Shown here one piece after another: positions 1 through 64,000 of a stretch of 64,000 nucleotides of DNA (position 1 is the first letter of the stretch; each line of letters begins with the position of its first letter). Source of the stretch: Candidatus Marinacidobacterium sp. Lineage in GTDB: Bacteria > Acidobacteriota > Vicinamibacteria > Marinacidobacterales > Marinacidobacteraceae. Position numbers and translations under genes: made by a program. Under the pieces are notes generated by a model, which saw only the letters and a list, made by a program, of their open reading frames with translations, ran no database searches and was not told the DNA's origin. Where the stretch lies: contig OZ242011.1 of the NCBI GenBank assembly GCA_965204755.1, positions 3,264,001 through 3,328,000 of the forward strand. The letters are read 5' to 3'.

Positions 1-566
1 TCGGCCGGGATGCGAATTCCCAACTGGGGGAGGCCGCGCTTCAGAAAGGTGCTGACGAAGTCGTCGCGCCAGTCGGTTGCGTCCTCGTCGTCGGCGGCGA
101 GGAAGGAGCGCGGGAAGCCGCCCCGCAGCCAGAGGTCTTGCCAGCGCGCCGTCCCGACTTCCTCCAGGTCGAATCCGGTCAGCGGGACCAGCCCGACCCG
201 GCCGGCCAACGACTCGGACACGCCGCGGACGAGCGTCGGCGACGCGCTCCCGGTCAGGAGGAATCGCGCGCGGTTGTCCGGCCGCTCCGCCAGGACGCGC
301 AGGACTTCGTAGAGATCCGGCCGGCGCTGGATCTCGTCCACGACGACGAGGCCGCCCAAGGCGCCGAGCGCCTGCTCCGGGGCGGCGAGACGCTCGCGGT
401 CACGCGGCCGTTCCAGGTCGAAGTAGGCCTCGGCGCGCTCGGCCTCGGCGATTTCGGAGGCGATCGTCGTCTTCCCGCACTGCCGCGGGCCGTTGAGGGC
501 TACGACCGGATGGCCCCGGAAGGCGCGGTGGACCCGAGCGATGACCCCGGGCCGGGGAAGGAGCAT
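1..566 (-). CDS. AAA_14/DUF4143-type ATP-binding protein (5' part; runs off the window edge)
   Basis: Manual translation from ATG at 566: MLLPRPGVIARVHRAFRGHPVVALNGPRQCGKTT (Walker A), later VVDEIQR (Walker B); paralog of 18004-19170. Absent from the ORF track because it is truncated. Confidence 0.85.
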   Translation of the reverse strand, partial: MLLPRPGVIARVHRAFRGHPVVALNGPRQCGKTTIASEIAEAERAEAYFDLERPRDRERLAAPEQALGALGGLVVVDEIQRRPDLYEVLRVLAERPDNRARFLLTGSASPTLVRGVSESLAGRVGLVPLTGFDLEEVGTARWQDLWLRGGFPRSFLAADDEDATDWRDDFVSTFLKRGLPQLGIRIPA

Positions 567-582
567 GTCGCCAGTTCAACCC

Positions 583-613
583 GGCATATCCGCAGTCCGG
601 ATGCGGATTTGCC
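583..613. promoter_or_regulatory. Inverted repeat (putative operator) upstream of the AAA_14/DUF4143 gene
   Basis: GGCATATCCGCA-7 nt-TGCGGATTTGCC, 11/12 complementary, 16 nt upstream of the ATG. Confidence 0.45.
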
Positions 614-706
614 ACCTCACCGTTCGGCGAGGAAGTTGACGGAATCGGCCGGGAGGTGGTCGGGGGCCGCGCCGGGGTAGCCGCCGGGTCGCCGGAGAAC
701 CGGTCT

Positions 707-1450
707 TCAGTCGGCGGTGAGTTCCCCGAGGATCTCGCCGATTTCGCCTCTCAGCACCAGGTCCGCGAGGTCGTCCGCCGGCGTCGGTTCGCGGTTCACG
801 ATCACCAGCCGGGCGCCGGACTGCCGGGCCAGTACCGGAAGCGCCGCCGCCGGGTGGACCACGAGGGAGGAGCCCACGGCGAGGAAGAGGTCGCAGTCGC
901 GGGCGGCGTCCGTGGCGCGGGCGAGGACTTCCGGGGAGAGAGCCTGTCCGAAGGAGACGGTCGCCGGCTTCAGCAGGCCGCCGCAGCGCCGGCAGCGGGG
1001 GGCCGGTTCGCCGTCCTGCACCCGGCGGAACGCCTCGTCGAAGGGAATGCGGTCTTCGCAGGAGAGACACGCCGCTTCCGTGTTCGTGCCGTGCAGTTCG
1101 CAGACGGTTTCGCGCGGAAGGCCCGATCGCTGGTGGAGCCCATCTATGTTCTGGGTGATCAGCAGGGCGAGTTTCCCCCGTCGGAACAGGCGGACGAAGG
1201 CTTCGTGCCCGGCGTTCGGGGCGGCGTCCCGCATTCCCGGCCAGAGCAGGACTTTCTGCCGCCAGTACTCGACCCGGGACTCTTCGTTCGCGAGGAAGTC
1301 GTCGAAGTACACGGTCTCGAACCTCGCCCATACCCCGTCCGGGCTGCGGAAGTCCGGGATGCCGGACTCCGTGGAGATCCCCGCGCCGGTGAACCCGACG
1401 ATCCGTGTTGCGGAGCGCGCGAGCGCCCGCGCGCGGGCCAGCGGATCCAT
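707..1450 (-). CDS. cobB: NAD-dependent protein deacylase, Sir2/CobB family
   Basis: GAGISTESGIPDFRS, TQNIDGLH, ELHG, two CxxC Zn ligands, GSSLVVHPAA, IVNREPT; start at MDPLARA. Confidence 0.93.
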   Translation of the reverse strand: MDPLARARALARSATRIVGFTGAGISTESGIPDFRSPDGVWARFETVYFDDFLANEESRVEYWRQKVLLWPGMRDAAPNAGHEAFVRLFRRGKLALLITQNIDGLHQRSGLPRETVCELHGTNTEAACLSCEDRIPFDEAFRRVQDGEPAPRCRRCGGLLKPATVSFGQALSPEVLARATDAARDCDLFLAVGSSLVVHPAAALPVLARQSGARLVIVNREPTPADDLADLVLRGEIGEILGELTAD

Positions 1451-1500
1451 CGGCCGATGCCGCCTCCGTTCTTCCGCGGCCCGGGAGTTCGCGCGGGGAG

Positions 1501-2877
1501 TCAGCGGCCCCGGCCCAGGCCCCGCCCCAGGCCCCGATAGAAGCCCCGCTTCAACATGCGGAAGGTCGTCGAGCCCGGGCGGACCAGGTTCTTGCAGCGG
1601 CGGGAAAGGTCCAGGACGAGGAACTCCAGCGGCGCGCGTCTTCGGTACGCGGCGCGGTACGCCTTCAACTCCGCCTTGGTGCGGGCGCCGCCGTTGTCGG
1701 CGTATCTCGCCACATACGGCGTGAAGTCCGGATGCAGGCCGTGCTTCGGTCGGAGCCCGTGGATGGTGGTGCGCATGTAGTTGCCGATGAGCAGGTCGTC
1801 GAACACCTGCGCCCGGATCGCGGTCATGAGCGAGCCGCGCGGGGCCTCGAAGGTGAGGCCGCGCCCGTGGCCCCGGCCGAGGTCGATCGTGTGCTCCCTG
1901 CCGCCGACGCGCAGCCTGATGAAGTCCCAGGCGGAGGACAAGTGTTCGATCTCCGAAAAGTACCGCGACGCGTCCCGGAGGTCGTCCGGGTCGAGTTCGT
2001 CGCTCCAGTTGTCCCCGAATTCCTCCGGCTCGTGGAGGATCGGTTCGTTCGGCGCCGGGCGGATCTCCTCGAAGGCGTCCGTCGCGCAGGAATAACGGAC
2101 GAACGGGGGGAAGTTCCGGTGGGCGTTTCCTTCCCGCCGGGGCGGGGGATACTCGTCCACGCGGACCGAGTGCTCCGCGGCCCAGATGCTGTCCTTCCGC
2201 TGGTACCGGTGCAGGGAACTGAAGGGGATGAACGCCGTGGCGCCGACCAGCCGCATCTTGTTCCGGATCTTCACTTCCAGCGGGACTTTCTCGACCACGC
2301 TGCCGGGCAGCGCGCGGCGGCCGTCCTCGTCGTGGACATTGATCATGTCGGTGTCGCCGTGGCCGGTGAGGCTCAGGACGAAGGAACGGTCGAACCCCTT
2401 CACGATCTTGCGGACCGTCATGAGCCAGCCGCTGTCCCACCGCGCGTCGTTCAGGTTCACGAGCAGCAGCCCGTCGAGGTCGATGAGGAGGATGCCGTCC
2501 TGGTTGCAGTCCGCCACGCAGAACACCCGAATGCGGTCGGACAGGCGATGCCACTTCCGATCCTCCAGGATCGTCACCTCGCAACCGGCCTCCCGGTAGG
2601 CGCGCGCGATGCGGCCGCCGAAGTGATCCGGCAGGAGGATCTTCTTCTTCGAGAAGACGGATTCCGAGTCGGCGTTCAGGTGGTCGGGGTGTCCGTGGGA
2701 GATCCAGACGAACTCGCAGTCCCGGATCGCTTCGAGTTGCTGCTCGGGCACCGCGTGCGAGAGCCCCCAACTGCCGAAGTAGGCGCTTCCCTGCACCCAA
2801 GGGTCCGTTACGAGCACCGGCCCCCGGTCGTAGCAGACCAGCGTCGCGTTCCCGATGGTGTCGAAACCGAGATCCAT
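1501..2877 (-). CDS. Metallo-beta-lactamase-fold protein (UlaG / CMP-NeuAc hydroxylase-like, no Rieske domain)
   Basis: LVTDPWVQGSAYFGSW, WISHGHPDH metal motif, VNLNDA, FIPFSSLH. Confidence 0.75.
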   Translation of the reverse strand: MDLGFDTIGNATLVCYDRGPVLVTDPWVQGSAYFGSWGLSHAVPEQQLEAIRDCEFVWISHGHPDHLNADSESVFSKKKILLPDHFGGRIARAYREAGCEVTILEDRKWHRLSDRIRVFCVADCNQDGILLIDLDGLLLVNLNDARWDSGWLMTVRKIVKGFDRSFVLSLTGHGDTDMINVHDEDGRRALPGSVVEKVPLEVKIRNKMRLVGATAFIPFSSLHRYQRKDSIWAAEHSVRVDEYPPPRREGNAHRNFPPFVRYSCATDAFEEIRPAPNEPILHEPEEFGDNWSDELDPDDLRDASRYFSEIEHLSSAWDFIRLRVGGREHTIDLGRGHGRGLTFEAPRGSLMTAIRAQVFDDLLIGNYMRTTIHGLRPKHGLHPDFTPYVARYADNGGARTKAELKAYRAAYRRRAPLEFLVLDLSRRCKNLVRPGSTTFRMLKRGFYRGLGRGLGRGR

Positions 2878-2924
2878 CTCGTTCGTCTCGTTTTTCGGTG
2901 CGCCCTCCCGGGTCTGCGCCGGGT

Positions 2925-4676
2925 TCAGCCGGCCCCCTCGGTGGCCAGATAGGTCTCGGCGATGGCGTCCAGTTTCTCCCGGACTTCGTCGGGGATCTCT
3001 TCCTCCGGCAGGTACTGCACCAGTCGGTGGAGATTCTTCTTGGGCATCTCGTTGTATTGGCCGAGCGCGGCGAAGTAGTTCGCGAGGATCGGTTCCAGAA
3101 CCTCAGTACTGGCCTTGGCGTCGTGGCTCCAGAGAGGCGGCAGGTTCAATACCTGCAGCCCGGCGCGGACTTTCTCGATGGTCCGGCGCATGGTTTCGAC
3201 CCGGTGAGGCGCGAACAGGTCCGGCGTGTCGGTCTTCCGCTGCGCCGCGGCGAACGCGAGGAGGCAGGCCTCGGTGCAGAAATAGTTCTCGATCTCGCGG
3301 CGTTGCCACATCAGAATGCGCAGCGTTTCGTCGGAAGGCGTCGGGGTCTTGATACGGTCGAACAGCGCGACGCCCCGGAGCGTGGCGGATGCCTCACGCA
3401 GGCCGTGGAAGTGCCGCTGCGCAGCCTTCGGTTCTCGGCGGACATAGCGGGCGAACGGGGCTTCGAGCGCTCGCAGCGCGGGCTCGTGGCCGAGTCGCTC
3501 GGCGAAGGCGCGCAGGATCGCCAAGTCCGTCGGCCCCTCGACATAGAGCACCCAACCGGTCTGCTCGGCGAGCGCATAGTCCCGGAACTCGATCTCCCCG
3601 AGCGCCTTGCGGAGTGCGCTCCGATGACGACCGATGCGGTGCGGTCGCCCCACGAACGCGACTACGGCGTCTTGGCCTGCGGCCTCATTGAGGAGCACTT
3701 CGGAATGGGTGGCGATGATGATCTGGCCGCCCGTATTGGACGCCGCGTTGCCGAGCAACTCGTAGATCTGTCGCTGGCGGAGGATCTCCAAGTGGGCGTC
3801 GGGTTCGTCGAGTAGCAGGACGGCGCCCGGATGCAGCGAAAGGAACGAGAGCAGGAGCAAGGTCTGCTGGCAGCCGCGGCCCGAGGCCGAAATGTCGAGC
3901 CGCGTTCCGTGTTCTCGATATCCCAGTTCGATCTCTCCGCGCGCTGCGATATGGCGAGGCGGGTCGAGGTTCACGCCGAACACCTTCTCGACTCTGTCGG
4001 CCACGCGCTCCCACTCTGTCTTGTTTTCTTCGTAGAGCCGGAAGCAGAGGTTCCGAAGCACTTCGGCCGTTCGGCCTTCGCCGATTCGCACATTCACGGC
4101 GCCCGGTTCCAGGCGAGTCTCGTTCAGGGCGAGGCCGGACATGGGCGGCAGGTAAGCCAGTTCCACCGCGGCGGCCTCGTCGGGCACGGAGAAAGCGGCA
4201 GTCGGGTCGTCCCCCCGCAGCGGACGGCAGTAGAAGGACTCTTCGTTGGCGTAGTCGAACTCGAGGCCGCAGGTCCATTCGCCCTTGCCGGCGTCGCCGG
4301 ACACGGAGACTTCGATCAGGATGTTCGTCGTGCGCTGCTTGCCGTTCTCGCGGCGGACATCCCGAACATGCAGGTCGCGCCACAGCATCTTGGCTTGGGG
4401 TACGGGAGCCGCCAGCAGGTCGCGGCGGTTGATCGTGACCCCCGGGCGCTTCTCCGGCGTCTTCTTCCCGGAGCGTTTCTCGATCCAGCGCCGCACGCCG
4501 GCCTGCCACAGCGCCAGCGCCTGGAGGGCGGAGGTCTTGCCGGAGTTGTTGGGGCCGACGAAGACGACCGGGGAGTCGAGTTCGATCTCCACGGACTCGA
4601 ACCGCTTGAAGTTGCGGATCGCGAGCCGCGTGAGTCGCGACCGGGGCGGAGTCGGCGGCGCCGGGGTGTCGGTCAT
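2925..4676 (-). CDS. ABC-type ATPase with C-terminal TOPRIM-like domain (OLD-family-like nuclease)
   Basis: IRNFKRF, Walker A GPNNSGKT, SGRG signature, LLLDEPDAHL, ATHS, then LYVEGPTD and REIENY; start MTDTPAP overlaps the ptrB stop. Confidence 0.8.
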   Translation of the reverse strand: MTDTPAPPTPPRSRLTRLAIRNFKRFESVEIELDSPVVFVGPNNSGKTSALQALALWQAGVRRWIEKRSGKKTPEKRPGVTINRRDLLAAPVPQAKMLWRDLHVRDVRRENGKQRTTNILIEVSVSGDAGKGEWTCGLEFDYANEESFYCRPLRGDDPTAAFSVPDEAAAVELAYLPPMSGLALNETRLEPGAVNVRIGEGRTAEVLRNLCFRLYEENKTEWERVADRVEKVFGVNLDPPRHIAARGEIELGYREHGTRLDISASGRGCQQTLLLLSFLSLHPGAVLLLDEPDAHLEILRQRQIYELLGNAASNTGGQIIIATHSEVLLNEAAGQDAVVAFVGRPHRIGRHRSALRKALGEIEFRDYALAEQTGWVLYVEGPTDLAILRAFAERLGHEPALRALEAPFARYVRREPKAAQRHFHGLREASATLRGVALFDRIKTPTPSDETLRILMWQRREIENYFCTEACLLAFAAAQRKTDTPDLFAPHRVETMRRTIEKVRAGLQVLNLPPLWSHDAKASTEVLEPILANYFAALGQYNEMPKKNLHRLVQYLPEEEIPDEVREKLDAIAETYLATEGAG

Positions 4677-6808
4677 TCCGCTTCGCTTCCGGTTCCGGGG
4701 TCGTCGTCGGCCTCGGCGAGGCCGGTGACGAAGGCGTAGGTCATCGCCGTTTCGTCGAGGCCGCGGTACCGGCCGGAGCGGCCGCCGTGGCCGGCGTCGA
4801 GGTTCGTGTGCAGGAGGATGAGCGAGTTCGGGTCGGTGTTTCGTTCGCGGAGCCGCAGCACCCACTTCGTGGGCTCCTTGAACTGCACCTGGGAATCGTG
4901 GAGGCCGCTCGTGGCGAGGATGTGGGGGTAGGCGGCTTCGCGGATGTTCTCGTAGGGCGACCAGGCGGCGATGCGGCGGAAGTCCTCGGCTCGACCCGGG
5001 TCGCCCCACTCGTCGTACTCGCCGGTGGTGAGCGGGAGGGTCGGGTCGAGCATCGAGTTCAGCGCGTCCACGAACGGCACCATCGCCACGACGCCCCGGA
5101 AGAGGTCGGGGGCGAGGTTCACGACCGCGCCCACGAGCAGGCCCCCGGCGCTTCCGCCCAGTGCGAACATCCGGTCGGGGTCGCACAGGCCCCGGTCGCG
5201 CAGGAACTCGGCCGAGGAGATGAAGTCCGTGAAGGTGTTGCTCTTGTGTTCCTTGCGTCCGGCCTCGTACCAGGCGCGTCCGAGTTCCTGGCCGCCGCGG
5301 ATGTGCGCCATCGCGTAGAGGAAGCCCCGGTCGAGGAGGCTCAGGCGGCTGGACGAAAAACCCGGATCCATGGAGATGCCGTAGGCGCCGTAACCGTAGA
5401 GGAGCAGCGGCGTGTTCGGGCCCGGCGGCCGGTCGGCCCGGAAGACCAGCGAGAGCGGGATTCGAGCCCCGTCGGCGGCGCGGGCGAAGAGGCGCTTCGT
5501 CCGGTAGTCGCCGGCGCGGAAGTTCGGCACGCGCTCGCGCTTCAGCCGGCGGCGTTTGCCCGTGGCGAGTTCCACCGCGAGAACCGTGGGCGGCATTCGC
5601 GGGGTGCTCACGGCGACGCGCACCTCGTCGGCGCCGGGTTCGGGGTTGTCCTCCGGGTCGAGGGCGCGCACCGGACCGGGCAGGGGAACCGCTCGGGCGT
5701 CGCCGTCGTCCCAGCGGCGGACTTCGAGTTCCTGGCGGCCCCGGCGGCGGAGGAAGAGCGCGAGGTGGGAATCGAAGAGTTCGAAGTCCTCGAGATGCGT
5801 TCCGTCCTCCGCGGGAACGACATCGCGCCAGCCGCGGCCCGGGTCGTCTTCCGGCGCCTCGACCAGGCGGAAGTCGGGGGCGCCGCGATTCGTCCGAATG
5901 TAGAACCGTCCCCGGAAGTGGTCCAACTCGAACTCGTGTTTCTCCTCGCGCGGCACGAGCACGCGGACCGGCGCGTCGGGCCGGCGGCTCGGAACGGCGA
6001 GCGCCTCGGTGCGCTCGGTCTGGACGCAGTGGAGGAGCAGGTACTCGCGCGACCGGCTGGCGGAGACCGAAACATTGAAGGCCTCGTCCTTCTCGTGGAA
6101 GACGACTTCGTCACTTTCCGCCGGCTCGCCCAACCGGTGGCGCTTCACCCGGTCCCAGCGCAGGGTCTGCTCGTCCTGGACGACATAGAGGATCGTGTCC
6201 CCGGTCTCCGACCAGACCAGGTTGGGAGCGGTCCGCGGGATCTCGTCCGGCAGCAGGCGCCCGGCGTCGGCGTCGAGGAAGCGGATCGTGTAGATGCGGC
6301 GGCCGACGGTGTCCACCGCGAAGGCGTAGAGCCGGTGCTTCGGGCATACCTCGACCGTCCCGAGGTGGAAGTAGCCGTCCGCGGCGTCCCCGTGCGCCTC
6401 CCGGGCCAGTCGGTTCCCGTCGAGGAGGACGCGCCAGCGCGCGCCCTTCTTCGGGGTCTTGCGGCAGAGCGCCGGGTATTCCTCGCCCTCGCGGTATCGC
6501 CACCGGTAGAGGAACGGGCCGTCGCGCAACGGCGGCGTGGAGGTGTTCGGGACGATCCGCGCCTTCAGTTCCGCGAGGATCTCTTCCCGCCGGCCCGGGA
6601 ACCGGCCGAGCGCGCGCTCGGTCCACTCGTTCTCCGCCCGCAGGTGGTCGAGGACTTCCGGGTCATTTCGCTCGCGCAGGTAGGCCCAGGGGTCCGTCCG
6701 GCGGACGCCGTGGTCTTCCGAAGTGACCGGCCGCTTAGGCAGCGTCGGCGGCGCCGCGGCGGGCGGCGCCGGCCGCGGCCGGGACGGGCGCGCGCCGCGT
6801 TGGCTCAA
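4673..6808 (-). CDS. ptrB: Oligopeptidase B (peptidase S9A)
   Basis: HGVRRTDPWAYLR N-terminus, YGYGAYG, HIRGGQELG, catalytic GGSAGG, DSQV, AGHGGRSGR; probable TTG start at 6808 after a GAGGGG RBS. Confidence 0.92.
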   Translation of the reverse strand: MSQRGARPSRPRPAPPAAAPPTLPKRPVTSEDHGVRRTDPWAYLRERNDPEVLDHLRAENEWTERALGRFPGRREEILAELKARIVPNTSTPPLRDGPFLYRWRYREGEEYPALCRKTPKKGARWRVLLDGNRLAREAHGDAADGYFHLGTVEVCPKHRLYAFAVDTVGRRIYTIRFLDADAGRLLPDEIPRTAPNLVWSETGDTILYVVQDEQTLRWDRVKRHRLGEPAESDEVVFHEKDEAFNVSVSASRSREYLLLHCVQTERTEALAVPSRRPDAPVRVLVPREEKHEFELDHFRGRFYIRTNRGAPDFRLVEAPEDDPGRGWRDVVPAEDGTHLEDFELFDSHLALFLRRRGRQELEVRRWDDGDARAVPLPGPVRALDPEDNPEPGADEVRVAVSTPRMPPTVLAVELATGKRRRLKRERVPNFRAGDYRTKRLFARAADGARIPLSLVFRADRPPGPNTPLLLYGYGAYGISMDPGFSSSRLSLLDRGFLYAMAHIRGGQELGRAWYEAGRKEHKSNTFTDFISSAEFLRDRGLCDPDRMFALGGSAGGLLVGAVVNLAPDLFRGVVAMVPFVDALNSMLDPTLPLTTGEYDEWGDPGRAEDFRRIAAWSPYENIREAAYPHILATSGLHDSQVQFKEPTKWVLRLRERNTDPNSLILLHTNLDAGHGGRSGRYRGLDETAMTYAFVTGLAEADDDPGTGSEAE

Positions 6809-6816
6809 CGGCCCCC

Positions 6817-9315
6817 TCAGTTCGCGGGTTCGAGGACGAGTCGGTGTTCGGTGACCGATTCCACCTTGGCGCGGGTATACGCCAACGGGAAGTACTGGTG
6901 ACGCACCCACAGTTCGAACAGGTCCCGGTAGTGCGGGCTCTCCGGATCGCCCGACTGGCCCGGCGCGCTCGTCGCCACCGAGTTGTCCCAGTTCGACGGG
7001 TCGAGGATCACGCGGAAACTGCCGCCGGAACGCTGGTTGTCGCTTCCGCCGGTGTTGTTCACCGTGGACTCGTAGCCGCCGCGCGGCCAGGGGCCCACTT
7101 CCAGCAGGGCGCGGGTCTCTTCGTCCACCGCGTTCGCCAGGTAGTGCGTGATGTGGACATGCTTCATCGCTTCCTGCCCGTAGCGCCAACCGTCGTGGTC
7201 GGCGCCGAACCGCTCTTCCACTTCGACGGCGGCGGCGGCGAAGGCGTCGAGCAGCAGTTCGTCCCGCCCGGCGATCGGGTCCTCCCCGAACCGGCCGTCG
7301 GGCGCCAGCAGGTGGTCGAGCATCCGCTTCTTGTTCAGGCCCCGAACGAGATCGCGCGCCGCTTCCGGAACGAAGAGTTCGCGCATCGCGGCCGATACCT
7401 GCCGCTCGAAGTGGAGATAGAGCGTCGCCCCCGAGGACTCCTTCGCCATCACGAAGTCCCAGTCGGCGAGGAGCGCCTTCGCCGCGCTCCCCGGCGGCTC
7501 CGCCGACAGCAGCAGCGGTACGAGGTTTCGCGCCACGACGCTCAGTTCGTCGTGCTGGAAGGCCATCATGTCCTGCACGGTGAGCCGCCGGCCGGTGCGC
7601 ATCAACTCGTCCACGCGCAGTCCGCGCATCTCGTCGCCCCAGGTGAAGTGGAGCGCTTCGGGGTGGGGGTAGTCGGAGGCCACCGCCGGCGCCATCAGGT
7701 TGTTCGCCGTGCCCCAAAAGCCCTTCGGCGGGTTCAGCACCGACGGCAGCGCCTTGATCGGCAGGTATCCCGACCATTCGTAGCGTCCGTCGCCGGGAAC
7801 CGGCACCAGGCCGCTCCAGCGGGCGTTGCGGATCGGCGAGACCCCGACCGCTTGGTAGCCGATGTTGCCGTCCACATCGCCCCAGATCATGTTCTCCGCC
7901 GGGATGCCGCTGTAGTTGCAGGCTTCCACGAACTCTTCCCAAGTCTCGGCCTGGTCCATCCGCAAACTGGCGAGGTAGGGCGAGTTCCCGATCTCCAGCC
8001 AGGCCGCGTTCAGCGCGTACGCCTTCCGGTTCTCCGGGTCCTCGTACACCACCGGCCCGTGCCGGGTGTACTTCAGGGTCGCTTCGTGGTCGGCCTGCCC
8101 TTCCACCGGGATGCGCTCCGCGCGGACGGTCATCGCCTCCCACTCGCCGAGGTATCGGTACTCGTTCGGGTTCGCCGGGTTCGTGTCATAGACCATCAGG
8201 TCTTCGTTGTCCTGGCCGAACACGGTGAGGCCCCAGCCGCCCTTCTCGTTGTGGCCGATGGAGAGGCCGGGGAGCACCGGTTCGCCGCCGCCGATGACAT
8301 TCCAGCCGGGGGCGTGGAGGTGGACGAAGTAACGGAGCGACGGCGCCACGATGGTCCGGTGGGGGTCGTTCACGATGAGCGGGAGGCCGGTCCAGGTGCG
8401 TTCGCCGCCGACCACCCAGTTGTTGCTGCCGATGTGTTCGCCGAGGTCGGTGAGCCGCAACTCCGAAGGGATCTGCCGGAGCAGCGCCTGCCGCCCCGCG
8501 TCCGGGTTGCGCCGCTCTTCGAGGACGACCTGTTCCGGCAGGAAGTTCACCGGCCCGCGAAAGGCGCGGTAGGTGTCCAGGATCTCCGGTTTCAGCAGCG
8601 AGCCGTCGATCGCCGGGTCGAGGTCGAGCATCGGGACTCCCGGGCGGAACCACTCCACATCGCGCAGGACTTCCGGCCCGACCGCCGCGACCGCCATTCC
8701 ATACTCCAACTCCCGGGTGACATTGGACAGGAGCCCCTGGTGCCGCGAGATGACCGCGGCTTCGGTCCAGGGCTCGGGCCGGATGCCCAGCAGTCGGAAC
8801 TCCAGGGGCAGCGAGTCCGGGTCCTCGTTCGCCCGCGCGATGGCGGCGTTGATGCCCCGGACGAACGCGGGGATGATCCGGTCGCCGCGCGGGTGGTAGT
8901 AGCGCATTTCGTCGCCGAGGTCCTTGCGGAAGCGGTGGAGGCGCGCGCCGATGTCCCGGTCGAGTTCGGCGGGGCCGAGGATTTCCGCCACCGTCCCGGT
9001 CGCCTGCCGGCGCCACATCTCGAACTGGAAGAGGCGGCTCTCGGCGGCGCGGTAGCCCTGGACGAAGAACAGGTCGTCCTCGTTCCCGGCGTAGATGTGG
9101 TCGATGCCCCAGCGGTCGGCGAGGACTTCCACGCCGGCCCGGAGACCGGGGACGCTGCGGTGCTCCTCGGTCTGCGCGGCGGCGCCCGCCGGGGCGAGCG
9201 CGGCGAACGCGAACGCCGCCGCCGCGACGGCGGAAAGCAGCCCCGGTGTCCGACGGCTCGGCGGCGGGGCGGGCGCCGCGGCGGAGCGGATACTCGTCGT
9301 CGTCTCGGTCTTCAT
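6817..9315 (-). CDS. Penicillin acylase family protein (peptidase S45), secreted
   Basis: Signal peptide, DRWGIDHIYA, GSNNWVV nucleophile motif, NDPHR, APGQSGDPESPHYRD. Confidence 0.92.
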   Translation of the reverse strand: MKTETTTSIRSAAAPAPPPSRRTPGLLSAVAAAAFAFAALAPAGAAAQTEEHRSVPGLRAGVEVLADRWGIDHIYAGNEDDLFFVQGYRAAESRLFQFEMWRRQATGTVAEILGPAELDRDIGARLHRFRKDLGDEMRYYHPRGDRIIPAFVRGINAAIARANEDPDSLPLEFRLLGIRPEPWTEAAVISRHQGLLSNVTRELEYGMAVAAVGPEVLRDVEWFRPGVPMLDLDPAIDGSLLKPEILDTYRAFRGPVNFLPEQVVLEERRNPDAGRQALLRQIPSELRLTDLGEHIGSNNWVVGGERTWTGLPLIVNDPHRTIVAPSLRYFVHLHAPGWNVIGGGEPVLPGLSIGHNEKGGWGLTVFGQDNEDLMVYDTNPANPNEYRYLGEWEAMTVRAERIPVEGQADHEATLKYTRHGPVVYEDPENRKAYALNAAWLEIGNSPYLASLRMDQAETWEEFVEACNYSGIPAENMIWGDVDGNIGYQAVGVSPIRNARWSGLVPVPGDGRYEWSGYLPIKALPSVLNPPKGFWGTANNLMAPAVASDYPHPEALHFTWGDEMRGLRVDELMRTGRRLTVQDMMAFQHDELSVVARNLVPLLLSAEPPGSAAKALLADWDFVMAKESSGATLYLHFERQVSAAMRELFVPEAARDLVRGLNKKRMLDHLLAPDGRFGEDPIAGRDELLLDAFAAAAVEVEERFGADHDGWRYGQEAMKHVHITHYLANAVDEETRALLEVGPWPRGGYESTVNNTGGSDNQRSGGSFRVILDPSNWDNSVATSAPGQSGDPESPHYRDLFELWVRHQYFPLAYTRAKVESVTEHRLVLEPAN

Positions 9316-9486
9316 GGTCACGGCCTCCCTCGGCCCGGCGCGGCCGGCTGCGGTCTGTCCCCGAATCCGGCGGGGCGGCGCCGGCGGGCCGATGGTACCC
9401 GCCCCGGCGAAGGGTCCCGGCGGCGCCGCTCGTCCGTCGGTTGATACTTCCGGCCCCCGCCGAGCCCTCCCGCGGCGCCCTTCGCA

Positions 9487-10707
9487 GTGACTTCCCCGCC
9501 TTCGCCCTCCCGCCGGACGCCGTCGCTCGCCACGCTCATGTTCGCCGCCATGGGCGTCGGGGCGGGGCTCGGGGCGCTCCTCGGCGAACGGGCCGCCGCC
9601 GGGGCGTTCCTCGGGGACATCTTCATCCGGCTGCTCATCCTGGCGGCCGTGCCCCTCCTCTTCCTGAACCTGGTGAGCGCCCTCGGCTCGGCGGGCGCCG
9701 GCGGAGGGATCTCCGCGGTGGCCTGGCGCTTCGGCGCGTTCGCCGTGCTGACCACCGCCGGCGCCGGCCTCGCCGGTTTCGCGCTCGTGTCGCTGTTCGA
9801 GCCGGGCGCCGGCATGGCGGCGGTCCTCGGGGGCGAGTCCGCCTCGTCGGAACCGCCGGCCGCGTTCGACGGGCCGGAGTTCCTGCGTTCCCTGGTTCCG
9901 GAGAGCGTCTTCGGCGTGTTCGTCGAGCGGCGGGTCGCGGCGGTGGTCGCGCTGGCCCTGTTCCTCGGCGCCGCCTTGCGGACGCTGGAAGAAGGGCCCC
10001 GGGGCGAGATCCTCCGATTCGTCAACGCCGCCACGGCGCTGTTCCGGCGGCTCACCGAAGGCGTGCTGTGGTTCGGGCCGGTGGGGGTCGCCGCCCTCGC
10101 CGCCGCCGCGGTCGGCGAGTACGGAGGCGCGGTCTTCGGGCCGCTCGGCCGCTACATCGCGGCGATCTGGGCGGCGGACCTGGCGGTGCTGCTCACCTAC
10201 CTGGTGTGGATCCGCGCGCTGGCCCGGAGGCCGGCGATCGGGTTCGTCCGCCGCGCGTCCACCGCCTGGATGACCGCGGCCACCACCTGCAGCAGTCTGG
10301 CGAGCCTCTCCGCTTCGCTGGAAACGGCCGGCCGGATCGGGCTGCCGCGCTCCGTGTACTCGTTCACGCTGCCGCTCGGCGCGCAACTCAACAAGGATGG
10401 CAGCGCGGTGATGCTCGGCGGCATGTTCCTGTTCACCGCCCAATCGTCGGGCGCGGACTTCGGATTCGGCGACCTGGCCGCGGTGCTCGCGTTGGCGGTG
10501 CTCATCACCTTCGCGCTTCCCGGCGTGGTGAACGGCGGCGTGGTGGGGCAGATGCTGCTCGTCGGCGCCTTCGGACTCCCGCCGTCGCTGGTCCTGCTCG
10601 TCGCCGGCGTCTATCGCCTGGTGGACATGCCCATGACCGCGCTGAACATCTTCGGCGACCTGGTGGGAACCACGGTCGTCGCGAAACGGCTCGGCCGCGC
10701 GGAATGA
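9487..10707 (+). CDS. Dicarboxylate/amino acid:cation symporter (DAACS/SDF)
   Basis: Multiple TM helices, TCSSLASL, LPLGAQLNKDG, TALNIFGD motifs. Confidence 0.88.
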   Translation: MTSPPSPSRRTPSLATLMFAAMGVGAGLGALLGERAAAGAFLGDIFIRLLILAAVPLLFLNLVSALGSAGAGGGISAVAWRFGAFAVLTTAGAGLAGFALVSLFEPGAGMAAVLGGESASSEPPAAFDGPEFLRSLVPESVFGVFVERRVAAVVALALFLGAALRTLEEGPRGEILRFVNAATALFRRLTEGVLWFGPVGVAALAAAAVGEYGGAVFGPLGRYIAAIWAADLAVLLTYLVWIRALARRPAIGFVRRASTAWMTAATTCSSLASLSASLETAGRIGLPRSVYSFTLPLGAQLNKDGSAVMLGGMFLFTAQSSGADFGFGDLAAVLALAVLITFALPGVVNGGVVGQMLLVGAFGLPPSLVLLVAGVYRLVDMPMTALNIFGDLVGTTVVAKRLGRAE

Positions 10708-11957
10708 CCGCGTCCGGCGCGGCGCCGCGGCGGCGGCCGATCCACGAGGCGCGTTCCCTCTACCCCGGCGCGGCTCGCCGGCCGTACTTCGATGTGGCGG
10801 TGCGCAGCCTGCTGGCCGCGCCGGTGCGCGAAGCGGTGGACCGCTTCCTGGATCGCGCGATGGAAGGCGGTCCGGACAAGGAAGGCCTCCTGGCGGTGGT
10901 GGAGCGGGGCCGCGAGCGGTTCGCCCGCTGGATCGGCGCGGCGCCCGACGAAGTGGCCTGGACCCGGAATGTCACCGACGGCCTGAACCTGTTCCTCGGC
11001 TCGCTGGACTGGCGGACGGGCGACGAGGTGGTGCTCTGCCCGGAGTTGGAGCACCCGGCGAATGTGCTGCCCTGGCGCAACCTGGCGGCGCGGCGCGGCG
11101 TCCGGCTGGTCGAGGTTCCGGCGGACCGGGGGCGTCTCCCGTCTGCGCGGATGGCGGAAGCGGTCGGGCCGCGGACGCGGGTGATCGCCGCCGCCACGGT
11201 CTCGTTCGCTCCCGGACTCGCCGCCGACCTGGGGCCGCTCCGGGAGGCCCGGCGGTCTTCCGGAGCGCTTCTCGTCCTCGACGCCGCGCAGTCCGCGGGC
11301 GTGCTGCCCACCGAGGTGGACGCGCTCGGCGCGGACGCCCTGGCGGTGGCGACGCAGAAGGGGCTCTCGGCGTTCTACGGGACCGGTTTCCTCTACTGCC
11401 GCCGGGAGGTGGCCGAGGCGCTGACTCCGGCCGCGCTCGGGCGGTATGGACTGGACGGCGACGGGGCGGAGACCGAGATTCCGGAGGAGGGGCTGCCCTA
11501 CGCCGGCGGCGCCCGGCGCTTCGACTTGGGCAACTACAACTATCCGGGCGCGGTCGCGGCCGACCGGGCGCTGGAGATGCTCGCCGAGTTCGGGGCGGAG
11601 GCGATCGGGGAGCGCGCGGTCGGCCTGGCGGCGCGGCTGGCGGAAGGGCTCGCCGAACTCGGGTTGCCGGTGGCCGGGTTCGACGGAGCGGACGGGCCGG
11701 GGGCGCCGCGGGAATGGCCCGGAGGGAGCCACATCGTTTCGGTCGGCGCGCCGGGGCGCGGCGGGCATCGGACCACGGAGGATCCGCGGTGGAACGCGCT
11801 CTACCGGCGGCTCGCGGCGGCCGGAGCGCGGCTTTCCATCCGGCGGGGCGTCCTGCGGTTCTCCTGCCACCTGTGGAACGAGGAAAGCGAGGTGGACGGG
11901 ATCCTGGAGGTCGCCGGCGGGTTCGTCCGGGCCGGGGGCCTCCGGCAGCCGGGCTGA
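10704..11957 (+). CDS. Aminotransferase class V / cysteine desulfurase-like PLP enzyme
   Basis: RNVTDGLN, EHPANVLPW, LDAAQSAG, ATQKG (PLP lysine), RFSCHLWN; ATGA overlap with the symporter. Confidence 0.88.
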   Translation: MTASGAAPRRRPIHEARSLYPGAARRPYFDVAVRSLLAAPVREAVDRFLDRAMEGGPDKEGLLAVVERGRERFARWIGAAPDEVAWTRNVTDGLNLFLGSLDWRTGDEVVLCPELEHPANVLPWRNLAARRGVRLVEVPADRGRLPSARMAEAVGPRTRVIAAATVSFAPGLAADLGPLREARRSSGALLVLDAAQSAGVLPTEVDALGADALAVATQKGLSAFYGTGFLYCRREVAEALTPAALGRYGLDGDGAETEIPEEGLPYAGGARRFDLGNYNYPGAVAADRALEMLAEFGAEAIGERAVGLAARLAEGLAELGLPVAGFDGADGPGAPREWPGGSHIVSVGAPGRGGHRTTEDPRWNALYRRLAAAGARLSIRRGVLRFSCHLWNEESEVDGILEVAGGFVRAGGLRQPG

Positions 11958-12046
11958 CCGGGGCGGGCGGCGGGTACACTCCGCCTTCTGCATTCGGCGC
12001 GGCGCGTCCGCGCTCCGGAGAACCTTCCCCAGGAGGAATCCCGACC

Positions 12047-12559
12047 ATGACTCGACCGACGATGACTCGAATCGCCGCCGCCCTCGCGGGCCTGTTCGCC
12101 GCCGGCGGGCTCGCCGCCGCGCATCCGCACTTCAACAAGACGGTCTCCACCACCGTCGGCGAAGTGGAAGTGTCCGTCTCCTACAACTCCACCGACGCCA
12201 ACATGGAGCGGGTGGCCGCCGTCGAGGCCGACACCTTCGTGAGCCCCCGCGGCCCGCGCCTGAACCTGTCCGGCGAAGTGATGGCCGGAGGAACGACGAT
12301 CGCCGCCGGCGAGTACACCATCGGCGTCATGAAGAGCATGGACGGCGCCTGGACGATGGCGCTCCACGAGGGCCGGATTCCCCGCGGCGAGATGCCGGAC
12401 ATGGCGAAGGTGACGAAGTTGGACTCGCGCTACTCCGAGGACATGGGGTCGGCCGCCCACATGCGGATCGACATCACCGCCGGCTCCGGCGACTTCGCCG
12501 GCAAACCGGTGATCGAGATCCACTTCGGCCACATGCACCTGCAGGCGGCCATCGGGTAG
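12047..12559 (+). CDS. Secreted protein, DUF2911-like
   Basis: AGGAGG RBS, signal peptide, EVSVSY and GGTTIAAGEYTI pattern. Confidence 0.65.
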   Translation: MTRPTMTRIAAALAGLFAAGGLAAAHPHFNKTVSTTVGEVEVSVSYNSTDANMERVAAVEADTFVSPRGPRLNLSGEVMAGGTTIAAGEYTIGVMKSMDGAWTMALHEGRIPRGEMPDMAKVTKLDSRYSEDMGSAAHMRIDITAGSGDFAGKPVIEIHFGHMHLQAAIG

Positions 12560-12742
12560 GGCCCGAGAACCTCTGTCGCGCGGCGCCGGCGGCTGCGACA
12601 GCCGGCGCCGCGTTCCACGGCGCCCGCGTCTTGCCGGTCGCCGTTCCGGGGACGGACAGTCCGGCGAACTGCGACGCGCCGCCATGACCCCGCGAGCGCC
12701 GCCGGGCGCCCGCCGATCGCCGCTGCCTCGGTACTCGCGCAC

Positions 12743-15553
12743 ATGAATCTCCACCGACTTTCCGCCGGCGCCCGCTACGCGCTGCTCGGCGTCGGGGTCC
12801 TGGGCGCCTTGGCGGCGAGGTGGCAGGCGCTCCCCTACGAGTCCGGGGACTACATCAATCATCTCGGCCCCTGGTGGAACTTCATTCGGGACAACGGCGG
12901 CTTCGCCGCCCTCCGACACGAGTTCTCGAACTACAACCCGCCCTACCTGTATTTGCTCGCTGCCGGTTCTTATCTCGATCCATGGGTTCGCGACCTGACC
13001 GTGATCAAGGGGATCGGCTTCTTCTTCGATCTCCTCCTCGCCTTCTTCGTCCTGCTTGCCGTCCGGCTCCGGCACCCCCCGCCGAGTCTCCTCCCGGCCG
13101 GCGCGGCGCTCGCCGTCCTGTTCGCGCCCTGGGTGTTCCTGAACAGCGCCGTGTGGGGGCAGGCGGACTCCACCTATGTCGCCTTCCTGGCCGGGTCCCT
13201 GTACTTCCTGCTCGCCGGACGCCGCGCGTGGGCGTTCCTCTTCTTCGGCCTTGCGTTCTCGTTCAAACTGCAGGCGATCTTCTTCGCGCCGCCGCTCCTC
13301 TGGCTGCTGCTCAAGGGCGAAGCGCGCTGGCGCGAGGCTCTGCTGAGTCCGCTGGCTTTTGCGCTGTCGCTGCTCCCGGCCGCCTGGATCGGTCGGCCGT
13401 GGAGCGAACTGCTCTCGATCTACCCGGCCCAGACGACCGTCTCGCGCGCCCTCGCCAACACCGGCCCGGGCCTGTACCACTGGTTCTTCATCTCCGGCGA
13501 GTGGGCGCCGCTGTTCGTGGGCGCCGCCGCGATCGCGCTGCTGCTCGTCACCGACTTCCTGGTGAGGAGTGGCCGCGCGATCGGCGAGCGGCTCACGCTG
13601 CTCGCCACCTTCGCAGCGCTGCTCCTCCCTTGGATCCTGCCGCATATTCGGGAGCGGGACTACTATCCGGCCGAGACGCTGTCGATCGTACTCGCGTTCT
13701 TCTGTCCGCGCTACTGGTTCGCACCGGTGACTCTCGGTCTGATCGCGACGATCGGATACCTGCAGTACCTGTTGTGGTGGGGGCGCAACCCGGTTCCGGA
13801 ACATTGGCTCTCACTCGGCGTGTTGTCGCTGCTGGTCGTGTTGGGGCGCCGCGTGTTCCGGGACTTCGCCGTCCCGAACGGCAACCCTGCCATGCGCTCG
13901 CTGTTTCGCGGTCCCCGGGCGCTGGTCTGGTTCTCGGTAGTCTTGGTGGCCACCGCCTCCGCGGCGTACGGCGGACACCGCGCGCTGCGCCACCGGGCGG
14001 TGGAGGAGCGCATCGCGGCGGCGGGAGCGCCCGTCGTTCCTGCTCCGTGGGCGGTCTATCGGGAAGAGGACGGCGAAGAGCGAAACCTGCTCTATTTCCG
14101 GGAAGGGTGCTACACGAAGACGGATCGCTTCGTTCTGCACTTCTATCCCCGGGACGCGGAGCGCCTGGCGCCGACTCGAAGACGATGGGGTTTCTCCGTT
14201 CTCGAGTTCGACTTCGAGGAGCGCGAACTGATGTGGGGCCGGAATTGTCTCGCTTCCGTACCGTTGCCCGATTACCCCCTGAGTTCCGTCGTGACCGGTC
14301 AAGTGCGAGAACGGGACGACCGCTCGCCCAAGTTCCTTTGGCTCGCGGGATTTCGCCCCCCCCCCCCCCCCCCCCCCCCCCCCGGCACCGGGACCGGGAC
14401 CGCTCCGCCGGAGGAGACGGCTTCCCCGAGGTTCGAGGGGCCGATCGACCCGGAGCGCTACCGGACGCCGCTCAGCGCCCTCGCCGCCGGGGAGTGGGGG
14501 GCGCTGGTCGCGAGGTCCGCATTCGACATCTACCTCCGGGGGAGCGAACTCCGATATCACCGGGAACACTGCACGCGGGCTGACCTGAGGGGGCGTTTCC
14601 TCCTGCGTCTCCACCTCCCTTCTTCCGACGCCGCGCCGGCCCGTGAACCGCTGATTCGGGACTTCGACTTCTACGACTACGGGGTCATCGAAGACGGACG
14701 ATGCCTGGCGCTCGTCCCCCTTCCGGAAGGCCGCTACACGAAGTTGAACACCGGCCAGTTTACGGAGTCGAGTCTATGGCGGGTTTCGGTCGATCTGGGA
14801 CATCGGGAGGCGCTTCGTTCGCTGACGGCGGGGGAGTGGGGTGAACCCGAGGCGCGGGCCGCCTTCGATGTCTATCTCTACGGAAACGAGATCCGGTACT
14901 TCCGGGAACCGTGCGCCGCCCGCGATGTGGAGGCCCGCTTCTTCTTGCACTTCTACGGCCCTCCGATCGAGTTGCCGCCCGGTTCGTCAGCGGATGCCGC
15001 CAGGAAACGGGTGTTCGCAAACCGGGACTTCGCTTTCTCCGAATACGGCGCCATCCTCGGCGACCGTTGCCTGGCGATGGTTCCGGCGACGGACCCGGAC
15101 GCCTTCCGCATCTCGACCGGCCAGTTCGCGGCGGGGGAACTGCCGACCTGGAATGTCGACCTGTGGCCCGGGAAACGCCTTCTCGAGTCGCGGCTCGAAG
15201 CCGTCTCCTCCGGCGGGCTCGGTGAGCCGAAAGCCCGCTCCGCCTTCGACATCTATCTCGAGGACTCCGCCGTGGTGTTCCATCGCGCTTCGTGCGCATC
15301 GAGTGATTTGGAGGCGCGTTTCTTCCTCCGCTTCGATCCGGCGCGAGAGACCGACGCGCCGCTCGAGGCCGGCGACGCCGGCCTCCTCGAACGATACTTC
15401 GACTTCACCGAATTCGGGTTCCTCTCCGCCGGTCAGTGTCTCGCGCGCGTGCCGATCCCGGACTCCGCCGGAGACCGCTTCCGCGCCGGTCAGTTTTCGT
15501 CGGACGGATGGTCGCAGTGGTGGGCGGAAGTGAAGTTTTCCCCCGGTCGGTAG
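12743..15553 (+). CDS. GT-C membrane glycosyltransferase (GT87/DUF2029-like) with four C-terminal repeat domains
   Basis: NYNPPYLY, NSAVWGQADS, FKLQA, PHIRERDYY within a multi-TM region; four repeats FDIYL..Y.RE.C..RF.L..DF.F..G.CLA..TGQF. Confidence 0.85.
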   Translation: MNLHRLSAGARYALLGVGVLGALAARWQALPYESGDYINHLGPWWNFIRDNGGFAALRHEFSNYNPPYLYLLAAGSYLDPWVRDLTVIKGIGFFFDLLLAFFVLLAVRLRHPPPSLLPAGAALAVLFAPWVFLNSAVWGQADSTYVAFLAGSLYFLLAGRRAWAFLFFGLAFSFKLQAIFFAPPLLWLLLKGEARWREALLSPLAFALSLLPAAWIGRPWSELLSIYPAQTTVSRALANTGPGLYHWFFISGEWAPLFVGAAAIALLLVTDFLVRSGRAIGERLTLLATFAALLLPWILPHIRERDYYPAETLSIVLAFFCPRYWFAPVTLGLIATIGYLQYLLWWGRNPVPEHWLSLGVLSLLVVLGRRVFRDFAVPNGNPAMRSLFRGPRALVWFSVVLVATASAAYGGHRALRHRAVEERIAAAGAPVVPAPWAVYREEDGEERNLLYFREGCYTKTDRFVLHFYPRDAERLAPTRRRWGFSVLEFDFEERELMWGRNCLASVPLPDYPLSSVVTGQVRERDDRSPKFLWLAGFRPPPPPPPPPGTGTGTAPPEETASPRFEGPIDPERYRTPLSALAAGEWGALVARSAFDIYLRGSELRYHREHCTRADLRGRFLLRLHLPSSDAAPAREPLIRDFDFYDYGVIEDGRCLALVPLPEGRYTKLNTGQFTESSLWRVSVDLGHREALRSLTAGEWGEPEARAAFDVYLYGNEIRYFREPCAARDVEARFFLHFYGPPIELPPGSSADAARKRVFANRDFAFSEYGAILGDRCLAMVPATDPDAFRISTGQFAAGELPTWNVDLWPGKRLLESRLEAVSSGGLGEPKARSAFDIYLEDSAVVFHRASCASSDLEARFFLRFDPARETDAPLEAGDAGLLERYFDFTEFGFLSAGQCLARVPIPDSAGDRFRAGQFSSDGWSQWWAEVKFSPGR
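14356..14383 (+). repeat. C28 homopolymer (encodes Pro9)
   Basis: 28 consecutive C, in frame within the glycosyltransferase linker. Confidence 0.9.
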
Positions 15554-15557
15554 AAGA
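14864..15557 (+). repeat. ~690 bp direct repeat, copy 1 (two C-terminal domains of GT 1)
   Basis: Colinear, highly similar to 17269-17962; both end CCCCGGTCGGTAGAAGA. Confidence 0.9.
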
Positions 15558-15582
15558 TCGGGGGGTCGAGTTCGCTCGGCGC

Positions 15583-17958
15583 GTGGTTCAGGTCTGCCTC
15601 CGCCGTCCGTGGCGCTCGCTCGCCGCGAGGACCGGCGGACGCCCTCTCGGGCGGGGCCCCACGGCCTACCTCGTCGTCGTTTCCGCGTTGGCCGCGGCCT
15701 TGGTGCTGGCGCGCATGTCCACTTGGGGAGTGGGCTGGGAGAGGGACTCCGCCCACTACCTCGCCGCGGCGCGCACGCTGCTGGCCGGAGAGGGTCTCCA
15801 GGAAGTGCGCGATGCCCCGTTCACCTGGTGGCCCCCGCTCTACCCGCTCCTCCTGGCGGCGGGAGGCATCTTCGTCGACCCGCTCGAAGTTCCCGGCCCG
15901 CTGAACCTGGTCGCTTTCGCGCTGACGATCTTCTGCTTCGGCCGCTATCTCTGGGCGCGACTGGATTCGATCTTCCTCAGGGTCTGGATCCCGCTCGCCT
16001 GTGCGCTCTCGCTGCCGCTCGCCGAGGGCGCTCGCTGGGCGATGACAGAGACGCCGTTCATCCTCCTGACGACGCTCGCACTCATGAGCGTCGACGAGTA
16101 CCGCGCGAATGGCTCGTCGAAGGCTTTCCTCTTCACGGCAGTCCTCTCCGCCCTGGCGTGGCAGACCAGATACATGGGCGCGGCTCTCGTGGTCACCGCG
16201 GGACTGTTGATCCTGTTCGACGGACGACGCCTCGTTCCGGAACGGGTGAAGCGCCTCGCGGTGTTCGGCGCCATAGCCTCGGCGCCGATGGCGCTGTGGG
16301 TTCTGCGCAACTACGGTTTCGCCGGCCGGCCGATCCCGAGTATCGTTCCGCAGGACTACAGTTGGCGAGGACTCTTCGAGGATCTCGTCGGCCACCTGTG
16401 GAGTTGGGCCGACTTCGATCGGGGCCCCGCGACGCTGGTGTTCGTCCTCTTGCTGGCGCTCGTTGCGGCTCTGGCGCGAGGGCGGCTCGCAGCGATCGGC
16501 CAACGGACGGGCCGCTCGGCGGCCTCTGCCTCGAACCTCGTTACCGTCTGGGGGTTCTTCGGGCTCGCGTATCTCGCCTGCTTGATGGCTTCCCTGATGA
16601 TGGGGGCTTCGTGGAGCGGGGTGCAGGCCCGCTATGTGACGCCCTTGTACATTCCGGCGCTCGCCGTCTTGGCGGGCCTGCTCGACCGGTTCCTCGTCCG
16701 GGAGCGAGCCCGCCGCCGGTCCGTAAGTCGCCTGTTGAGCCCGGTCTCGATGATCTGTCTGTCGGCTTGGTTGGTCGGGCAGGGCGCCCCCACCGTCCGC
16801 GCGATCACTCGCGCGAATTCGGAAGATTTCTCCAACCGGAACGGTTTGGCCGCCGCGCGTTGGACCCGTTCGGAGACGCTGGACGCCCTCGTACGCCTTC
16901 AGTCCTTGCGTATCCGACCGACTGCCACCAACGATGCGGACGCCGTGTCCCTCCACACCGGCGCGCGCGGTTTGCGGGACCTGCCGACAAACCGTGAAAT
17001 CGCCGTGAATTCCGACTTCACCGAGTGGCTCGACCGCCTGCCCGACGGGACCCGCATCGTCTGGTTTCGGCGATGGGACGCGGAAAGGGAACACTTCGTC
17101 CCGACCCCGCTCGCGCTGCGGTTCACGCCCGGTCTCGTTCCGGTCGGAGAGTTCGGCGACGGAGCCATCCTGGAGGTCGACCGTTCTTCTTCCCCGAAGG
17201 TTCCGCCGGCAGCCCGTTTCGATTCGCGGGCCGTCGCTCCGCCGGGCGCGCTGATCGCCGGCGATGTATTCGATGTCTATCTCGACGGGAACGAAATCCG
17301 GTACTTCCGGGAACCGTGCGCCGCCCGCGATGTGGAGGCCCGCTTCTTCCTGCATTTCTACGGCCCTCCGACCGAGTTGACGGCCGGTTCGCCGGCGGAT
17401 GCCGCCCGGAAACGGAAGTTCGAGAACCGGGACTTCTCTTTCTTCGAATACGGCGCCATCCTCGATGGCCGTTGCTTGGCGATGGCGCCGGCGGCGGATC
17501 CGGGCGCCTTCCGGATCTCCACCGGCCAGTTCGCGCCGGGAGAACCGCCGACCTGGAGCGTCGACCTGTGGCCCGGGAAGCGCCTTCTCGAGTCGCGACT
17601 CGAATCCATCTCCTCCGGCGGGCTCGGCGAGCCGAAAGCCCGCTCCGCCTTCGACATCTATCTCGAGGATTCCGCCGTGGTGTTCCATCGCGCTTCGTGC
17701 GCTTCGAGTGACTTGGAGGCGCGTTTCTTCCTCCGCTTCGGTCCGGCGCGCGAGACCGACCCGCCGCTCGATCCCGCTGGCCGCGGTCTTCTCGAACGGG
17801 ACTTCGATTTCACCGATTTCGGGTTTCTCTCCGACGGTCAGTGTCTCGCGCGGGCGCCGCTCCCGGACTCTGTCGGGGGCCGCCTCCGCGCCGGTCAGTT
17901 CTCGCCCGACGGAGAGCCGCTCTGGTCGGTGGAAGTCGCCCTTTCCCCCGGTCGGTAG
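15583..17958 (+). CDS. GT-C membrane glycosyltransferase (ArnT/PMT-like) with two C-terminal repeat domains
   Basis: DSAHYLAAA, WPPLYPLLLA, MTETPF, QTRYMG, QARYVTPLY; start codon uncertain (GTG at 15583). Confidence 0.82.
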   Translation: MVQVCLRRPWRSLAARTGGRPLGRGPTAYLVVVSALAAALVLARMSTWGVGWERDSAHYLAAARTLLAGEGLQEVRDAPFTWWPPLYPLLLAAGGIFVDPLEVPGPLNLVAFALTIFCFGRYLWARLDSIFLRVWIPLACALSLPLAEGARWAMTETPFILLTTLALMSVDEYRANGSSKAFLFTAVLSALAWQTRYMGAALVVTAGLLILFDGRRLVPERVKRLAVFGAIASAPMALWVLRNYGFAGRPIPSIVPQDYSWRGLFEDLVGHLWSWADFDRGPATLVFVLLLALVAALARGRLAAIGQRTGRSAASASNLVTVWGFFGLAYLACLMASLMMGASWSGVQARYVTPLYIPALAVLAGLLDRFLVRERARRRSVSRLLSPVSMICLSAWLVGQGAPTVRAITRANSEDFSNRNGLAAARWTRSETLDALVRLQSLRIRPTATNDADAVSLHTGARGLRDLPTNREIAVNSDFTEWLDRLPDGTRIVWFRRWDAEREHFVPTPLALRFTPGLVPVGEFGDGAILEVDRSSSPKVPPAARFDSRAVAPPGALIAGDVFDVYLDGNEIRYFREPCAARDVEARFFLHFYGPPTELTAGSPADAARKRKFENRDFSFFEYGAILDGRCLAMAPAADPGAFRISTGQFAPGEPPTWSVDLWPGKRLLESRLESISSGGLGEPKARSAFDIYLEDSAVVFHRASCASSDLEARFFLRFGPARETDPPLDPAGRGLLERDFDFTDFGFLSDGQCLARAPLPDSVGGRLRAGQFSPDGEPLWSVEVALSPGR

Positions 17959-17962
17959 AAGA
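17269..17962 (+). repeat. ~690 bp direct repeat, copy 2
   Basis: Matches 14864-15557. Confidence 0.9.
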
Positions 17963-18003
17963 GCCGGGCGGCTCGCGGCGGGCGGTCGCCGAGGCCGGCG
18001 GTC

Positions 18004-19170
18004 TCAGTCCCGGCCGCCGAGGCGGGGCAGGTCGCGCGTGATGCGCCGCGCCGGCAGCGCGCGGATGTTCGGAGCGAGGTCGTAGGTCTCCGTCCCGGCG
18101 TGGATTACTTCGAGTCGTTCGAGACCGAGCGACTCGAACGCCGACGCCATCGAAGGTGTCCGCCGCGGCGCCTCGGCGCGCTTCACTTCGAAGCCGAGTC
18201 GCCGATTGCCGGAGACGACCAGGAGGTCGAGCGACGCGCCGGAGTGGGCGGTCCAGTGGTAGCAGTCCCGCCGGGGAACGCCCGACGCGCGGACGACCTG
18301 CTCGATGACGAAACCTTCCCAGGACGCGCCCGCCTTCGGATGGGAGAGCACTTCCTCGCGCCCGGTGAGGCCGAGCAGGGCATGGAGCAGCCCGGAATCG
18401 CCCAGGTAGATCTTCGGCGAGCGCGACTGGCGCTTACGCAGGTTCTCGAACCACGGCGGAAGTTGCCGCACGAGGAAGACCGAGGTGAGGAAATCCAGGT
18501 AGCGCCGGACGGTCGTATGCGAGACGCCGAAGGATCGGCCGATCTCGGCGCCGTTCCATAGTTGCCCGTGCCAGTGGGCGAGCATCGTCCAGAACCGCCG
18601 GTAGGTCGTGGAGGAGACCGGACTGCCCCACGCCGCCAGGTCCCGCGCCAGGAAGGTCTCGATGAAGAGGTCCCGCCACCGGCGGCTCGCCCGCTCCGAG
18701 GCTGCGAGGAAGGACCGCGGAAAGCCGCCGCGTATCCACAACCTGTCGATGTCGTTTCCGGCTTCCGACAGGTCGAGACCCTCCAGGTGGTGGAACGCCA
18801 CCCGCCCGGCGAGCGACTCGGAGGTCTGGCGGAGCAGGTCGCCCGACGCGCTGCCCAGCACCAGGAACCGGGCGGGCGTCTTCGGGCGGTCGGCCAACAC
18901 GCGCAGCAGCGGGAACACCTCGGGGAGGTGGTGGATCTCGTCGAGGACGACGAGCCCGCGCAGGGGCCGCAGTTCGAGCCCGGCGTCGGAGAGCCGGGCG
19001 AGATGGATCGGATCCTCCAGGTCGAACCAGTGCGTCGGGCCGCGCCGGGCGTCCCGCAACTGTCCGGCGAGGGTGGTCTTGCCGACTTGGCGCGCGCCGA
19101 GCAGGCAGACGACCGGGAACTCGCGGAGGAGTCGGCGGACGCGCCGCAACTCGCCGGGCCGGGAAATCAT
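18004..19170 (-). CDS. AAA_14/DUF4143 ATP-binding protein
   Basis: GARQVGKT, LDEIH, LGSAS, ESLAGR, RGGFP, SPKIYLGDSGL, GASWEG, C-terminal DLL..GFEVK. Confidence 0.9.
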   Translation of the reverse strand: MISRPGELRRVRRLLREFPVVCLLGARQVGKTTLAGQLRDARRGPTHWFDLEDPIHLARLSDAGLELRPLRGLVVLDEIHHLPEVFPLLRVLADRPKTPARFLVLGSASGDLLRQTSESLAGRVAFHHLEGLDLSEAGNDIDRLWIRGGFPRSFLAASERASRRWRDLFIETFLARDLAAWGSPVSSTTYRRFWTMLAHWHGQLWNGAEIGRSFGVSHTTVRRYLDFLTSVFLVRQLPPWFENLRKRQSRSPKIYLGDSGLLHALLGLTGREEVLSHPKAGASWEGFVIEQVVRASGVPRRDCYHWTAHSGASLDLLVVSGNRRLGFEVKRAEAPRRTPSMASAFESLGLERLEVIHAGTETYDLAPNIRALPARRITRDLPRLGGRD

Positions 19171-19209
19171 GACTGGAAATATGAACGCATCACGCACAGA
19201 TTTCAAGTC
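19171..19209 (-). promoter_or_regulatory. Sigma70-like promoter overlapped by an inverted repeat; probable leaderless transcript
   Basis: Minus strand TTGAAA-17 nt-CATATT-7 nt-ATG; arms GACTGGAAATATG / CAGATTTCAAGTC (11/13 complementary). Confidence 0.5.
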
Positions 19210-19327
19210 GCGAGGCCGGCCCGCGCGGGGAGGGCGCCCCGGCGGGGGATCGAGCCGGGGGATCGAACGGAGACTTCGTACTCTCCGGTCGAGGATGCGG
19301 CGGGCGGGGAGATTCCCCCGCGGGCCG

Positions 19328-21412
19328 TCACCTGCCGATGCGGCGGAGGAGGTCGGCGGCTTCGGCGGCGAAGGGGTCGTTCGGCGGGACGGACTGCAGC
19401 AGGGTGAGCGCCTCCGGGAGGCGCTGCTGCGAAAGGCGGGTGATCGCCATGAAGAACCGGATCCCCTGCTGGTTCGGGTCGAGGGTGTAACTCTGCTCGA
19501 AGGCCCGTTCCGCCGCCGCCGGGTTTCCGTCGAGCACATGGAGGCGGCCGAGGTTCAACTGCTGGGGGGCGTCGTCGGCGAAGAAGTTGCCCCGGATGGC
19601 GTGGCGGCGCTTCGCCGTCTCGAAGAGTTCCCCGGCTTCGCCCGGCAGTTCGCGGACGCCGACATTGAGCAGCGAAATGGCGGCGTTCATCCGCACGACC
19701 CGCTTCTCGTCCCGGATGCGCTCGACCAGGACCTCGCGGATGTCGAGGCCTTCCGCGCTTCCGCCGGTCTCCCCCAGTTTCAGCGCCGCCACCGCCCGCA
19801 CCAGCGGATGGGGATCGGAGGCGGCGCGGACCAGCGCGGCGGCGGCGGCCTCTTTCGTCCCGGCGTCGGCGAGGTAGCGGCCGAGGTGGCCGGAGGCGTT
19901 CGCCCGGTTCAGCGGGCCTTCGGCCTCGTCCGCGGAGATCGCCAGCAGGTCGTCGAGCGCCTGCCGGTCGAGCGCCCGCGCCCCGGTGTAGGCGCTCGCG
20001 CGGCGTGCGATCTTCCGGCGGCGGGGAGTGTCTCCCCACCACTCGTCCATGCGCGCCTCCGCCCACTCCGGAGTCGTCCCGTCGTGGCATTCGTTGCAGG
20101 CGTTCGGGATGCCGTACCTGGCGGTGTTGGCCGGGGAGGGGATGGAGATGCTGTGGTCGCGCATGGTCGCCCGGATGCTCACCACCGAGCGGGGCATGTG
20201 GCACTCCACGCAGGAACTGCCGGCGCTGTCCGCCGCGTGGAAGGTATGGGCGGTCAGGTCTTCGCCGAGGGCCTGGTGGCAGTTCGCGCAGAGCCCGTTG
20301 TTCGTCGGCAGGAGTTGTTCGTTCTGCTCGATGTCCGTGAGGTGGGCCGCCACATGGCAGCCGGTGCAGGTCGCGCCGCCCTCGACGAAACACTCGCTCT
20401 GCCAGATGCCGAGCGAGTTCGTGGAGAACCGGCGGGTCTTGCCGTCGGGATACCAGGTGGGGTCCTCCGACTCCTCCTGCGTGTATTCGAGCAGCGGGAG
20501 GAAGTGGTCGTAGTAGTCGTCGCCGGCGCGGAAACCGAAGTCCATCTGGTCGCGGAAGGAATGGCACTGGGCGCAGACCATCGAGTCCCGCTCCGCGTCC
20601 AGCCGGGTCTGCAGCACGATCCAGGTCTCGGGGTCGTCGCCGTAGCGGTCGAGGTTTTGGTACTTGTCCACATGGCGGCTGCCGGGGCCGTGGCACCGCT
20701 CGCAGGTGATCCCGAAGTCGAGCCAGGTCGTGTCGTAGCGGTCTTCGTCGGCGTGGAAGCCCTTGACCTGGTCGCTCACATGGCAGCCGAAACAGTTCTT
20801 GTTCCAGAGTTGGACCGGGATGATCCCCTGCTGCTGGTCGGGAGCGGCGATCTCCAGGTTGTGGAACCACTCCCGCCGGAGGATGTCCCAACTCGGCGGC
20901 AGCACCACGATGCGCCCGTCGTCGAGCGTCGACAGGTAGTGCTGGATGCGCCGGTTGCCGAGCGTGTAGTCCACGCGGTGCTCCCGGGGTTCGCCGGTGA
21001 AGAAACTCTCCGTGATGAAGTACTCGTTCCCGGCGCGGCGGAGGGCGTAGCGCTCGCCGCGGAGTTCCAGCGCCCCGGCGGAGAAGTCGCCCTGCACGGC
21101 CGTCGGCGTGGCGGGCTGGACCATCTTGGAGTGCCGCGAGGAAATCCAGACCTCGTGCGCCGAGTCGTGGCAAACCGCGCAGGCGGCGTTCCCGACCATC
21201 ATCGCCGGCTGCTCCGCGAGGGGCGGCGGCTGCGCCGGCGCCGGGAGCGCGGCCGGTTCGCTCGCGGTCGGCGAGCCGGCCGCCGGAGCGGGTGGTTGGG
21301 CGGCGAAGACGACGACCGCGGCGGGCAGCGCGGCGGCGAAGAGCGCGGCGAAGACCGGACTGCCGGCGGCGCGGCGGGGGCGCGGCGGCCGGGGCGCCGC
21401 TCCCGGCGTCAT
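19328..21412 (-). CDS. Multiheme cytochrome c (8 CxxCH) with HEAT/TPR C-terminus
   Basis: CAVCH, CFGCH, CERCH, CAQCH, CTGCH, CANCH, CVECH, CNECH; signal peptide; helical repeats at the C-terminus. Confidence 0.88.
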   Translation of the reverse strand: MTPGAAPRPPRPRRAAGSPVFAALFAAALPAAVVVFAAQPPAPAAGSPTASEPAALPAPAQPPPLAEQPAMMVGNAACAVCHDSAHEVWISSRHSKMVQPATPTAVQGDFSAGALELRGERYALRRAGNEYFITESFFTGEPREHRVDYTLGNRRIQHYLSTLDDGRIVVLPPSWDILRREWFHNLEIAAPDQQQGIIPVQLWNKNCFGCHVSDQVKGFHADEDRYDTTWLDFGITCERCHGPGSRHVDKYQNLDRYGDDPETWIVLQTRLDAERDSMVCAQCHSFRDQMDFGFRAGDDYYDHFLPLLEYTQEESEDPTWYPDGKTRRFSTNSLGIWQSECFVEGGATCTGCHVAAHLTDIEQNEQLLPTNNGLCANCHQALGEDLTAHTFHAADSAGSSCVECHMPRSVVSIRATMRDHSISIPSPANTARYGIPNACNECHDGTTPEWAEARMDEWWGDTPRRRKIARRASAYTGARALDRQALDDLLAISADEAEGPLNRANASGHLGRYLADAGTKEAAAAALVRAASDPHPLVRAVAALKLGETGGSAEGLDIREVLVERIRDEKRVVRMNAAISLLNVGVRELPGEAGELFETAKRRHAIRGNFFADDAPQQLNLGRLHVLDGNPAAAERAFEQSYTLDPNQQGIRFFMAITRLSQQRLPEALTLLQSVPPNDPFAAEAADLLRRIGR

Positions 21413-23133
21413 TCCGGTTCCTCCGGGGTCTCCCCCGCGTCCTCCCGCACCGGCAGCACCTGACGGGGCGCCGGGTTCCGGAGGCGGGTCTCGGCGCCGG
21501 AGGGCCACGCCACCAGGGCCTCCCGCGCCCGCCCGGCGGGGCCGAGGCCGAACACCACTTCGAGTTGGCTCTGCGAGGCGTAGCCGGAGGCGTTCTTGAC
21601 GATCCGGGTCTCCGCGCGCTCCACGCCGTTCTCCTCGATGGTGAGGGTGATCTTGGCGCCGATTCCGTCCCGATTCGAATCCGATCCCCGGAGGCGGAAC
21701 CCGACCCAACCGTTCCGCTCCCCGCCGTCGTTGCGGAAGAGGCGCCCGGGCCCGCCGTTCTCGCTCACCGCCAGGTCGAGGTCGCCGTCCCCGTCGATGT
21801 CGGCGAAGGCCGCCCCCCGGGCGACCATGGGGATCGCCAGGTCGGGCGAGGCGGCGGTCCGTTCCTCGAACCGCCCGCCGCCCAGGTTCCGGAACAGGTG
21901 CGGCGGCTGCCGGTACCGGACGCGCTGCTGCACTGCCGCGATGTCGTTCTCCACATGGCCGTTGGCGATGAACACATCCTGGCGGCCGTCGAGATCGTAG
22001 TCGAAGAAGAACGCCGCGAACGCCAGGGTGAGGAGGCTGGTTCGGCCGATCTCGGAAACCGGCGCCTGGTCGATGAAGAAGCCGAGTCCCTCGTTGTGGT
22101 AGAGCGAGACCATCTCGTTCGAGAAGTTGCCGATCACCAGGTCCGGCAGCCCGTCGCCGTCGTAGTCGGAAGCGTCGATGCCCATCGCCCCCCGCGCGGC
22201 GCCGTTCTCGGCGAAGGCGATCCCGGCGAGCATCCCGGAGTCCTCGAATCGCGCGCCGCCGAGATTCCGGTAGAGGTAGTTCGGCTGGGTGTCGTTGGCG
22301 ACGGCGATGTCCGGGAGCCCGTCGTCGTCGTAGTCGAAGACCGCCGCGCCGAGCCCCTTGCCGCGCGGCTCGTGGAGACCGGCGGCCTCGGTGATGTCCG
22401 TGAACCCCGACGCGCCGTCGTTGCGGTAGAGCGCGGCGCTCGCGCCGCGGTAGGACTCCGGCGTGCAGTAACTCTTGTTCTTCCCGTCCAGCGCGCAGAA
22501 GATGTCCTTCTCGATGCTCCATTCCACATAGTTCAGAACGAAGAGGTCGAGGTCGCCGTCCCGATCCGCGTCGAACCACACCGCGCCGGAGGAGAATCCT
22601 TCGTGGGCTACGGCATCCGATTCCGGGGCGGGCCGGAACCGTCCGCTGCCGTCGTTCGCGAGCAGCCGGTTCGGGCCGAGCGCCGCCAGGTAGAGGTCCT
22701 GGTCGCCGTCGCCGTCGTAGTCGGCCGCGGCCGCGCCGAGCCCGTAGAGCGGTTCGTCCAGACCGGAACCGGCGGTGGCGTCTTCGAAGGTCCCGTCCCC
22801 CCGGTTGCGGTAGAACGCGGCGGTCGCGGGTTCTCCTTCCCGGCGTCCCGGCCACCGCCGCCCGTTGACGAACAGCAGGTCCTGGTCGTTGTCCCCGTCC
22901 GCGTCGAAGAACACCACGCCGCTCCCCATGGTCTCCGGCAGGTACTTCTCCCCGAAGGCCCCGTTCTCATGGACGAACGAAATCCCGGCTTCGCCGGTGA
23001 CTTCGACGAACCGAGGCTCTTCCGCTGCCCCTGCGGCCGCTGCCAGCGCGAGCGATCCGGCGGCGGCGCCCGCCGCGAAGCGATTCCTGCCTTTCCGCGC
23101 CAGGTGGACGCGAAGGGCATCTCCCGGGCTCAC
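21409..23133 (-). CDS. CRTAC1-family protein (FG-GAP repeats + ASPIC/UnbV domain)
   Basis: YLPETMGSG, repeated DxDxDGDxDL motifs, SNRDGIGA, SGYASQSQLEVVFGLG; GTG start overlaps the MTase stop (uncertain). Confidence 0.88.
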   Translation of the reverse strand: MSPGDALRVHLARKGRNRFAAGAAAGSLALAAAAGAAEEPRFVEVTGEAGISFVHENGAFGEKYLPETMGSGVVFFDADGDNDQDLLFVNGRRWPGRREGEPATAAFYRNRGDGTFEDATAGSGLDEPLYGLGAAAADYDGDGDQDLYLAALGPNRLLANDGSGRFRPAPESDAVAHEGFSSGAVWFDADRDGDLDLFVLNYVEWSIEKDIFCALDGKNKSYCTPESYRGASAALYRNDGASGFTDITEAAGLHEPRGKGLGAAVFDYDDDGLPDIAVANDTQPNYLYRNLGGARFEDSGMLAGIAFAENGAARGAMGIDASDYDGDGLPDLVIGNFSNEMVSLYHNEGLGFFIDQAPVSEIGRTSLLTLAFAAFFFDYDLDGRQDVFIANGHVENDIAAVQQRVRYRQPPHLFRNLGGGRFEERTAASPDLAIPMVARGAAFADIDGDGDLDLAVSENGGPGRLFRNDGGERNGWVGFRLRGSDSNRDGIGAKITLTIEENGVERAETRIVKNASGYASQSQLEVVFGLGPAGRAREALVAWPSGAETRLRNPAPRQVLPVREDAGETPEEPE

Positions 23134-24770
23134 GACTCCGAGAACAGGCCGCGGGCCGGCCGCGGCGCGGGGGGCGCGAGTCCCGCCGAAGCAGCCGCCG
23201 CGGCGGGAATCGGCAAACGCTCCAGTGACCGCGGCTCGACCTTGATCGCACCCGAGCCGTACGACTTTCCGACGCGGGCGAGGTTCGCGACGGCCTCCGG
23301 GTGCTGGAGGACACGGAAGAGGCCATCGACCGACGCGTTGTCGGTGTGGTGGGGATACACGCAAGAGAAGTTGCTGAGCGGAATGGCGCCGGCGCGGTTG
23401 CGGATGAATCGCGCGTTGCGCCGCCCCAGATAGGCGAACAGCAACGGCGGAGGATCGCGCTTCTCCATCTTGTACCAAGGCCGCCTCGTGGAAATGAGGC
23501 TCCGTTGCGGAATCCCTTCGGCTTCACCGGCAGCGAGGTACCGGCGGACGGCAGAAGGAAAGCGCCGCGCCTCCCGTCCGTCGGGCGTGAAGAGCAGGGT
23601 CGGCCGTCCTCGTTCGTCGAGCGCGTCCAGAGTCCCGGTCGTGATGTGGTCGTCAGGGGCGTCCCGTGTCCGGCCGATGGCCGGCGCGAGGAACGCTTCC
23701 GGGATTCCGAGATCGCGCGCCCGCTGTGTCGTCAGGAAGAAGAACGCATTGGCGCCGGTGGCGATCCCCCGCATGACTCGGGCGAAGTCACCGAGGCGCA
23801 TCTCGCCGTCCTTGCCGTCGGTCGGTGGTCGCGACAGACCGGTCTCGACCGCCTCGGACACCGCGCGCCGCCGAATGTCGAGAACTCGGGGGTCGGACTC
23901 CGTGAACCCCGACGAGGTCCACCGGCGCAGCGTGTCCGTCTCCGGTTGCCGGCATCTCGCCCACTGGATTTCCCCGTTCGGTGCGGCGTTCTCGATGAGG
24001 AAGACGATCGGGTTCGTGTCCACCTGAGGAAACGGTGTCGCCTCGGGCGCGAAGGTGATGACGGCATCCAAGCGGAACTGTGCGGCGATCCAGCGCCAGA
24101 GGATCGGGGCGAAGACGCCTTCGCAGGTGTCGGCCGGCATGATGAACGCGAGGCGCCCCCCCTCGCGCAGGCGCTCCAGGGCGCGGAGGAGGAAGAAGAT
24201 GTGGAGCCCCGCGCGGCCGTCGAGCGGCCGGCCGATCGTTCCGCCGGCGATGGCGCGGAGTACCGATTTGACCGATCGGTCCAAGCGGTGATGGCGGATG
24301 TACGGGGGATTGGCGACGATCGCGCCGAACGGCCCTTTTGGGGGCGACAACACGAAGTCGCGGATTTCGACTCCGCGCAGATCGTCCGGCCGAAGGCCGC
24401 TTGTCCGGGCCTCCCGCAACGCGTCCGGATCGATTTCGGCGCCGGAGAGGGCGAGACGGCGCCCGGTTCGCCGTTCCTGCCGTTTTGCCGCGCGAAAGAA
24501 CGCTCCCGCGCCGACCGCCGGATCGAAGAGTTCGCCCCCGTTCTCCCCCGCAGCGTAAGCGACCATGGCGTCGGCGACCCAGTCGGGAGTCCAGAACTGC
24601 CCTTTCTGGCGCAGTCGCTCCCGCTCCGGGCCGGCGGAGGGAATGCCGGCGGTCGCCGTCAGACGGGAGAAGAATCGCGGCGGTGGCGGCGGCGATCCAT
24701 GCGAGACGGACACGGCTGTCGACCGATTCGAAACGATACAGGAGGCGGAGTCGAGTCGGTGATCTCGCAT
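23130..24770 (-). CDS. N6-adenine DNA methyltransferase, gamma class, orphan
   Basis: GQFWTP, DPAVGAGAF (motif I), ANPPY (motif IV), RGIATGANAFF; start uncertain. Confidence 0.9.
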   Translation of the reverse strand: MRDHRLDSASCIVSNRSTAVSVSHGSPPPPPRFFSRLTATAGIPSAGPERERLRQKGQFWTPDWVADAMVAYAAGENGGELFDPAVGAGAFFRAAKRQERRTGRRLALSGAEIDPDALREARTSGLRPDDLRGVEIRDFVLSPPKGPFGAIVANPPYIRHHRLDRSVKSVLRAIAGGTIGRPLDGRAGLHIFFLLRALERLREGGRLAFIMPADTCEGVFAPILWRWIAAQFRLDAVITFAPEATPFPQVDTNPIVFLIENAAPNGEIQWARCRQPETDTLRRWTSSGFTESDPRVLDIRRRAVSEAVETGLSRPPTDGKDGEMRLGDFARVMRGIATGANAFFFLTTQRARDLGIPEAFLAPAIGRTRDAPDDHITTGTLDALDERGRPTLLFTPDGREARRFPSAVRRYLAAGEAEGIPQRSLISTRRPWYKMEKRDPPPLLFAYLGRRNARFIRNRAGAIPLSNFSCVYPHHTDNASVDGLFRVLQHPEAVANLARVGKSYGSGAIKVEPRSLERLPIPAAAAASAGLAPPAPRPARGLFSES

Positions 24771-24817
24771 CCAACGGCGTTCCGTCGAGGAGTGGCGCGG
24801 GCGGGTCTTCGTTCTCG

Positions 24818-27595
24818 TTACTCCGCCGGGTCGGGGAGGGCGTTCCCGTGTTCGTGGATGGGGAGGCGTTCGTTGTTGTCTTCGGGGTGGGCGCGGCGGT
24901 AGTCGCCGGTCAGGAAGTCGGCGGACTCGTCGGCCTTGAAGCGGAGGTACAACTCGCGGTGGCGGGCGGCGCGCTCCCGGTCGCCGAGGCCCTGGGAGGA
25001 GAGCATCAGGTTGTAGTGGGCTTCGAGGTCCTCCGGATCGATGCGGAGGGTGCGCTCGAAGATCTCCACGGCGCGGGCGAAGTCGCGGCGGAGGAAGTGG
25101 AGGCGGCCCAACTGGTTGTTGGCGACCCGGTCGCGCGGGAAGCGGGCGAGCACCGCCCTCAGGTGCTCCTCCGCCTCGTCGTATCGCCCGAGCGCCTTCA
25201 GCGCCATCGCGGCGAAGAACCGCGCCCGGGGCAGGGACGGGTCGAGGGCGAAGGCGTCTTCGAGAGCCGCGAGCGCGCCCTCGGGGTCACCCTCCTGGAT
25301 GCGGACGCGCCCGAGGTTCACGAAGGCGTCGGCGTACTCCGGAGCGCGGCGGGCGACTTCGGCGAAGGCGGCCTCGGCGGCGCGGAGGTCTCCGGCGAGC
25401 AGCAGGCCGATCCCGTAGTCGTTGAACCGCAGCGCCTCGGCGAGCCCGCCGGGGCCGCCGGCGGGAGGCGAATCGGGGGGCGAAGCCGACTCCGCTTCGC
25501 CGTCCTCCGTCGGCAGCGTCACGCGGGCCGAGGCCATCTCGACGGGCGGCAGGACCGGAGCGGAGACGGTTTCGTCCAGCCGCCAGTCCCGGTCGTCGTA
25601 GCCCGGCGCCACCGTGTCCGCCGCCGGGGCGTCGGCGCGGCCCCGGAAGACCCACTGGGTGTGCCACCACCGGAACTTCCGGTAGTGGAGCCGGGCGGTG
25701 AGCGTCACCGGGCCGCGGACGCCTTCGGGTACCCGCACCCGGTAACGCACGGTGTGGGCGGCGCCGGGGGGGATCTGCGAGACATAGAGGGCGGTGCGGG
25801 CGGCCCAGGCGTTCCGCTTGTCGATCGGGTTGCCGCGGGCGTCCAGCATCAGCGAGCGGAAGAAGTGCGCGGAGGGTTCGACCGGCCCGTCTCCCGGGTC
25901 ATCGGGCGGCGGCCCGGAGGCGCCCGCGGCGGGCTCGGTGAAGCCGCTCCGGAAGAACGGCCGGCCGTCCCGGTCGTCGGCGCGGAACTCCAGCCAGACA
26001 TCGTGGGCGTCCACCGTGCCGCTCGGGAAGAAGTGGCCCACATTCCGGGTGCGGACGACCACATCCACCCGCACGGTCTCGCCGGGGCGCAGCGCGGCGC
26101 CGGCCTCGTCGAGCGGGGCGGTCAGCGTCCCGGGCGCTCCCGCCGGTCGGTAGCGCGCCGGGGCGGCGGAAGCCTCCTCCCCCACCGCGAAAGTCGAGGC
26201 CAGCGCCAGCGGGTCCGCGCTCGGCTCGACGGCCGCTTCGATCGGGCCCTCGTCGTTCCTGGTGAGCGCGAAGATGTCCACCGTCACCTGGCCGGCGCGG
26301 AGGAAGTCCCGAACCGCTTCGAGTTGCCGGTCGAGGCCGAAGTGGGTCGGCAGCGCGGTGTTCGCGGCGGCGAACCGGTGGGAGCGGACGAGTCCGTCCG
26401 GCGCCGCCGGGTCCTCGCCGGCGACGGCGGGCATGTGGCAGTCGGCGCAGGTGCGGGGCTCTTCCGGGTAGTAGAAGGAGCGCGCGCCCTCGCCGGAGAC
26501 GCCGCTCGCCTGCCAGTTGTCGTAACTGTTGAAGCCGCGCAGCCACCGGTAGGAGTTCACCGGCTCGTCGAGATGCACCTTGTGGCAGGTGGAGCAGAAC
26601 GCGGAACTGTCGCCGGTGTGGAGCGGCTTCAGAAAAGCGCGGCGGTGCGGTTCCGGGTCGAGGTGGAGGACGAGGTCGTGGAGCGTCCGGAGCAACGGGT
26701 CGGCGGAGGCCGCGAGGTCGTGCATCTCCGGGTACTCGATGACGAATCCGGCGTTCCCGGAGGTGTCCTTCACGCGGGTGACCGCGTGGCAGGAGACGCA
26801 GGCCAGACCGGCGCTCGCCGCCGGGAGGTCGACGATTTCGGCGAGCGGGCGATCCATCAACCCGGAGAAGAGGACGGCGTGGTCGTGGCAGCCGGCGCAC
26901 CACTTGGACGGCGTCACGCCGACCACGCTCTGCATGTATTCGATGGATCGCCGGTACCAAGGGTTGTTGAACGAGGCGAACCGGTGGGCGGACTCGGCCC
27001 ACTGTTCGGTGATGTCGGCGTGGCAGCGGCCGCAGGTCTCGCTCTCCAGGAAGAAGTCCTCGGGGATCAGTCCGCCGTGGGCGGTCTCGGCGGCGCTCGG
27101 GAAGAACGGGCCGTCCGCTCCGCCCATCGCTTCCCCGGACATCGCCGCCGGCGGGAGACCGGCGTTCAGCACCGGCCCCGGGGAGGGCAGGTAGTCCCGG
27201 AGGAGGCCGCCGACGGGGATCGAGACCGCGACCAGCAGCGGGGCGAGCAGGATGCGCCGACGGGCGAGGAGCGCGGCGAGTCCGGCGGCGGCGGCGAGGT
27301 GCGCCCACAGGAGCGGGCGGGTCGTCGGAGTGGCGCCGAGGACGAGAAGACTCAGGCCGGTGGCGAGGAGAACGCCGCCGGACAGGAAGAAGAGCGGGCG
27401 GAGCGGGTCGGCGCGGAGCGCCGGGCCCACCGTCCGCCGGGCCCAGATCGCGAGTTTCAGCGCGCCGATCCCCAGCAGCGGGTGCAGCAGGATCTGCGCG
27501 GCGTGGAAGAGGCTCGCCTCTTCCGCCGCCAGCAGGTAGCCGGAGTTCAGCGCGGCGAGCCCCCCGGCGACGAACAGGGCTCGGCTGCGAGTCAT
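24818..27595 (-). CDS. Membrane-anchored multiheme cytochrome c (5 CxxCH) with C-terminal TPRs
   Basis: N-terminal TMs; CGRCH, CAGCH, CVSCH, CSTCH, CADCH; GHFFPSG; TPR helices. Confidence 0.88.
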   Translation of the reverse strand: MTRSRALFVAGGLAALNSGYLLAAEEASLFHAAQILLHPLLGIGALKLAIWARRTVGPALRADPLRPLFFLSGGVLLATGLSLLVLGATPTTRPLLWAHLAAAAGLAALLARRRILLAPLLVAVSIPVGGLLRDYLPSPGPVLNAGLPPAAMSGEAMGGADGPFFPSAAETAHGGLIPEDFFLESETCGRCHADITEQWAESAHRFASFNNPWYRRSIEYMQSVVGVTPSKWCAGCHDHAVLFSGLMDRPLAEIVDLPAASAGLACVSCHAVTRVKDTSGNAGFVIEYPEMHDLAASADPLLRTLHDLVLHLDPEPHRRAFLKPLHTGDSSAFCSTCHKVHLDEPVNSYRWLRGFNSYDNWQASGVSGEGARSFYYPEEPRTCADCHMPAVAGEDPAAPDGLVRSHRFAAANTALPTHFGLDRQLEAVRDFLRAGQVTVDIFALTRNDEGPIEAAVEPSADPLALASTFAVGEEASAAPARYRPAGAPGTLTAPLDEAGAALRPGETVRVDVVVRTRNVGHFFPSGTVDAHDVWLEFRADDRDGRPFFRSGFTEPAAGASGPPPDDPGDGPVEPSAHFFRSLMLDARGNPIDKRNAWAARTALYVSQIPPGAAHTVRYRVRVPEGVRGPVTLTARLHYRKFRWWHTQWVFRGRADAPAADTVAPGYDDRDWRLDETVSAPVLPPVEMASARVTLPTEDGEAESASPPDSPPAGGPGGLAEALRFNDYGIGLLLAGDLRAAEAAFAEVARRAPEYADAFVNLGRVRIQEGDPEGALAALEDAFALDPSLPRARFFAAMALKALGRYDEAEEHLRAVLARFPRDRVANNQLGRLHFLRRDFARAVEIFERTLRIDPEDLEAHYNLMLSSQGLGDRERAARHRELYLRFKADESADFLTGDYRRAHPEDNNERLPIHEHGNALPDPAE

Positions 27596-28413
27596 CGGTC
27601 GGCTGCGGGGCCTCTTCCGCGGTCGTCCGGGCCGCCGCCGCGCCGGGCGGGGCCGGCCTCGCCGCGCGGATCGCCCTCGCCGAGGCGAGGCGGCTGGCCG
27701 TCGGCGTCGGCGTCCGAGGCGAAGTCGAGGTTCGCGCCGGCGGTTTCGACGCCCGCTTCGCGGAGCGCTCGTCGGGCGGTCCGGGTGATGAGCACCGTGG
27801 CCGCCACGAACGCGGCGAGTCCGGCGAGGCGGAGCGCCAGTTCCGCGGTCTCGGTTTCGCCGGACACCGCGGCGCTCGCGCTCGCGCCGATCGTGATGTA
27901 GAGCAGCGTTCCCGGCAGGATCCCGACCGCTGACGCGAGGAGGTAGCCGGGGAAGGGCGCGCCGGTGATGCCGTAGGCGTAGTTCAGCACCGTGAACGGG
28001 AAGACCGGGGTGAGCCGCGTGAGGAACACGATCTTCCAGCCCTCCTTGGCCACGGCGCGGTCCACCGCGGCGAACGAGGGCTTCGTGGCGAGCCACTTCG
28101 AGACCGCGTCCCGCGCGAAGCGGCGGGCGACGAGGAACGAGAGCGCGAGACCGGCGGTGGCGCCGATCCAGACGGAGAGCAATCCGGCGGCGACCCCGAA
28201 CGCCCCGCCCGCGAGCAGGGTGAGCGCGGAACCGGGGACGGCGAAGACGGTGGCGACGGCGTAGATGCCGGCGAAGACCGCGATGCCGAGCGGGCCGAGG
28301 CTCCGCGTCCACTCCGCCGCGGCGGTGACGCCGGCGCCGATCTCGTCGCCGAAGAACACCAGCGCGGCGACGACCGGCGCGAGGATCGCGCCGATGCGGA
28401 GCGCGCGGCTCAT
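27592..28413 (-). CDS. TVP38/TMEM64 (DedA/SNARE-associated) membrane protein
   Basis: PGSALTLLAG, LTRLTPVFPFTVLNYAYG, GILPGT. Confidence 0.9.
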   Translation of the reverse strand: MSRALRIGAILAPVVAALVFFGDEIGAGVTAAAEWTRSLGPLGIAVFAGIYAVATVFAVPGSALTLLAGGAFGVAAGLLSVWIGATAGLALSFLVARRFARDAVSKWLATKPSFAAVDRAVAKEGWKIVFLTRLTPVFPFTVLNYAYGITGAPFPGYLLASAVGILPGTLLYITIGASASAAVSGETETAELALRLAGLAAFVAATVLITRTARRALREAGVETAGANLDFASDADADGQPPRLGEGDPRGEAGPARRGGGPDDRGRGPAADR

Positions 28414-29912
28414 CGCCGCCTCCGGTACAGCCAGGAGAAGACCGCCTTCGCCTTCGGGGTGAGCCGCGTCCGTTGGTAGGCGTCCGCCGCGCGCTGGACG
28501 GCCTGCGCCCAGGTGGGGTAGCCGTGGATGGTGGAGGACAGGGAGGAGAGCCCGACGCCGTGCCGCGCGGCCACCAGGATTTCGTGGAGGATCTCCCCGG
28601 CGCGGGGCGCGGCCACGGTGGCGCCGAGGATTCGGTCCTTGCCGCGCCGGGTCACGACCTTCACGAAGCCGCGGGTGGCGTTCTCGGTGATCGCCCGGTC
28701 CAGGTCGGCGTTCTCGTGGCGGTGGACTTCCACCGGGATGCCCCGCGCCTCGGCGTCGGCTTCGGAGAGGCCGAAGTGGGCGATCTCCGGATCCACATAG
28801 GTCACCCAGGGGACCTGCCGGTAGTCGGCGCGGGCGCGGGGGACGGGCCGGGGGAGCAGGACATTCCGGACGACCAGCCGCGCCTGGTAGTCGGCGGTGT
28901 GGGTGAAGCGGTAGGGCCCGGTCACATCGCCGGCGGCGTAGATGTGGCGGACATTCGTGCGGAGCGCCGCGTCCACCGGGATTCCCCGGCGGGCGTCGTA
29001 CTCGACGCCGGCGGCGTCGAGGCCGAGGTCGCCCACATTCGGCGTCCGCCCGGCGGCGAGCAGGAGCCGCTCCGCAGTGAAACGGCGTTCTTCGCCGCCG
29101 CTGCCGCCGCCGTCTTTCGTTCGGACGGAGGCCTCGACGGCGCCGTCTTCCAACTTCCGGAAACGCTCGACCCGGCAGTGGCGGACGACCTCGATGCCTT
29201 CGGCGGCGAAGGCCTCCTCCACCACGGAGGAGGCCTCCGGGTCGTCTCTGGGCAGCAGCCGCCCCACATCGGTGAGGATGGTCACGCGGACCCCGAGCCG
29301 GCGCATCACCTGTCCGAGTTCGCACCCGATGGGGCCGCCGCCGAGGATGAGCAGTGACTTCGGCGCCGTGTCCTGGCGGTCGAAGAAGGTCTCGTTCGTG
29401 AGGTAGGGGATGTCCGCGAGGCCGGGGATGTCGGGCGCGTACGGCCGCGTGCCGGTGGCGATCACGAAGTTCGCCGAGGCGAGCCTCCGGCCGTCGTCGA
29501 GTTCCACTTCGCCGGGGCTGACGAACCGGGCGCGGGCCTCGAAGACCTCCACGCCGAGCCCGCGGAACCGCTCCGGGGAGTCGTTGGGGGCGATCGCGGC
29601 GCGGCGCTCGCGCATGTGCTCGAAGACCCGTTCGAACCGGAACCGGGGCTCCGTCTCGTCGAGCCCGTGGTGTTCGGCGCTCCGGATCTGCTGGATGAGT
29701 TTCGAGGTGGAGACCAGCGCCTTCGAGGGCACGCAGCCGTAGTTCAGGCAGTCGCCCCCCATCTTCGCCGCTTCGACCAGCGCCACCCGCCCCCCGAGAC
29801 CGGCGGTCCCCGCCGCGGAGACCAGCCCGGCGGTGCCGCCGCCGATGGCGACCAGGTTGTAGCGGGCGGGACGCGCCGATCCGGCGGGCGGCGGCGTGAC
29901 GGATTCGCTCAT
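28410..29912 (-). CDS. FAD-dependent pyridine nucleotide-disulfide oxidoreductase (MerA/Lpd-like)
   Basis: GGGTAG, GGDCLNYGCVPSK redox disulfide, GGGPIG, YAAGD, HGYPT; no C-terminal Cys pair. Confidence 0.9.
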   Translation of the reverse strand: MSESVTPPPAGSARPARYNLVAIGGGTAGLVSAAGTAGLGGRVALVEAAKMGGDCLNYGCVPSKALVSTSKLIQQIRSAEHHGLDETEPRFRFERVFEHMRERRAAIAPNDSPERFRGLGVEVFEARARFVSPGEVELDDGRRLASANFVIATGTRPYAPDIPGLADIPYLTNETFFDRQDTAPKSLLILGGGPIGCELGQVMRRLGVRVTILTDVGRLLPRDDPEASSVVEEAFAAEGIEVVRHCRVERFRKLEDGAVEASVRTKDGGGSGGEERRFTAERLLLAAGRTPNVGDLGLDAAGVEYDARRGIPVDAALRTNVRHIYAAGDVTGPYRFTHTADYQARLVVRNVLLPRPVPRARADYRQVPWVTYVDPEIAHFGLSEADAEARGIPVEVHRHENADLDRAITENATRGFVKVVTRRGKDRILGATVAAPRAGEILHEILVAARHGVGLSSLSSTIHGYPTWAQAVQRAADAYQRTRLTPKAKAVFSWLYRRRR

Positions 29913-30006
29913 GGGGGCCGGGGAAACTCTACCGGCGCGGGCCCCCCCGCCGACCGCTGCGGAGGCGCCGCGGGGGCGGTCGGGGCCGTTGGTAGATTCC
30001 GCGGCG

Positions 30007-30741
30007 ATGGAGCCGCGCGGCGCAACGGGTCGGCCCGGAGCGGCGCCGGGCCGCCGCAGCCGCCGCCTGATCCTCGGGCTGGACGAAGCGGGGCGGGGGC
30101 CGGCGCTCGGCCCGCTGGTGGTGGCGGGCGTGGCGCTCGATGTGCCGGCGGCCGCCGCCCTCCGGCGGCGGGGCGTGAAGGACTCGAAGGACTTCGGCCC
30201 CGGCGAGGAGGGGCGCGAGCGGCGGCGCGAACTGGCGGCGGAAGTGCGGAAGCGGGCGGCCGGCGTCTTCGTGCGGGTTCTCTCCGCCGCCGAAGTGGAC
30301 CGCTATGTCGAAGTGCGCGGCCTCAACGCGCTGGAGCGCCGCGCCGCCGACGAGATCGTCACCGAAGCCGGCCCGGCGCGCCGCATCGTGGCCGACGGCG
30401 CGAGGCTCTTCGGCCCCCTGGCCGGGCGGTATCCGCACCTCGAGGCGCTCGACCGGGGCGAGTCGCAGCACGCGGCGGTGGCCGCCGCCAGCGTGGTCGC
30501 CAAGGATCGGCGCGACGAGTTGTTCGCCGAAATCGCCGAGCGGTACCGCGCCGACTTCGGCGAAGTGCGCGGCGGCGGCTATGTGAACCGCGACACCGAG
30601 GCCTTCCTCCGCCGCTTCCACGCCGCCCGCGGCCGCCTCCCGGAGGAGACCCGCCTCAGTTGGCGCTGGTCGGTCATCCGCGAGTTGAACGGCCAACCCC
30701 GATTGTTCGGCGGCGCCGGCGCCCCGGGCGGTGGCGCCTGA
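30007..30741 (+). CDS. rnhB: Ribonuclease HII
   Basis: GLDEAGRGPALGPLV, KDSK, VADG, AAASVVAK, GGGY, TRLSW. Confidence 0.88.
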   Translation: MEPRGATGRPGAAPGRRSRRLILGLDEAGRGPALGPLVVAGVALDVPAAAALRRRGVKDSKDFGPGEEGRERRRELAAEVRKRAAGVFVRVLSAAEVDRYVEVRGLNALERRAADEIVTEAGPARRIVADGARLFGPLAGRYPHLEALDRGESQHAAVAAASVVAKDRRDELFAEIAERYRADFGEVRGGGYVNRDTEAFLRRFHAARGRLPEETRLSWRWSVIRELNGQPRLFGGAGAPGGGA

Positions 30742-30744
30742 CGG

Positions 30745-30773
30745 TTGCGGCAGCGGCCTCCCGAGGTTAGTGT
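30745..30773 (+). promoter_or_regulatory. Putative sigma70 promoter of the Lamassu operon
   Basis: TTGCGG-17 nt-TAGTGT upstream of lmuA. Confidence 0.4.
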
Positions 30774-30856
30774 TCCGGGTTGTGCGGGGGGCCCTGAGGG
30801 CGGCCTGCCCTCCCGCCATGCGACGCACGGCCGCCGTTTTGAGCGAGGGCGGAGTC

Positions 30857-31774
30857 GTGACCGCGCTGGAGCGAGCCTACTACCGACAGGAGTTCCGGAT
30901 CGCCCTCCTTGAAAAGGAGGGTCAGGAGTTCCAAGACTGGTTCTGTGAACTCGCTCGTCGGGCCATTGGGCCCGACTTCGAGCCCATCGGCCATGAAGGC
31001 GCACAGGGAGACCAGGCAGCTGACGGGCGTAGGCGGAGCGACGGCACCATCTTTCAGTGCTACGCTCCGCACACCGTCCGCGCAGATCGTGTCCGGCGAA
31101 AGATACGGGCCGACTTCGCGAGTGCCTTGCGACACTGGCCGAGGTTCCTGAAACACTGGGTCTTCGTGCACAACATCAGGCGTGGCTTGGGCCCCACTGC
31201 GAACAAGGAGTTGGATGCACTTGGAAGAGAGTATCCTGCGGTGAAGATCGCGACTTGGTCGAAGCCGGAGTTGACGGAGCTCTTCGATCAGTTGGAACTC
31301 GCCGACTGCGAGTGGTTGTTCGGTCCTGCTCCATCGGCGGAAGACTTGGAGGGCGTCACGCCGGCGCATGTCGCGGAAGTGATTGGCCACTTGGAGCAGA
31401 CCAAGCCCGAGCCGGGCAGGGAGCCGCTCGCGCCGCCGTCGGTGGACAAGATCGAGAAGAACGATCTCTCGCCCGATGTACTCGACCTGCTCCGCGCGGG
31501 TAAGCGCAAGGATTACTTGACGGAGCGGTACTTCGAGAAGGAACCGGGTCCGGAGGCCGGAGAGCGAGTCGCGGAAGCGTTTCGGCAGCGTTACGCATCA
31601 CTCAAGGAGAGTGCCGAGTCACCTGACGACATCTTCGCCGGACTCCAGAGATTCGCCGGACACGGGGGCAGCCCCAAGCACCAGGTGGCGGTACTGGCCG
31701 TTCTGTCCTACTTGTTCGACCGCTGTGACATCTTCGAGGATCCGCGCGGCGTGGTTCCGGGTCGTCCGGTGTGA
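30857..31774 (+). CDS. lmuA: Lamassu/ABC-3C effector: PD-(D/E)XK-like nuclease + C-terminal domain
   Basis: GQEFQDWF, GDQAADG..FQCYAP, WVFVHN, KIEKNDL, C-terminal YLFDRCDIFE; first gene of an overlapping three-gene operon. Confidence 0.8.
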   Translation: MTALERAYYRQEFRIALLEKEGQEFQDWFCELARRAIGPDFEPIGHEGAQGDQAADGRRRSDGTIFQCYAPHTVRADRVRRKIRADFASALRHWPRFLKHWVFVHNIRRGLGPTANKELDALGREYPAVKIATWSKPELTELFDQLELADCEWLFGPAPSAEDLEGVTPAHVAEVIGHLEQTKPEPGREPLAPPSVDKIEKNDLSPDVLDLLRAGKRKDYLTERYFEKEPGPEAGERVAEAFRQRYASLKESAESPDDIFAGLQRFAGHGGSPKHQVAVLAVLSYLFDRCDIFEDPRGVVPGRPV

Positions 31775-31998
31775 TCCTTCCGACGAAGCACATGCGCCCG
31801 TACCGCAGCCTCTTGGGGCTCGGCGCGACGATTCTGGACACGATCACGCGGCCGATGACCGTTTCCGCGCTCTGGGATCGGTTGCGAAGGGCGTCACATC
31901 CCGGACTGAGTTACGGATGGTTCATCCTCGCGCTGGATCTGCTCTACATGATCGGCGCCATCGACTTTCGTCGCGGTCTCCTCGTTCGCGCGAAGTAG
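31771..31998 (+). CDS. lmuC: Lamassu/ABC-3C middle component
   Basis: 75 aa MILPTKH..TVSALW..WFILALDLLYMIG; GTGA overlap with lmuA. Confidence 0.8.
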   Translation: MILPTKHMRPYRSLLGLGATILDTITRPMTVSALWDRLRRASHPGLSYGWFILALDLLYMIGAIDFRRGLLVRAK

Positions 31999-32008
31999 TG
32001 CTTGAAGA

Positions 32009-33772
32009 ATGATCCGCAAGGTCACCGCCGACCGGTCGTCGTTCAAGACGCTCGAATTCCAGTCAGGGCTGAACATCCTTCTCGCGGACCGAAGCGAGAG
32101 CGCCACCGACAAGGATTCCCGGAACGGCGCCGGAAAAACCAGCCTTGTGGAGTTGATCCACTTCGTGTTCGGGGCCAGCGCTTCGGGGACCATTTTTCGG
32201 TCGAGAGATATCGGAGACTGGCGGTTCGGCGTGGAGATGGAGGTCGACAACGAGCCGGGATCCGTCATGCGCTCGGGTCGGCGTGCGGAAGTAGTCGAAG
32301 TCTCCGGTTCCCTCGTTCCTGGCGACCACGATGAGCAGCCGAGACTCATGGGGCCGGCCCCTCAGGTGGCCGTGCCCATCGGACAGTGGAAGGCTGGTCT
32401 CGGGGAAAGGTGGTTCGGCTTGGTACAAGAGGGCGAAGCAGTTGATCCGTTCGCTCCCCGTTTTCGACCGCTGTTTTCGTACTTCGCTCGCCGGCAGGCA
32501 AAGGGCGCCTTCAACAGCCCGATGCAGTACTGGTCGAGACAGCCGGTCTGGGAAGAACGCGTTTCCATCTCGTGGCTCTTGGGACTCGACTGGACAGTCG
32601 CTCAGCGTCTTCAGCGACTTCGTGAGCGCGAGAAAGGTGTAGACGATGCGATGAAAGCGATCGAGTCCGGTGAACTGCCTGTGCTCTCGCGCACTGCGTC
32701 GGAATTGCGGACTGCTCTCACGGTGGCGCGGGGAGAAGCGCACACGAGAAAACAGCGACTCCATGCCTTTCGCGTGTTGCCGGACTATGAAGACTTGGAG
32801 AAGGAGGCGGACTCGATTACCGTCCAAATCAACGACATCGCCGGGGACAACATCGCGGATCGCGCGTTGCTTCGAGACCTCGAGACTTCATTGGGTGGCG
32901 AAACAGACGACATGCATCCGGAGATTCAGCGACTCTACAAGGAGGCGGGAATCGTGTTGCCGGGTGCGACCCTGCGTCGGCTCGCCGAGGTGGACACCTT
33001 TCATCGCGCGGTCGTTCGGAACCGCAAGAGCCAACTGAAGGACGCTATCGAGAGCGCGAGAGAGCGGATCGTCGGGCGAGAGCGACGGAAGGAGTCGCTC
33101 GATCGGCGAAGGAGGAAGATCATGAAGGTCTTGGAGTCGGGGGGCGCATTGGCGGAGTACAGTGCGCTCCGAGAGGAGGTCGCTCGACGCGAGGGGGAGG
33201 TGGAGGTCCTTGAACAGCATCTGCGGAACGCGGAAGAGATCGAGGGCCGTCGGGCTGCGCTGAAGGTCGAGCGAGCCAGTTTGCTCAAGGCCGTGCAAGA
33301 CGACATAACCGAACGAGGAGAGCATCTTCAGGAGGTGATTCTTCGCTTCGAGCGACTGTCGCAATCGCTCTACGAGAGGGCCGGGCGCCTGCACATAGCG
33401 CCCAGCAACTCCGGACCGAAGTTCGAGGTGCAGATTCACTCCGGGCGGAGTCTCGGCATCACGAACATGCAGATCTTCTGTTTCGACTTGATGCTGATGG
33501 ACTTGATGGTCGAGCGGGGGCAATCGCCGGGGTTCCTCATCCACGACAGCCACCTGTTCGACGGCGTCGATGAACGGCAGGTGGCGCGGGCGCTGCAGGT
33601 GGGCGCGCGCCGGGCGGAGGCCGGCGGGTTCCAGTACATCGTGACGCTGAACACGGACAAGATACCCAAGGACGGGTTCGATCCGGGGTTTCGGCTCGAC
33701 GACTACTTCTTGGATGTGCGCCTTACCGACGCTCTTCCCGACGGGGGGCTGTTCGGGATTCGTTTCGATTAG
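32009..33772 (+). CDS. lmuB: Lamassu SMC-like ABC ATPase (DUF2326)
   Basis: GLNILLA, RNGAGKT Walker A, central coiled coil, IFCFD, FLIHDSHLFDGVDERQ, QYIVTLN, GLFGIRF. Confidence 0.85.
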   Translation: MIRKVTADRSSFKTLEFQSGLNILLADRSESATDKDSRNGAGKTSLVELIHFVFGASASGTIFRSRDIGDWRFGVEMEVDNEPGSVMRSGRRAEVVEVSGSLVPGDHDEQPRLMGPAPQVAVPIGQWKAGLGERWFGLVQEGEAVDPFAPRFRPLFSYFARRQAKGAFNSPMQYWSRQPVWEERVSISWLLGLDWTVAQRLQRLREREKGVDDAMKAIESGELPVLSRTASELRTALTVARGEAHTRKQRLHAFRVLPDYEDLEKEADSITVQINDIAGDNIADRALLRDLETSLGGETDDMHPEIQRLYKEAGIVLPGATLRRLAEVDTFHRAVVRNRKSQLKDAIESARERIVGRERRKESLDRRRRKIMKVLESGGALAEYSALREEVARREGEVEVLEQHLRNAEEIEGRRAALKVERASLLKAVQDDITERGEHLQEVILRFERLSQSLYERAGRLHIAPSNSGPKFEVQIHSGRSLGITNMQIFCFDLMLMDLMVERGQSPGFLIHDSHLFDGVDERQVARALQVGARRAEAGGFQYIVTLNTDKIPKDGFDPGFRLDDYFLDVRLTDALPDGGLFGIRFD

Positions 33773-34398
33773 CCGGGCGCCGCCGGGAGGGCGGCGCGGG
33801 CGGCGACGGTGTCGATGTGCCGCTGGGCGGCGGGTTCGAGGGAGCGGTTGTAGAGGAGGGCGGCGGGGTGGTAAAGGGTGATGAAGTCGTGGCGGGGCCA
33901 ATCGGGGAGGCGGAAGAACTCGCCTACGGTTTCGGATAGCGGGCGGCGGGCGCGGTTCGGGGAGAAGCGGCGGAGAGCCGTGGCGCCGAGTAGGGCGACG
34001 ATGCGCGCGGGGGACAGGGCCAACTGGCGGTCGAGGAGGGGGCGGCAGGCGGCGGCTTCCTGTTTGGTCGGGGCGCGGTTCTTGGGCGGGCGGCATTTCA
34101 CGACATTCACGATGAGGACATCGCGTTCGGTGGAAAGGCCGGCGGAGTGGAAGAGGGCGTCGAGAGTCTTTCCGGCGCGGCCTACGAACGCTCGGCCGGA
34201 GGCGTCCTCGAAGGCGCCGGGCGCTTCGCCCACGGCGAGGATCGGCGCTTGGGGGTTGCCGCGATCCACCACGATGTGCGTGCGCCCGTCCGCCAGGGGG
34301 CAGCGGCGGCAGGCGCTCGCGGCCAGCAGGTCGTGGAACGCGGAGTAGTCGGTGGCCGTAAGCGCCCGCCCGACGGCGTCCGGCGGGCGCCTCGTCAT
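33769..34398 (-). CDS. udg: Uracil-DNA glycosylase, family 4
   Basis: CRRCPL Fe-S ligands, VGEAPG, FVGRAG, NVVKCRPPKNR, YHPAA. Confidence 0.92.
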   Translation of the reverse strand: MTRRPPDAVGRALTATDYSAFHDLLAASACRRCPLADGRTHIVVDRGNPQAPILAVGEAPGAFEDASGRAFVGRAGKTLDALFHSAGLSTERDVLIVNVVKCRPPKNRAPTKQEAAACRPLLDRQLALSPARIVALLGATALRRFSPNRARRPLSETVGEFFRLPDWPRHDFITLYHPAALLYNRSLEPAAQRHIDTVAARAALPAAPG

Positions 34399-35973
34399 TC
34401 AGCCGCCCCGGTGTTCGCCGAAGACGGAGCGGAGGGCGTCGCTGATTTCGCCGACGGTGGCCATCGCTTCCACCGCCGACAGGATCGCGGGCATCAGGTT
34501 GCCGCCGGCGCCGGCCACTCGCCCTACTTCCTCGAGCGCGGCGCGGCAGACCTCGCCATCGCGGCGGGCGCGCGCGCGGCGAACGCGTTCCGCCTGCGCG
34601 GCTTCCACCTCCGGGTGGAGCGTGAACGGTTCGACGGAACTCGTTTCGCCGTCCTTGCGGAACCGGTTGACGCCGACCACCGTCTCCTTGCCGGCTTCGA
34701 GGTCTTGCTGGTAGGCGTAGGCGGCTTCGCGGATGCGGGCCTGGACGAAACCGGCTTCGAGCGCGGCCGCCGGCCCTCCCAAGCGATCCACTTCCGCGAT
34801 CCACGAACGCGCTTCTTCCTCGATCCGGTCGGTGAGGGATTCGACCGCCCACGAACCGCCCAAGGGATCCACGGTGGCCGCCACGCCGCTCTCGAAGGCG
34901 ATCACCTGTTGCGTGCGGAGCGCGAGTTCCGCGGTTTCTTCGGTGGGAAGACCGAGCGCTTCGTCGAGAGCGTTCGTATGGAGGGATTGCGCGCCGCCGA
35001 GCACTGCGGAAAGCGCTTCCAAGGTCGTGCGCGCCACATTCACCTGCGGCGAGAGGGCGGTCAGCGTGGAGCCGGCGGTCTGCGCGTGGAACCGGAGCAT
35101 CTGCGCGCGCGGGCTCTTCGATCCCAGTCGTTCGCGCAGCAGGTCGGCCCACAGGCGGCGCGCGGCGCGGAACTTGGCGACTTCTTCCAGGAAGTCGCGG
35201 TGCGCGTTGAAGAAGAACGAAACCCGCGGCGCCACTTCGTCCACGCCGAGGCCGCGCGCCATCGTGGCCTCGACATAGGCGAGGCCGTTCGCCAGCGTGA
35301 AGCCGACTTCCTGCGCGGCGGTGCAGCCGGCTTCCCGGATGTGGTAGCCGCTCACGCTCACCGGCTGGAACCGGGGCAACTCGCGGCGGCACCATTCGAT
35401 CAGGTCCGTAGCCAGCCGCATCGAAGGTTCCGGCGGGTAGATCCAGGTTCCGCGCGCGGCGTACTCCTTGAGGATGTCGTTCTGGACGGTGCCGGAGATC
35501 CGGTCGAGCGGAATGCCCTGCCGCCGCGCCGCCGCCGCGTAGAGCGCGGCGAGGATCGGCGCCGTGGCGTTGATCGTCATCGAGGTCGAGACCTCGCCCA
35601 GCGGGATCTCGGAGAACAGCGTTTCCATGTCTTCGAGCGAGTCCATGGCGACTCCCACGCGCCCGACTTCGCCGGCGGCGAGCGGGTGGTCGGAGTCGTA
35701 ACCGATCTGGGTGGGCAGGTCGAAGGCGGTGGAAAGACCGGTCTGGCCGCTTCGCAGGAGGTAACGGAACCGGCGGTTCGTCTCCTCGGCGGTGGCATAG
35801 CCGGCGTATTGGCGCATCGTCCACAGGCGTTCCCGATACCCCGAGGCGCGAATGCCCCGGGTGAACGGCGGCTCGCCGGGAAGGCCGATCCGCTCTTCGC
35901 CGCCCGGGGCGTCTTCCGGGCGGTAGAGCGGCTTCAGTTCGCGGCGCGGCCGGGCCGGCGGGGGCGCCGGCAA
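34399..35973 (-). CDS. Methylmalonyl-CoA mutase family, substrate-binding subunit
   Basis: [53 protein letters not shown]; no B12-binding domain. Confidence 0.93.
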
Positions 35974-35974
35974 C

Positions 35975-36478
35975 TCAGCGCTCCTCGCCCGGAGCGGTTT
36001 CCGGGGCGCACGCGTACTCGCACACCACCACCTGGTCGCTCCACAGTTCCGACCGGGAGGGATCCACCGGACACAGGCGCACCAGGTCCTCTTCCAGGAA
36101 CAGCGGGCAGCCCTCGATCGGCGCGGCGGAGCGGTCGTCGGGACGGGCGATGGGAAGTTCCAGCCGGCGGCGGTCGGGAGTCCAGCCGTCGCGCTCGGCC
36201 AGGTCGGCGAGCGCCCGCCGCAGGCGCTCCACCCGGCCGCGCGCTTCGCCGAGGTCGATCCGCCGCTCCCGGAGCGCTTCGAGGATGTCCAGTCCGTCGG
36301 CGCGGAGCGAAGCGATGGAGGCTTCCTGCGACGAGGGGGCGCGACCGGCCGCGTCGAGCGCGAAACGGGCGGCGTCGAGCGTGAAACCGGCTGCGCCGGG
36401 CCCGCCCTCGAGGAGCGGGGCGAAGAGGGCGAGGACGAACGCCGGCGCCGCGGGACGCGGGCGCGCGGGAAACCGCAC
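35975..36478 (-). CDS. Hypothetical protein
   Basis: Fills the gap in a tightly packed minus-strand run; C-terminal Cys residues; no recognised motif. Confidence 0.5.
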
Positions 36479-36487
36479 CCGGAGGAG

Positions 36488-37453
36488 TTACTCCGAGGGC
36501 CCGATGCTCGGCTGCGGCTGCGAGGACGGCGGCCGCCAGAGCGGATCCCCGGACTGCCGCTCGCGGATCCACCGCCTCAACGGGACATCCTCCGGCTGCG
36601 GTTGGTACCACCCGACTTCCGTGCGGCCGTCGCCGAGCAGTTGCCGCAGCACCGGGTCGCACCGGTCGAGCAGTTCCGCCGGCATCGCCCGGTAGTCCAG
36701 CGGCCGCAGCCAGCGGTAGGAATACCCGAAGAAGAGCGCCTTCCGCACGACCTCCGACTCGTTCGTCCCGTGCCGGTGCCAGAGCCGGCGGTCGAAGATC
36801 ACCGCGTCGCCGGGGCGCGCCCGGAGCGACTTCTTCCCGTCCCACTCCGGGTCGTCGCACTCGGGCGGCGGGGCGTCCAGGCGGTGGCTGCCGGGGACGA
36901 GTTCCATAGCGCCCCGCGCCGGGCCGCGGGTGTCGGTGAGCCAGTAGGCGACCTTCACCGAGAGGCGCGGCGCCGGGCGCTCCAACTCGAGCACCGGGCG
37001 GCCGCTGTCCTGATGCCACACCGGTTCGCGGCACTGCTCGCCGCCCCACGGCTCCGGGGGATAGACCACCAGGTGCGAGATGTACAACTGGATGTTCCAG
37101 CCGAGGACGCTCCAGACCTTGGGAAGCGTCCGCGCGTGAGTCACGAGTTCCAGGAACGCGGGGTCGAAGCGGATCGTCGCGAAGCGGGACATCATGTCCC
37201 CGCGGGCGAGGTCGAGTCGCCGCCGCTCGGCGGCGTCGAGGCGGTCCGCCGCTTCGAGCAGGCGCCCGGTGTGTTCGGCGGTGAGCGCGCCCGGGATCTC
37301 CAGGTAGCCGTCGCGGTCGAAACGCGCGATCTCGTCGGCCGTCGCCGCGTGTTCGAGGTGTTCGTCCGTCAGTCCGGGGAACCGCCGCCCGTCGAGCGGG
37401 AAGAGCACCCGGTCGTCCACCGGCTCCACCGGCGGGGCCACGAGCCGGCTCAT
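36488..37453 (-). CDS. Phytanoyl-CoA dioxygenase (PhyH) family Fe(II)/2OG enzyme
   Basis: [31 protein letters not shown]. Confidence 0.9.
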
Positions 37454-37520
37454 GCGGTTCGACGAGGTTTCGGCTGGCTGGCGGGCGGGAGGGCGGGCGG
37501 AGGCGGCTAGTATTGCGGAA

Positions 37521-38195
37521 GTGAGTCGGCGGCGTCTTGCGCTGCTGCTGGCGTGGGGGCTGCTCCTCGCGCTGGGCGGCAGCATCTACTTGGGCCCGTA
37601 TTTCGCCGCTTGGAGCATCCGCCGGGCGGTGGCCGCCGGGGACGCGGAAGCGCTCCACGACTTCGTGGACTTCGAGGCGGTGCGGGAGAACCTGAAGGGC
37701 GAACTGCGGCGCACCGTCGGCGCCCGGCAACGGCAGGCGGCGGCCGCGCCCGAGCCGCCCGCGGACGACGGGAGTCCCGAACCGGCCCCGGAACCGGCGC
37801 CGGCCGAGGCCCCGCTGACCGACCTGGGCGCTCGCCTCGCGGTGACGGTCGGGGAGACGATGATCGACCGCTTCGCCACGCCGGAGGGCGTGGACCGGGC
37901 GCTTCGCTCCGGGGCGGCCCAAGGAGGCGGCGACGGCTGGTCGTCGTTCTTGGACCTCGGCGGCGACCGCGGGAGCGAGGGCGGCGGCGACAGCGGCAGC
38001 GGCAGGGGCGGGATCGAGGTGCGCGCCGGCTACGACGGCTGGAACGACTTCGCGGTGCGGCTGGGCGTCGAGGCGGACGCCGCCGACGAAGCGCCGATCT
38101 GGGCGGACATCCTGTTCGAGCGGCGCGGGATCTGGGCGTGGCGGGTGACCGGCGCCCGGGTCAGCCCGGACGCGATCTCCCTGCTCGTTCGCTGA
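37521..38195 (+). CDS. DUF2939-like membrane-anchored protein
   Basis: N-terminal TM, PYFAAWSIRRAVAAGDAEAL..VDFEAVRENLK, C-terminal FERRG..WRVT. Confidence 0.75.
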   Translation: MSRRRLALLLAWGLLLALGGSIYLGPYFAAWSIRRAVAAGDAEALHDFVDFEAVRENLKGELRRTVGARQRQAAAAPEPPADDGSPEPAPEPAPAEAPLTDLGARLAVTVGETMIDRFATPEGVDRALRSGAAQGGGDGWSSFLDLGGDRGSEGGGDSGSGRGGIEVRAGYDGWNDFAVRLGVEADAADEAPIWADILFERRGIWAWRVTGARVSPDAISLLVR

Positions 38196-38198
38196 CCC

Positions 38199-39128
38199 TC
38201 ACTCGGCGGCCAGCCGGGCGGCGGCTTCCGCCCGCGTCGGGATCCCGGCCGTTCCCGGCGACTCCACGGTCAGGGCGGCGGCCGCCGCGGCGAGCCGGGC
38301 GGACTCCTCCGGAGGAGAGTCCCGGCGCCACAGGCCGAACGCCAGCGCCGCGGCGAACACATCCCCGGCGCCCGTCGGGTCCGCGACCGCAGCCTCGACC
38401 GCCGGAACCGGCAGGGCCGGCGCCTCCCGGCGGAGGATCACCGCGCCGGCGGCGCCGCGCGTGACGGCGAGGGCCGGACGCCCGGTCCGAGCCGCCTCGA
38501 GCCAGGACCGGGCGCCGGCGGCGCGGGACTCCTCGTCGCTGAGGCAGACCAGGTCCATTTCGGCGAGTCGCTCCGCGAATCCGCCGGACGCGGCGAGGGT
38601 GACCGATCGGCTGCGTCGGGCCGTCCGGCGGAGCAGGCCCTGCGGGATCGCCGCGGCGAAAGCCCCGCGTCCGGGAGGCCGGGGAAACCGGCGGACGCGG
38701 GAGAGTTCCGAGGTCACCGGCGCGAAGACGGCGAGCGAGCCGGGGGGCAGCGCGAGCGCCGCCTCCCGGAGCGCGCCCGCCGGAATCGGGTCGGCGCGGC
38801 CCAGCAGCCGCTGGCGCCGCGTCCCGTCGGGGAGGTAGCGATTCTCGAACCTGGTGCGTTCGCGGGACTGCATCCAGTCCACCGGGATGCCGGGGAGGTC
38901 GTCGAGGTAGGGGAATCCGGGGTCGATCGCGGTGAAGATCCGCACCCGGACGCCCCACCGGGAGAGCAGCAGGGCGGCGTAGGCGGCGGCGCCGCCGAGC
39001 CTCGGGCCGTCCGGGGTCAGGTCCTCGGTGAGGTGTCCGACGACCAGGGCGCGGGGTTCGCGCGCCGGCGGCTTCCCGTACCCTCCGCCCGCCCGCGGTT
39101 CCCCGGTGCTCGTCTGGACTTCGCTCAT
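38199..39128 (-). CDS. PfkB-family carbohydrate kinase
   Basis: GHLTED, GGAAAY, VTRGAAG, DPTGAGDVFAAA; start uncertain. Confidence 0.88.
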   Translation of the reverse strand: MSEVQTSTGEPRAGGGYGKPPAREPRALVVGHLTEDLTPDGPRLGGAAAYAALLLSRWGVRVRIFTAIDPGFPYLDDLPGIPVDWMQSRERTRFENRYLPDGTRRQRLLGRADPIPAGALREAALALPPGSLAVFAPVTSELSRVRRFPRPPGRGAFAAAIPQGLLRRTARRSRSVTLAASGGFAERLAEMDLVCLSDEESRAAGARSWLEAARTGRPALAVTRGAAGAVILRREAPALPVPAVEAAVADPTGAGDVFAAALAFGLWRRDSPPEESARLAAAAAALTVESPGTAGIPTRAEAAARLAAE

Positions 39129-39711
39129 CGCCCGCGAGAAGCGGCGCTCCCTGCTATCCGCCGGCGGCGCGGTGATCGGCGGCCTGTTGTTCTGGCACCT
39201 GGGCGGGTTCTACGGGTGGTCGCTGCCGTGGACGATCGGGGCGGTGGCAGTGGGCGCGCTCGTCCTCCGGTCGGTCGGGTCGGCGCTGTTCTTCCTCTCG
39301 CGGCATCCGTTCGCGGTCTGCGACTTCGGCCTGAGCGAGGCGGCCGTTCCCGGCGGGGCGGTGCGCTGCGCCGCGCGCATCGTCGCGCGCCGCCCGGTCG
39401 CCGCCGCCGCCGTCCGATTCTCGCTCACGGCGGAGAGCCGGGGCGCGTCGCGGGAGACGCGGCGGCTGTTCTCGGCGGAGCGGGAGGCGGCGCGGGCGGT
39501 CGCCCTCGAAGTCGGGAGGGAGTTCGAGGAGGAGGCCGACCTGCCGGTGCCCGAGGACGCGCCGTTCTCCTACCGGTCGTTCGAGGGGCGCCTGCGCTGG
39601 CTGGCGCGGGCGGAAGTCGCGGTGGAGGGTTACGGGACCTTCGCCGAGGAGATCGAGGTGCTCATGGCGCCGCCGCCTCCGGAGGACCCGGAGGGCGAAG
39701 TCGGGGAGTAG
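39106..39711 (+). CDS. Hypothetical membrane protein (2 TM + beta-rich domain)
   Basis: Two hydrophobic helices then ..PEDAPFSY..LRW..; GC-rich codon pattern; start uncertain. Confidence 0.55.
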   Translation: MLVWTSLIAREKRRSLLSAGGAVIGGLLFWHLGGFYGWSLPWTIGAVAVGALVLRSVGSALFFLSRHPFAVCDFGLSEAAVPGGAVRCAARIVARRPVAAAAVRFSLTAESRGASRETRRLFSAEREAARAVALEVGREFEEEADLPVPEDAPFSYRSFEGRLRWLARAEVAVEGYGTFAEEIEVLMAPPPPEDPEGEVGE

Positions 39712-40772
39712 CGGTAGCCGACCGGCGCCAGGAGCCGCAGGGTGTCCGGGGAGCGGGTGATTTCAACCGGGGCGGGGGCGAAGGCGTCGCCGTCGCACTG
39801 GCAGAGCGGCGCCTCCGCCGAGTTTTCGGCCGGGACGATCCGCGCGGCCGCGGCTCGCGCCACCCGGACGCCGGGGAGGCGGGGCAGGTGGCCGAGGGCG
39901 GCTGCGGCGGCGACCGGCGGGATGGCGAAACGGTGGCGCGGGCCTACCAGCGTCGCCACGAAATCCGGGTGTTCGATCCGCGCGCCCGGAAAGAGCGGAA
40001 GCCACCGGGTGTAGCGCGACTGCGTCCCGACGCCGGCCCACGCGGCGGGAACCGGGTCGCTCCAGTCCCCGGCGCCCGCCGCCGGAGCGATCCGGACGCG
40101 AAGTTCGGGGACCGGCGACCCGAGGAAGACGCGCGCTCCCTCGACCGCCCACCGGGCGAGGCCGCCGCGCCGCTTCGTCCGCGCCCCGACCCGCCGCGCG
40201 GTCGCGGCGTCGAGCCCCACGCTGCAGATCGAGAGGAACAGGCGCTCCTCCGGCGCCGGCGCGGGGGCGCCCGTCTCCATCGGGGCCCCGGACGGAGCGG
40301 CGGGGCCGGCTCGGCGGGCGAGCCCCGGGCGGACGGCGAGGACCCGGCCGGCGACCAGCGCCGCCACCGCGCGGGATTCCTCGGCGGGGACGCCGAGTTC
40401 GCGCGCCAGCACATTCACGGTGCCGCCGGGGAGCGGGGCGAGCGCGGTATCGCGGTTCAGGAGGCCGCGGGCGGCCTCGGCGAGGGTGCCGTCCCCGCCC
40501 CAGCAGAAAACCGCCGCCGCCCCGGCGTCCGCGTGCCGCCGGGCCAGCGCCTCCGCATGGCCGGGCGCGGTCGTGGGCGTTTCCTCCAAGGGGATTCCGG
40601 CCCGGCGGAACGCCTCCCGGATGCGGCGGAGGCGGCGCTCGCTCTTCCGGCGCCCGGCGGCCGGGTTCCAGACGAGGGCGGCGCGGGCGCCCGCCGGGAA
40701 CGCCGGCGACTCCGCCGGCGGGGGGAGGGGCGGCCCGGCGCCGGCGGGCTCGGGGGGTCGGGACGCGGTCAG
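39630..40772 (-). CDS. Diacylglycerol/lipid kinase family (YegS/BmrU-like)
   Basis: WNPAAG (upstream of the track's TTG start), [22 protein letters not shown]; probable CTG start overlapping the rlpA stop. Confidence 0.85.
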
Positions 40773-41485
40773 CGCAGTTGGACGACCAGCGCGTCGTAGC
40801 CGAGCGCCCGGAGTTGGCGCCGGATCCGGTTCGCCTCCGCGCGCTCGGCGTAGCGGCCGACCCGCACCCGGTGGACGCCGCCGTCGGTCTCGCTGACCGA
40901 AGCCGGGTAGCCGGCGGCCCGGATCGCCTCCGCCAGCCGCGCCGCTCCGCTCGCCGCCCGGAATGCGCCGGTCTGGACGGTGAAGACCGAGGCCGGCGCG
41001 CGCTCGACGATGGTCACCGACACCGGCGCGACGCCCCGCGCCACGATGCCCAGCCGGCGGGCCGCTTCGTGGGAGAGGTCGATGATCCGGCCGGGGCTGA
41101 AGGGGCCGCGGTCGTTGATCCGCACGCGGACGCTGTTCCCGGTGTCGCGGTCGGTGACTTCCACCACGGTGCCGAAGGGCAGCGTCTTGTGGGCGGCGGT
41201 CATGGCGCCGGGATCCATGGGTTCCCCGTTCGCGGTCGGTCGTCCGCGCTCCTCGATGCCGTACCAGGAGGCTTCGCCGAACTCCGTCGCTCCCGGCGTG
41301 CCGACGGTCGCCGGGGCTCGCCGGGTCCCGGCGCAGCCGGCGGTCAGGGCGAGCGCCGTCGCGGCCGCCGCGAGACGGGCGGCGAGCGCGCGGCGGCGGC
41401 CCCGGCGATGCCGGACGCGCGGCGAACCGGCGGGCGCTCCCCCGCTCCGTTTCGTCATTCCGGTCGTCATTCCGGGCGGCGTCAC
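40769..41485 (-). CDS. rlpA: Septal ring lytic transglycosylase RlpA lipoprotein (DPBB + SPOR)
   Basis: Lipobox [46 protein letters not shown]. Confidence 0.92.
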
Positions 41486-42105
41486 TTCCGATACGGCGGC
41501 GCGGCGCCCGGCGGCGAACCCCGGGGAATGGAGAGCGAGGTCCACTGCGCCGCTTCGGCGCGCGCGAGAAGCACGACTTGGCCGGCGTGGTACGCGAGGT
41601 GGGTGAGTTGCCGGAGGATCGCCTGCCTCACGGTGAACGGCTCTCCCCGGATGGTCACGCTCCGTTCCAGGTCCTCCGGCCGGAGGGCGGCGAGTTCGCG
41701 TTCCATGACTTCGAACGCCGCGTCCCACTCGGCGAGGAGGGCGGCGCGGTCGAGATCGGGGCGGGGGTCGAACTCGCCCTCCCGGTTGCGGTCCGGCTTC
41801 TCGCCGTCGGTGGTCAGGAAGTCGGTCCAACGCGACCGCAGGTTTCCCGCCAGGTGCCGCAGCAGGATGGCGAGGGAGTTGCCGTCTTCGGGCCGGCGGC
41901 GGTGGAGCGCTTCGTCGCTTCCGACCTGCCGGACCGCCGCCTCCGCCAGCCGCCGCAGCCGGCGGAACTCGAAGCCGGAGTCGGCGAGGAACGCCGCCCC
42001 TCCGGAGGGCGCCCCGGAAGCGGGCGCCGAGGGGGCCGCGGAGGAGGAGTCGTCGGGCAGAACGCGGGGAATTCTAGGGCGTTCCGGCGGCCTCTCCGGT
42101 AGCAT
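41482..42105 (-). CDS. DUF1572/DinB-family protein
   Basis: [45 protein letters not shown]; start uncertain. Confidence 0.88.
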
Positions 42106-42114
42106 TTCTCCCCC

Positions 42115-43386
42115 GTGAAGCCCGCTCCCCCGCCGCCTGCCCGAGCCTCCCGCGAAGGCGCGGGCCGGGTCTCCAGACGATCCTTCCTCGGCGCGGTTCC
42201 CCCCGCGGTCTCCGCGGCCGCGGCGCTCGCCGCGCGGCCGGGCGCCGGGTCGCCGCTTCGGCCCGAGGCCCGGGGAACGGCGCAGACCGGGGGCGCGGTC
42301 GAGGGGAAGATCGGGCTGCGGGTGCTGAGCGAGCGTCCGGTGAACGCGGAGACGCCGATCGGGGATCTCGATCCCCCGGACACCCCGAACGACAAGCACT
42401 TCGTCCGCAACAACGGGACGCTGCCGGAGCGGGCGCTCTCCGGCAGCCTCGAGGGGTGGAGCCTCCTGGTGGACGGCGAAGTCGAGAACCCGCTCGAGTT
42501 GGGTTTCGACGACCTGACCTCCGGTTTTCCCGAAGTCACGCAGGCGCTCGTCCTCGAGTGCGCGGGGAACGGCCGCGCCGGTTTTCGCCCGGGCGCCTCC
42601 GGGAACCAGTGGCAGTTGGGCGCCGTCGGCTGCGCCCGGTACCGCGGCGTCCGGCTTCGGGATGTGCTCGAGGCGGCGGGTCTCCGGGACAGCGCGGTGT
42701 ATGTCGCGTACTACGGCGAGGACCCGGCGCTCAGCGGAAACCCGGACGAGGTCCCCATCTCGCGGGGCATACCGGTATCGAAGGCGCTCGACGAGTCCAC
42801 CCTGCTCGCGTGGGAGATGAACGGGGAACCGCTTCCGCCGCACCACGGGTTTCCCCTGCGCCTCGTCGCTCCGGGGTTTCCCGCTTCGGCGAGCGGCAAG
42901 TGGCTGCGCCGCCTCTGGGTGCGCGACCGGGTGCACGACGGACCGAAGATGACCGGCTATTCCTACCGGGTGCCGCGTTACCCGGTGGCCCCGGGCGCGG
43001 AAGTGCCGGTCGAGGACATGGAGATCATCCGGGAAATGCCGGTGAAGTCCCTCTTCACCCGGCCGGCGACCGGCGTCCGCCATTCGGTGGCCGGGCCGCT
43101 CGAAGCGCGCGGCTGGGCCTGGGCCGGCGACGGCGCGGTGGCGGCGATGCATGTGAGTTCCGACTTCGGCGCGACCTGGCGCGAATGCCGCTTGGAAGAG
43201 CCGGAGAACCCCTTCGCCTGGCAGCGTTTCGAGGCGTCGGTGTCGTTCGACATCACCGGGCACTACGAACTCTGGGCGCGGGCGACTTCCGAGAGCGGTC
43301 AGCAGCAGCCCATGGTGGTTCCGGGCTGGAACCCGCGCGGCTACCTCAACAACGCGATGCACCGCATCGCCGTAACCGTGATCTGA
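42115..43386 (+). CDS. Sulfite oxidase family molybdoenzyme (SorA/SoxC-like), Tat-exported
   Basis: SRRSFLG Tat motif, HFVRNNG, ECAGNGR (Mo-ligand Cys), HGFPLRL, KWL, WNPRGYLNN. Confidence 0.92.
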   Translation: MKPAPPPPARASREGAGRVSRRSFLGAVPPAVSAAAALAARPGAGSPLRPEARGTAQTGGAVEGKIGLRVLSERPVNAETPIGDLDPPDTPNDKHFVRNNGTLPERALSGSLEGWSLLVDGEVENPLELGFDDLTSGFPEVTQALVLECAGNGRAGFRPGASGNQWQLGAVGCARYRGVRLRDVLEAAGLRDSAVYVAYYGEDPALSGNPDEVPISRGIPVSKALDESTLLAWEMNGEPLPPHHGFPLRLVAPGFPASASGKWLRRLWVRDRVHDGPKMTGYSYRVPRYPVAPGAEVPVEDMEIIREMPVKSLFTRPATGVRHSVAGPLEARGWAWAGDGAVAAMHVSSDFGATWRECRLEEPENPFAWQRFEASVSFDITGHYELWARATSESGQQQPMVVPGWNPRGYLNNAMHRIAVTVI

Positions 43387-43391
43387 CGACG

Positions 43392-43820
43392 ATGACGCGT
43401 TTCTTCTCGGTTTCCTTCGCGCCGCTGTTTTCCCTCGCCGTTTCGGCGGCGGCGTCCGCCGGCGAGCGCCAGTTCGGCCCGACGGACAACCTGGTCGATG
43501 CCGAGGGCGTGGAACTCGTGCGCGAGTACTGCCTCGCCTGCCACGACGACAGTTACATCGTCTCGATGAATGTCTCCCGCGAGGCTTGGGACGACACGCT
43601 GGTCCTCATGCTGGGAATGGGAATGCCCCCGCTCGACCCCGAGGTGCACGAGAAGGTGCTCGACTACCTGGAAGAAACCCAGGGCGCCGCGACTTCGGAA
43701 GAAGGGACGGACTCCGGGGCGCCCGGCGGCGCGCCCGACGCCGCCGACTTCGCCTCCCCGTGGGCGACCCCGGCGTACCACCCGAACCCCCTCGACTGGA
43801 ACCGCCCCCGCGGGCGGTAG
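43392..43820 (+). CDS. Monoheme cytochrome c, partner of the sulfite dehydrogenase
   Basis: Signal peptide, CLACH, distal Met (GMGMPP), VLDYL. Confidence 0.82.
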   Translation: MTRFFSVSFAPLFSLAVSAAASAGERQFGPTDNLVDAEGVELVREYCLACHDDSYIVSMNVSREAWDDTLVLMLGMGMPPLDPEVHEKVLDYLEETQGAATSEEGTDSGAPGGAPDAADFASPWATPAYHPNPLDWNRPRGR

Positions 43821-44098
43821 CCGCCGGCGAAACTGTCCAAATGGCGCCCGGGGCGCCAGCCGGGAAACTCGCCCCCGCCGGCGCGCCGCCGGACGGGCGC
43901 GCCGCGCCCCGGCCAACAGGCGCCGCCCGGAGATGTCGGCGCGCCGGAAACCGCTGTCGTCCCCGGGTTCCGCAGGAACGCGGTCTCGTCTTCAGCGGCC
44001 CGGGCCTGTCTGCTGAACGGCCTTGAACCGGATCTCCGCGACATTCCGATTTCCCGACCGCTATCGACCGACGACTCGATACCCGAGTGAGACGACTG

Positions 44099-45232
44099 AT
44101 GAAGATCACCAGCCTCCGCGCTCGAAACTACCGGAGCATTCGCGAGCAGACCTTCGATTTCGACGCGCTCAACATGTTCATCGGCGCGAACGCGTCCGGC
44201 AAGGGTACGATCCTCGACGCCCTGCGATTCTTGCGCGACGGACTGAAACGCGGCTTCGAGTCCGCCGTCGCGGTGCGCGGGGGGATGGCGCACCTGGCGT
44301 GGAAGGGCCGGCCGCTCCAGACCATCGAACTCGCCGTGTCGCTGACGGACGGGTCGAAGGAATACGAATGGAAGGTTCGTCTCGAACGCCGAGGCTACGA
44401 CTTTCTCGTGGAGGAGCGAGTGGATGCCATACTGACTGACGGGGCGCCGCCGACCAATTACCTGGAGTCGAAATCCGGTCTCGGTTGGTGGTGGTCAGGA
44501 GAGGAGAATCGCCGGGTCGAGATCGAACAGTCGGCGATGGCCTGCGCTCTGACGGCCGCTTCGGCGGATGCTTCCTTCCAAGGGCGGGAGATCGCCGATT
44601 TCGTTCGCCGCTGGGGCTTCTTCGACCCCAGCCCCTACCTCCTGCGTCATGACTCCGCGGGTTCGGGCCCCAACGGATTCGACCCCAACCGAGGCAATTT
44701 GGCGAAGACGCTCTACACCTTGCGAGAGTCGGCGCCGGAGGTGTTCGACCGGATCCTCCGCGCCACTCGTTCCGTTCCGGGTGTTCCGGGAGAGATCGAA
44801 CCACGCGAGAACGACGGCCGGTTCTACTTCGTCCAGAACGAACCCGGCCTCCGGTTCCCGGTCCATCAGATGGGAGCATCCAGTGGAACCCTGCGCCTCT
44901 TGGCGCTGATGGTGGCCCTCCATGCGTCGTCGGAGGCTCGCCTGATCGGCATGGAAGAACCGGAGAACTATCTCCATCCCGCGGCTCTCGAAGCGCTCGC
45001 GCAGCAGATTCTCGAGGCCGAGGATCGAGTTCAGTTCGTCGTAACGACACATTCGCCGCTCGTTCTGGACTGTCTCGACCGACCGGAAGATGTCAGCGTG
45101 GTCCATCGTAGCGAGACCGACGGTACCGTGGCCGTGCGCGAGACCGATGCGGATGGTGTCAGGAGAGCCCTCCGGGAGTCCGGCTTCGGACTGGGCGAGT
45201 ACTACGAGACCAAGGGGTTTGGTGGCGCCTGA
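44099..45232 (+). CDS. AAA_21/ABC-type ATPase (COG4637-like)
   Basis: RNYRSI, GANASGKGT, SSGTLR, MEEPENYLHP, VTTHSP. Confidence 0.88.
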   Translation: MKITSLRARNYRSIREQTFDFDALNMFIGANASGKGTILDALRFLRDGLKRGFESAVAVRGGMAHLAWKGRPLQTIELAVSLTDGSKEYEWKVRLERRGYDFLVEERVDAILTDGAPPTNYLESKSGLGWWWSGEENRRVEIEQSAMACALTAASADASFQGREIADFVRRWGFFDPSPYLLRHDSAGSGPNGFDPNRGNLAKTLYTLRESAPEVFDRILRATRSVPGVPGEIEPRENDGRFYFVQNEPGLRFPVHQMGASSGTLRLLALMVALHASSEARLIGMEEPENYLHPAALEALAQQILEAEDRVQFVVTTHSPLVLDCLDRPEDVSVVHRSETDGTVAVRETDADGVRRALRESGFGLGEYYETKGFGGA

Positions 45233-45393
45233 CGGCGAGGAAACCCTCAAGGGTGTCGGCGGAGATCGCGAAGGGGCTCGATCCGGAGGTCATCGAACGG
45301 AAGAGTCCGAGTTTTCGCGGGTTTCTCGCCGCGGTGCGGAATGGAGGGTCTGTCTCCGGCGGCGGCGATCCGCGAGACTCGGACTCCGGGTAG
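45229..45393 (+). pseudogene. Probable C-terminal remnant of a DUF4276-like partner gene
   Basis: Frame reads LTARKPSRVSAEIAKGLDPEVIERKSPSFRGFLAAVRNG.. directly after the ATPase stop; resembles the IA..LD.E.I...SPSF..F end of DUF4276-like proteins. Confidence 0.5.
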
Positions 45394-45410
45394 GCCGCGA
45401 ACGGCGCGGG

Positions 45411-47159
45411 TCAGGCGGGGCCCTTGGGGCGGGAGAGGCGGCCGCCGGGGCCGAAGGCGGCTATGGATTCCTTGAGGGCGGCGGGGTCGGAGGGTTCGGG
45501 GTCGGGGCGGGGGCGGTCCGGCGTGCTTTCGAGTTGGAGGGTTCGGGCGGGGACGGCGAACTCGACGCCGAGTTCCTTGGCGAGGCGGAGGACTTCGAGC
45601 AGGAAGTTGTGGCGTTCGGTGAGTTCGCTGTTCCAGTCGGGCACCCGGAAGAAGCAGTACACCATCACATCCACCGAGGACTCGGAGAAGCGGTTCAGGT
45701 GGATTTCGTACACATCCTGGCGCATCGCCTCGTTCGCTTTGATGATCGCGCGGATGCCGTCCACGAAGGCGTGTACGCGGTCCGGGTCGGTGTCGTAGCG
45801 GAGCGGGAGCATCTGCCGCATCCGGCGGTAGGTGCGCTGTCCCATGTTGTCCACGATGGAGTTCACGATGCGGCTGTTCGGGACGCTGACCAGCGAGTCG
45901 TAGAAGGTGCGCACCCGGGTGGAGCGGAGCCCCACGCGCTCGACCGTGCCTTCGTGTTCGCCGACGAGGATCCAGTCGCCGACCTGGAACGGGCGGTCGG
46001 CGACGATCGCCAGCGACCCGATCACATTGGCGACCGTGTCCTGCGCGGCGAGTGCCACCGCGAGACCGCCGAGCCCGAGTCCGGCGATGAGCGTGGTGAT
46101 CGAATACCCGTGGTTCTGCGCCACCATCAGCAGCGCGGTGAGCAACGCGGTGACCCGCAGCACGGTGCGGGCCAGCGGGATCAGGTGGTCGTCTATCTGG
46201 GTCTGGGTATTCGCGGTGATCGACGACAACTTCTCGCAGAGCGCATCGATCAGCCGGTACGCCAGCCAGACCAGGATTCCCGCGAGCGCCAGGTCCACGA
46301 CCACGGCGACCCACTGGGCGACGCGCACCGGCAGCCGGAGGTCGGCGAAGAAGTAGTGGAAGACCCAGACGGTGGCGAACCACGACGCCGGCGGCGCCAT
46401 TCCGGCCAGCGTCTTCGCGGTGAAGTCCGCCCGTCGGTTTCCCACCTGCCGCAGGAACCGGGCGAACAGCGCGCGGAGCAACAGTTGCGCCGCCCAGGCC
46501 ACCAGCCCGAGCACCAGCAGGCCGACGACCTGCCACAGCGTGAAACCCAGGAAGGACCGATCGAAGACCGGCGGGAGGATTTCGAAGAGGCTGCGGGCGT
46601 ACCAGGAGAAGGTTTCTTCGTAGAGGGTGTCGATGCTCTGGATCGTGTGTTCGGAGATCCGCCAGCCGAGGTCGTCGCCCCGCGTCAGGACGAAATCGGG
46701 CATCCGTATCGGCAGCGGAGCGACGCGGTGTTGGCGGGTGATTTCGTCGCGGTGGTCGGGGTCGCTCGGGACGAGGTTCATCTCCACCCAGAGGCCTTGG
46801 GCGTTGATGACCGATCTCAGGCGCAATGCCAGGGCGCGCCGCTCGGCGTCGGGGACCTCGTCGTCGAAGTCGAGGGTGGCGGTGAGCCGCTCCCAGTCCG
46901 GCTCGGACTGGTTCAGTTCGTAGAAGTAGGCGTCGAGCGCCGTCCGGGCGCTGAGCAGGTGGGACGGCGGCGCCGGCGCGGCTTCTTCGGGTTGGGCCGG
47001 CGGTTGGCCGGCCGCGGCGAAGGCGGCGCCGGCGAGACCGAAGACCGCGGCGCCCCGGGCGAACATCCCGGCGAGTCGGGCGCCGGCAGCCGACCGCACG
47101 CCGGGGAGAAAGGACCTCGGGCGGCGGGTCTCGGCGGGTCGGAAAGTGGTCGGCATCAC
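45411..47159 (-). CDS. MscS-family mechanosensitive channel with periplasmic N-terminal extension
   Basis: AGLGLGGLAVALAAQDT, DRPFQVGDWI, GTVERVGLRSTRVRT, VPNS, GVEFAVP. Confidence 0.92.
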   Translation of the reverse strand: MMPTTFRPAETRRPRSFLPGVRSAAGARLAGMFARGAAVFGLAGAAFAAAGQPPAQPEEAAPAPPSHLLSARTALDAYFYELNQSEPDWERLTATLDFDDEVPDAERRALALRLRSVINAQGLWVEMNLVPSDPDHRDEITRQHRVAPLPIRMPDFVLTRGDDLGWRISEHTIQSIDTLYEETFSWYARSLFEILPPVFDRSFLGFTLWQVVGLLVLGLVAWAAQLLLRALFARFLRQVGNRRADFTAKTLAGMAPPASWFATVWVFHYFFADLRLPVRVAQWVAVVVDLALAGILVWLAYRLIDALCEKLSSITANTQTQIDDHLIPLARTVLRVTALLTALLMVAQNHGYSITTLIAGLGLGGLAVALAAQDTVANVIGSLAIVADRPFQVGDWILVGEHEGTVERVGLRSTRVRTFYDSLVSVPNSRIVNSIVDNMGQRTYRRMRQMLPLRYDTDPDRVHAFVDGIRAIIKANEAMRQDVYEIHLNRFSESSVDVMVYCFFRVPDWNSELTERHNFLLEVLRLAKELGVEFAVPARTLQLESTPDRPRPDPEPSDPAALKESIAAFGPGGRLSRPKGPA

Positions 47160-47233
47160 GAAACCTCCGGCGGAAGGCGCGGGCGGGCGGCGCAGCGGCG
47201 TGGGAGGGGCCGCGAGGAAGCGGCGCGTCGGCG

Positions 47234-47307
47234 TACGCCTGGCAGGACTCGAACCTGCGACCTACGGATTAGGAATCCGTCGCTCTATCCGCCTGAGCTA
47301 CAGGCGC
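47234..47307 (-). tRNA. tRNA-Arg(CCT)
   Basis: GCGCCTG-TAGCTCAGGCGGATAGAGC-G-ACGGA-TTCCTAA-TCCGT-AGGTC-GCAGG-TTCGAGT-CCTGC-CAGGCGT-A cloverleaf; CCA not encoded. Confidence 0.96.
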
Positions 47308-47388
47308 CCCCGGAATGCCCCGCCGTCCGGCGGGCGTCCCCGTCGGCCGCCGGGCCGGGCCGAACCGGGGATGGTACCGCGTACCGAC

Positions 47389-47991
47389 CTACGGAAACCG
47401 CAGGACGGAGTGGATCGCCGGCGCCGCGCCGGCCTCCAGCCGTCCGCGCCCGCCGAGGCCCTCGAGTTCGATCAGGAACGAATACCCGGCGACCACGCCT
47501 CCCCGGCGGGAGACCAGCGCGGTCGCGGCGGCGGCGCTGCCGCCGGTGGCCAGCACATCGTCCACCACGAGGACGCGGGCGCCCGGCTCCACCGCGTCCA
47601 CATGCATCTCCAAGCGGCCGGCGCCGTATTCCAGCCGGTAGTCCTCCGCCACGGTGGCCGCCGGCAACTTGTCCGGCTTCCTCAGCAGGGCGAGGCCGGC
47701 GCCGAGCCGGAGCGCGAGCGGAGCGGCGAACAGGAAACCCCGGCTCTCGATGCTGGCCACCAGCGCGAGGTCGTCGTCGTCGAACGGCGCGGCCATCGCC
47801 TCGACCGCCGCGGCGAAAGCGCCGGCGTCCCGCAGGAGCGGCGTGATGTCCCGGAACAGCACGCCCGGTTGCGGGTAGTCCGGAACCGACCGGATCCGCT
47901 CGCGGAGGCTCGCCGTCCCGGTCTCCCCGGCCGGAAGAACCACCGCCGCCTCCCCCGAGGCCGCGGACTCAGACGACGATGCGGAACCCAT
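47389..47991 (-). CDS. apt: Adenine phosphoribosyltransferase
   Basis: PDYPQPGVLFRDITPLL, ESRGF, RKPDKLP, YRLEYG, VVDDVLATGGS; start uncertain. Confidence 0.94.
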   Translation of the reverse strand: MGSASSSESAASGEAAVVLPAGETGTASLRERIRSVPDYPQPGVLFRDITPLLRDAGAFAAAVEAMAAPFDDDDLALVASIESRGFLFAAPLALRLGAGLALLRKPDKLPAATVAEDYRLEYGAGRLEMHVDAVEPGARVLVVDDVLATGGSAAAATALVSRRGGVVAGYSFLIELEGLGGRGRLEAGAAPAIHSVLRFP

Positions 47992-48235
47992 CGCCGGCCG
48001 GCGCGGTCGAAAGCGCGTGGCGAGTCAGGCCGTCCACCCGGCCCGGCGTCCGCTCGGAGAGCGCCGCGCGGAATCGTTCGAGCGCTTCCCGGTCGGCCCG
48101 GGCCTCGATCTCCACCGCCCCGTCCTCCCGGTTCCGCACCGTCCCCGCGACGCCCAGGTCCCGGGCGAGGCTCATCGCCGACCAGCGGAAACCCACGCCC
48201 TGCACCCGCCCGGTCACGACGATCCGCTCCGCCAT
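47969..48235 (-). CDS. acyP: Acylphosphatase
   Basis: VTGRVQGVGFR, GTVRNREDGAVE. Confidence 0.92.
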   Translation of the reverse strand: MAERIVVTGRVQGVGFRWSAMSLARDLGVAGTVRNREDGAVEIEARADREALERFRAALSERTPGRVDGLTRHALSTAPAGDGFRIVV

Positions 48236-48341
48236 CCGGGTTTCCCCGGTTTTCCCCGTTTCCCCGGTCAAGCGCCGCCGGCCTCCGTCGGCTTCCGGGA
48301 CGGACACGAACGCGCGCGCCGAACCGACTGACCGACCCGGG

Positions 48342-49547
48342 TCAGTCGAGGGCGGCGAACCCCCGCTCCAGGTCCCGGAGCAGGTCCGCTTCGTCTTCCA
48401 CGCCCACGGAGAGCCGGACGAGCCCTCCGGTGATGCCCAGTTCCCGGCGCATCCCCTCCGGCATCGCGGCGTGGGTCATGGTCGCCGGATGGTTCGCCAA
48501 ACTCTCGACGCCGCCCAGACTCTCCGCGATGTGGAAGACCTCGAGGGCCTCCATGAACCGGCGCGCGCGCTCCGCTCCGCCGCTGCCGCCGCCGTGGAAC
48601 TCGAACGACACCATGCCCCCGAATCCGGACATCTGCCGGCGCGCGGTTTCGTGGCCGGGACGGTCGGGCAGCCCCGGATAGCGGACCGTCGCGACTTCCG
48701 GGCGCTCCTCGAGGAAACGCGCTGTCGCGAAGGCGTTCGACTGGTGGCTCTCCATCCGGAGCGCCAGCGTCTTGACGCTCCGCAGCAGCAACCACGACTC
48801 GAACGGCGAGAGCACCGCGCCGGCGGCGTTTTGCAGGAAGCGGAACCGGGCCAGCCGTTCCGGGTCGCGGTCCACCAGGATGCCGCCCACCCCGTCGCTG
48901 TGGCCGTTCAGGTACTTCGTCGAAGAGTGCACCACGATGTCCGCGCCGTGTTCGAGCGGCCGCTGGAAGTACGGCGACGCGAAGGTGTTGTCCACCACCA
49001 CGGCCGCGCCCACGCCGTGCGCCGCTTCCGAGAGCGCGGCGAGGTCGGCGATCCGCAGCATCGGGTTCGTCGGGGTCTCGACGAAGAGCAGCGCCGCGCC
49101 CCGGTCGAGTTCGCGCACGGTCGCGGCGGTGTCGGAAGTGTCCACCCAGGCGAAGTCCAGCCCCCGGCGGCGCAGCACCCGTTCGCCGAGCCGGTAGGTG
49201 CCCCCGTAACTGTCGCGGGTGGCCACCACCCGCTCTCCGCTGTCCACGATGTCGAGCGCCATCGCCGTCGCCGCCATCCCCGAGGCGCAGGCCACCGCCC
49301 CGGCGCCCCCTTCGAGGTCCGCCAGGTTCTTCTCGGCGGCGTTCCGGGTGGGGTTCCCGGTGCGGGAGTACTCGTACTCGCCGGGACGGCCCGGGGAGGG
49401 CTGGACGAAGGTGGCGGCGTTCACCAGCGGCGGCACGATGGCGCCGGTGCCCGGGTCCGGGTGCTGCCCCACATGGATCGCCCGGGTGGCGAACCCGCGT
49501 GGCGGAGGCGGCGCCGCCGGTTCCGTCTCGGCGGGCTTTTCGGGCAT
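48342..49547 (-). CDS. Cystathionine gamma-synthase/lyase family PLP enzyme
   Basis: YEYSRTGNPT, ETPTNP, VDNTFASP, HSSTKYLNGHSD, AESLGGVESL, RLSVGVE. Confidence 0.93.
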   Translation of the reverse strand: MPEKPAETEPAAPPPPRGFATRAIHVGQHPDPGTGAIVPPLVNAATFVQPSPGRPGEYEYSRTGNPTRNAAEKNLADLEGGAGAVACASGMAATAMALDIVDSGERVVATRDSYGGTYRLGERVLRRRGLDFAWVDTSDTAATVRELDRGAALLFVETPTNPMLRIADLAALSEAAHGVGAAVVVDNTFASPYFQRPLEHGADIVVHSSTKYLNGHSDGVGGILVDRDPERLARFRFLQNAAGAVLSPFESWLLLRSVKTLALRMESHQSNAFATARFLEERPEVATVRYPGLPDRPGHETARRQMSGFGGMVSFEFHGGGSGGAERARRFMEALEVFHIAESLGGVESLANHPATMTHAAMPEGMRRELGITGGLVRLSVGVEDEADLLRDLERGFAALD

Positions 49548-49740
49548 CGGGAGTCGGGGATTCGGGGGCGGGAGAGCGACCGCAGCGGCGGCGGCGCAAC
49601 CGATTCTACCGACGGTTCCCGTCCGCGAAACGCCCTCGCGTTCGGCCGAGGGCGGCCGGAACGGGAGGGGAAGCGCCGGCGGGGAAACCGCGATCGCCGG
49701 GCGCGGGCGGCGGTAAGATGACGGCCGAAAGCGAACGAGT

Positions 49741-50106
49741 GTGAGCCGATCGGGCGCCGGGCGGATCTACCGGGTCACCTTCCTGAACCAGGGGGAGGTG
49801 TACGAACTCTACGCGCGCTCGGTGGGGCAGGGCGCGATCTTCGGCTTCGTGGAGATCGCCGACCTGATCTTCACCCACACCGAGCAGAAGGTCATCGACC
49901 CCTCGCGCGAGCGGCTGGCCAAGGAGTTCGACGGGGTGCCGCGCACCTACATCCCGATGCACTCGGTGCTGCGGATCGACGAAGTGGAACGGGAGTCCGA
50001 AGCGCGGATCCTCCGGCGCAGCGACTCCGGCGGACGCAGCGAAGGCCGCACTCCCGATGTGCGCATCTTCCCGGCGCCGATCCCGATCCCGCCGATCCGC
50101 GACTGA
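49741..50106 (+). CDS. DUF1820-family protein
   Basis: IYRVTFLNQGEVYELYA, FGFVEI, IDPSRERL..EF, IPMHSVLRIDEV. Confidence 0.82.
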   Translation: MSRSGAGRIYRVTFLNQGEVYELYARSVGQGAIFGFVEIADLIFTHTEQKVIDPSRERLAKEFDGVPRTYIPMHSVLRIDEVERESEARILRRSDSGGRSEGRTPDVRIFPAPIPIPPIRD

Positions 50107-50448
50107 CCCCCCCGACGCGCGGGCCGCGCGGGCCGCGCGCGTCGCCCACGCCCCGCCGGGGGTCGGCCATGAGCCGCCCGCGAGCCGGACCGTCCGGCGC
50201 CGGCTTCGTTCCCGTCTTCGGGTTCCTCGCGTCCGGGGCCTCGTCAGCGGCGGGCGTCCTGCCCGGCGCCGGGCCGCAGGCAGGCGCGGAGGACGCCGAG
50301 GCGATGGGCGACGCGTTCGCGGGGTTCAACCGGCCGGACCGCCCGGGTTGCGCCGCGGGAGCGCTCCGGGGCGGCGAGTTCGTCTTCCGGGGCGCCTACG
50401 CGAAGGCGACCTCGACCGCGGGATCCCGCTCGACGCCGATTCGGGCCG

Positions 50449-51183
50449 TTACCCGGGCTTGACCGCGGAGAACGCGGCGAGCGGCGGGTCGTTTCGGAGC
50501 AGGTCGTCCCAGAACGGGTCGTCCTTCGATTCCTCGGGCGCCGTGAGGCCGCTCCAGCGGAAGTCCCGGAAACCGGCTTCGCGGAAGGCGTCCGCGTAGG
50601 TCTCCGGCTTCAGGTAGAAGTTGCGGAACTCGAACGGTTCCCCGCCCGGCCCGAGGAACCGATAGACGATGGGCTCCCCTTCTTCGGGGTCGGGACGGCA
50701 GGTCTTCCAGAACCCGTACTTCTCGTAGGAGACTTCCCCCCGCGGCGGGTTCGCGATGTTGTCGTTCACGCCCAGGAAACGCCCGCCGGGACGGCAGGCG
50801 GCGTAGCAGACGCGAACGAACCGCCGGAGTTGCTCCGCGTCCTGCGCGTAGTTCAGCAGGAACATCGCGACGACGGTGTCCGCGACCTCGCTCCCTTCGT
50901 AGTCGGCGGCGTCGCGGCAGAGATAGCGGCAGCCGAGCGGCTCGCTCCGCTCCGATTCCTCGGCGAGCCGGATCATCTCGGAGGAGAGGTCCACCCCGGT
51001 CACCGAAGCGGCGCCGGCGCGCTTCATGAGCCGGCTGTAGTGGCCCTCGCCGCAGGCGAGGTCGAGGATGTCCCGCCCGCGGATGTCCCCCAGGATCGCG
51101 AAGAGCGTGTGCCCTTCCACCCGCCGGAACGGGAGGTCCTTCGACTCCCGGTAGGCGTCGGCGATGGCGTCGTATTCGGCCAT
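50449..51183 (-). CDS. Class I SAM-dependent methyltransferase
   Basis: ILDLACGEG, GVDLSSEM, FLLNYA, RPGGRF. Confidence 0.88.
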   Translation of the reverse strand: MAEYDAIADAYRESKDLPFRRVEGHTLFAILGDIRGRDILDLACGEGHYSRLMKRAGAASVTGVDLSSEMIRLAEESERSEPLGCRYLCRDAADYEGSEVADTVVAMFLLNYAQDAEQLRRFVRVCYAACRPGGRFLGVNDNIANPPRGEVSYEKYGFWKTCRPDPEEGEPIVYRFLGPGGEPFEFRNFYLKPETYADAFREAGFRDFRWSGLTAPEESKDDPFWDDLLRNDPPLAAFSAVKPG

Positions 51184-51236
51184 GAGTCGGTTCCTTTCGT
51201 CGGTGTTCGGGTCGGTGTTTCGCCGCGCGGCGGAGG

Positions 51237-52313
51237 TTACGGGTTCGCCGGCGAGCGGAAGATCCCCTTCGGCAGGTGCATGCTCACCAGCATGTGGGGA
51301 ACATCCACCGTCTCCGAGATCTTGAGGTCGCCGGCCAGCGAAGCGAGGACATACGCCTCTTCGCGGGTCAGCCCGCGCTCCTCGACCAGGTAAGCGATCA
51401 TGAAACGCGTCGCCTTCTTCGCCGCTTCGTCGATCGTGGTCGCGAACCCGGTGACCCCGTAGTACTCGTCGGTTTCGTACTGCGGTTCGGTGATGCCGCG
51501 CGGGTTCGGCATCGTCTCGAACTCGAGCACCAGCCGCATCGGCGCCTCGATCGCCGTGCCCGAAACCTCGCCGTCCCCCTGAACCGCGTGGGCGTCCCCG
51601 ACGGAGAAGAGCGCGCCCTCCACCTGCACCGGGAAGTACACCGTTGTCCCCGGGCGGAGGTAACGGTTGTCCATGTTGCCGCCGTTCTCGCGGGGAGGAA
51701 TGGTCACCAGCATCTCGTCGGTGTCCGGCGCGACGCCCATGACCCCGGCGAACGGCGCGAGGGGCAGGGTGACCCGGTCGTTGAAGGCGACTTCGGTCGC
51801 GCCGGGCGCCATCTCGAAACCCCGGATCCACGGCTCGGTGAACTCGTCCGCGAGGAAACCGAACCCGGGAAGGATGGTGGCCCAGCCCCAGCCCTCGACT
51901 TCCGCTTCGTGGATCGTCACCGCCAGCAGGTCGCCGGGCATCGAGCCTTCGACGAAGATCGGCCCGGTGAGCGCGTGGATCAACCCGAAGTCCAGGTCGG
52001 CCAGGTCTTCCGCGGTGGTCTCCGGCGTGATCTGGTTGTCGGAGGCCTCCTTGGTGCGGACTTCGACGACCGCTCCGGAGGGGACGGTCAGCACCGGCGG
52101 AATCGCCGCGCTCCACCGGTTGTGGGTGTTCTCGCGGCCCAGGCGGAAGTCCGGCGTCGGAACGGCCGGCGCAGCGCTCTCCGCCGGGGTGGGGGCCTCC
52201 GGTTCCGCGCCCGCGCCGCAGCCGAGCGCGACGGCCGCCGCCGAACCGAGGGCGGCGGCGAAGGCGGCCGCCGGCCGGCGGCGGGAAGGGGCGGATTCGG
52301 CGTGGTCGGTCAC
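51237..52313 (-). CDS. Acetamidase/formamidase family lipoprotein
   Basis: Lipobox ALGC, HNRW, HALTGPIFVEG, GGNMD, GDAHAVQGDGEVSGTAIE. Confidence 0.9.
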   Translation of the reverse strand: MTDHAESAPSRRRPAAAFAAALGSAAAVALGCGAGAEPEAPTPAESAAPAVPTPDFRLGRENTHNRWSAAIPPVLTVPSGAVVEVRTKEASDNQITPETTAEDLADLDFGLIHALTGPIFVEGSMPGDLLAVTIHEAEVEGWGWATILPGFGFLADEFTEPWIRGFEMAPGATEVAFNDRVTLPLAPFAGVMGVAPDTDEMLVTIPPRENGGNMDNRYLRPGTTVYFPVQVEGALFSVGDAHAVQGDGEVSGTAIEAPMRLVLEFETMPNPRGITEPQYETDEYYGVTGFATTIDEAAKKATRFMIAYLVEERGLTREEAYVLASLAGDLKISETVDVPHMLVSMHLPKGIFRSPANP

Positions 52314-52468
52314 GGGGGCAGGGGCTCCTTTCGGGTCTCGGCTGCCGCTCCCCCTCCCGGGTCCGGCGTCCCTCCACGCCAGCGGATGGAACGCCTTCCC
52401 CGGGGCGCGAACGGGCGGGCCCGGCGCGCCTAGACTAACGGCGAGTCGCCCCCGGCGCCCGTGAGTCG

Positions 52469-53494
52469 ATGCGCGTTTCCCTCCTGCGTGTTCCCGCCTT
52501 CCCGCTGTTCGGCGTCCTTGTCGGCGTTCTGGTCGGCGCCCTCGCCGTCCTCGCAGCGGCCGCCGCCGCCCCGAGCCAGCCGCCCGCCTCCGCCGCCCCG
52601 CCGCCGCCCGCCGCGGGCGACCTCGAGCAGGAGCAACGGAAGACCACCGTCGGCGACCGGTTCAGTTTCGTGATCCGGGTGCCGAGCGTCACCCTCGATG
52701 TCGTCGTCTCCGACGAGCGCGGCCGGTTCGTGACCGGCCTCGGCCCCGCGGACTTCGTGGTGCTCGAAGACGGCCGACCCCAGGAGATCGAGTTCTTCAC
52801 CGCCGAACTCACCCCCGTGAGCAGCCTGCTGCTGCTCGACACCTCCGCCTCGGTCCGCTCCAGCCTCTCCGCCATCCAGACCGCCGCCTACCTGTTCCTC
52901 CGCACGATGGCCGACCGGGACCGGGCGCGGGTGGCCACCTTCAGCGAAGGCGTCCGCTTCGGCCCGCCCTTCCAGACCCGGATCTGGGACCAGGTGGCGA
53001 TGATCCGCGCCATGCGCCCGTTCGGGAAGACCGCCCTCTACGACGCCATCCTCACCGGCCTGCAGGAACTCTCGATCGTCGAGGAGCGGAAGGCGATGGT
53101 GCTGCTCTCCGACGGCGAGGACTCCGGCCGGGCGGCGAAGGGCAGCGTCAGCACCCGGGAACAGGCGCTCGAAGGCGCGCGCCTCTCCGAGGGCGCCATC
53201 TACACCGTCGGCTACACCGGCTGGAGCCCGGACGGCGGCGGCCGGCTGAACCGGGATTTCCTGGACGCGGTGGCGGAGCAGAGCGGCGGGCGCTCCTTCT
53301 ACCCGGAGGAGGTGGAGGAACTGCCCCGATACTTCCGGGAGATCCAGCACGAACTCCACCGGCAGTACCAAATCGCCTACCTCCCCTCCCGCGACCGCAA
53401 GGAAGGCGGCTGGCGCACCATCGAAGTCCGGGTCCGCGACCGCCCGGAACTCACCGCCCGCACCCGCAAGGGCTACTACGCCGCGCCGGGGTAG
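52469..53494 (+). CDS. VWA-domain protein, acidobacterial type
   Basis: V.LDVVVSD..G.FVTGL...DF.V.EDGRPQ, MIDAS DTSAS, TALYDA, SDGED, QYQIAY, RTRKGYY. Confidence 0.9.
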   Translation: MRVSLLRVPAFPLFGVLVGVLVGALAVLAAAAAAPSQPPASAAPPPPAAGDLEQEQRKTTVGDRFSFVIRVPSVTLDVVVSDERGRFVTGLGPADFVVLEDGRPQEIEFFTAELTPVSSLLLLDTSASVRSSLSAIQTAAYLFLRTMADRDRARVATFSEGVRFGPPFQTRIWDQVAMIRAMRPFGKTALYDAILTGLQELSIVEERKAMVLLSDGEDSGRAAKGSVSTREQALEGARLSEGAIYTVGYTGWSPDGGGRLNRDFLDAVAEQSGGRSFYPEEVEELPRYFREIQHELHRQYQIAYLPSRDRKEGGWRTIEVRVRDRPELTARTRKGYYAAPG

Positions 53495-53559
53495 GGACGC
53501 CCGCGCGGCGCGGCGGATGGATGTCCGCGCCGCCGCCGCGCCCGGTCTCGACCGCCCTC

Positions 53560-53588
53560 TTGCGGCCGGGCGAGGCGCGGGCTAATCT
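53560..53588 (+). promoter_or_regulatory. Sigma70-like promoter of RNA unit A
   Basis: TTGCGG-17 nt-TAATCT, 7 nt before GCACTT. Confidence 0.65.
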
Positions 53589-53595
53589 TCCTACC

Positions 53596-53735
53596 GCACT
53601 TCCCCCCCTCGGGATCGTGTCCGGATCGGCAACCGGTTGCCTTTCTGGATACCCCGGGGGCGATTGCCTTGAGATGGCGGTTGCGCAATGCGGGTTCCGC
53701 GTCATCGGGGGGTGCTTCGCGGTCTCAGCCGGTCG
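53596..53735 (+). ncRNA. Putative structured small RNA, unit A
   Basis: GCACTT leader; stems CCCTCGGG/CCCGGGGG, GTGTCCGGA/TCTGGATAC, GGCAACCGGTTGCC; 67/70 identical to unit D; 3' end uncertain. Confidence 0.65.
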
Positions 53736-53935
53736 AGGTTGAGCCTCGCTTCGGGTTTGGCGGCGGGACGAGGGGTTGCGCGTTCGACCCCGGCTCACCC
53801 CTTCGGGTCGAGCCTCCCAACCCGAGATGGCCGCTGCGGCGGCCGACCGGCCTCCGCCCGGTTCTCCGCGCTGGCCCGGCGGAGCCGCCCGAACACGCGG
53901 TGCGCGCCGGCGGCCGCCGGCGAGCCCCCGCGGGC

Positions 53936-53964
53936 TTGATGTCCGGGGAGGCTCTGGATAGCAT
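53936..53964 (+). promoter_or_regulatory. Sigma70-like promoter of RNA unit B
   Basis: TTGATG-17 nt-TAGCAT, 8 nt before GCACTA. Confidence 0.65.
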
Positions 53965-53972
53965 CCTCGCTC

Positions 53973-54050
53973 GCACTAACCCCCCCGGGGATTTCGTCTT
54001 GGGCGGCATTCGTCGTTCGTGGCGCCCCCGGGGCATTCGCGTTAAACGGG
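53973..54050 (+). ncRNA. Putative structured small RNA, unit B (diverged)
   Basis: GCACTAA leader; CCCCGGGG/CCCCGGGG, CGTC/GGCG, GGGCGGC-ATTC-GTCGTTC; same architecture, different apical sequence. Confidence 0.55.
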
Positions 54051-54096
54051 GCGCCTGCGCGTCCCGCTTCCCTGAACCCCCGCTAGTATTCCGACC

Positions 54097-54182
54097 GCAC
54101 TTAAGCCTCCCGGGATCGTGTCCAGATCCGGCAACCGGTGGCCGCTCCGGGCGCCCCGGGAGTGATCCTTCTCGTCGGGAGG
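54097..54182 (+). ncRNA. Putative structured small RNA, unit C
   Basis: TAGTAT -10 at 54084-54089; GCACTTAAG leader; compensatory stem CTCCCGGG/CCCGGGAG, GTGTCC/GGGCGC, GGCAACCGGTGGCC; second hairpin CCTTCTC-GTC-GGGAGG. Confidence 0.62.
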
Positions 54183-54385
54183 TGGCCGCCGAGCGATGAG
54201 GCTCGGCGAGTCGAGCGGGTTCTGAGCGGAGTCAGGCGTTCCGGCGTTCGGCGTCGCCTCGCTCCGGCCGTCTCCGACCGTCGCTGCTCCGAGCGGTCGT
54301 ACCGGTGCCCCCGCCTGCGGGGCGCGTCCGGCCCTCGGGTTCTTCCCGGTGTCGGGGCGCCAACTGGACTGGGCCCACCACCGTC

Positions 54386-54414
54386 TTGACATCGCGGAGG
54401 GTGCCGTCTACTAT
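54386..54414 (+). promoter_or_regulatory. Near-consensus sigma70 promoter of RNA unit D (possibly also the NYN gene)
   Basis: TTGACA-17 nt-TACTAT, 7 nt before GCACTT. Confidence 0.8.
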
Positions 54415-54421
54415 TCCGGTT

Positions 54422-54570
54422 GCACTTACCCCCCCCGGGATCGTGTCCTGATCGGCAACCGGTTGCCTTTCTGGATACCCCGGGGGCGATTCTCTTAACG
54501 GGGAGAGGGCGGCTGTCGGGCAAGCGGGTTCGGCGTCGTCGGGGGTGTTCTGAGCAGGCTCAGCCGGTCG
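54422..54570 (+). ncRNA. Putative structured small RNA, unit D
   Basis: Near-identical core to unit A; second hairpin CTCTT-AACG-GGAGAG; similarity to A continues to CTCAGCCGGTCG. Confidence 0.65.
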
Positions 54571-54833
54571 GCGGCTGGGCGGCGCTGCGGATGTGGCGGT
54601 TGGGCGAGCACTTGCGAGTTCGTCCTTGGCTCGACCGGTCGGCCGGGCCGCGGATGTGACCTCGCGGGCCGCGTCGCGCGTTCGTCTCCTCCGCTGTCTC
54701 TCATCCTGTCGCGGATTCGCGCGGAGGGCTCGTGTACGAGACGGACCGGCATGGGGCGCGAGATGCCGCCCCGGATGACGAAGTGGATGATCGGTCCACT
54801 CGCCGCAACCGGGTCGGCGGTGTCGCCAGCGAA

Positions 54834-55484
54834 GTGTCGAACGCGTCCCTTCCGCCGCTGCCGCTTCAGCGAGCGGCCGTGTTCATCGATGGAAGCAACT
54901 GGTACTACGGACTCAGAGGAATCGGGGTTCGCAGCGGCCATCTCCATTATTCGGAAGTGGCTCGCAAACTCGCCTGCGGCCGGAATGTGTGCGCTGTCCG
55001 ATACTATGTCGGGAAAGTCACTACGCCTATCGCGACGGCCAAGGCGCAAGACGACTTCTTGGCGGCGCTGCGCGAGCAGGGAGTGCGTGTCTCTTTGGGC
55101 CGGATGCAGCGCAATCCCATGAGCCGGCGGGCCGCGGATGACCGGAGTCGGCTGGCTCGCGCCTTCGCGGATCGCGACCATGAGGTTCCGCCCGACCTGA
55201 TGCGAACGATCGACGCGTTCTGTCGCTCGCGGCCGCCCGAATACCGGGAGAAGCAGGTGGATACACGGATCGCGGTGGATCTCGTGGACCTGGCGCACCG
55301 AGACCGGTACGATGTGGCTTATCTACTCTCCGCAGACGCCGACTTCCTTCCGGCAGTCCAGGTAGCGCGTCGTCTCGGTAAGGGAGTGTTCGCTGTCGCT
55401 CCATCCGGAGGGGACGAACTCAAGGAGGCAGCGACCGGTTTCATAAAGGTCTCGGCAGACTGGTTCGAGGGCCTGTACGCCTGA
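54834..55484 (+). CDS. NYN-domain (LabA/DUF88, PIN-fold) ribonuclease
   Basis: VFIDGSN, YYVG, EKQVDTRIAVDL, LLSADADFLPAV, GKGV; acidic catalytic set intact; start GTG 54834 or 54732. Confidence 0.9.
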   Translation: MSNASLPPLPLQRAAVFIDGSNWYYGLRGIGVRSGHLHYSEVARKLACGRNVCAVRYYVGKVTTPIATAKAQDDFLAALREQGVRVSLGRMQRNPMSRRAADDRSRLARAFADRDHEVPPDLMRTIDAFCRSRPPEYREKQVDTRIAVDLVDLAHRDRYDVAYLLSADADFLPAVQVARRLGKGVFAVAPSGGDELKEAATGFIKVSADWFEGLYA

Positions 55485-55736
55485 GTAGATCGCGGTTCTC
55501 GATGACTCATCGAGACGGCGCCGAGGTCGCGGTCGTCGGCAGGCGACGGATCGCAGACATAGGCCCGCGCTTAGCTCCGGGTGGCTCCCGTTCTCGCTGC
55601 GGCCGCGGAGGCGGGTGGATGCGTACGGGTCTCGGTATCGGAGGCGGATGAGCGCGTCCGGGCGGGGTGGTCGGATCTGTAGGCGGCAGGGCATACGATC
55701 TACCGGCGGCGGCGCATGCGGGGGGAGTTCGGGGTG

Positions 55737-56687
55737 ATGGATGCCCGGCGGGTGGTTCGGCGGTTGGTTCTCACCGGGGCGGCCGAGGAGGTCGTGGACC
55801 CGGGAGGCGGGTTCGCGGTGGCGGGGCGGGCCGGGGACACCGAGATCGCGGTGGCCGGGGGGCTGCCGCGGACGGCGGCGGCGCGGGCGCGGGGGCTCCG
55901 GGCCGCGTGGAGGCGGCGGGTGGGGAACACGCCGCGGACGCTCGTCCTGCTCGCGGATGATCTCGGTGGGGCTGCGTCCGTCCCGCGGGTGCTCGTCGCC
56001 GGGCCGGCGGAGGCCGACGCGGGGCCGTACTCGGTTCCGGCGGAAGCGCTGCTCGCCGCGGTGGAGGAGTACGCCGAGCGGCCCGACGGGGTGGGGCGGA
56101 TCCATGCGCTCTCGCGGCAGTTGGAGCGGCTCGCCGGCATCTGCGGCGCGCGGGCGCGGGCGCCCGAATCCGAAGACTCGTTGGAGCGGCTGCGCGGGAC
56201 GGAGTGGTGGGAGGGCGCGAGGGAGCGGACGGCCGCGATCCGGCCGGGCGACGGCTGGCGGGAGATCCTCGGCGCGCTCGGTTACCGGATCGAGCGGCGT
56301 CCGGTCGGGTACGCGCTGCGGAGCGGCGGCGGCGCGGTGGCCGCGGTCGTGATTCCCCGCCGCGACTCGGCCGAGTTCGACGCTTGGGACGACGGCCGTC
56401 CTCCCGAAGCGCGGCTCGCGGAACTGGCTCGCGCCGAGGGGGCGGGTCGCGGGATGTTCGCCGCCGACGACCGGCTGCGCCGGTTCCGGTTCGACGCGCC
56501 GGGCAGCGACGGCGATTGCGGGTGGATCGAACTCGACGCGACCGCGCTCGGCGAGGAGAATCGACCGTTCCTCGCCCTGCTCGCCGCGGACCCGCTCGAG
56601 GTCGCGACCGCTGACGGGCGTTCGGTCGAGCCCGGCGCGCTCGGCCTCGCGACGCGGGAAGTCGCGGCGTCGCCGGTTTCGGCGTGA
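55737..56687 (+). CDS. Stand-alone paralog of the N-terminal ~280 aa of the downstream RM enzyme
   Basis: Colinear similarity: MDARRVV/MDAERVV, AWRRRVGN/RWKQRVGN, GPYSVPA in both, WWEGA, RPPEARL/RPPEGRL, WIELDA..L.EE.RPFLAL. Confidence 0.75.
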   Translation: MDARRVVRRLVLTGAAEEVVDPGGGFAVAGRAGDTEIAVAGGLPRTAAARARGLRAAWRRRVGNTPRTLVLLADDLGGAASVPRVLVAGPAEADAGPYSVPAEALLAAVEEYAERPDGVGRIHALSRQLERLAGICGARARAPESEDSLERLRGTEWWEGARERTAAIRPGDGWREILGALGYRIERRPVGYALRSGGGAVAAVVIPRRDSAEFDAWDDGRPPEARLAELARAEGAGRGMFAADDRLRRFRFDAPGSDGDCGWIELDATALGEENRPFLALLAADPLEVATADGRSVEPGALGLATREVAASPVSA

Positions 56688-56720
56688 CGCGCCAGGCCGG
56701 AGGACACGGAGTTTCCGACG

Positions 56721-59700
56721 ATGGATGCTGAGCGGGTCGTCAGTACGCTGATCGGGGACGGGATCGCCGAGGAGGCGAAGCCGCAGGGGGAGTTCGTGCT
56801 GTCCGCGCGGATCGGCCGGACGGAGGTCAGCGTTGCCGGATCGCTCTCCGCGGCGTCGGCGGGCGCGAAGTTGCGGAGCCGGTGGAAGCAGCGGGTCGGG
56901 AACAGGCCGCTGAAACTGCTCCTGCTCGCGGATGTGTCGGGCGGCGACGACCGCGTCGTGGTCGTCGGCCCGTCGAAGGCCGACCAGGGGCCGTATTCCG
57001 TCCCGGCCACGGGGCTCTTGGAGAAACTCCGGGCGTTCGCCGATCGACCGGACAAGGGGGCGCGGCTGCGCTGGCTCACCCGCGAGTTGCAGCGGCTGGG
57101 TCTTTCCGGCATTCCCGGAGTTCTGGTGCGGGGTCTGCTGACCGAGCACACGCTGGAACGCTGGCGGGAGCGCGACTGGTGGGAGGGCGCGAAGCGGACG
57201 ACCGCCGCCGTCGGGTCGGGAGACACTTGGCGGGACCTCTTCGGCAAACTCGGCTACGAGTTGGAACAACAGCCGGAGGGCTACTTTCTGCGGGCCGGGG
57301 CGGCGCCGGTCGCGGCGGCGATCGCGTTCAGCGAGTCGGACCAGTTCGACCGCTTCGACGAAAACAACCGCCCGCCCGAGGGACGGCTCGCCGACCTGTG
57401 CGCGTCCGCGAACCTGCGCTACGGGATACTCGCGGCCCGCGGGAGGTTGCGCCTCTTCCGGTTCGATGCGCTGGACGGGAGCGGCGCCTCCGACTGGATC
57501 GAACTCGACGCCGCCGAACTCCGGGAAGAGGATCGGCCGTTCCTCGCCCTCTTCGCCTCCGAGTCGCTGGTTCCTGACGGTCGCTTCGATGCGGTGCTGA
57601 GCGACTCGCGCCGATACGGGGTGGAACTCTGGAAGCGGCTGGACAACCGCATCCGGGACCGCGCGCTCCCGGTGCTTGCCGAGGAGATGGAGGTCTGGGC
57701 GAAGGCAACCGGACTCGATCTGTCGGACCCGGCAGTCCGCAAGGACCTGGAACAGGCCTCCCTGACGCTGGCGTTCCGGCTGTTGTTCGTTCTCTACGCC
57801 GAGAGCGCCGGGTATCTGCCGATGAGCAACGCCGAGTACGAGGGTGCCAGTCTCACGAGACTCGTACGGGAAGCGAGGCGGACGAGGGATCGGCTCGACG
57901 ACAAGTCCACGGCGCTGTGGCTCCGGTTCGTGGTGCTGGTGCAGGCCATGCGCGGCGGCAACTCTGCCTGGAAGGTGCCGGCCTACAACGGAGCCCTGTT
58001 CTCCTCGGACGCTTTCCTCGGGGCGGAGACCCTGGAGCGCCTGTCGCTTCGGGATCCCGGGTTCGGCAGCGTCCTGACACTGCTCGGTTGGGACGAGAAG
58101 CACGATTGCGGCGTGGACTACTCCACCATCGAGATCGGCCATTTGGGACACATCTACGAGTCCCTGCTCACTCGGCAACTGACGCTGGCGCAGCGGGACC
58201 TGGTGTACGACGCGAAGAAGGACCGGTACCGCCCGCCGAAATTCAGCGAAGCCAGGGAGCCCGTCGTTTCCGCCGGGTCGCTGCTCTGGCAAACCCATCT
58301 CGGCGGAAGGAAGGCCGGGGGCGTGTACTACACCCCGTCCCCGCTGGTGCGGCACCTCGTTGAGCGGGCGGTCGCGCCGGCGTTCGAGCGGCACCTCGAC
58401 CAAGTGCGGAAGACGGCGGAGACCGACCCGGAGAGCGCCGCCGACCAGTTGCTCGATTTCGCCGTGCTCGACCCGGCGTGCGGGAGCGCCCACTTCCTCG
58501 TGGAAGTCTTGGATCGTCTCGCCGACTTGACGGCTCGCTTCCTCGGAAACCAGCCGCTCCCGGCGATCGCGGCGCGCATGGAGACTCTGCGCGCCGCCGC
58601 CGGAAGCGACAGCGGAATCCGGGACATGACGCTACTGCGCCGTCTTCTGCTGAAGCACTGCATCTACGGCGTGGATGTGAGTCCGATGGGCGTCGAGATC
58701 GCCACCCTGTCGCTTTGGTTGGCCGCGTTCGTGCCCGGTCTCTCGCTGTCCTACCTCGGGCGGAATGTCATTCGCGGAAACTCGCTGCTCGGAGTCGCCG
58801 ATCGGGAAACCGTGGTGAAGCCGCACGCGTTCGAGAGCGATGAACTCCGGGAAAGTCTGAAGAATGCAGCGGAGGCGGCCGCCGAGTTGGCTGACAATCC
58901 GGACCGGACTCCCGAGGAGTATGACCAGAGTTCGGCGGCGGACCATGCCGCCCAAACGTTCGCGGCGGGTGCGAAGCGACTCTTCGATCTGTGGACTGCC
59001 GAGGCGGAGGTTTCGGACTGCCGGAGGTATCTTGGGGGTCGGGGCAAAGCGATTCTCGACGACGATCTCGACGATCGTGGTCGGGAGCTTGTACCAGCGG
59101 CCGCCGACTACGCCCGGCGATGGGATGTCCTTCACTGGCCGGTCGCCTTCCCCCATGTCTTCGCGCGGGAGCGGCCGGGATTCGACGCTGTTGTCGGCAA
59201 TCCTCCGTGGGAAGAGGTCACTGTCGAGGAACTCGACATCTATGTGATGGTGAGTCCCGGACTGAACACGCTTCCGGAGGATCAGCGGCTCCTGGCGGTC
59301 GCCGAACTCGACGAACAGGATCCGGCGCTGCGGTCGCGCGTTCTTCGGGAGAAGGGCCGGGCGAGGACTCAGAGGCGGGGACTCGGTGTCGGAGAATACG
59401 AAGGCTCCCCCGGCGATCCAGACCTCTACAAGTACTTCTGCCAGCGCTACCGGAAACTGCTGCGGGCCGACGGGGCGTTCGGTGTCGTCCTGCCGAGGAC
59501 GGCTTTCAGCGCCAAGGGGTCGGCGAAGTTCCGCGAGTGGCTCTACGGTCAGATCACGGTAGATCGGGTCGATTTCTTGGTGAACACGAAGCAGTGGGCC
59601 TTCGACAGCACGCCGAAGTACACGATCGCCCTGTTGGCGGCACGGAACCGGAGGTCGCCACCGAGTCACCGGGCGGAGTTCGCGGGCACGGCTGATTCGC

Positions 59701-60644
59701 CCGAGGCCTGGAGGAGGCAAGTGTCGCAAGATGGCGTCGGTCTTGCGGCAGGGTGCTTCGGCCCCGAATGGGAGACGCCCCTCGTTCGTTCGCAGGACGA
59801 AGCGGATCTGCTTGAACGAGTTCGTCGCGGTTCGCGATTCCCGCTGGGGTCGGGAAGTCGGTGGTGGTGCTTTCCCGTGGCCGAACTTCATGAAACGAAC
59901 GACAGACCCCTTTGGCTGGCGCAGACCTCCGGTCTTCCGCTCTGGAAGGGTGCGAGTTTCGGACCGTACGAGCCAAGAGGGACGGACGGCCGTCATTTCC
60001 CGCAGGAGGAGGAGTTGCTCCGCCGCAAACTCCACAAGCGCTCGCCGGGCAGCGGCTCACTGCTTGGACGAAAGTCCAAAACAGCACGCCAAGCCGCGGT
60101 GCGGAAGGAGGTGAGACGCGCCCGCGTCGCCTTTCACGATGTAGCCCGTGCGACGGACCCGCGCACCGTAGTCGCCTGCCTGATCCCCCCTACAGTTCTC
60201 CTGACCAACACGGCGCCCTATCTCGCGTTCCTTCACGGTGCGGAGAGGGAGCAGGCAGCCTGCCTGGGTGTCCTGAACAGTCTTCCGTTCGATTGGCAGG
60301 CCCGGCGGTTCGTCGAACTCCATGTGAACTTTTTCATCCTTGAGGGATTGATCGTTCCGGACATGGAGGAGAGCGACTTCGAGGTCGTTGCCGGGGCGTC
60401 GGCGCGGCTTTCCGCCGTGGACGACCGTTTCGCGGACTTTGCGAAGGCTACCGGGGTCAAGTGCGGTCCCGTCGAGGAGGATGAACGGAGCGAATTGCGA
60501 GCGGAGATCGATGCCCGCGTCGCCCGCGCCTGGAAACTCGACGAGAACGACCTCGACCTGATGTTCGCCGATTTCAGCGAGTCGGCGGTGTCGGCGGACT
60601 ACCGGGAAGCCGTGCGAATCCGTCTGCGGGCGTTGAACGCCTGA
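56721..60644 (+). CDS. Type IIG/Eco57I-like large N6-adenine methyltransferase (RM enzyme)
   Basis: FRLLFVLYAES, YNGALF, LGHIYESLL, GGVYYTP, DPACGSAHF, GFDAVVGNPPW, C-terminal TRD-like region LNSLPFDW. Confidence 0.9.
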   Translation: MDAERVVSTLIGDGIAEEAKPQGEFVLSARIGRTEVSVAGSLSAASAGAKLRSRWKQRVGNRPLKLLLLADVSGGDDRVVVVGPSKADQGPYSVPATGLLEKLRAFADRPDKGARLRWLTRELQRLGLSGIPGVLVRGLLTEHTLERWRERDWWEGAKRTTAAVGSGDTWRDLFGKLGYELEQQPEGYFLRAGAAPVAAAIAFSESDQFDRFDENNRPPEGRLADLCASANLRYGILAARGRLRLFRFDALDGSGASDWIELDAAELREEDRPFLALFASESLVPDGRFDAVLSDSRRYGVELWKRLDNRIRDRALPVLAEEMEVWAKATGLDLSDPAVRKDLEQASLTLAFRLLFVLYAESAGYLPMSNAEYEGASLTRLVREARRTRDRLDDKSTALWLRFVVLVQAMRGGNSAWKVPAYNGALFSSDAFLGAETLERLSLRDPGFGSVLTLLGWDEKHDCGVDYSTIEIGHLGHIYESLLTRQLTLAQRDLVYDAKKDRYRPPKFSEAREPVVSAGSLLWQTHLGGRKAGGVYYTPSPLVRHLVERAVAPAFERHLDQVRKTAETDPESAADQLLDFAVLDPACGSAHFLVEVLDRLADLTARFLGNQPLPAIAARMETLRAAAGSDSGIRDMTLLRRLLLKHCIYGVDVSPMGVEIATLSLWLAAFVPGLSLSYLGRNVIRGNSLLGVADRETVVKPHAFESDELRESLKNAAEAAAELADNPDRTPEEYDQSSAADHAAQTFAAGAKRLFDLWTAEAEVSDCRRYLGGRGKAILDDDLDDRGRELVPAAADYARRWDVLHWPVAFPHVFARERPGFDAVVGNPPWEEVTVEELDIYVMVSPGLNTLPEDQRLLAVAELDEQDPALRSRVLREKGRARTQRRGLGVGEYEGSPGDPDLYKYFCQRYRKLLRADGAFGVVLPRTAFSAKGSAKFREWLYGQITVDRVDFLVNTKQWAFDSTPKYTIALLAARNRRSPPSHRAEFAGTADSPEAWRRQVSQDGVGLAAGCFGPEWETPLVRSQDEADLLERVRRGSRFPLGSGSRWWCFPVAELHETNDRPLWLAQTSGLPLWKGASFGPYEPRGTDGRHFPQEEELLRRKLHKRSPGSGSLLGRKSKTARQAAVRKEVRRARVAFHDVARATDPRTVVACLIPPTVLLTNTAPYLAFLHGAEREQAACLGVLNSLPFDWQARRFVELHVNFFILEGLIVPDMEESDFEVVAGASARLSAVDDRFADFAKATGVKCGPVEEDERSELRAEIDARVARAWKLDENDLDLMFADFSESAVSADYREAVRIRLRALNA

Positions 60645-60657
60645 TCGTCGTCGCGCG

Positions 60658-63600
60658 GTGAGTCGGCGTCCGCTTCCGCCGCCCCCCGCGGCCGTGTCGG
60701 TGCGTCCGACCCTGCTCGACAACCTCGAATTCGGGACCCACCGAGTCGGACTCGGCGCTCTCGCCTCCGACGATCCGAAGGACGCTCCGGTGTCCGTCGC
60801 CACCGGGTATGTGAATCTCGGGGGGCTCGCGGCGCTCGCGCAGGTCACGGAGACGCCGGCACGGCCGGTGCGGCTCCTGATCGGGGTCGCGCCTCCGCCC
60901 GGCGGCGGAGGAGCGCGGGCTTTGGTCAGGAAGTTCTTCGACGAGGCGCTTCAGGAGGTCCGCCGCGACCGGAACTTCGGGCGCTTTCCGCCGAGCCGGG
61001 CGAGGAGGAGTATCGGCCCGGTGGCCGAGTGGCTGAAGCGGCCCGAGGTCGAAGTCCGGCGGTACCAGGGAGCGTTCCTCCACGGGAAGGCGTACTTGTT
61101 CGGCGACGCCGGCAACCCGCGGGCGGCGCTCGTGTCCTCGGCGAACCTGACCGCCGCCGGGATGGAGAAGAACCTGGAACTCGGCTTGGTCGAGTACGGC
61201 CCGGACACCGTGGCCAAGGCCATCCGCTGGTTCGACCGCCTGTGGAAGTCCGACCAGGCCCGGGACTTCAAGGAGACGCTGGAGAAGTTGCTGGGCGCGG
61301 ACCCGCTCCTCGACGCGCTGGAAGATCCGCGGGCGATCTACCTCCGGATCCTGCTCGAGTACTTCGGGGACGAGTTGGAGAAGGATCCGCCGCGGCCGCA
61401 GGCGGTCACCCTGGCCGACTTCCAGTGGGACGGGTTCCGGCGGGCGCTCCGGATCCTGGACAAGTGCGGCGGCGTGATCTACGCGGACGGCGTCGGCACC
61501 GGCAAGACGGAGATCGGGCTGGCGCTGCTGGAGCGGTACGCGGTCGGGGAAGGCAAACACGCGCTGGTGGTGGCGCCGGCGCAACTGGTGAAGACCTGGC
61601 AGGACCGGATCGACGAGGGAAACCTGCCGGGCCGGGTCGTTTCCTTCCACCAGTTGGCCGACGACCGGCGACTGAACCCGGAGGGGCGCGGCCGACACCT
61701 CCCCGCCGACAAGGACACCTACCGGCTGATCGTCGTGGACGAAGCGCACGCCTTCCGCAATCCGGACACCGGTTGGCACCGGGCGCTCTCCCGGCTGCTC
61801 GGCGGGAAACCCAAGCACGCGGTCTTCCTCACGGCCACGCCGATCAACAACGGCCTGCCGGACCTCTTCCACCTGGTGATGGCCTTCGCCCGCCACGACG
61901 CGGCGTTCGCCGAGCACGGGATCCGCTCGCTGCGGGCGCTGTTCCGGTCGGCGGGGGCGTTCAGCCGGGACGGGGAGAACCTGGACGCGGACCGCCTGTT
62001 CCCGCTCGCCGACCTGGTGAGCGTCCGGCGCGACCGGGCGTTCATCGAGAAGCACTACCCGGACGCCAAGTTCCCGGACGGGAGGCCGCTGCGCTTCCCG
62101 AAGCCTCGACTCGAGACGGCGCGCTACGCGATAGACGAGGTATGGCCCGGGCTGGTCGCCGAGATCACTGACGCCGTGAACGAACTGACCCTCGCCCGCT
62201 ACCGCCCCGAGCACTACGCGGTCGGTGAGGCGAGGGAAGAGGACCGCAACGATACGGGGATCACCGGCCTGCTGCGCTCGGCGATCCTCAAGCGGTTCGA
62301 GTCCTGCCACGAGTCCTGCCGCCTGACCGTGGAGCGCATGGAGAAGGCGCACGAGGCGTTCCTCGCGGCCTGGGATGCCGGGTTCGTTCCCGGCTCCGAG
62401 GCGCTGCGGGAAATCGTGGAGGCGGACCTCGACGAGACGGCGGCGGCCGCGTGGCTCGGCGACGAGATCGAAGACGGACGGAGCCGACCGGTCGCGGACT
62501 TCGACGCCCTGCTTCGGCAACAGGTGGCGGACGACCTGGAGCGCCTGCGGAGGTTCCACCGGCGCCTGGAAGAGACCCGGCAGGGCGACGATCCGAAACT
62601 CCGGCTGCTGGTCCGGCTGATCGAGGAGTCGCCGTCGGAAAAGGTCGTCGTCTTCTCCGCGTTCGCCGATACGGTGCGCTATCTCGACGAAAAACTCCCG
62701 GAGGTCGTGGACGGACGGCGCCGCGCAGTCGTGATCGGCGAGGAGACCGCGCCCGACGAGCGGATGCGCCGCCTCGAGAGTTTCGCCCCGAAGAGCGTCG
62801 TCGGCGAGGATCACGAACTCCCGGACGAAGTGCAGGAAGTGGATCTCCTGCTCAGCAACGATGTCCTCTCGGAAGGGCAGAACCTGCAGCAGGCGGGAGC
62901 GGTCGTCAGTTACGACTTCCCGTGGAACCCGCAGCGGGTCGTCCAGCGCTACGGGCGGGTCATCCGGCTCAAGAGTCCGCACGACGAGGTGTATCTCACG
63001 ACCATGCTGCCGGCGCCGGGAGACCTCGAACTCCTGCTGAAACTCGAGGCGGCCATCCGGCGCAAACTGACCGCGGCGCGGCTCTACGGCATGGATGTGG
63101 AGGTGGTCGAAGGCGGGGCGCCGGAAGCGGAGTTGATGTCCTTCGCGGAGCGGCTCGCCGCCCACGACCCGACCCTGCTCCGCGAATCCGTCGGATCCGG
63201 CATCGGGGCGGCGTTCAGCGGGGAATCGCTGCGCGCGGACTTCCATCGCGCCCTCATGGAAGGCGAACTGCGGAAACTGCGCAACCTGCCTTGGGGCGTG
63301 GGCGCCGCGTTCCGCCTGCCGGCGCCGGGCCGGTCCGGAGCGGCGACGGCAGCCCCCGGCGAATCGTGGGCCCGGACGCCGGGAGTCTTCTTCGCCTGCC
63401 GGACGAAGCGGGACGACCGCTATTGGCGTTTCGTACCGCTCGAGGGTTCGGGGACCGGGCCGGAACCGGAGGCGCTCCACCTGCGGCGGATCGCGCCGCC
63501 GCGAGGAGTGTCCGGTCTGACCTCCCTGCCGGAGGAGGCGGACCTGGAACGGGCTTGGGAAACCGCCGCGGAGTCCATCGTGAAGGAGCACAACGAACTC

Positions 63601-63939
63601 GCCGAGGCGAGTTTGGAGGAGGCGTCGGTGGGGCCGCGGCAGGCGTGGGCGCTCGGCGTGCTCGACGACCCCGACCACGGCCTCTCCGACGAGGAAGCCG
63701 ACCATGCTTCGGAGGCGCTCCGCGTGGGCCGCAGCCAGTCCATCCGCCGCGAGTTGGGCCGGATCGAGAAGGAACTCGAGGACAAGGCCATCTCCCTCTC
63801 CGAGGCCGCCGGCCGCATCGTGGCCCTCGTGAAGTCGGAGGGCCTCCGCCCGGTGGAGCCCCCCAAACCCCTCGAACCCATCGAAGGCGAACAAGACTTG
63901 GGCGTCGTCTGCTGGATGGCCCTCCTTCCTTCGGCGTAG
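60658..63939 (+). CDS. PLD-nuclease domain fused to SNF2/SF2 helicase
   Basis: VATGY, FLHGKAYLF..SSANLT (PLD-like), ADGVGTGKT, DEAH, TATP, LSEGQNLQ, YDFPWNP..QRYGRV. Confidence 0.9.
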   Translation: MSRRPLPPPPAAVSVRPTLLDNLEFGTHRVGLGALASDDPKDAPVSVATGYVNLGGLAALAQVTETPARPVRLLIGVAPPPGGGGARALVRKFFDEALQEVRRDRNFGRFPPSRARRSIGPVAEWLKRPEVEVRRYQGAFLHGKAYLFGDAGNPRAALVSSANLTAAGMEKNLELGLVEYGPDTVAKAIRWFDRLWKSDQARDFKETLEKLLGADPLLDALEDPRAIYLRILLEYFGDELEKDPPRPQAVTLADFQWDGFRRALRILDKCGGVIYADGVGTGKTEIGLALLERYAVGEGKHALVVAPAQLVKTWQDRIDEGNLPGRVVSFHQLADDRRLNPEGRGRHLPADKDTYRLIVVDEAHAFRNPDTGWHRALSRLLGGKPKHAVFLTATPINNGLPDLFHLVMAFARHDAAFAEHGIRSLRALFRSAGAFSRDGENLDADRLFPLADLVSVRRDRAFIEKHYPDAKFPDGRPLRFPKPRLETARYAIDEVWPGLVAEITDAVNELTLARYRPEHYAVGEAREEDRNDTGITGLLRSAILKRFESCHESCRLTVERMEKAHEAFLAAWDAGFVPGSEALREIVEADLDETAAAAWLGDEIEDGRSRPVADFDALLRQQVADDLERLRRFHRRLEETRQGDDPKLRLLVRLIEESPSEKVVVFSAFADTVRYLDEKLPEVVDGRRRAVVIGEETAPDERMRRLESFAPKSVVGEDHELPDEVQEVDLLLSNDVLSEGQNLQQAGAVVSYDFPWNPQRVVQRYGRVIRLKSPHDEVYLTTMLPAPGDLELLLKLEAAIRRKLTAARLYGMDVEVVEGGAPEAELMSFAERLAAHDPTLLRESVGSGIGAAFSGESLRADFHRALMEGELRKLRNLPWGVGAAFRLPAPGRSGAATAAPGESWARTPGVFFACRTKRDDRYWRFVPLEGSGTGPEPEALHLRRIAPPRGVSGLTSLPEEADLERAWETAAESIVKEHNELAEASLEEASVGPRQAWALGVLDDPDHGLSDEEADHASEALRVGRSQSIRRELGRIEKELEDKAISLSEAAGRIVALVKSEGLRPVEPPKPLEPIEGEQDLGVVCWMALLPSA

Positions 63940-64000
63940 CAGGGGCGGTTCGCTCCCTTCCGGGCAGAACGGAGGAACGCGCGGCGGGCCCGGCTGACGG

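Follow-up and report, generated by a model that had tools for sequence, protein, structure and literature searches.

Type III toxin-antitoxin systems place a repeated RNA gene directly upstream of an endoribonuclease gene, with a terminator-like hairpin between the two and more of the RNA than of the toxin mRNA being made. The antitoxin consists of contiguous 34-36-nt repeats, which the toxin itself cuts from one precursor, and the systems are self-contained and often found among defence or mobile genes. Structured RNAs adjoin such genes in other ways too: E. coli RNase E and RNase III regulate themselves via the structured 5' leaders of their own genes, rne and rnc; the abiF motif is an RNA lying upstream of an abortive-infection gene; and NsiR1 is a small RNA encoded as a tandem array of promoter-driven units.

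LabA-like NYN proteins are among the largest of the PIN-like groups. The survey that counts approximately 8,750 sequences of this group (NYN.COG1432) enters them as 'function unknown' and, in its account of the group, notes no RNA partner (PMC5499597). One member, HEC-09, is already a candidate phage-defence gene: it is Hma-embedded and encodes an NYN protein with a MARF1-like fold, conserved aspartates and helix-turn-helix-like similarity at its N-terminus (Payne et al., bioRxiv 10.1101/2024.01.29.577857). In the main text of that work, where neither 'non-coding' nor 'ncRNA' occurs, HEC-09 is presented as a single protein gene; cloned along with what is putatively its own promoter region, it did not protect against the phages tested, and the passages on it make no mention of toxicity (10.1101/2024.01.29.577857).

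Four RNA units ahead of an NYN gene

The window (the entire 64,000-nt stretch of a Candidatus Marinacidobacterium genome that was analysed) contains a gene of this LabA-like kind. A first-pass annotation had placed four related hairpin RNAs, each with a promoter of its own, in the gap between this gene and a VWA gene upstream, and had proposed that they bind, neutralise or guide the ribonuclease in a module of abortive infection or addiction. The units, A to D, are borne out at their positions by sequence, repeats and alignment; they span 53593-54494 on the + strand and have in common a promoter-like region, a GCACU(U/A) tail, a C-run and a hairpin of 51-56 nt. The features of the locus are listed below, all on the + strand and in window coordinates; R1 is the covariance model built from the units.

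53560-53588, +: promoter-like site of unit A (TTGCGG, 17-nt spacer, TAATCT), read by eye and under the threshold of the consensus scan
53593-53668, +: unit A RNA core; GCACUU tail, C-run, hairpin 53607-53659; R1 E 3.5e-7; predicted fold -51.1 kcal/mol
53669-53935, +: unit A tail, non-coding; aligns in part with the C and D tails, carries repeats D5, D7 and D9, lacks codon periodicity
53936-53964, +: promoter-like site of unit B (TTGATG, 17-nt spacer, TAGCAT), read from the sequence
53970-54041, +: unit B RNA core; GCACUAA tail, C7, hairpin 53983-54033 with a differing apical sequence; R1 E 3.2e-10, and folding
54084-54089, +: -10-like hexamer of unit C (TAGTAT) with no convincing -35, read from the sequence
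54094-54170, +: unit C RNA core; hairpin 54107-54162, arms CUCCCGGG/CCCGGGAG, compensatory U-A pair; R1 E 1.7e-8
54386-54414, +: promoter of unit D and the NYN gene (TTGACA, 17-nt spacer, TACTAT), from the consensus scan
54419-54494, +: unit D RNA core, with which the NYN leader begins; GCACUUA tail, C8, hairpin 54432-54486; R1 E 1.7e-9, and folding
54495-54731, +: remainder of the NYN 5' leader, with GGAGGG (54723-54728) ahead of the GTG start, read from the sequence
54732-55484, +: NYN (LabA-like, HEC-09-like) ribonuclease gene, 250 aa; Pfam NYN E 1.9e-22; PADLOC HEC-09 E 4.7e-23, from a profile without a curated cut-off
56721-60644, +: type IIG restriction enzyme-methyltransferase (DrmMI-like); PADLOC REase_MTase_IIG 1.2e-127, Pfam Eco57I
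60658-63939, +: SNF2 helicase carrying an HKD/PLD nuclease part (DrmD/HmaA-like); PADLOC HKD+Snf2 3.8e-38, HmaA 1.5e-21

The near-identity of A and D that had been remarked on amounts to 96% over 70 nt by BLAST (C: 78% over 87 nt), and A, C and D can be aligned over approximately 200 nt. Unit starts lie 124-377 nt apart in the window and 118 nt apart in a related locus, L035. The gap was correctly read as lacking a credible ORF: its ORFs have flat GC content at the three codon positions (GC1/2/3 ~0.7/0.7/0.7; the VWA gene has 0.72/0.50/0.93), and the missing codon periodicity rules out the small ORFs as genes.

When DNA contigs from four runs of two studies were compared, those in three runs of one study joined 53500 to 53972 and 54045 to 54420, and had 1-nt deletions within the unit B C-runs. 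The joints give only a hint that array copy number might vary between strains.

Distribution and linkage to NYN genes

In its own genome (3.98 Mb) the motif is confined to the NYN locus. R1, which in whole-genome searches scored 150 first-look candidates per genome, finds the four units there at E 2e-9 to 2e-6, with the next-best matches at E 0.25 and 0.45; BLAST recovers only A, C and D, and a regular expression A, B and D. A 181-nt DNA query of this genome and 60 relatives brought up no further locus, only two marginal matches of 23-30 nt. The RNA family is beyond the reach of BLAST and detectable by covariance model.

Across 80 NYN loci and the window (672 kb, both strands) there are 61 R1 matches, and 60 share the strand of NYN. 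At every one of the 54 assessable loci (17 of variant 1 and 37 of variant 2, from several phyla) the motif lies directly upstream of a homologous NYN gene (tblastn E <= 1e-20) and on the same strand. The variant-2 loci (38/38) have a single leader copy that ends 15-47 nt ahead of the protein match. Half of the 18 variant-1 loci, the window included, also have one copy; the other nine have extra copies, which bear near-consensus promoters and U-tracts. It is in sponge-symbiont lineages that the unit is often multiplied, as copies with their own promoter, some of them free-standing; arrays hold 2-5 units, and in three loci (L036, L037 and L033) orphan copies follow the NYN gene with no NYN gene behind them. 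The array had been taken as the defining feature; most lineages instead have a single leader copy, a terminator-like U-tract and then the start codon.

Searches farther afield give a similar picture. Among five further whole genomes, the 19 R1 matches (E <= 0.01) all flank the seven full-length NYN genes, and six weaker NYN-like matches in those genomes have no R1 match beside them. Among independent metagenome loci a related leader with compensatory stems is found in 32 of 33 (25 judged by eye), and R1 matches seven of the eight with at least 35% protein identity, each time just upstream of NYN. NYN homologues at 73-98% identity exist; the closest in the metagenome scan has 41%. Related leaders also occur in small genomes of CPR-like (candidate-phyla) and of archaeal type, the archaeal-type form being diverged. 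Viral contigs gave no variant-1 match and one variant-2 match, which is without a nearby NYN gene (L103, none inside 5 kb); plasmids gave two distant NYN matches only. Sequence comparison thus establishes an RNA family with a predicted fold, recognisable promoters and near-exclusive linkage to NYN genes.

Identification as a dispersed REP/MITE element is rejected, copies being confined to the NYN locus in the genome of origin and to NYN loci in the five others. With Rfam 15 at gathering thresholds, the window and 16 related loci yield only tRNAs; permissive scans give E values of at least 4.1 in the window gap and 0.061 at best in L035, at scores far under the family thresholds. Matches to NsiR1 and Hrs1 on L035 have bit scores that lie far under threshold. 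The covariance-model search suggested in the first-pass annotation bore out its expectation. A motif that is linked to NYN, neither dispersed nor in Rfam, points to a dedicated pairing of RNA and NYN, which is well supported as far as sequence comparison goes. The supposition that no characterised family pairs an NYN protein with such RNAs agrees with the literature on NYN, LabA, COG1432, DUF88 and PF01936, in which the RNA was not found described, although supplementary RNA-motif tables might list it. Judged in the same way, the four hairpin units are genuine copies of a small RNA not previously described.

Fold, promoters and terminators

On the + strand, A, B and D are predicted to fold into hairpins of 51-56 nt whose arms are the C-run and a G-run, B reaching the same fold with an unrelated apical sequence, as had been noted. 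The minimum-energy fold of C deviates, but the alignment still accommodates the common structure, with the compensatory change previously ascribed to this unit as a U-A pair in place of C-G (pair 19-72). When a structure of 13 base pairs is imposed on 27 units, 91.5% of cells are paired and 9 of the 13 pairs show changes on both sides; none of 500 shuffles attains this pairing. For units taken singly the folding z-scores range from -0.6 to -2.2, which is modest. The U-tract and the G-U pairs are confined to the + strand, and the variants keep a single-stranded (C)U(U/A)A-CCC tail. Of the architecture first described, the main hairpin stands; the small second hairpin is not kept in relatives. 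For the variant-2 alignment, RNAalifold recovered the terminator hairpin and missed the upstream hairpin (misaligned by MAFFT), which is described by eye only.

The promoter ahead of unit D and the NYN gene has 10 of 12 consensus matches, where shuffles lead one to expect 0.0. Among variant-1 units 21 of 33 have TTGAC 39-48 nt ahead of the C-run, compared with 3.5% of shuffled windows; this count was used instead of a strict promoter regular expression, which caught 10 of the 33 units, many -10 boxes ending in A or C or spacers being 19 nt. On the sites listed above, the description of the units as independently promoted holds for A, B and D and is weak for C, with its -10 only.

No clear U-tract is seen on reading the four window units, only a T/C-rich remnant, and the single terminator-like site found in a scan of the window equals the shuffle expectation (1.1), so that discrete small RNAs may not form here. 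In relatives a hairpin and U-tract precede NYN. The U-tract directly abuts the start codon in most of them, often leaving no space for a ribosome-binding site.

The NYN protein and its neighbours

NYN (PF01936) is the sole Pfam domain found in the protein (80.8 bits; gathering cut-off 24.2). The expectation that its acidic residues are kept is borne out by D53, D177, D202 and D204, which are invariant in 16 homologues. Its predicted structure (pLDDT 79, residues 1-37 predicted disordered) has as best Foldseek matches 2qip (E 2.3e-8) and the NYN domain of MARF1 (6fdl/5yaa). The PADLOC HEC-09 match falls in two stretches and is shared by all 16 aligned homologues (window plus 15). The GC content of the gene is 64%, that of the genome 71.7%.

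The gene lies at the edge of a possible Hma context, with the methylase-nuclease and SNF2/HKD helicase downstream and no Hma ATPase identified. No recurrent protein neighbour was found across the NYN loci. Neighbours at various loci include an integrase with a tRNA, an SNF2+PLD helicase, an AbiEii-like ATPase, a SocA/Panacea antitoxin domain and a DNA methylase; at several loci they are ordinary metabolic genes.

What the RNA may do

The explanation that we prefer, and to which we would give about an even chance, is that the RNA is a specific ligand of the NYN ribonuclease, made in excess and restraining the enzyme, with the hairpin limiting read-through as in type III systems. The ancestral order would have been a promoter, a tailed RNA with its hairpin of C-run and G-run arms, a U-tract and then the NYN start codon, so that each transcription event would give the RNA, and NYN mRNA would arise only by read-through. 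In the sponge-symbiont acidobacterial lineage the promoter-plus-leader block would have been duplicated, adding A, B and C ahead of D. The NYN protein would bind the hairpin RNA, the surplus of which would keep the ribonuclease inactive or occupied, while the hairpin would also restrict NYN expression in cis; a fall in RNA supply, for example on phage shut-off of transcription, would free the enzyme. The logic would be that of a type III toxin-antitoxin built from unrelated parts. Binding, inhibition, toxicity, any defence role and the abortive infection or addiction first proposed are inferred. The explanation draws on the confinement of the motif to NYN loci, on its paired and covarying fold, on the promoter-driven arrays and orphan copies that suggest action in trans, on the lack of any other recurrent partner, on the defence-type context and on the NYN fold with its invariant acidic residues. 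The negative phage result with HEC-09, the single cis leader of most lineages, the related leaders of small CPR-like and archaeal-type genomes, the want of a clear U-tract in the window units and of a -35 in unit C, the L103 copy and the metabolic neighbours count against it.

A single leader with a terminator-like U-tract would suit a self-regulating leader as well as it suits an antitoxin. NYN would then bind or cut the leader of its own mRNA, or alter termination there, and the extra units would be by-products of duplication or feedback decoys, with the enzyme not inhibited. We hold this to be rather unlikely. It draws on the lone copies close ahead of the gene at all variant-2 and half of the variant-1 loci, on start codons that leave a ribosome-binding site no room, on retention of the layout in the small CPR-like and archaeal-type genomes (where the leaders could speak for a housekeeping role rather than one in conflict), and on the possible variation of array copy number between strains; the nine variant-1 loci with extra promoter-driven, U-tract-bearing copies, some of them after the gene, would be unexpected of purely cis regulation. 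The self-regulating leader and the restraining ligand overlap, since both have NYN binding the RNA.

The conserved single-stranded tail, along with the many promoter-driven copies, which recall multicopy regulatory small RNAs, lends something to an improbable alternative: that the RNA is a substrate processed by NYN, or that NYN uses its hairpin as a handle and G-rich sequences, ribosome-binding sites for instance, are the base-pairing targets of its C-rich 5' tail, RNA and protein acting jointly on other RNAs. The analysis identified no target, and the sequence shows no processing site; the tail, being short and almost invariant, cannot be a programmable guide. That duplicated promoter/terminator hairpins, or a DNA palindrome serving as operator, merely lie beside NYN with no specific relation to it is very improbable. 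A and D do have a perfect DNA palindrome in their apical GGCAACCGGTTGCC, and units folded singly score only modestly, but the comparative data contradict this reading: the palindrome is missing from B and from relatives, the G-U pairs and U-tract belong to the + strand only, all but one of the 61 matches are on the NYN strand, and the linkage to NYN extends across phyla with compensatory changes.

The RNA may tentatively be seen as one half of an old two-part system of Bacteria and Archaea in which a LabA-type NYN ribonuclease has a small 5'-tailed hairpin RNA as its specific inhibitor and as its sensor, a proposal to which we give somewhat less than an even chance. It would constitute a new class of RNA antitoxin with a PIN-like toxin and provide a first biochemical function for NYN.COG1432, with the sponge-symbiont arrays as amplification of antitoxin dosage; were the RNA to neutralise the enzyme, RNA-antitoxin systems would reach beyond the ToxN fold. 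An RNA partner that travels with NYN across phyla offers an uncharacterised enzyme family a candidate ligand that can be tested for binding, cleavage and inhibition, and it may bear on how the protein is tested in foreign hosts, the negative phage screen of HEC-09 being one case. Whatever the mechanism, the motif is a candidate for a new family in Rfam.

Comparison with known systems

The locus resembles type III systems (ToxIN, CptIN, TenpIN) in having a repeated RNA upstream of a ribonuclease gene, in being self-contained and in a setting often among defence or mobile genes; a terminator-like hairpin with a U-tract stands ahead of the gene in relatives, where the window units have just the T/C-rich remnant. 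It differs in its enzyme, which by Pfam and Foldseek has an NYN/PIN-like and not a ToxN/AbiQ-type fold, and in its RNA, which comes as separate units 118-500 nt apart, mostly with their own promoters, and in most lineages as one copy; membership in the ToxIN family is rejected on enzyme fold and RNA layout alike. The closest structural matches are LabA-like NYN.COG1432 (VPA0982, PDB 2qip) and the MARF1 NYN domain. Like HEC-09, the gene adjoins a helicase and a methylase of defence type; in contrast to HEC-09, the N-terminus of the window protein is predicted disordered. A structured 5' leader before a ribonuclease gene, potentially recognised by the product of that gene, recalls rne and rnc, whereas the terminator-like end with its U-tract and the free-standing promoter-driven extra copies of several lineages set it apart from those leaders. 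With the abiF motif it shares the placing of a conserved structured RNA beside a conflict-type gene, and with NsiR1 an array whose units, in relatives, carry both a promoter and a terminator of their own.

An array of RNA units upstream of the NYN gene

The 1.2-kb gap between the VWA gene and the NYN ribonuclease gene holds, on the + strand and at the positions claimed by the first-pass annotation, four related units, A to D. It is indeed without a credible ORF: the ORFs of the gap have GC1/2/3 of ~0.7/0.7/0.7, that is, no codon periodicity, as compared with 0.72/0.50/0.93 in the VWA gene.

Features of the window referred to in the text
47234-47307, - strand: tRNA gene (70.4 bits), 6 kb upstream of the array
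52469-53494: VWA gene (NCBIfam acidobact_VWFA)
53593-54494, + strand: units A-D
54732-55484: NYN gene (Pfam NYN, E 1.9e-22)
55716-56687: 323-aa ORF with strong coding periodicity (GC3 0.90)

Units A and D, said to agree at 67 of 70 positions, share 96% identity over 70 nt; between C and D the identity is 78% over 87 nt. Beyond the hairpin, A, C and D can be aligned for another ~200 nt, so that the duplicated block comprises promoter and leader, more than the hairpin alone. The RNA of A, B and D forms a 51-56-nt hairpin with C-run plus GGG and CCC plus G-run as its outer arms; alignment fits C to the common structure and bears out its compensatory change (a U-A pair in place of C-G in the other units). 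Independent promotion of the units holds in part: each has a -10-like box 8-9 nt upstream of GCACU(U/A), and the promoter of D is near-consensus (TTGACA-17-TACTAT), but the -35 boxes of A and B are weaker, and C, lacking one, is a weak case.

The window's units differ from most relatives in their longer apical stem, in having a T/C-rich remnant in place of a clear U-tract, and in the ~245 nt, including a GGAGGG ribosome-binding site, that separate hairpin D from the GTG start; the same long spacer is found at the sister genome's second NYN locus. The length of the C-run is highly variable: 7-8 in the window (53980, 54025), 11 in locus L038 (1668-1678), and 13 and 21 in the sister genome (L023 3191-3203 and 3616-3636). 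On contigs of other samples, both C-runs of unit B (window 53980, 54025) have 1-nt deletions. This variation looks like slippage; a longer C-run is a longer single-stranded 5' tail of the RNA. Short contigs from three runs of one study join 53500 to 53972 (over A) and 54045 to 54420 (over C), with the joints marked 'between: not known', so related strains may have fewer units.

Within its own genome (a 3.98-Mb single contig, 71.7% GC) the motif is confined to the NYN locus. BLAST with unit D finds no match outside that locus, a regular expression (tail, C-run, GGG) picks up, in promoter context, A, B and D alone, and R1, the covariance model of the motif, gives E 1.9e-9 to 2.1e-6 for the four units among 150 first-look candidates, the next matches (E 0.25 and 0.45) both being partial. 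A dispersed repeat of the REP/MITE kind is thereby ruled out. Nor is the motif a known RNA by Rfam 15, which yields nothing but a tRNA at gathering score and no match better than E 4.1 in a permissive scan of the gap. The regular-expression scan also turned up another conserved element of ~130 nt, unrelated to the NYN motif, in two copies outside the window (C1:1254051, -, and C1:2027233, +): GTCCGCGTTCGGTTTCG ... CCCCCGGGC ... CGCTGCGCGATTCCCCC.

Two variants of a conserved structure

Full-length NYN homologues occur in metagenome assemblies at 98-59% identity. A scan of one genome for each GTDB species yielded 80 loci, the closest (59% identity) from a Candidatus Marinacidobacterium MAG and many others from sponge-symbiont MAGs, and nearly all of the homologues have a related element upstream. 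Variant 1 (the window and 17 loci, mostly sponge-associated Acidobacteriota, Gammaproteobacteria, Nitrospirales and Myxococcota) runs: sigma-70-type promoter, (C)UAA, 7-21 C, GGG, inner hairpin, CCCC, GGGG(G) and usually a U-tract. Variant 2 (38 loci from soil and freshwater Acidobacteriota, Gemmatimonadota, Binatia, Myxococcota and others) keeps its core almost unchanged (C-run, GG(G/U)GUCUGG, loop, CCACACGCCGGGG, U-tract) and has, by eye, an additional upstream hairpin. The latter, ~20-45 nt ahead of the C-run (L046 3909-3933 is an example), has a conserved loop region, C(C/U)NA(C/A)GGG(G/A). The G-run of this region could pair with 5' Cs left over in the C-run, giving a pseudoknot or an anti-terminator.

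Over 27 variant-1 units, a 13-bp structure (8-bp outer and 5-bp inner stem) is 91.5% paired, with changes on both sides in 9 of the 13 pairs, as in CCCCCUCCGGG/CCCGGAGGG of L027 and in the window's unit C. None of 500 column shuffles reached these values, and all slid controls were far lower. In the terminator hairpin of variant 2 there are 10 consensus pairs, of which three show double changes.

At most loci there is a single element, whose U-tract ends a few bases upstream of the start codon, so that NYN mRNA would arise by read-through only. Multiple copies are present in 9 of 18 variant-1 loci.

Copies per variant-1 locus
L035: five (118-nt spacing)
Window: four
L029, L024, L079: three each
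L023, L033, L036, L037: two each

In L036, L037 and L033, each copy downstream of NYN has a promoter of its own and is not followed by an NYN gene; ~55 nt beyond that of L033 an unrelated gene begins. TTGAC stands 39-48 nt before the C-run in 21 of 33 variant-1 units (3.5% of shuffled windows).

Linkage to NYN genes

The proposed covariance-model search for enrichment near NYN genes gave a clear answer: R1 matches lie almost all upstream of NYN and on its strand. Searching the window together with the 80 loci (672 kb, both strands, E <= 1) gave 61 matches, 60 of them on the NYN strand and the sole minus-strand match being partial. The 33 matches at E <= 3.5e-7 are the 27 training units and six new copies; one further match is in L023, and 26 weaker ones fall in 25 variant-2 loci, all directly before the gene except an orphan copy (L051:894). 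A variant-2 regular expression detects the motif in 38/38 loci, with its end 15-47 nt ahead of the protein match, and over 608 kb (both strands) gives 42 matches: 39 before NYN, one orphan copy and two spurious. Of 55 loci at tblastn E <= 1e-20, all 54 with upstream DNA (L072 has none) carry the motif. In five other whole genomes (2.0-4.5 Mb), 19/19 R1 matches (E <= 0.01) flank seven full-length NYN genes; six weaker NYN-like matches there have no R1 match.

An independent set of 33 metagenome loci, none used in defining motif or model, agrees. R1 matches seven of the eight loci of at least 35% identity, each time directly upstream of NYN, and the motif of the eighth is visible by eye. At 21-32% identity, likewise judged by eye, a leader of Peregrinibacteria type, CUAAACCC-ACUGCC...GGCAGU-CUUUU, which shares its inner CGCCGGAAACGG hairpin with variant 1, stands in front of 8/8 loci, and one of archaeal type, CCCCGGUAUG...AAUGCCGGG-U-rich, in front of 16/17. 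Both types are also found, with compensatory stems, in the distant genome loci (CCCCAUUAUGA/AAUAAUGGG for L084; ACAGCC/GGCUGU for L087). An exception is an orphan variant-2 copy on a 437-kb 'viral' contig (L103 5445-5499, -), with no NYN gene within 5 kb.

The NYN protein and its neighbours

The AlphaFold model of the NYN protein (mean pLDDT 79; residues 1-37 disordered) has VPA0982 (2qip, E 2.3e-8) and the MARF1 NYN domain as its best structural matches. The PIN-fold acidic residues are kept, as had been noticed: D53, D177, D202 and D204 do not vary among 16 homologues. The window's protein, like each of the 15 homologues aligned with it, matches PADLOC HEC-09, reported as a candidate defence gene embedded in Hma (helicase/methylase/ATPase) systems, without protection against the phages tested, in a paper whose main text is free of the words 'non-coding' and 'ncRNA' (bioRxiv 10.1101/2024.01.29.577857). 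NYN.COG1432 is entered as function unknown in the PIN-superfamily classification (PMC5499597).

In the window, NYN (64% GC; genome 71.7%) is followed by the 323-aa gene, a type IIG restriction-modification enzyme (1.2e-127) and an SNF2/HKD helicase. The 323-aa ORF, which has no match in Pfam, NCBIfam or PADLOC, may belong to the defence system. Elsewhere the neighbours vary, metabolic and regulatory genes among them.

Neighbours of NYN at other loci
L036, 2194-4863: tRNA gene, tyrosine integrase, then RNA-NYN-RNA module
L035: SNF2+PLD helicase
L034: AbiEii-like ATPase
L031: SocA/Panacea antitoxin domain
L025: DNA methylase

In L036, from another Marinacidobacterium MAG, an integrated island carries the module as its first cargo. 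The RNA is the sole constant partner of the NYN gene.

What the RNA may do

The motif constitutes a new RNA family: its fold is supported, it has promoters of its own, and across phyla it is linked almost exclusively to one NYN subfamily. Because it is so nearly exclusive, the linkage is best explained by recognition of the RNA by the NYN protein. No description of the RNA was found in the literature searched.

Our best reading, which we hold at about even chances, follows type III toxin-antitoxin logic: the hairpin would throttle NYN expression, and the RNA, always in excess and raised further by arrays, would occupy or inhibit the RNase. That the NYN protein instead regulates its own leader is a less probable reading. 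It is favoured by the leader being single-copy in most lineages and present in very small genomes, and by the negative phage test of HEC-09. RNase inhibition by the RNA is favoured by the additional copies, promoter-driven and free-standing, by the contexts of defence and mobile genes, and by the NYN gene's foreign composition. The two are not exclusive. That the RNA is a substrate or adaptor of NYN seems improbable.

Both in toxin fold and in repeat architecture the NYN module differs from ToxIN-type systems and thus falls outside their membership. It can only be said that the NYN-RNA module may work like them, without being one of them.
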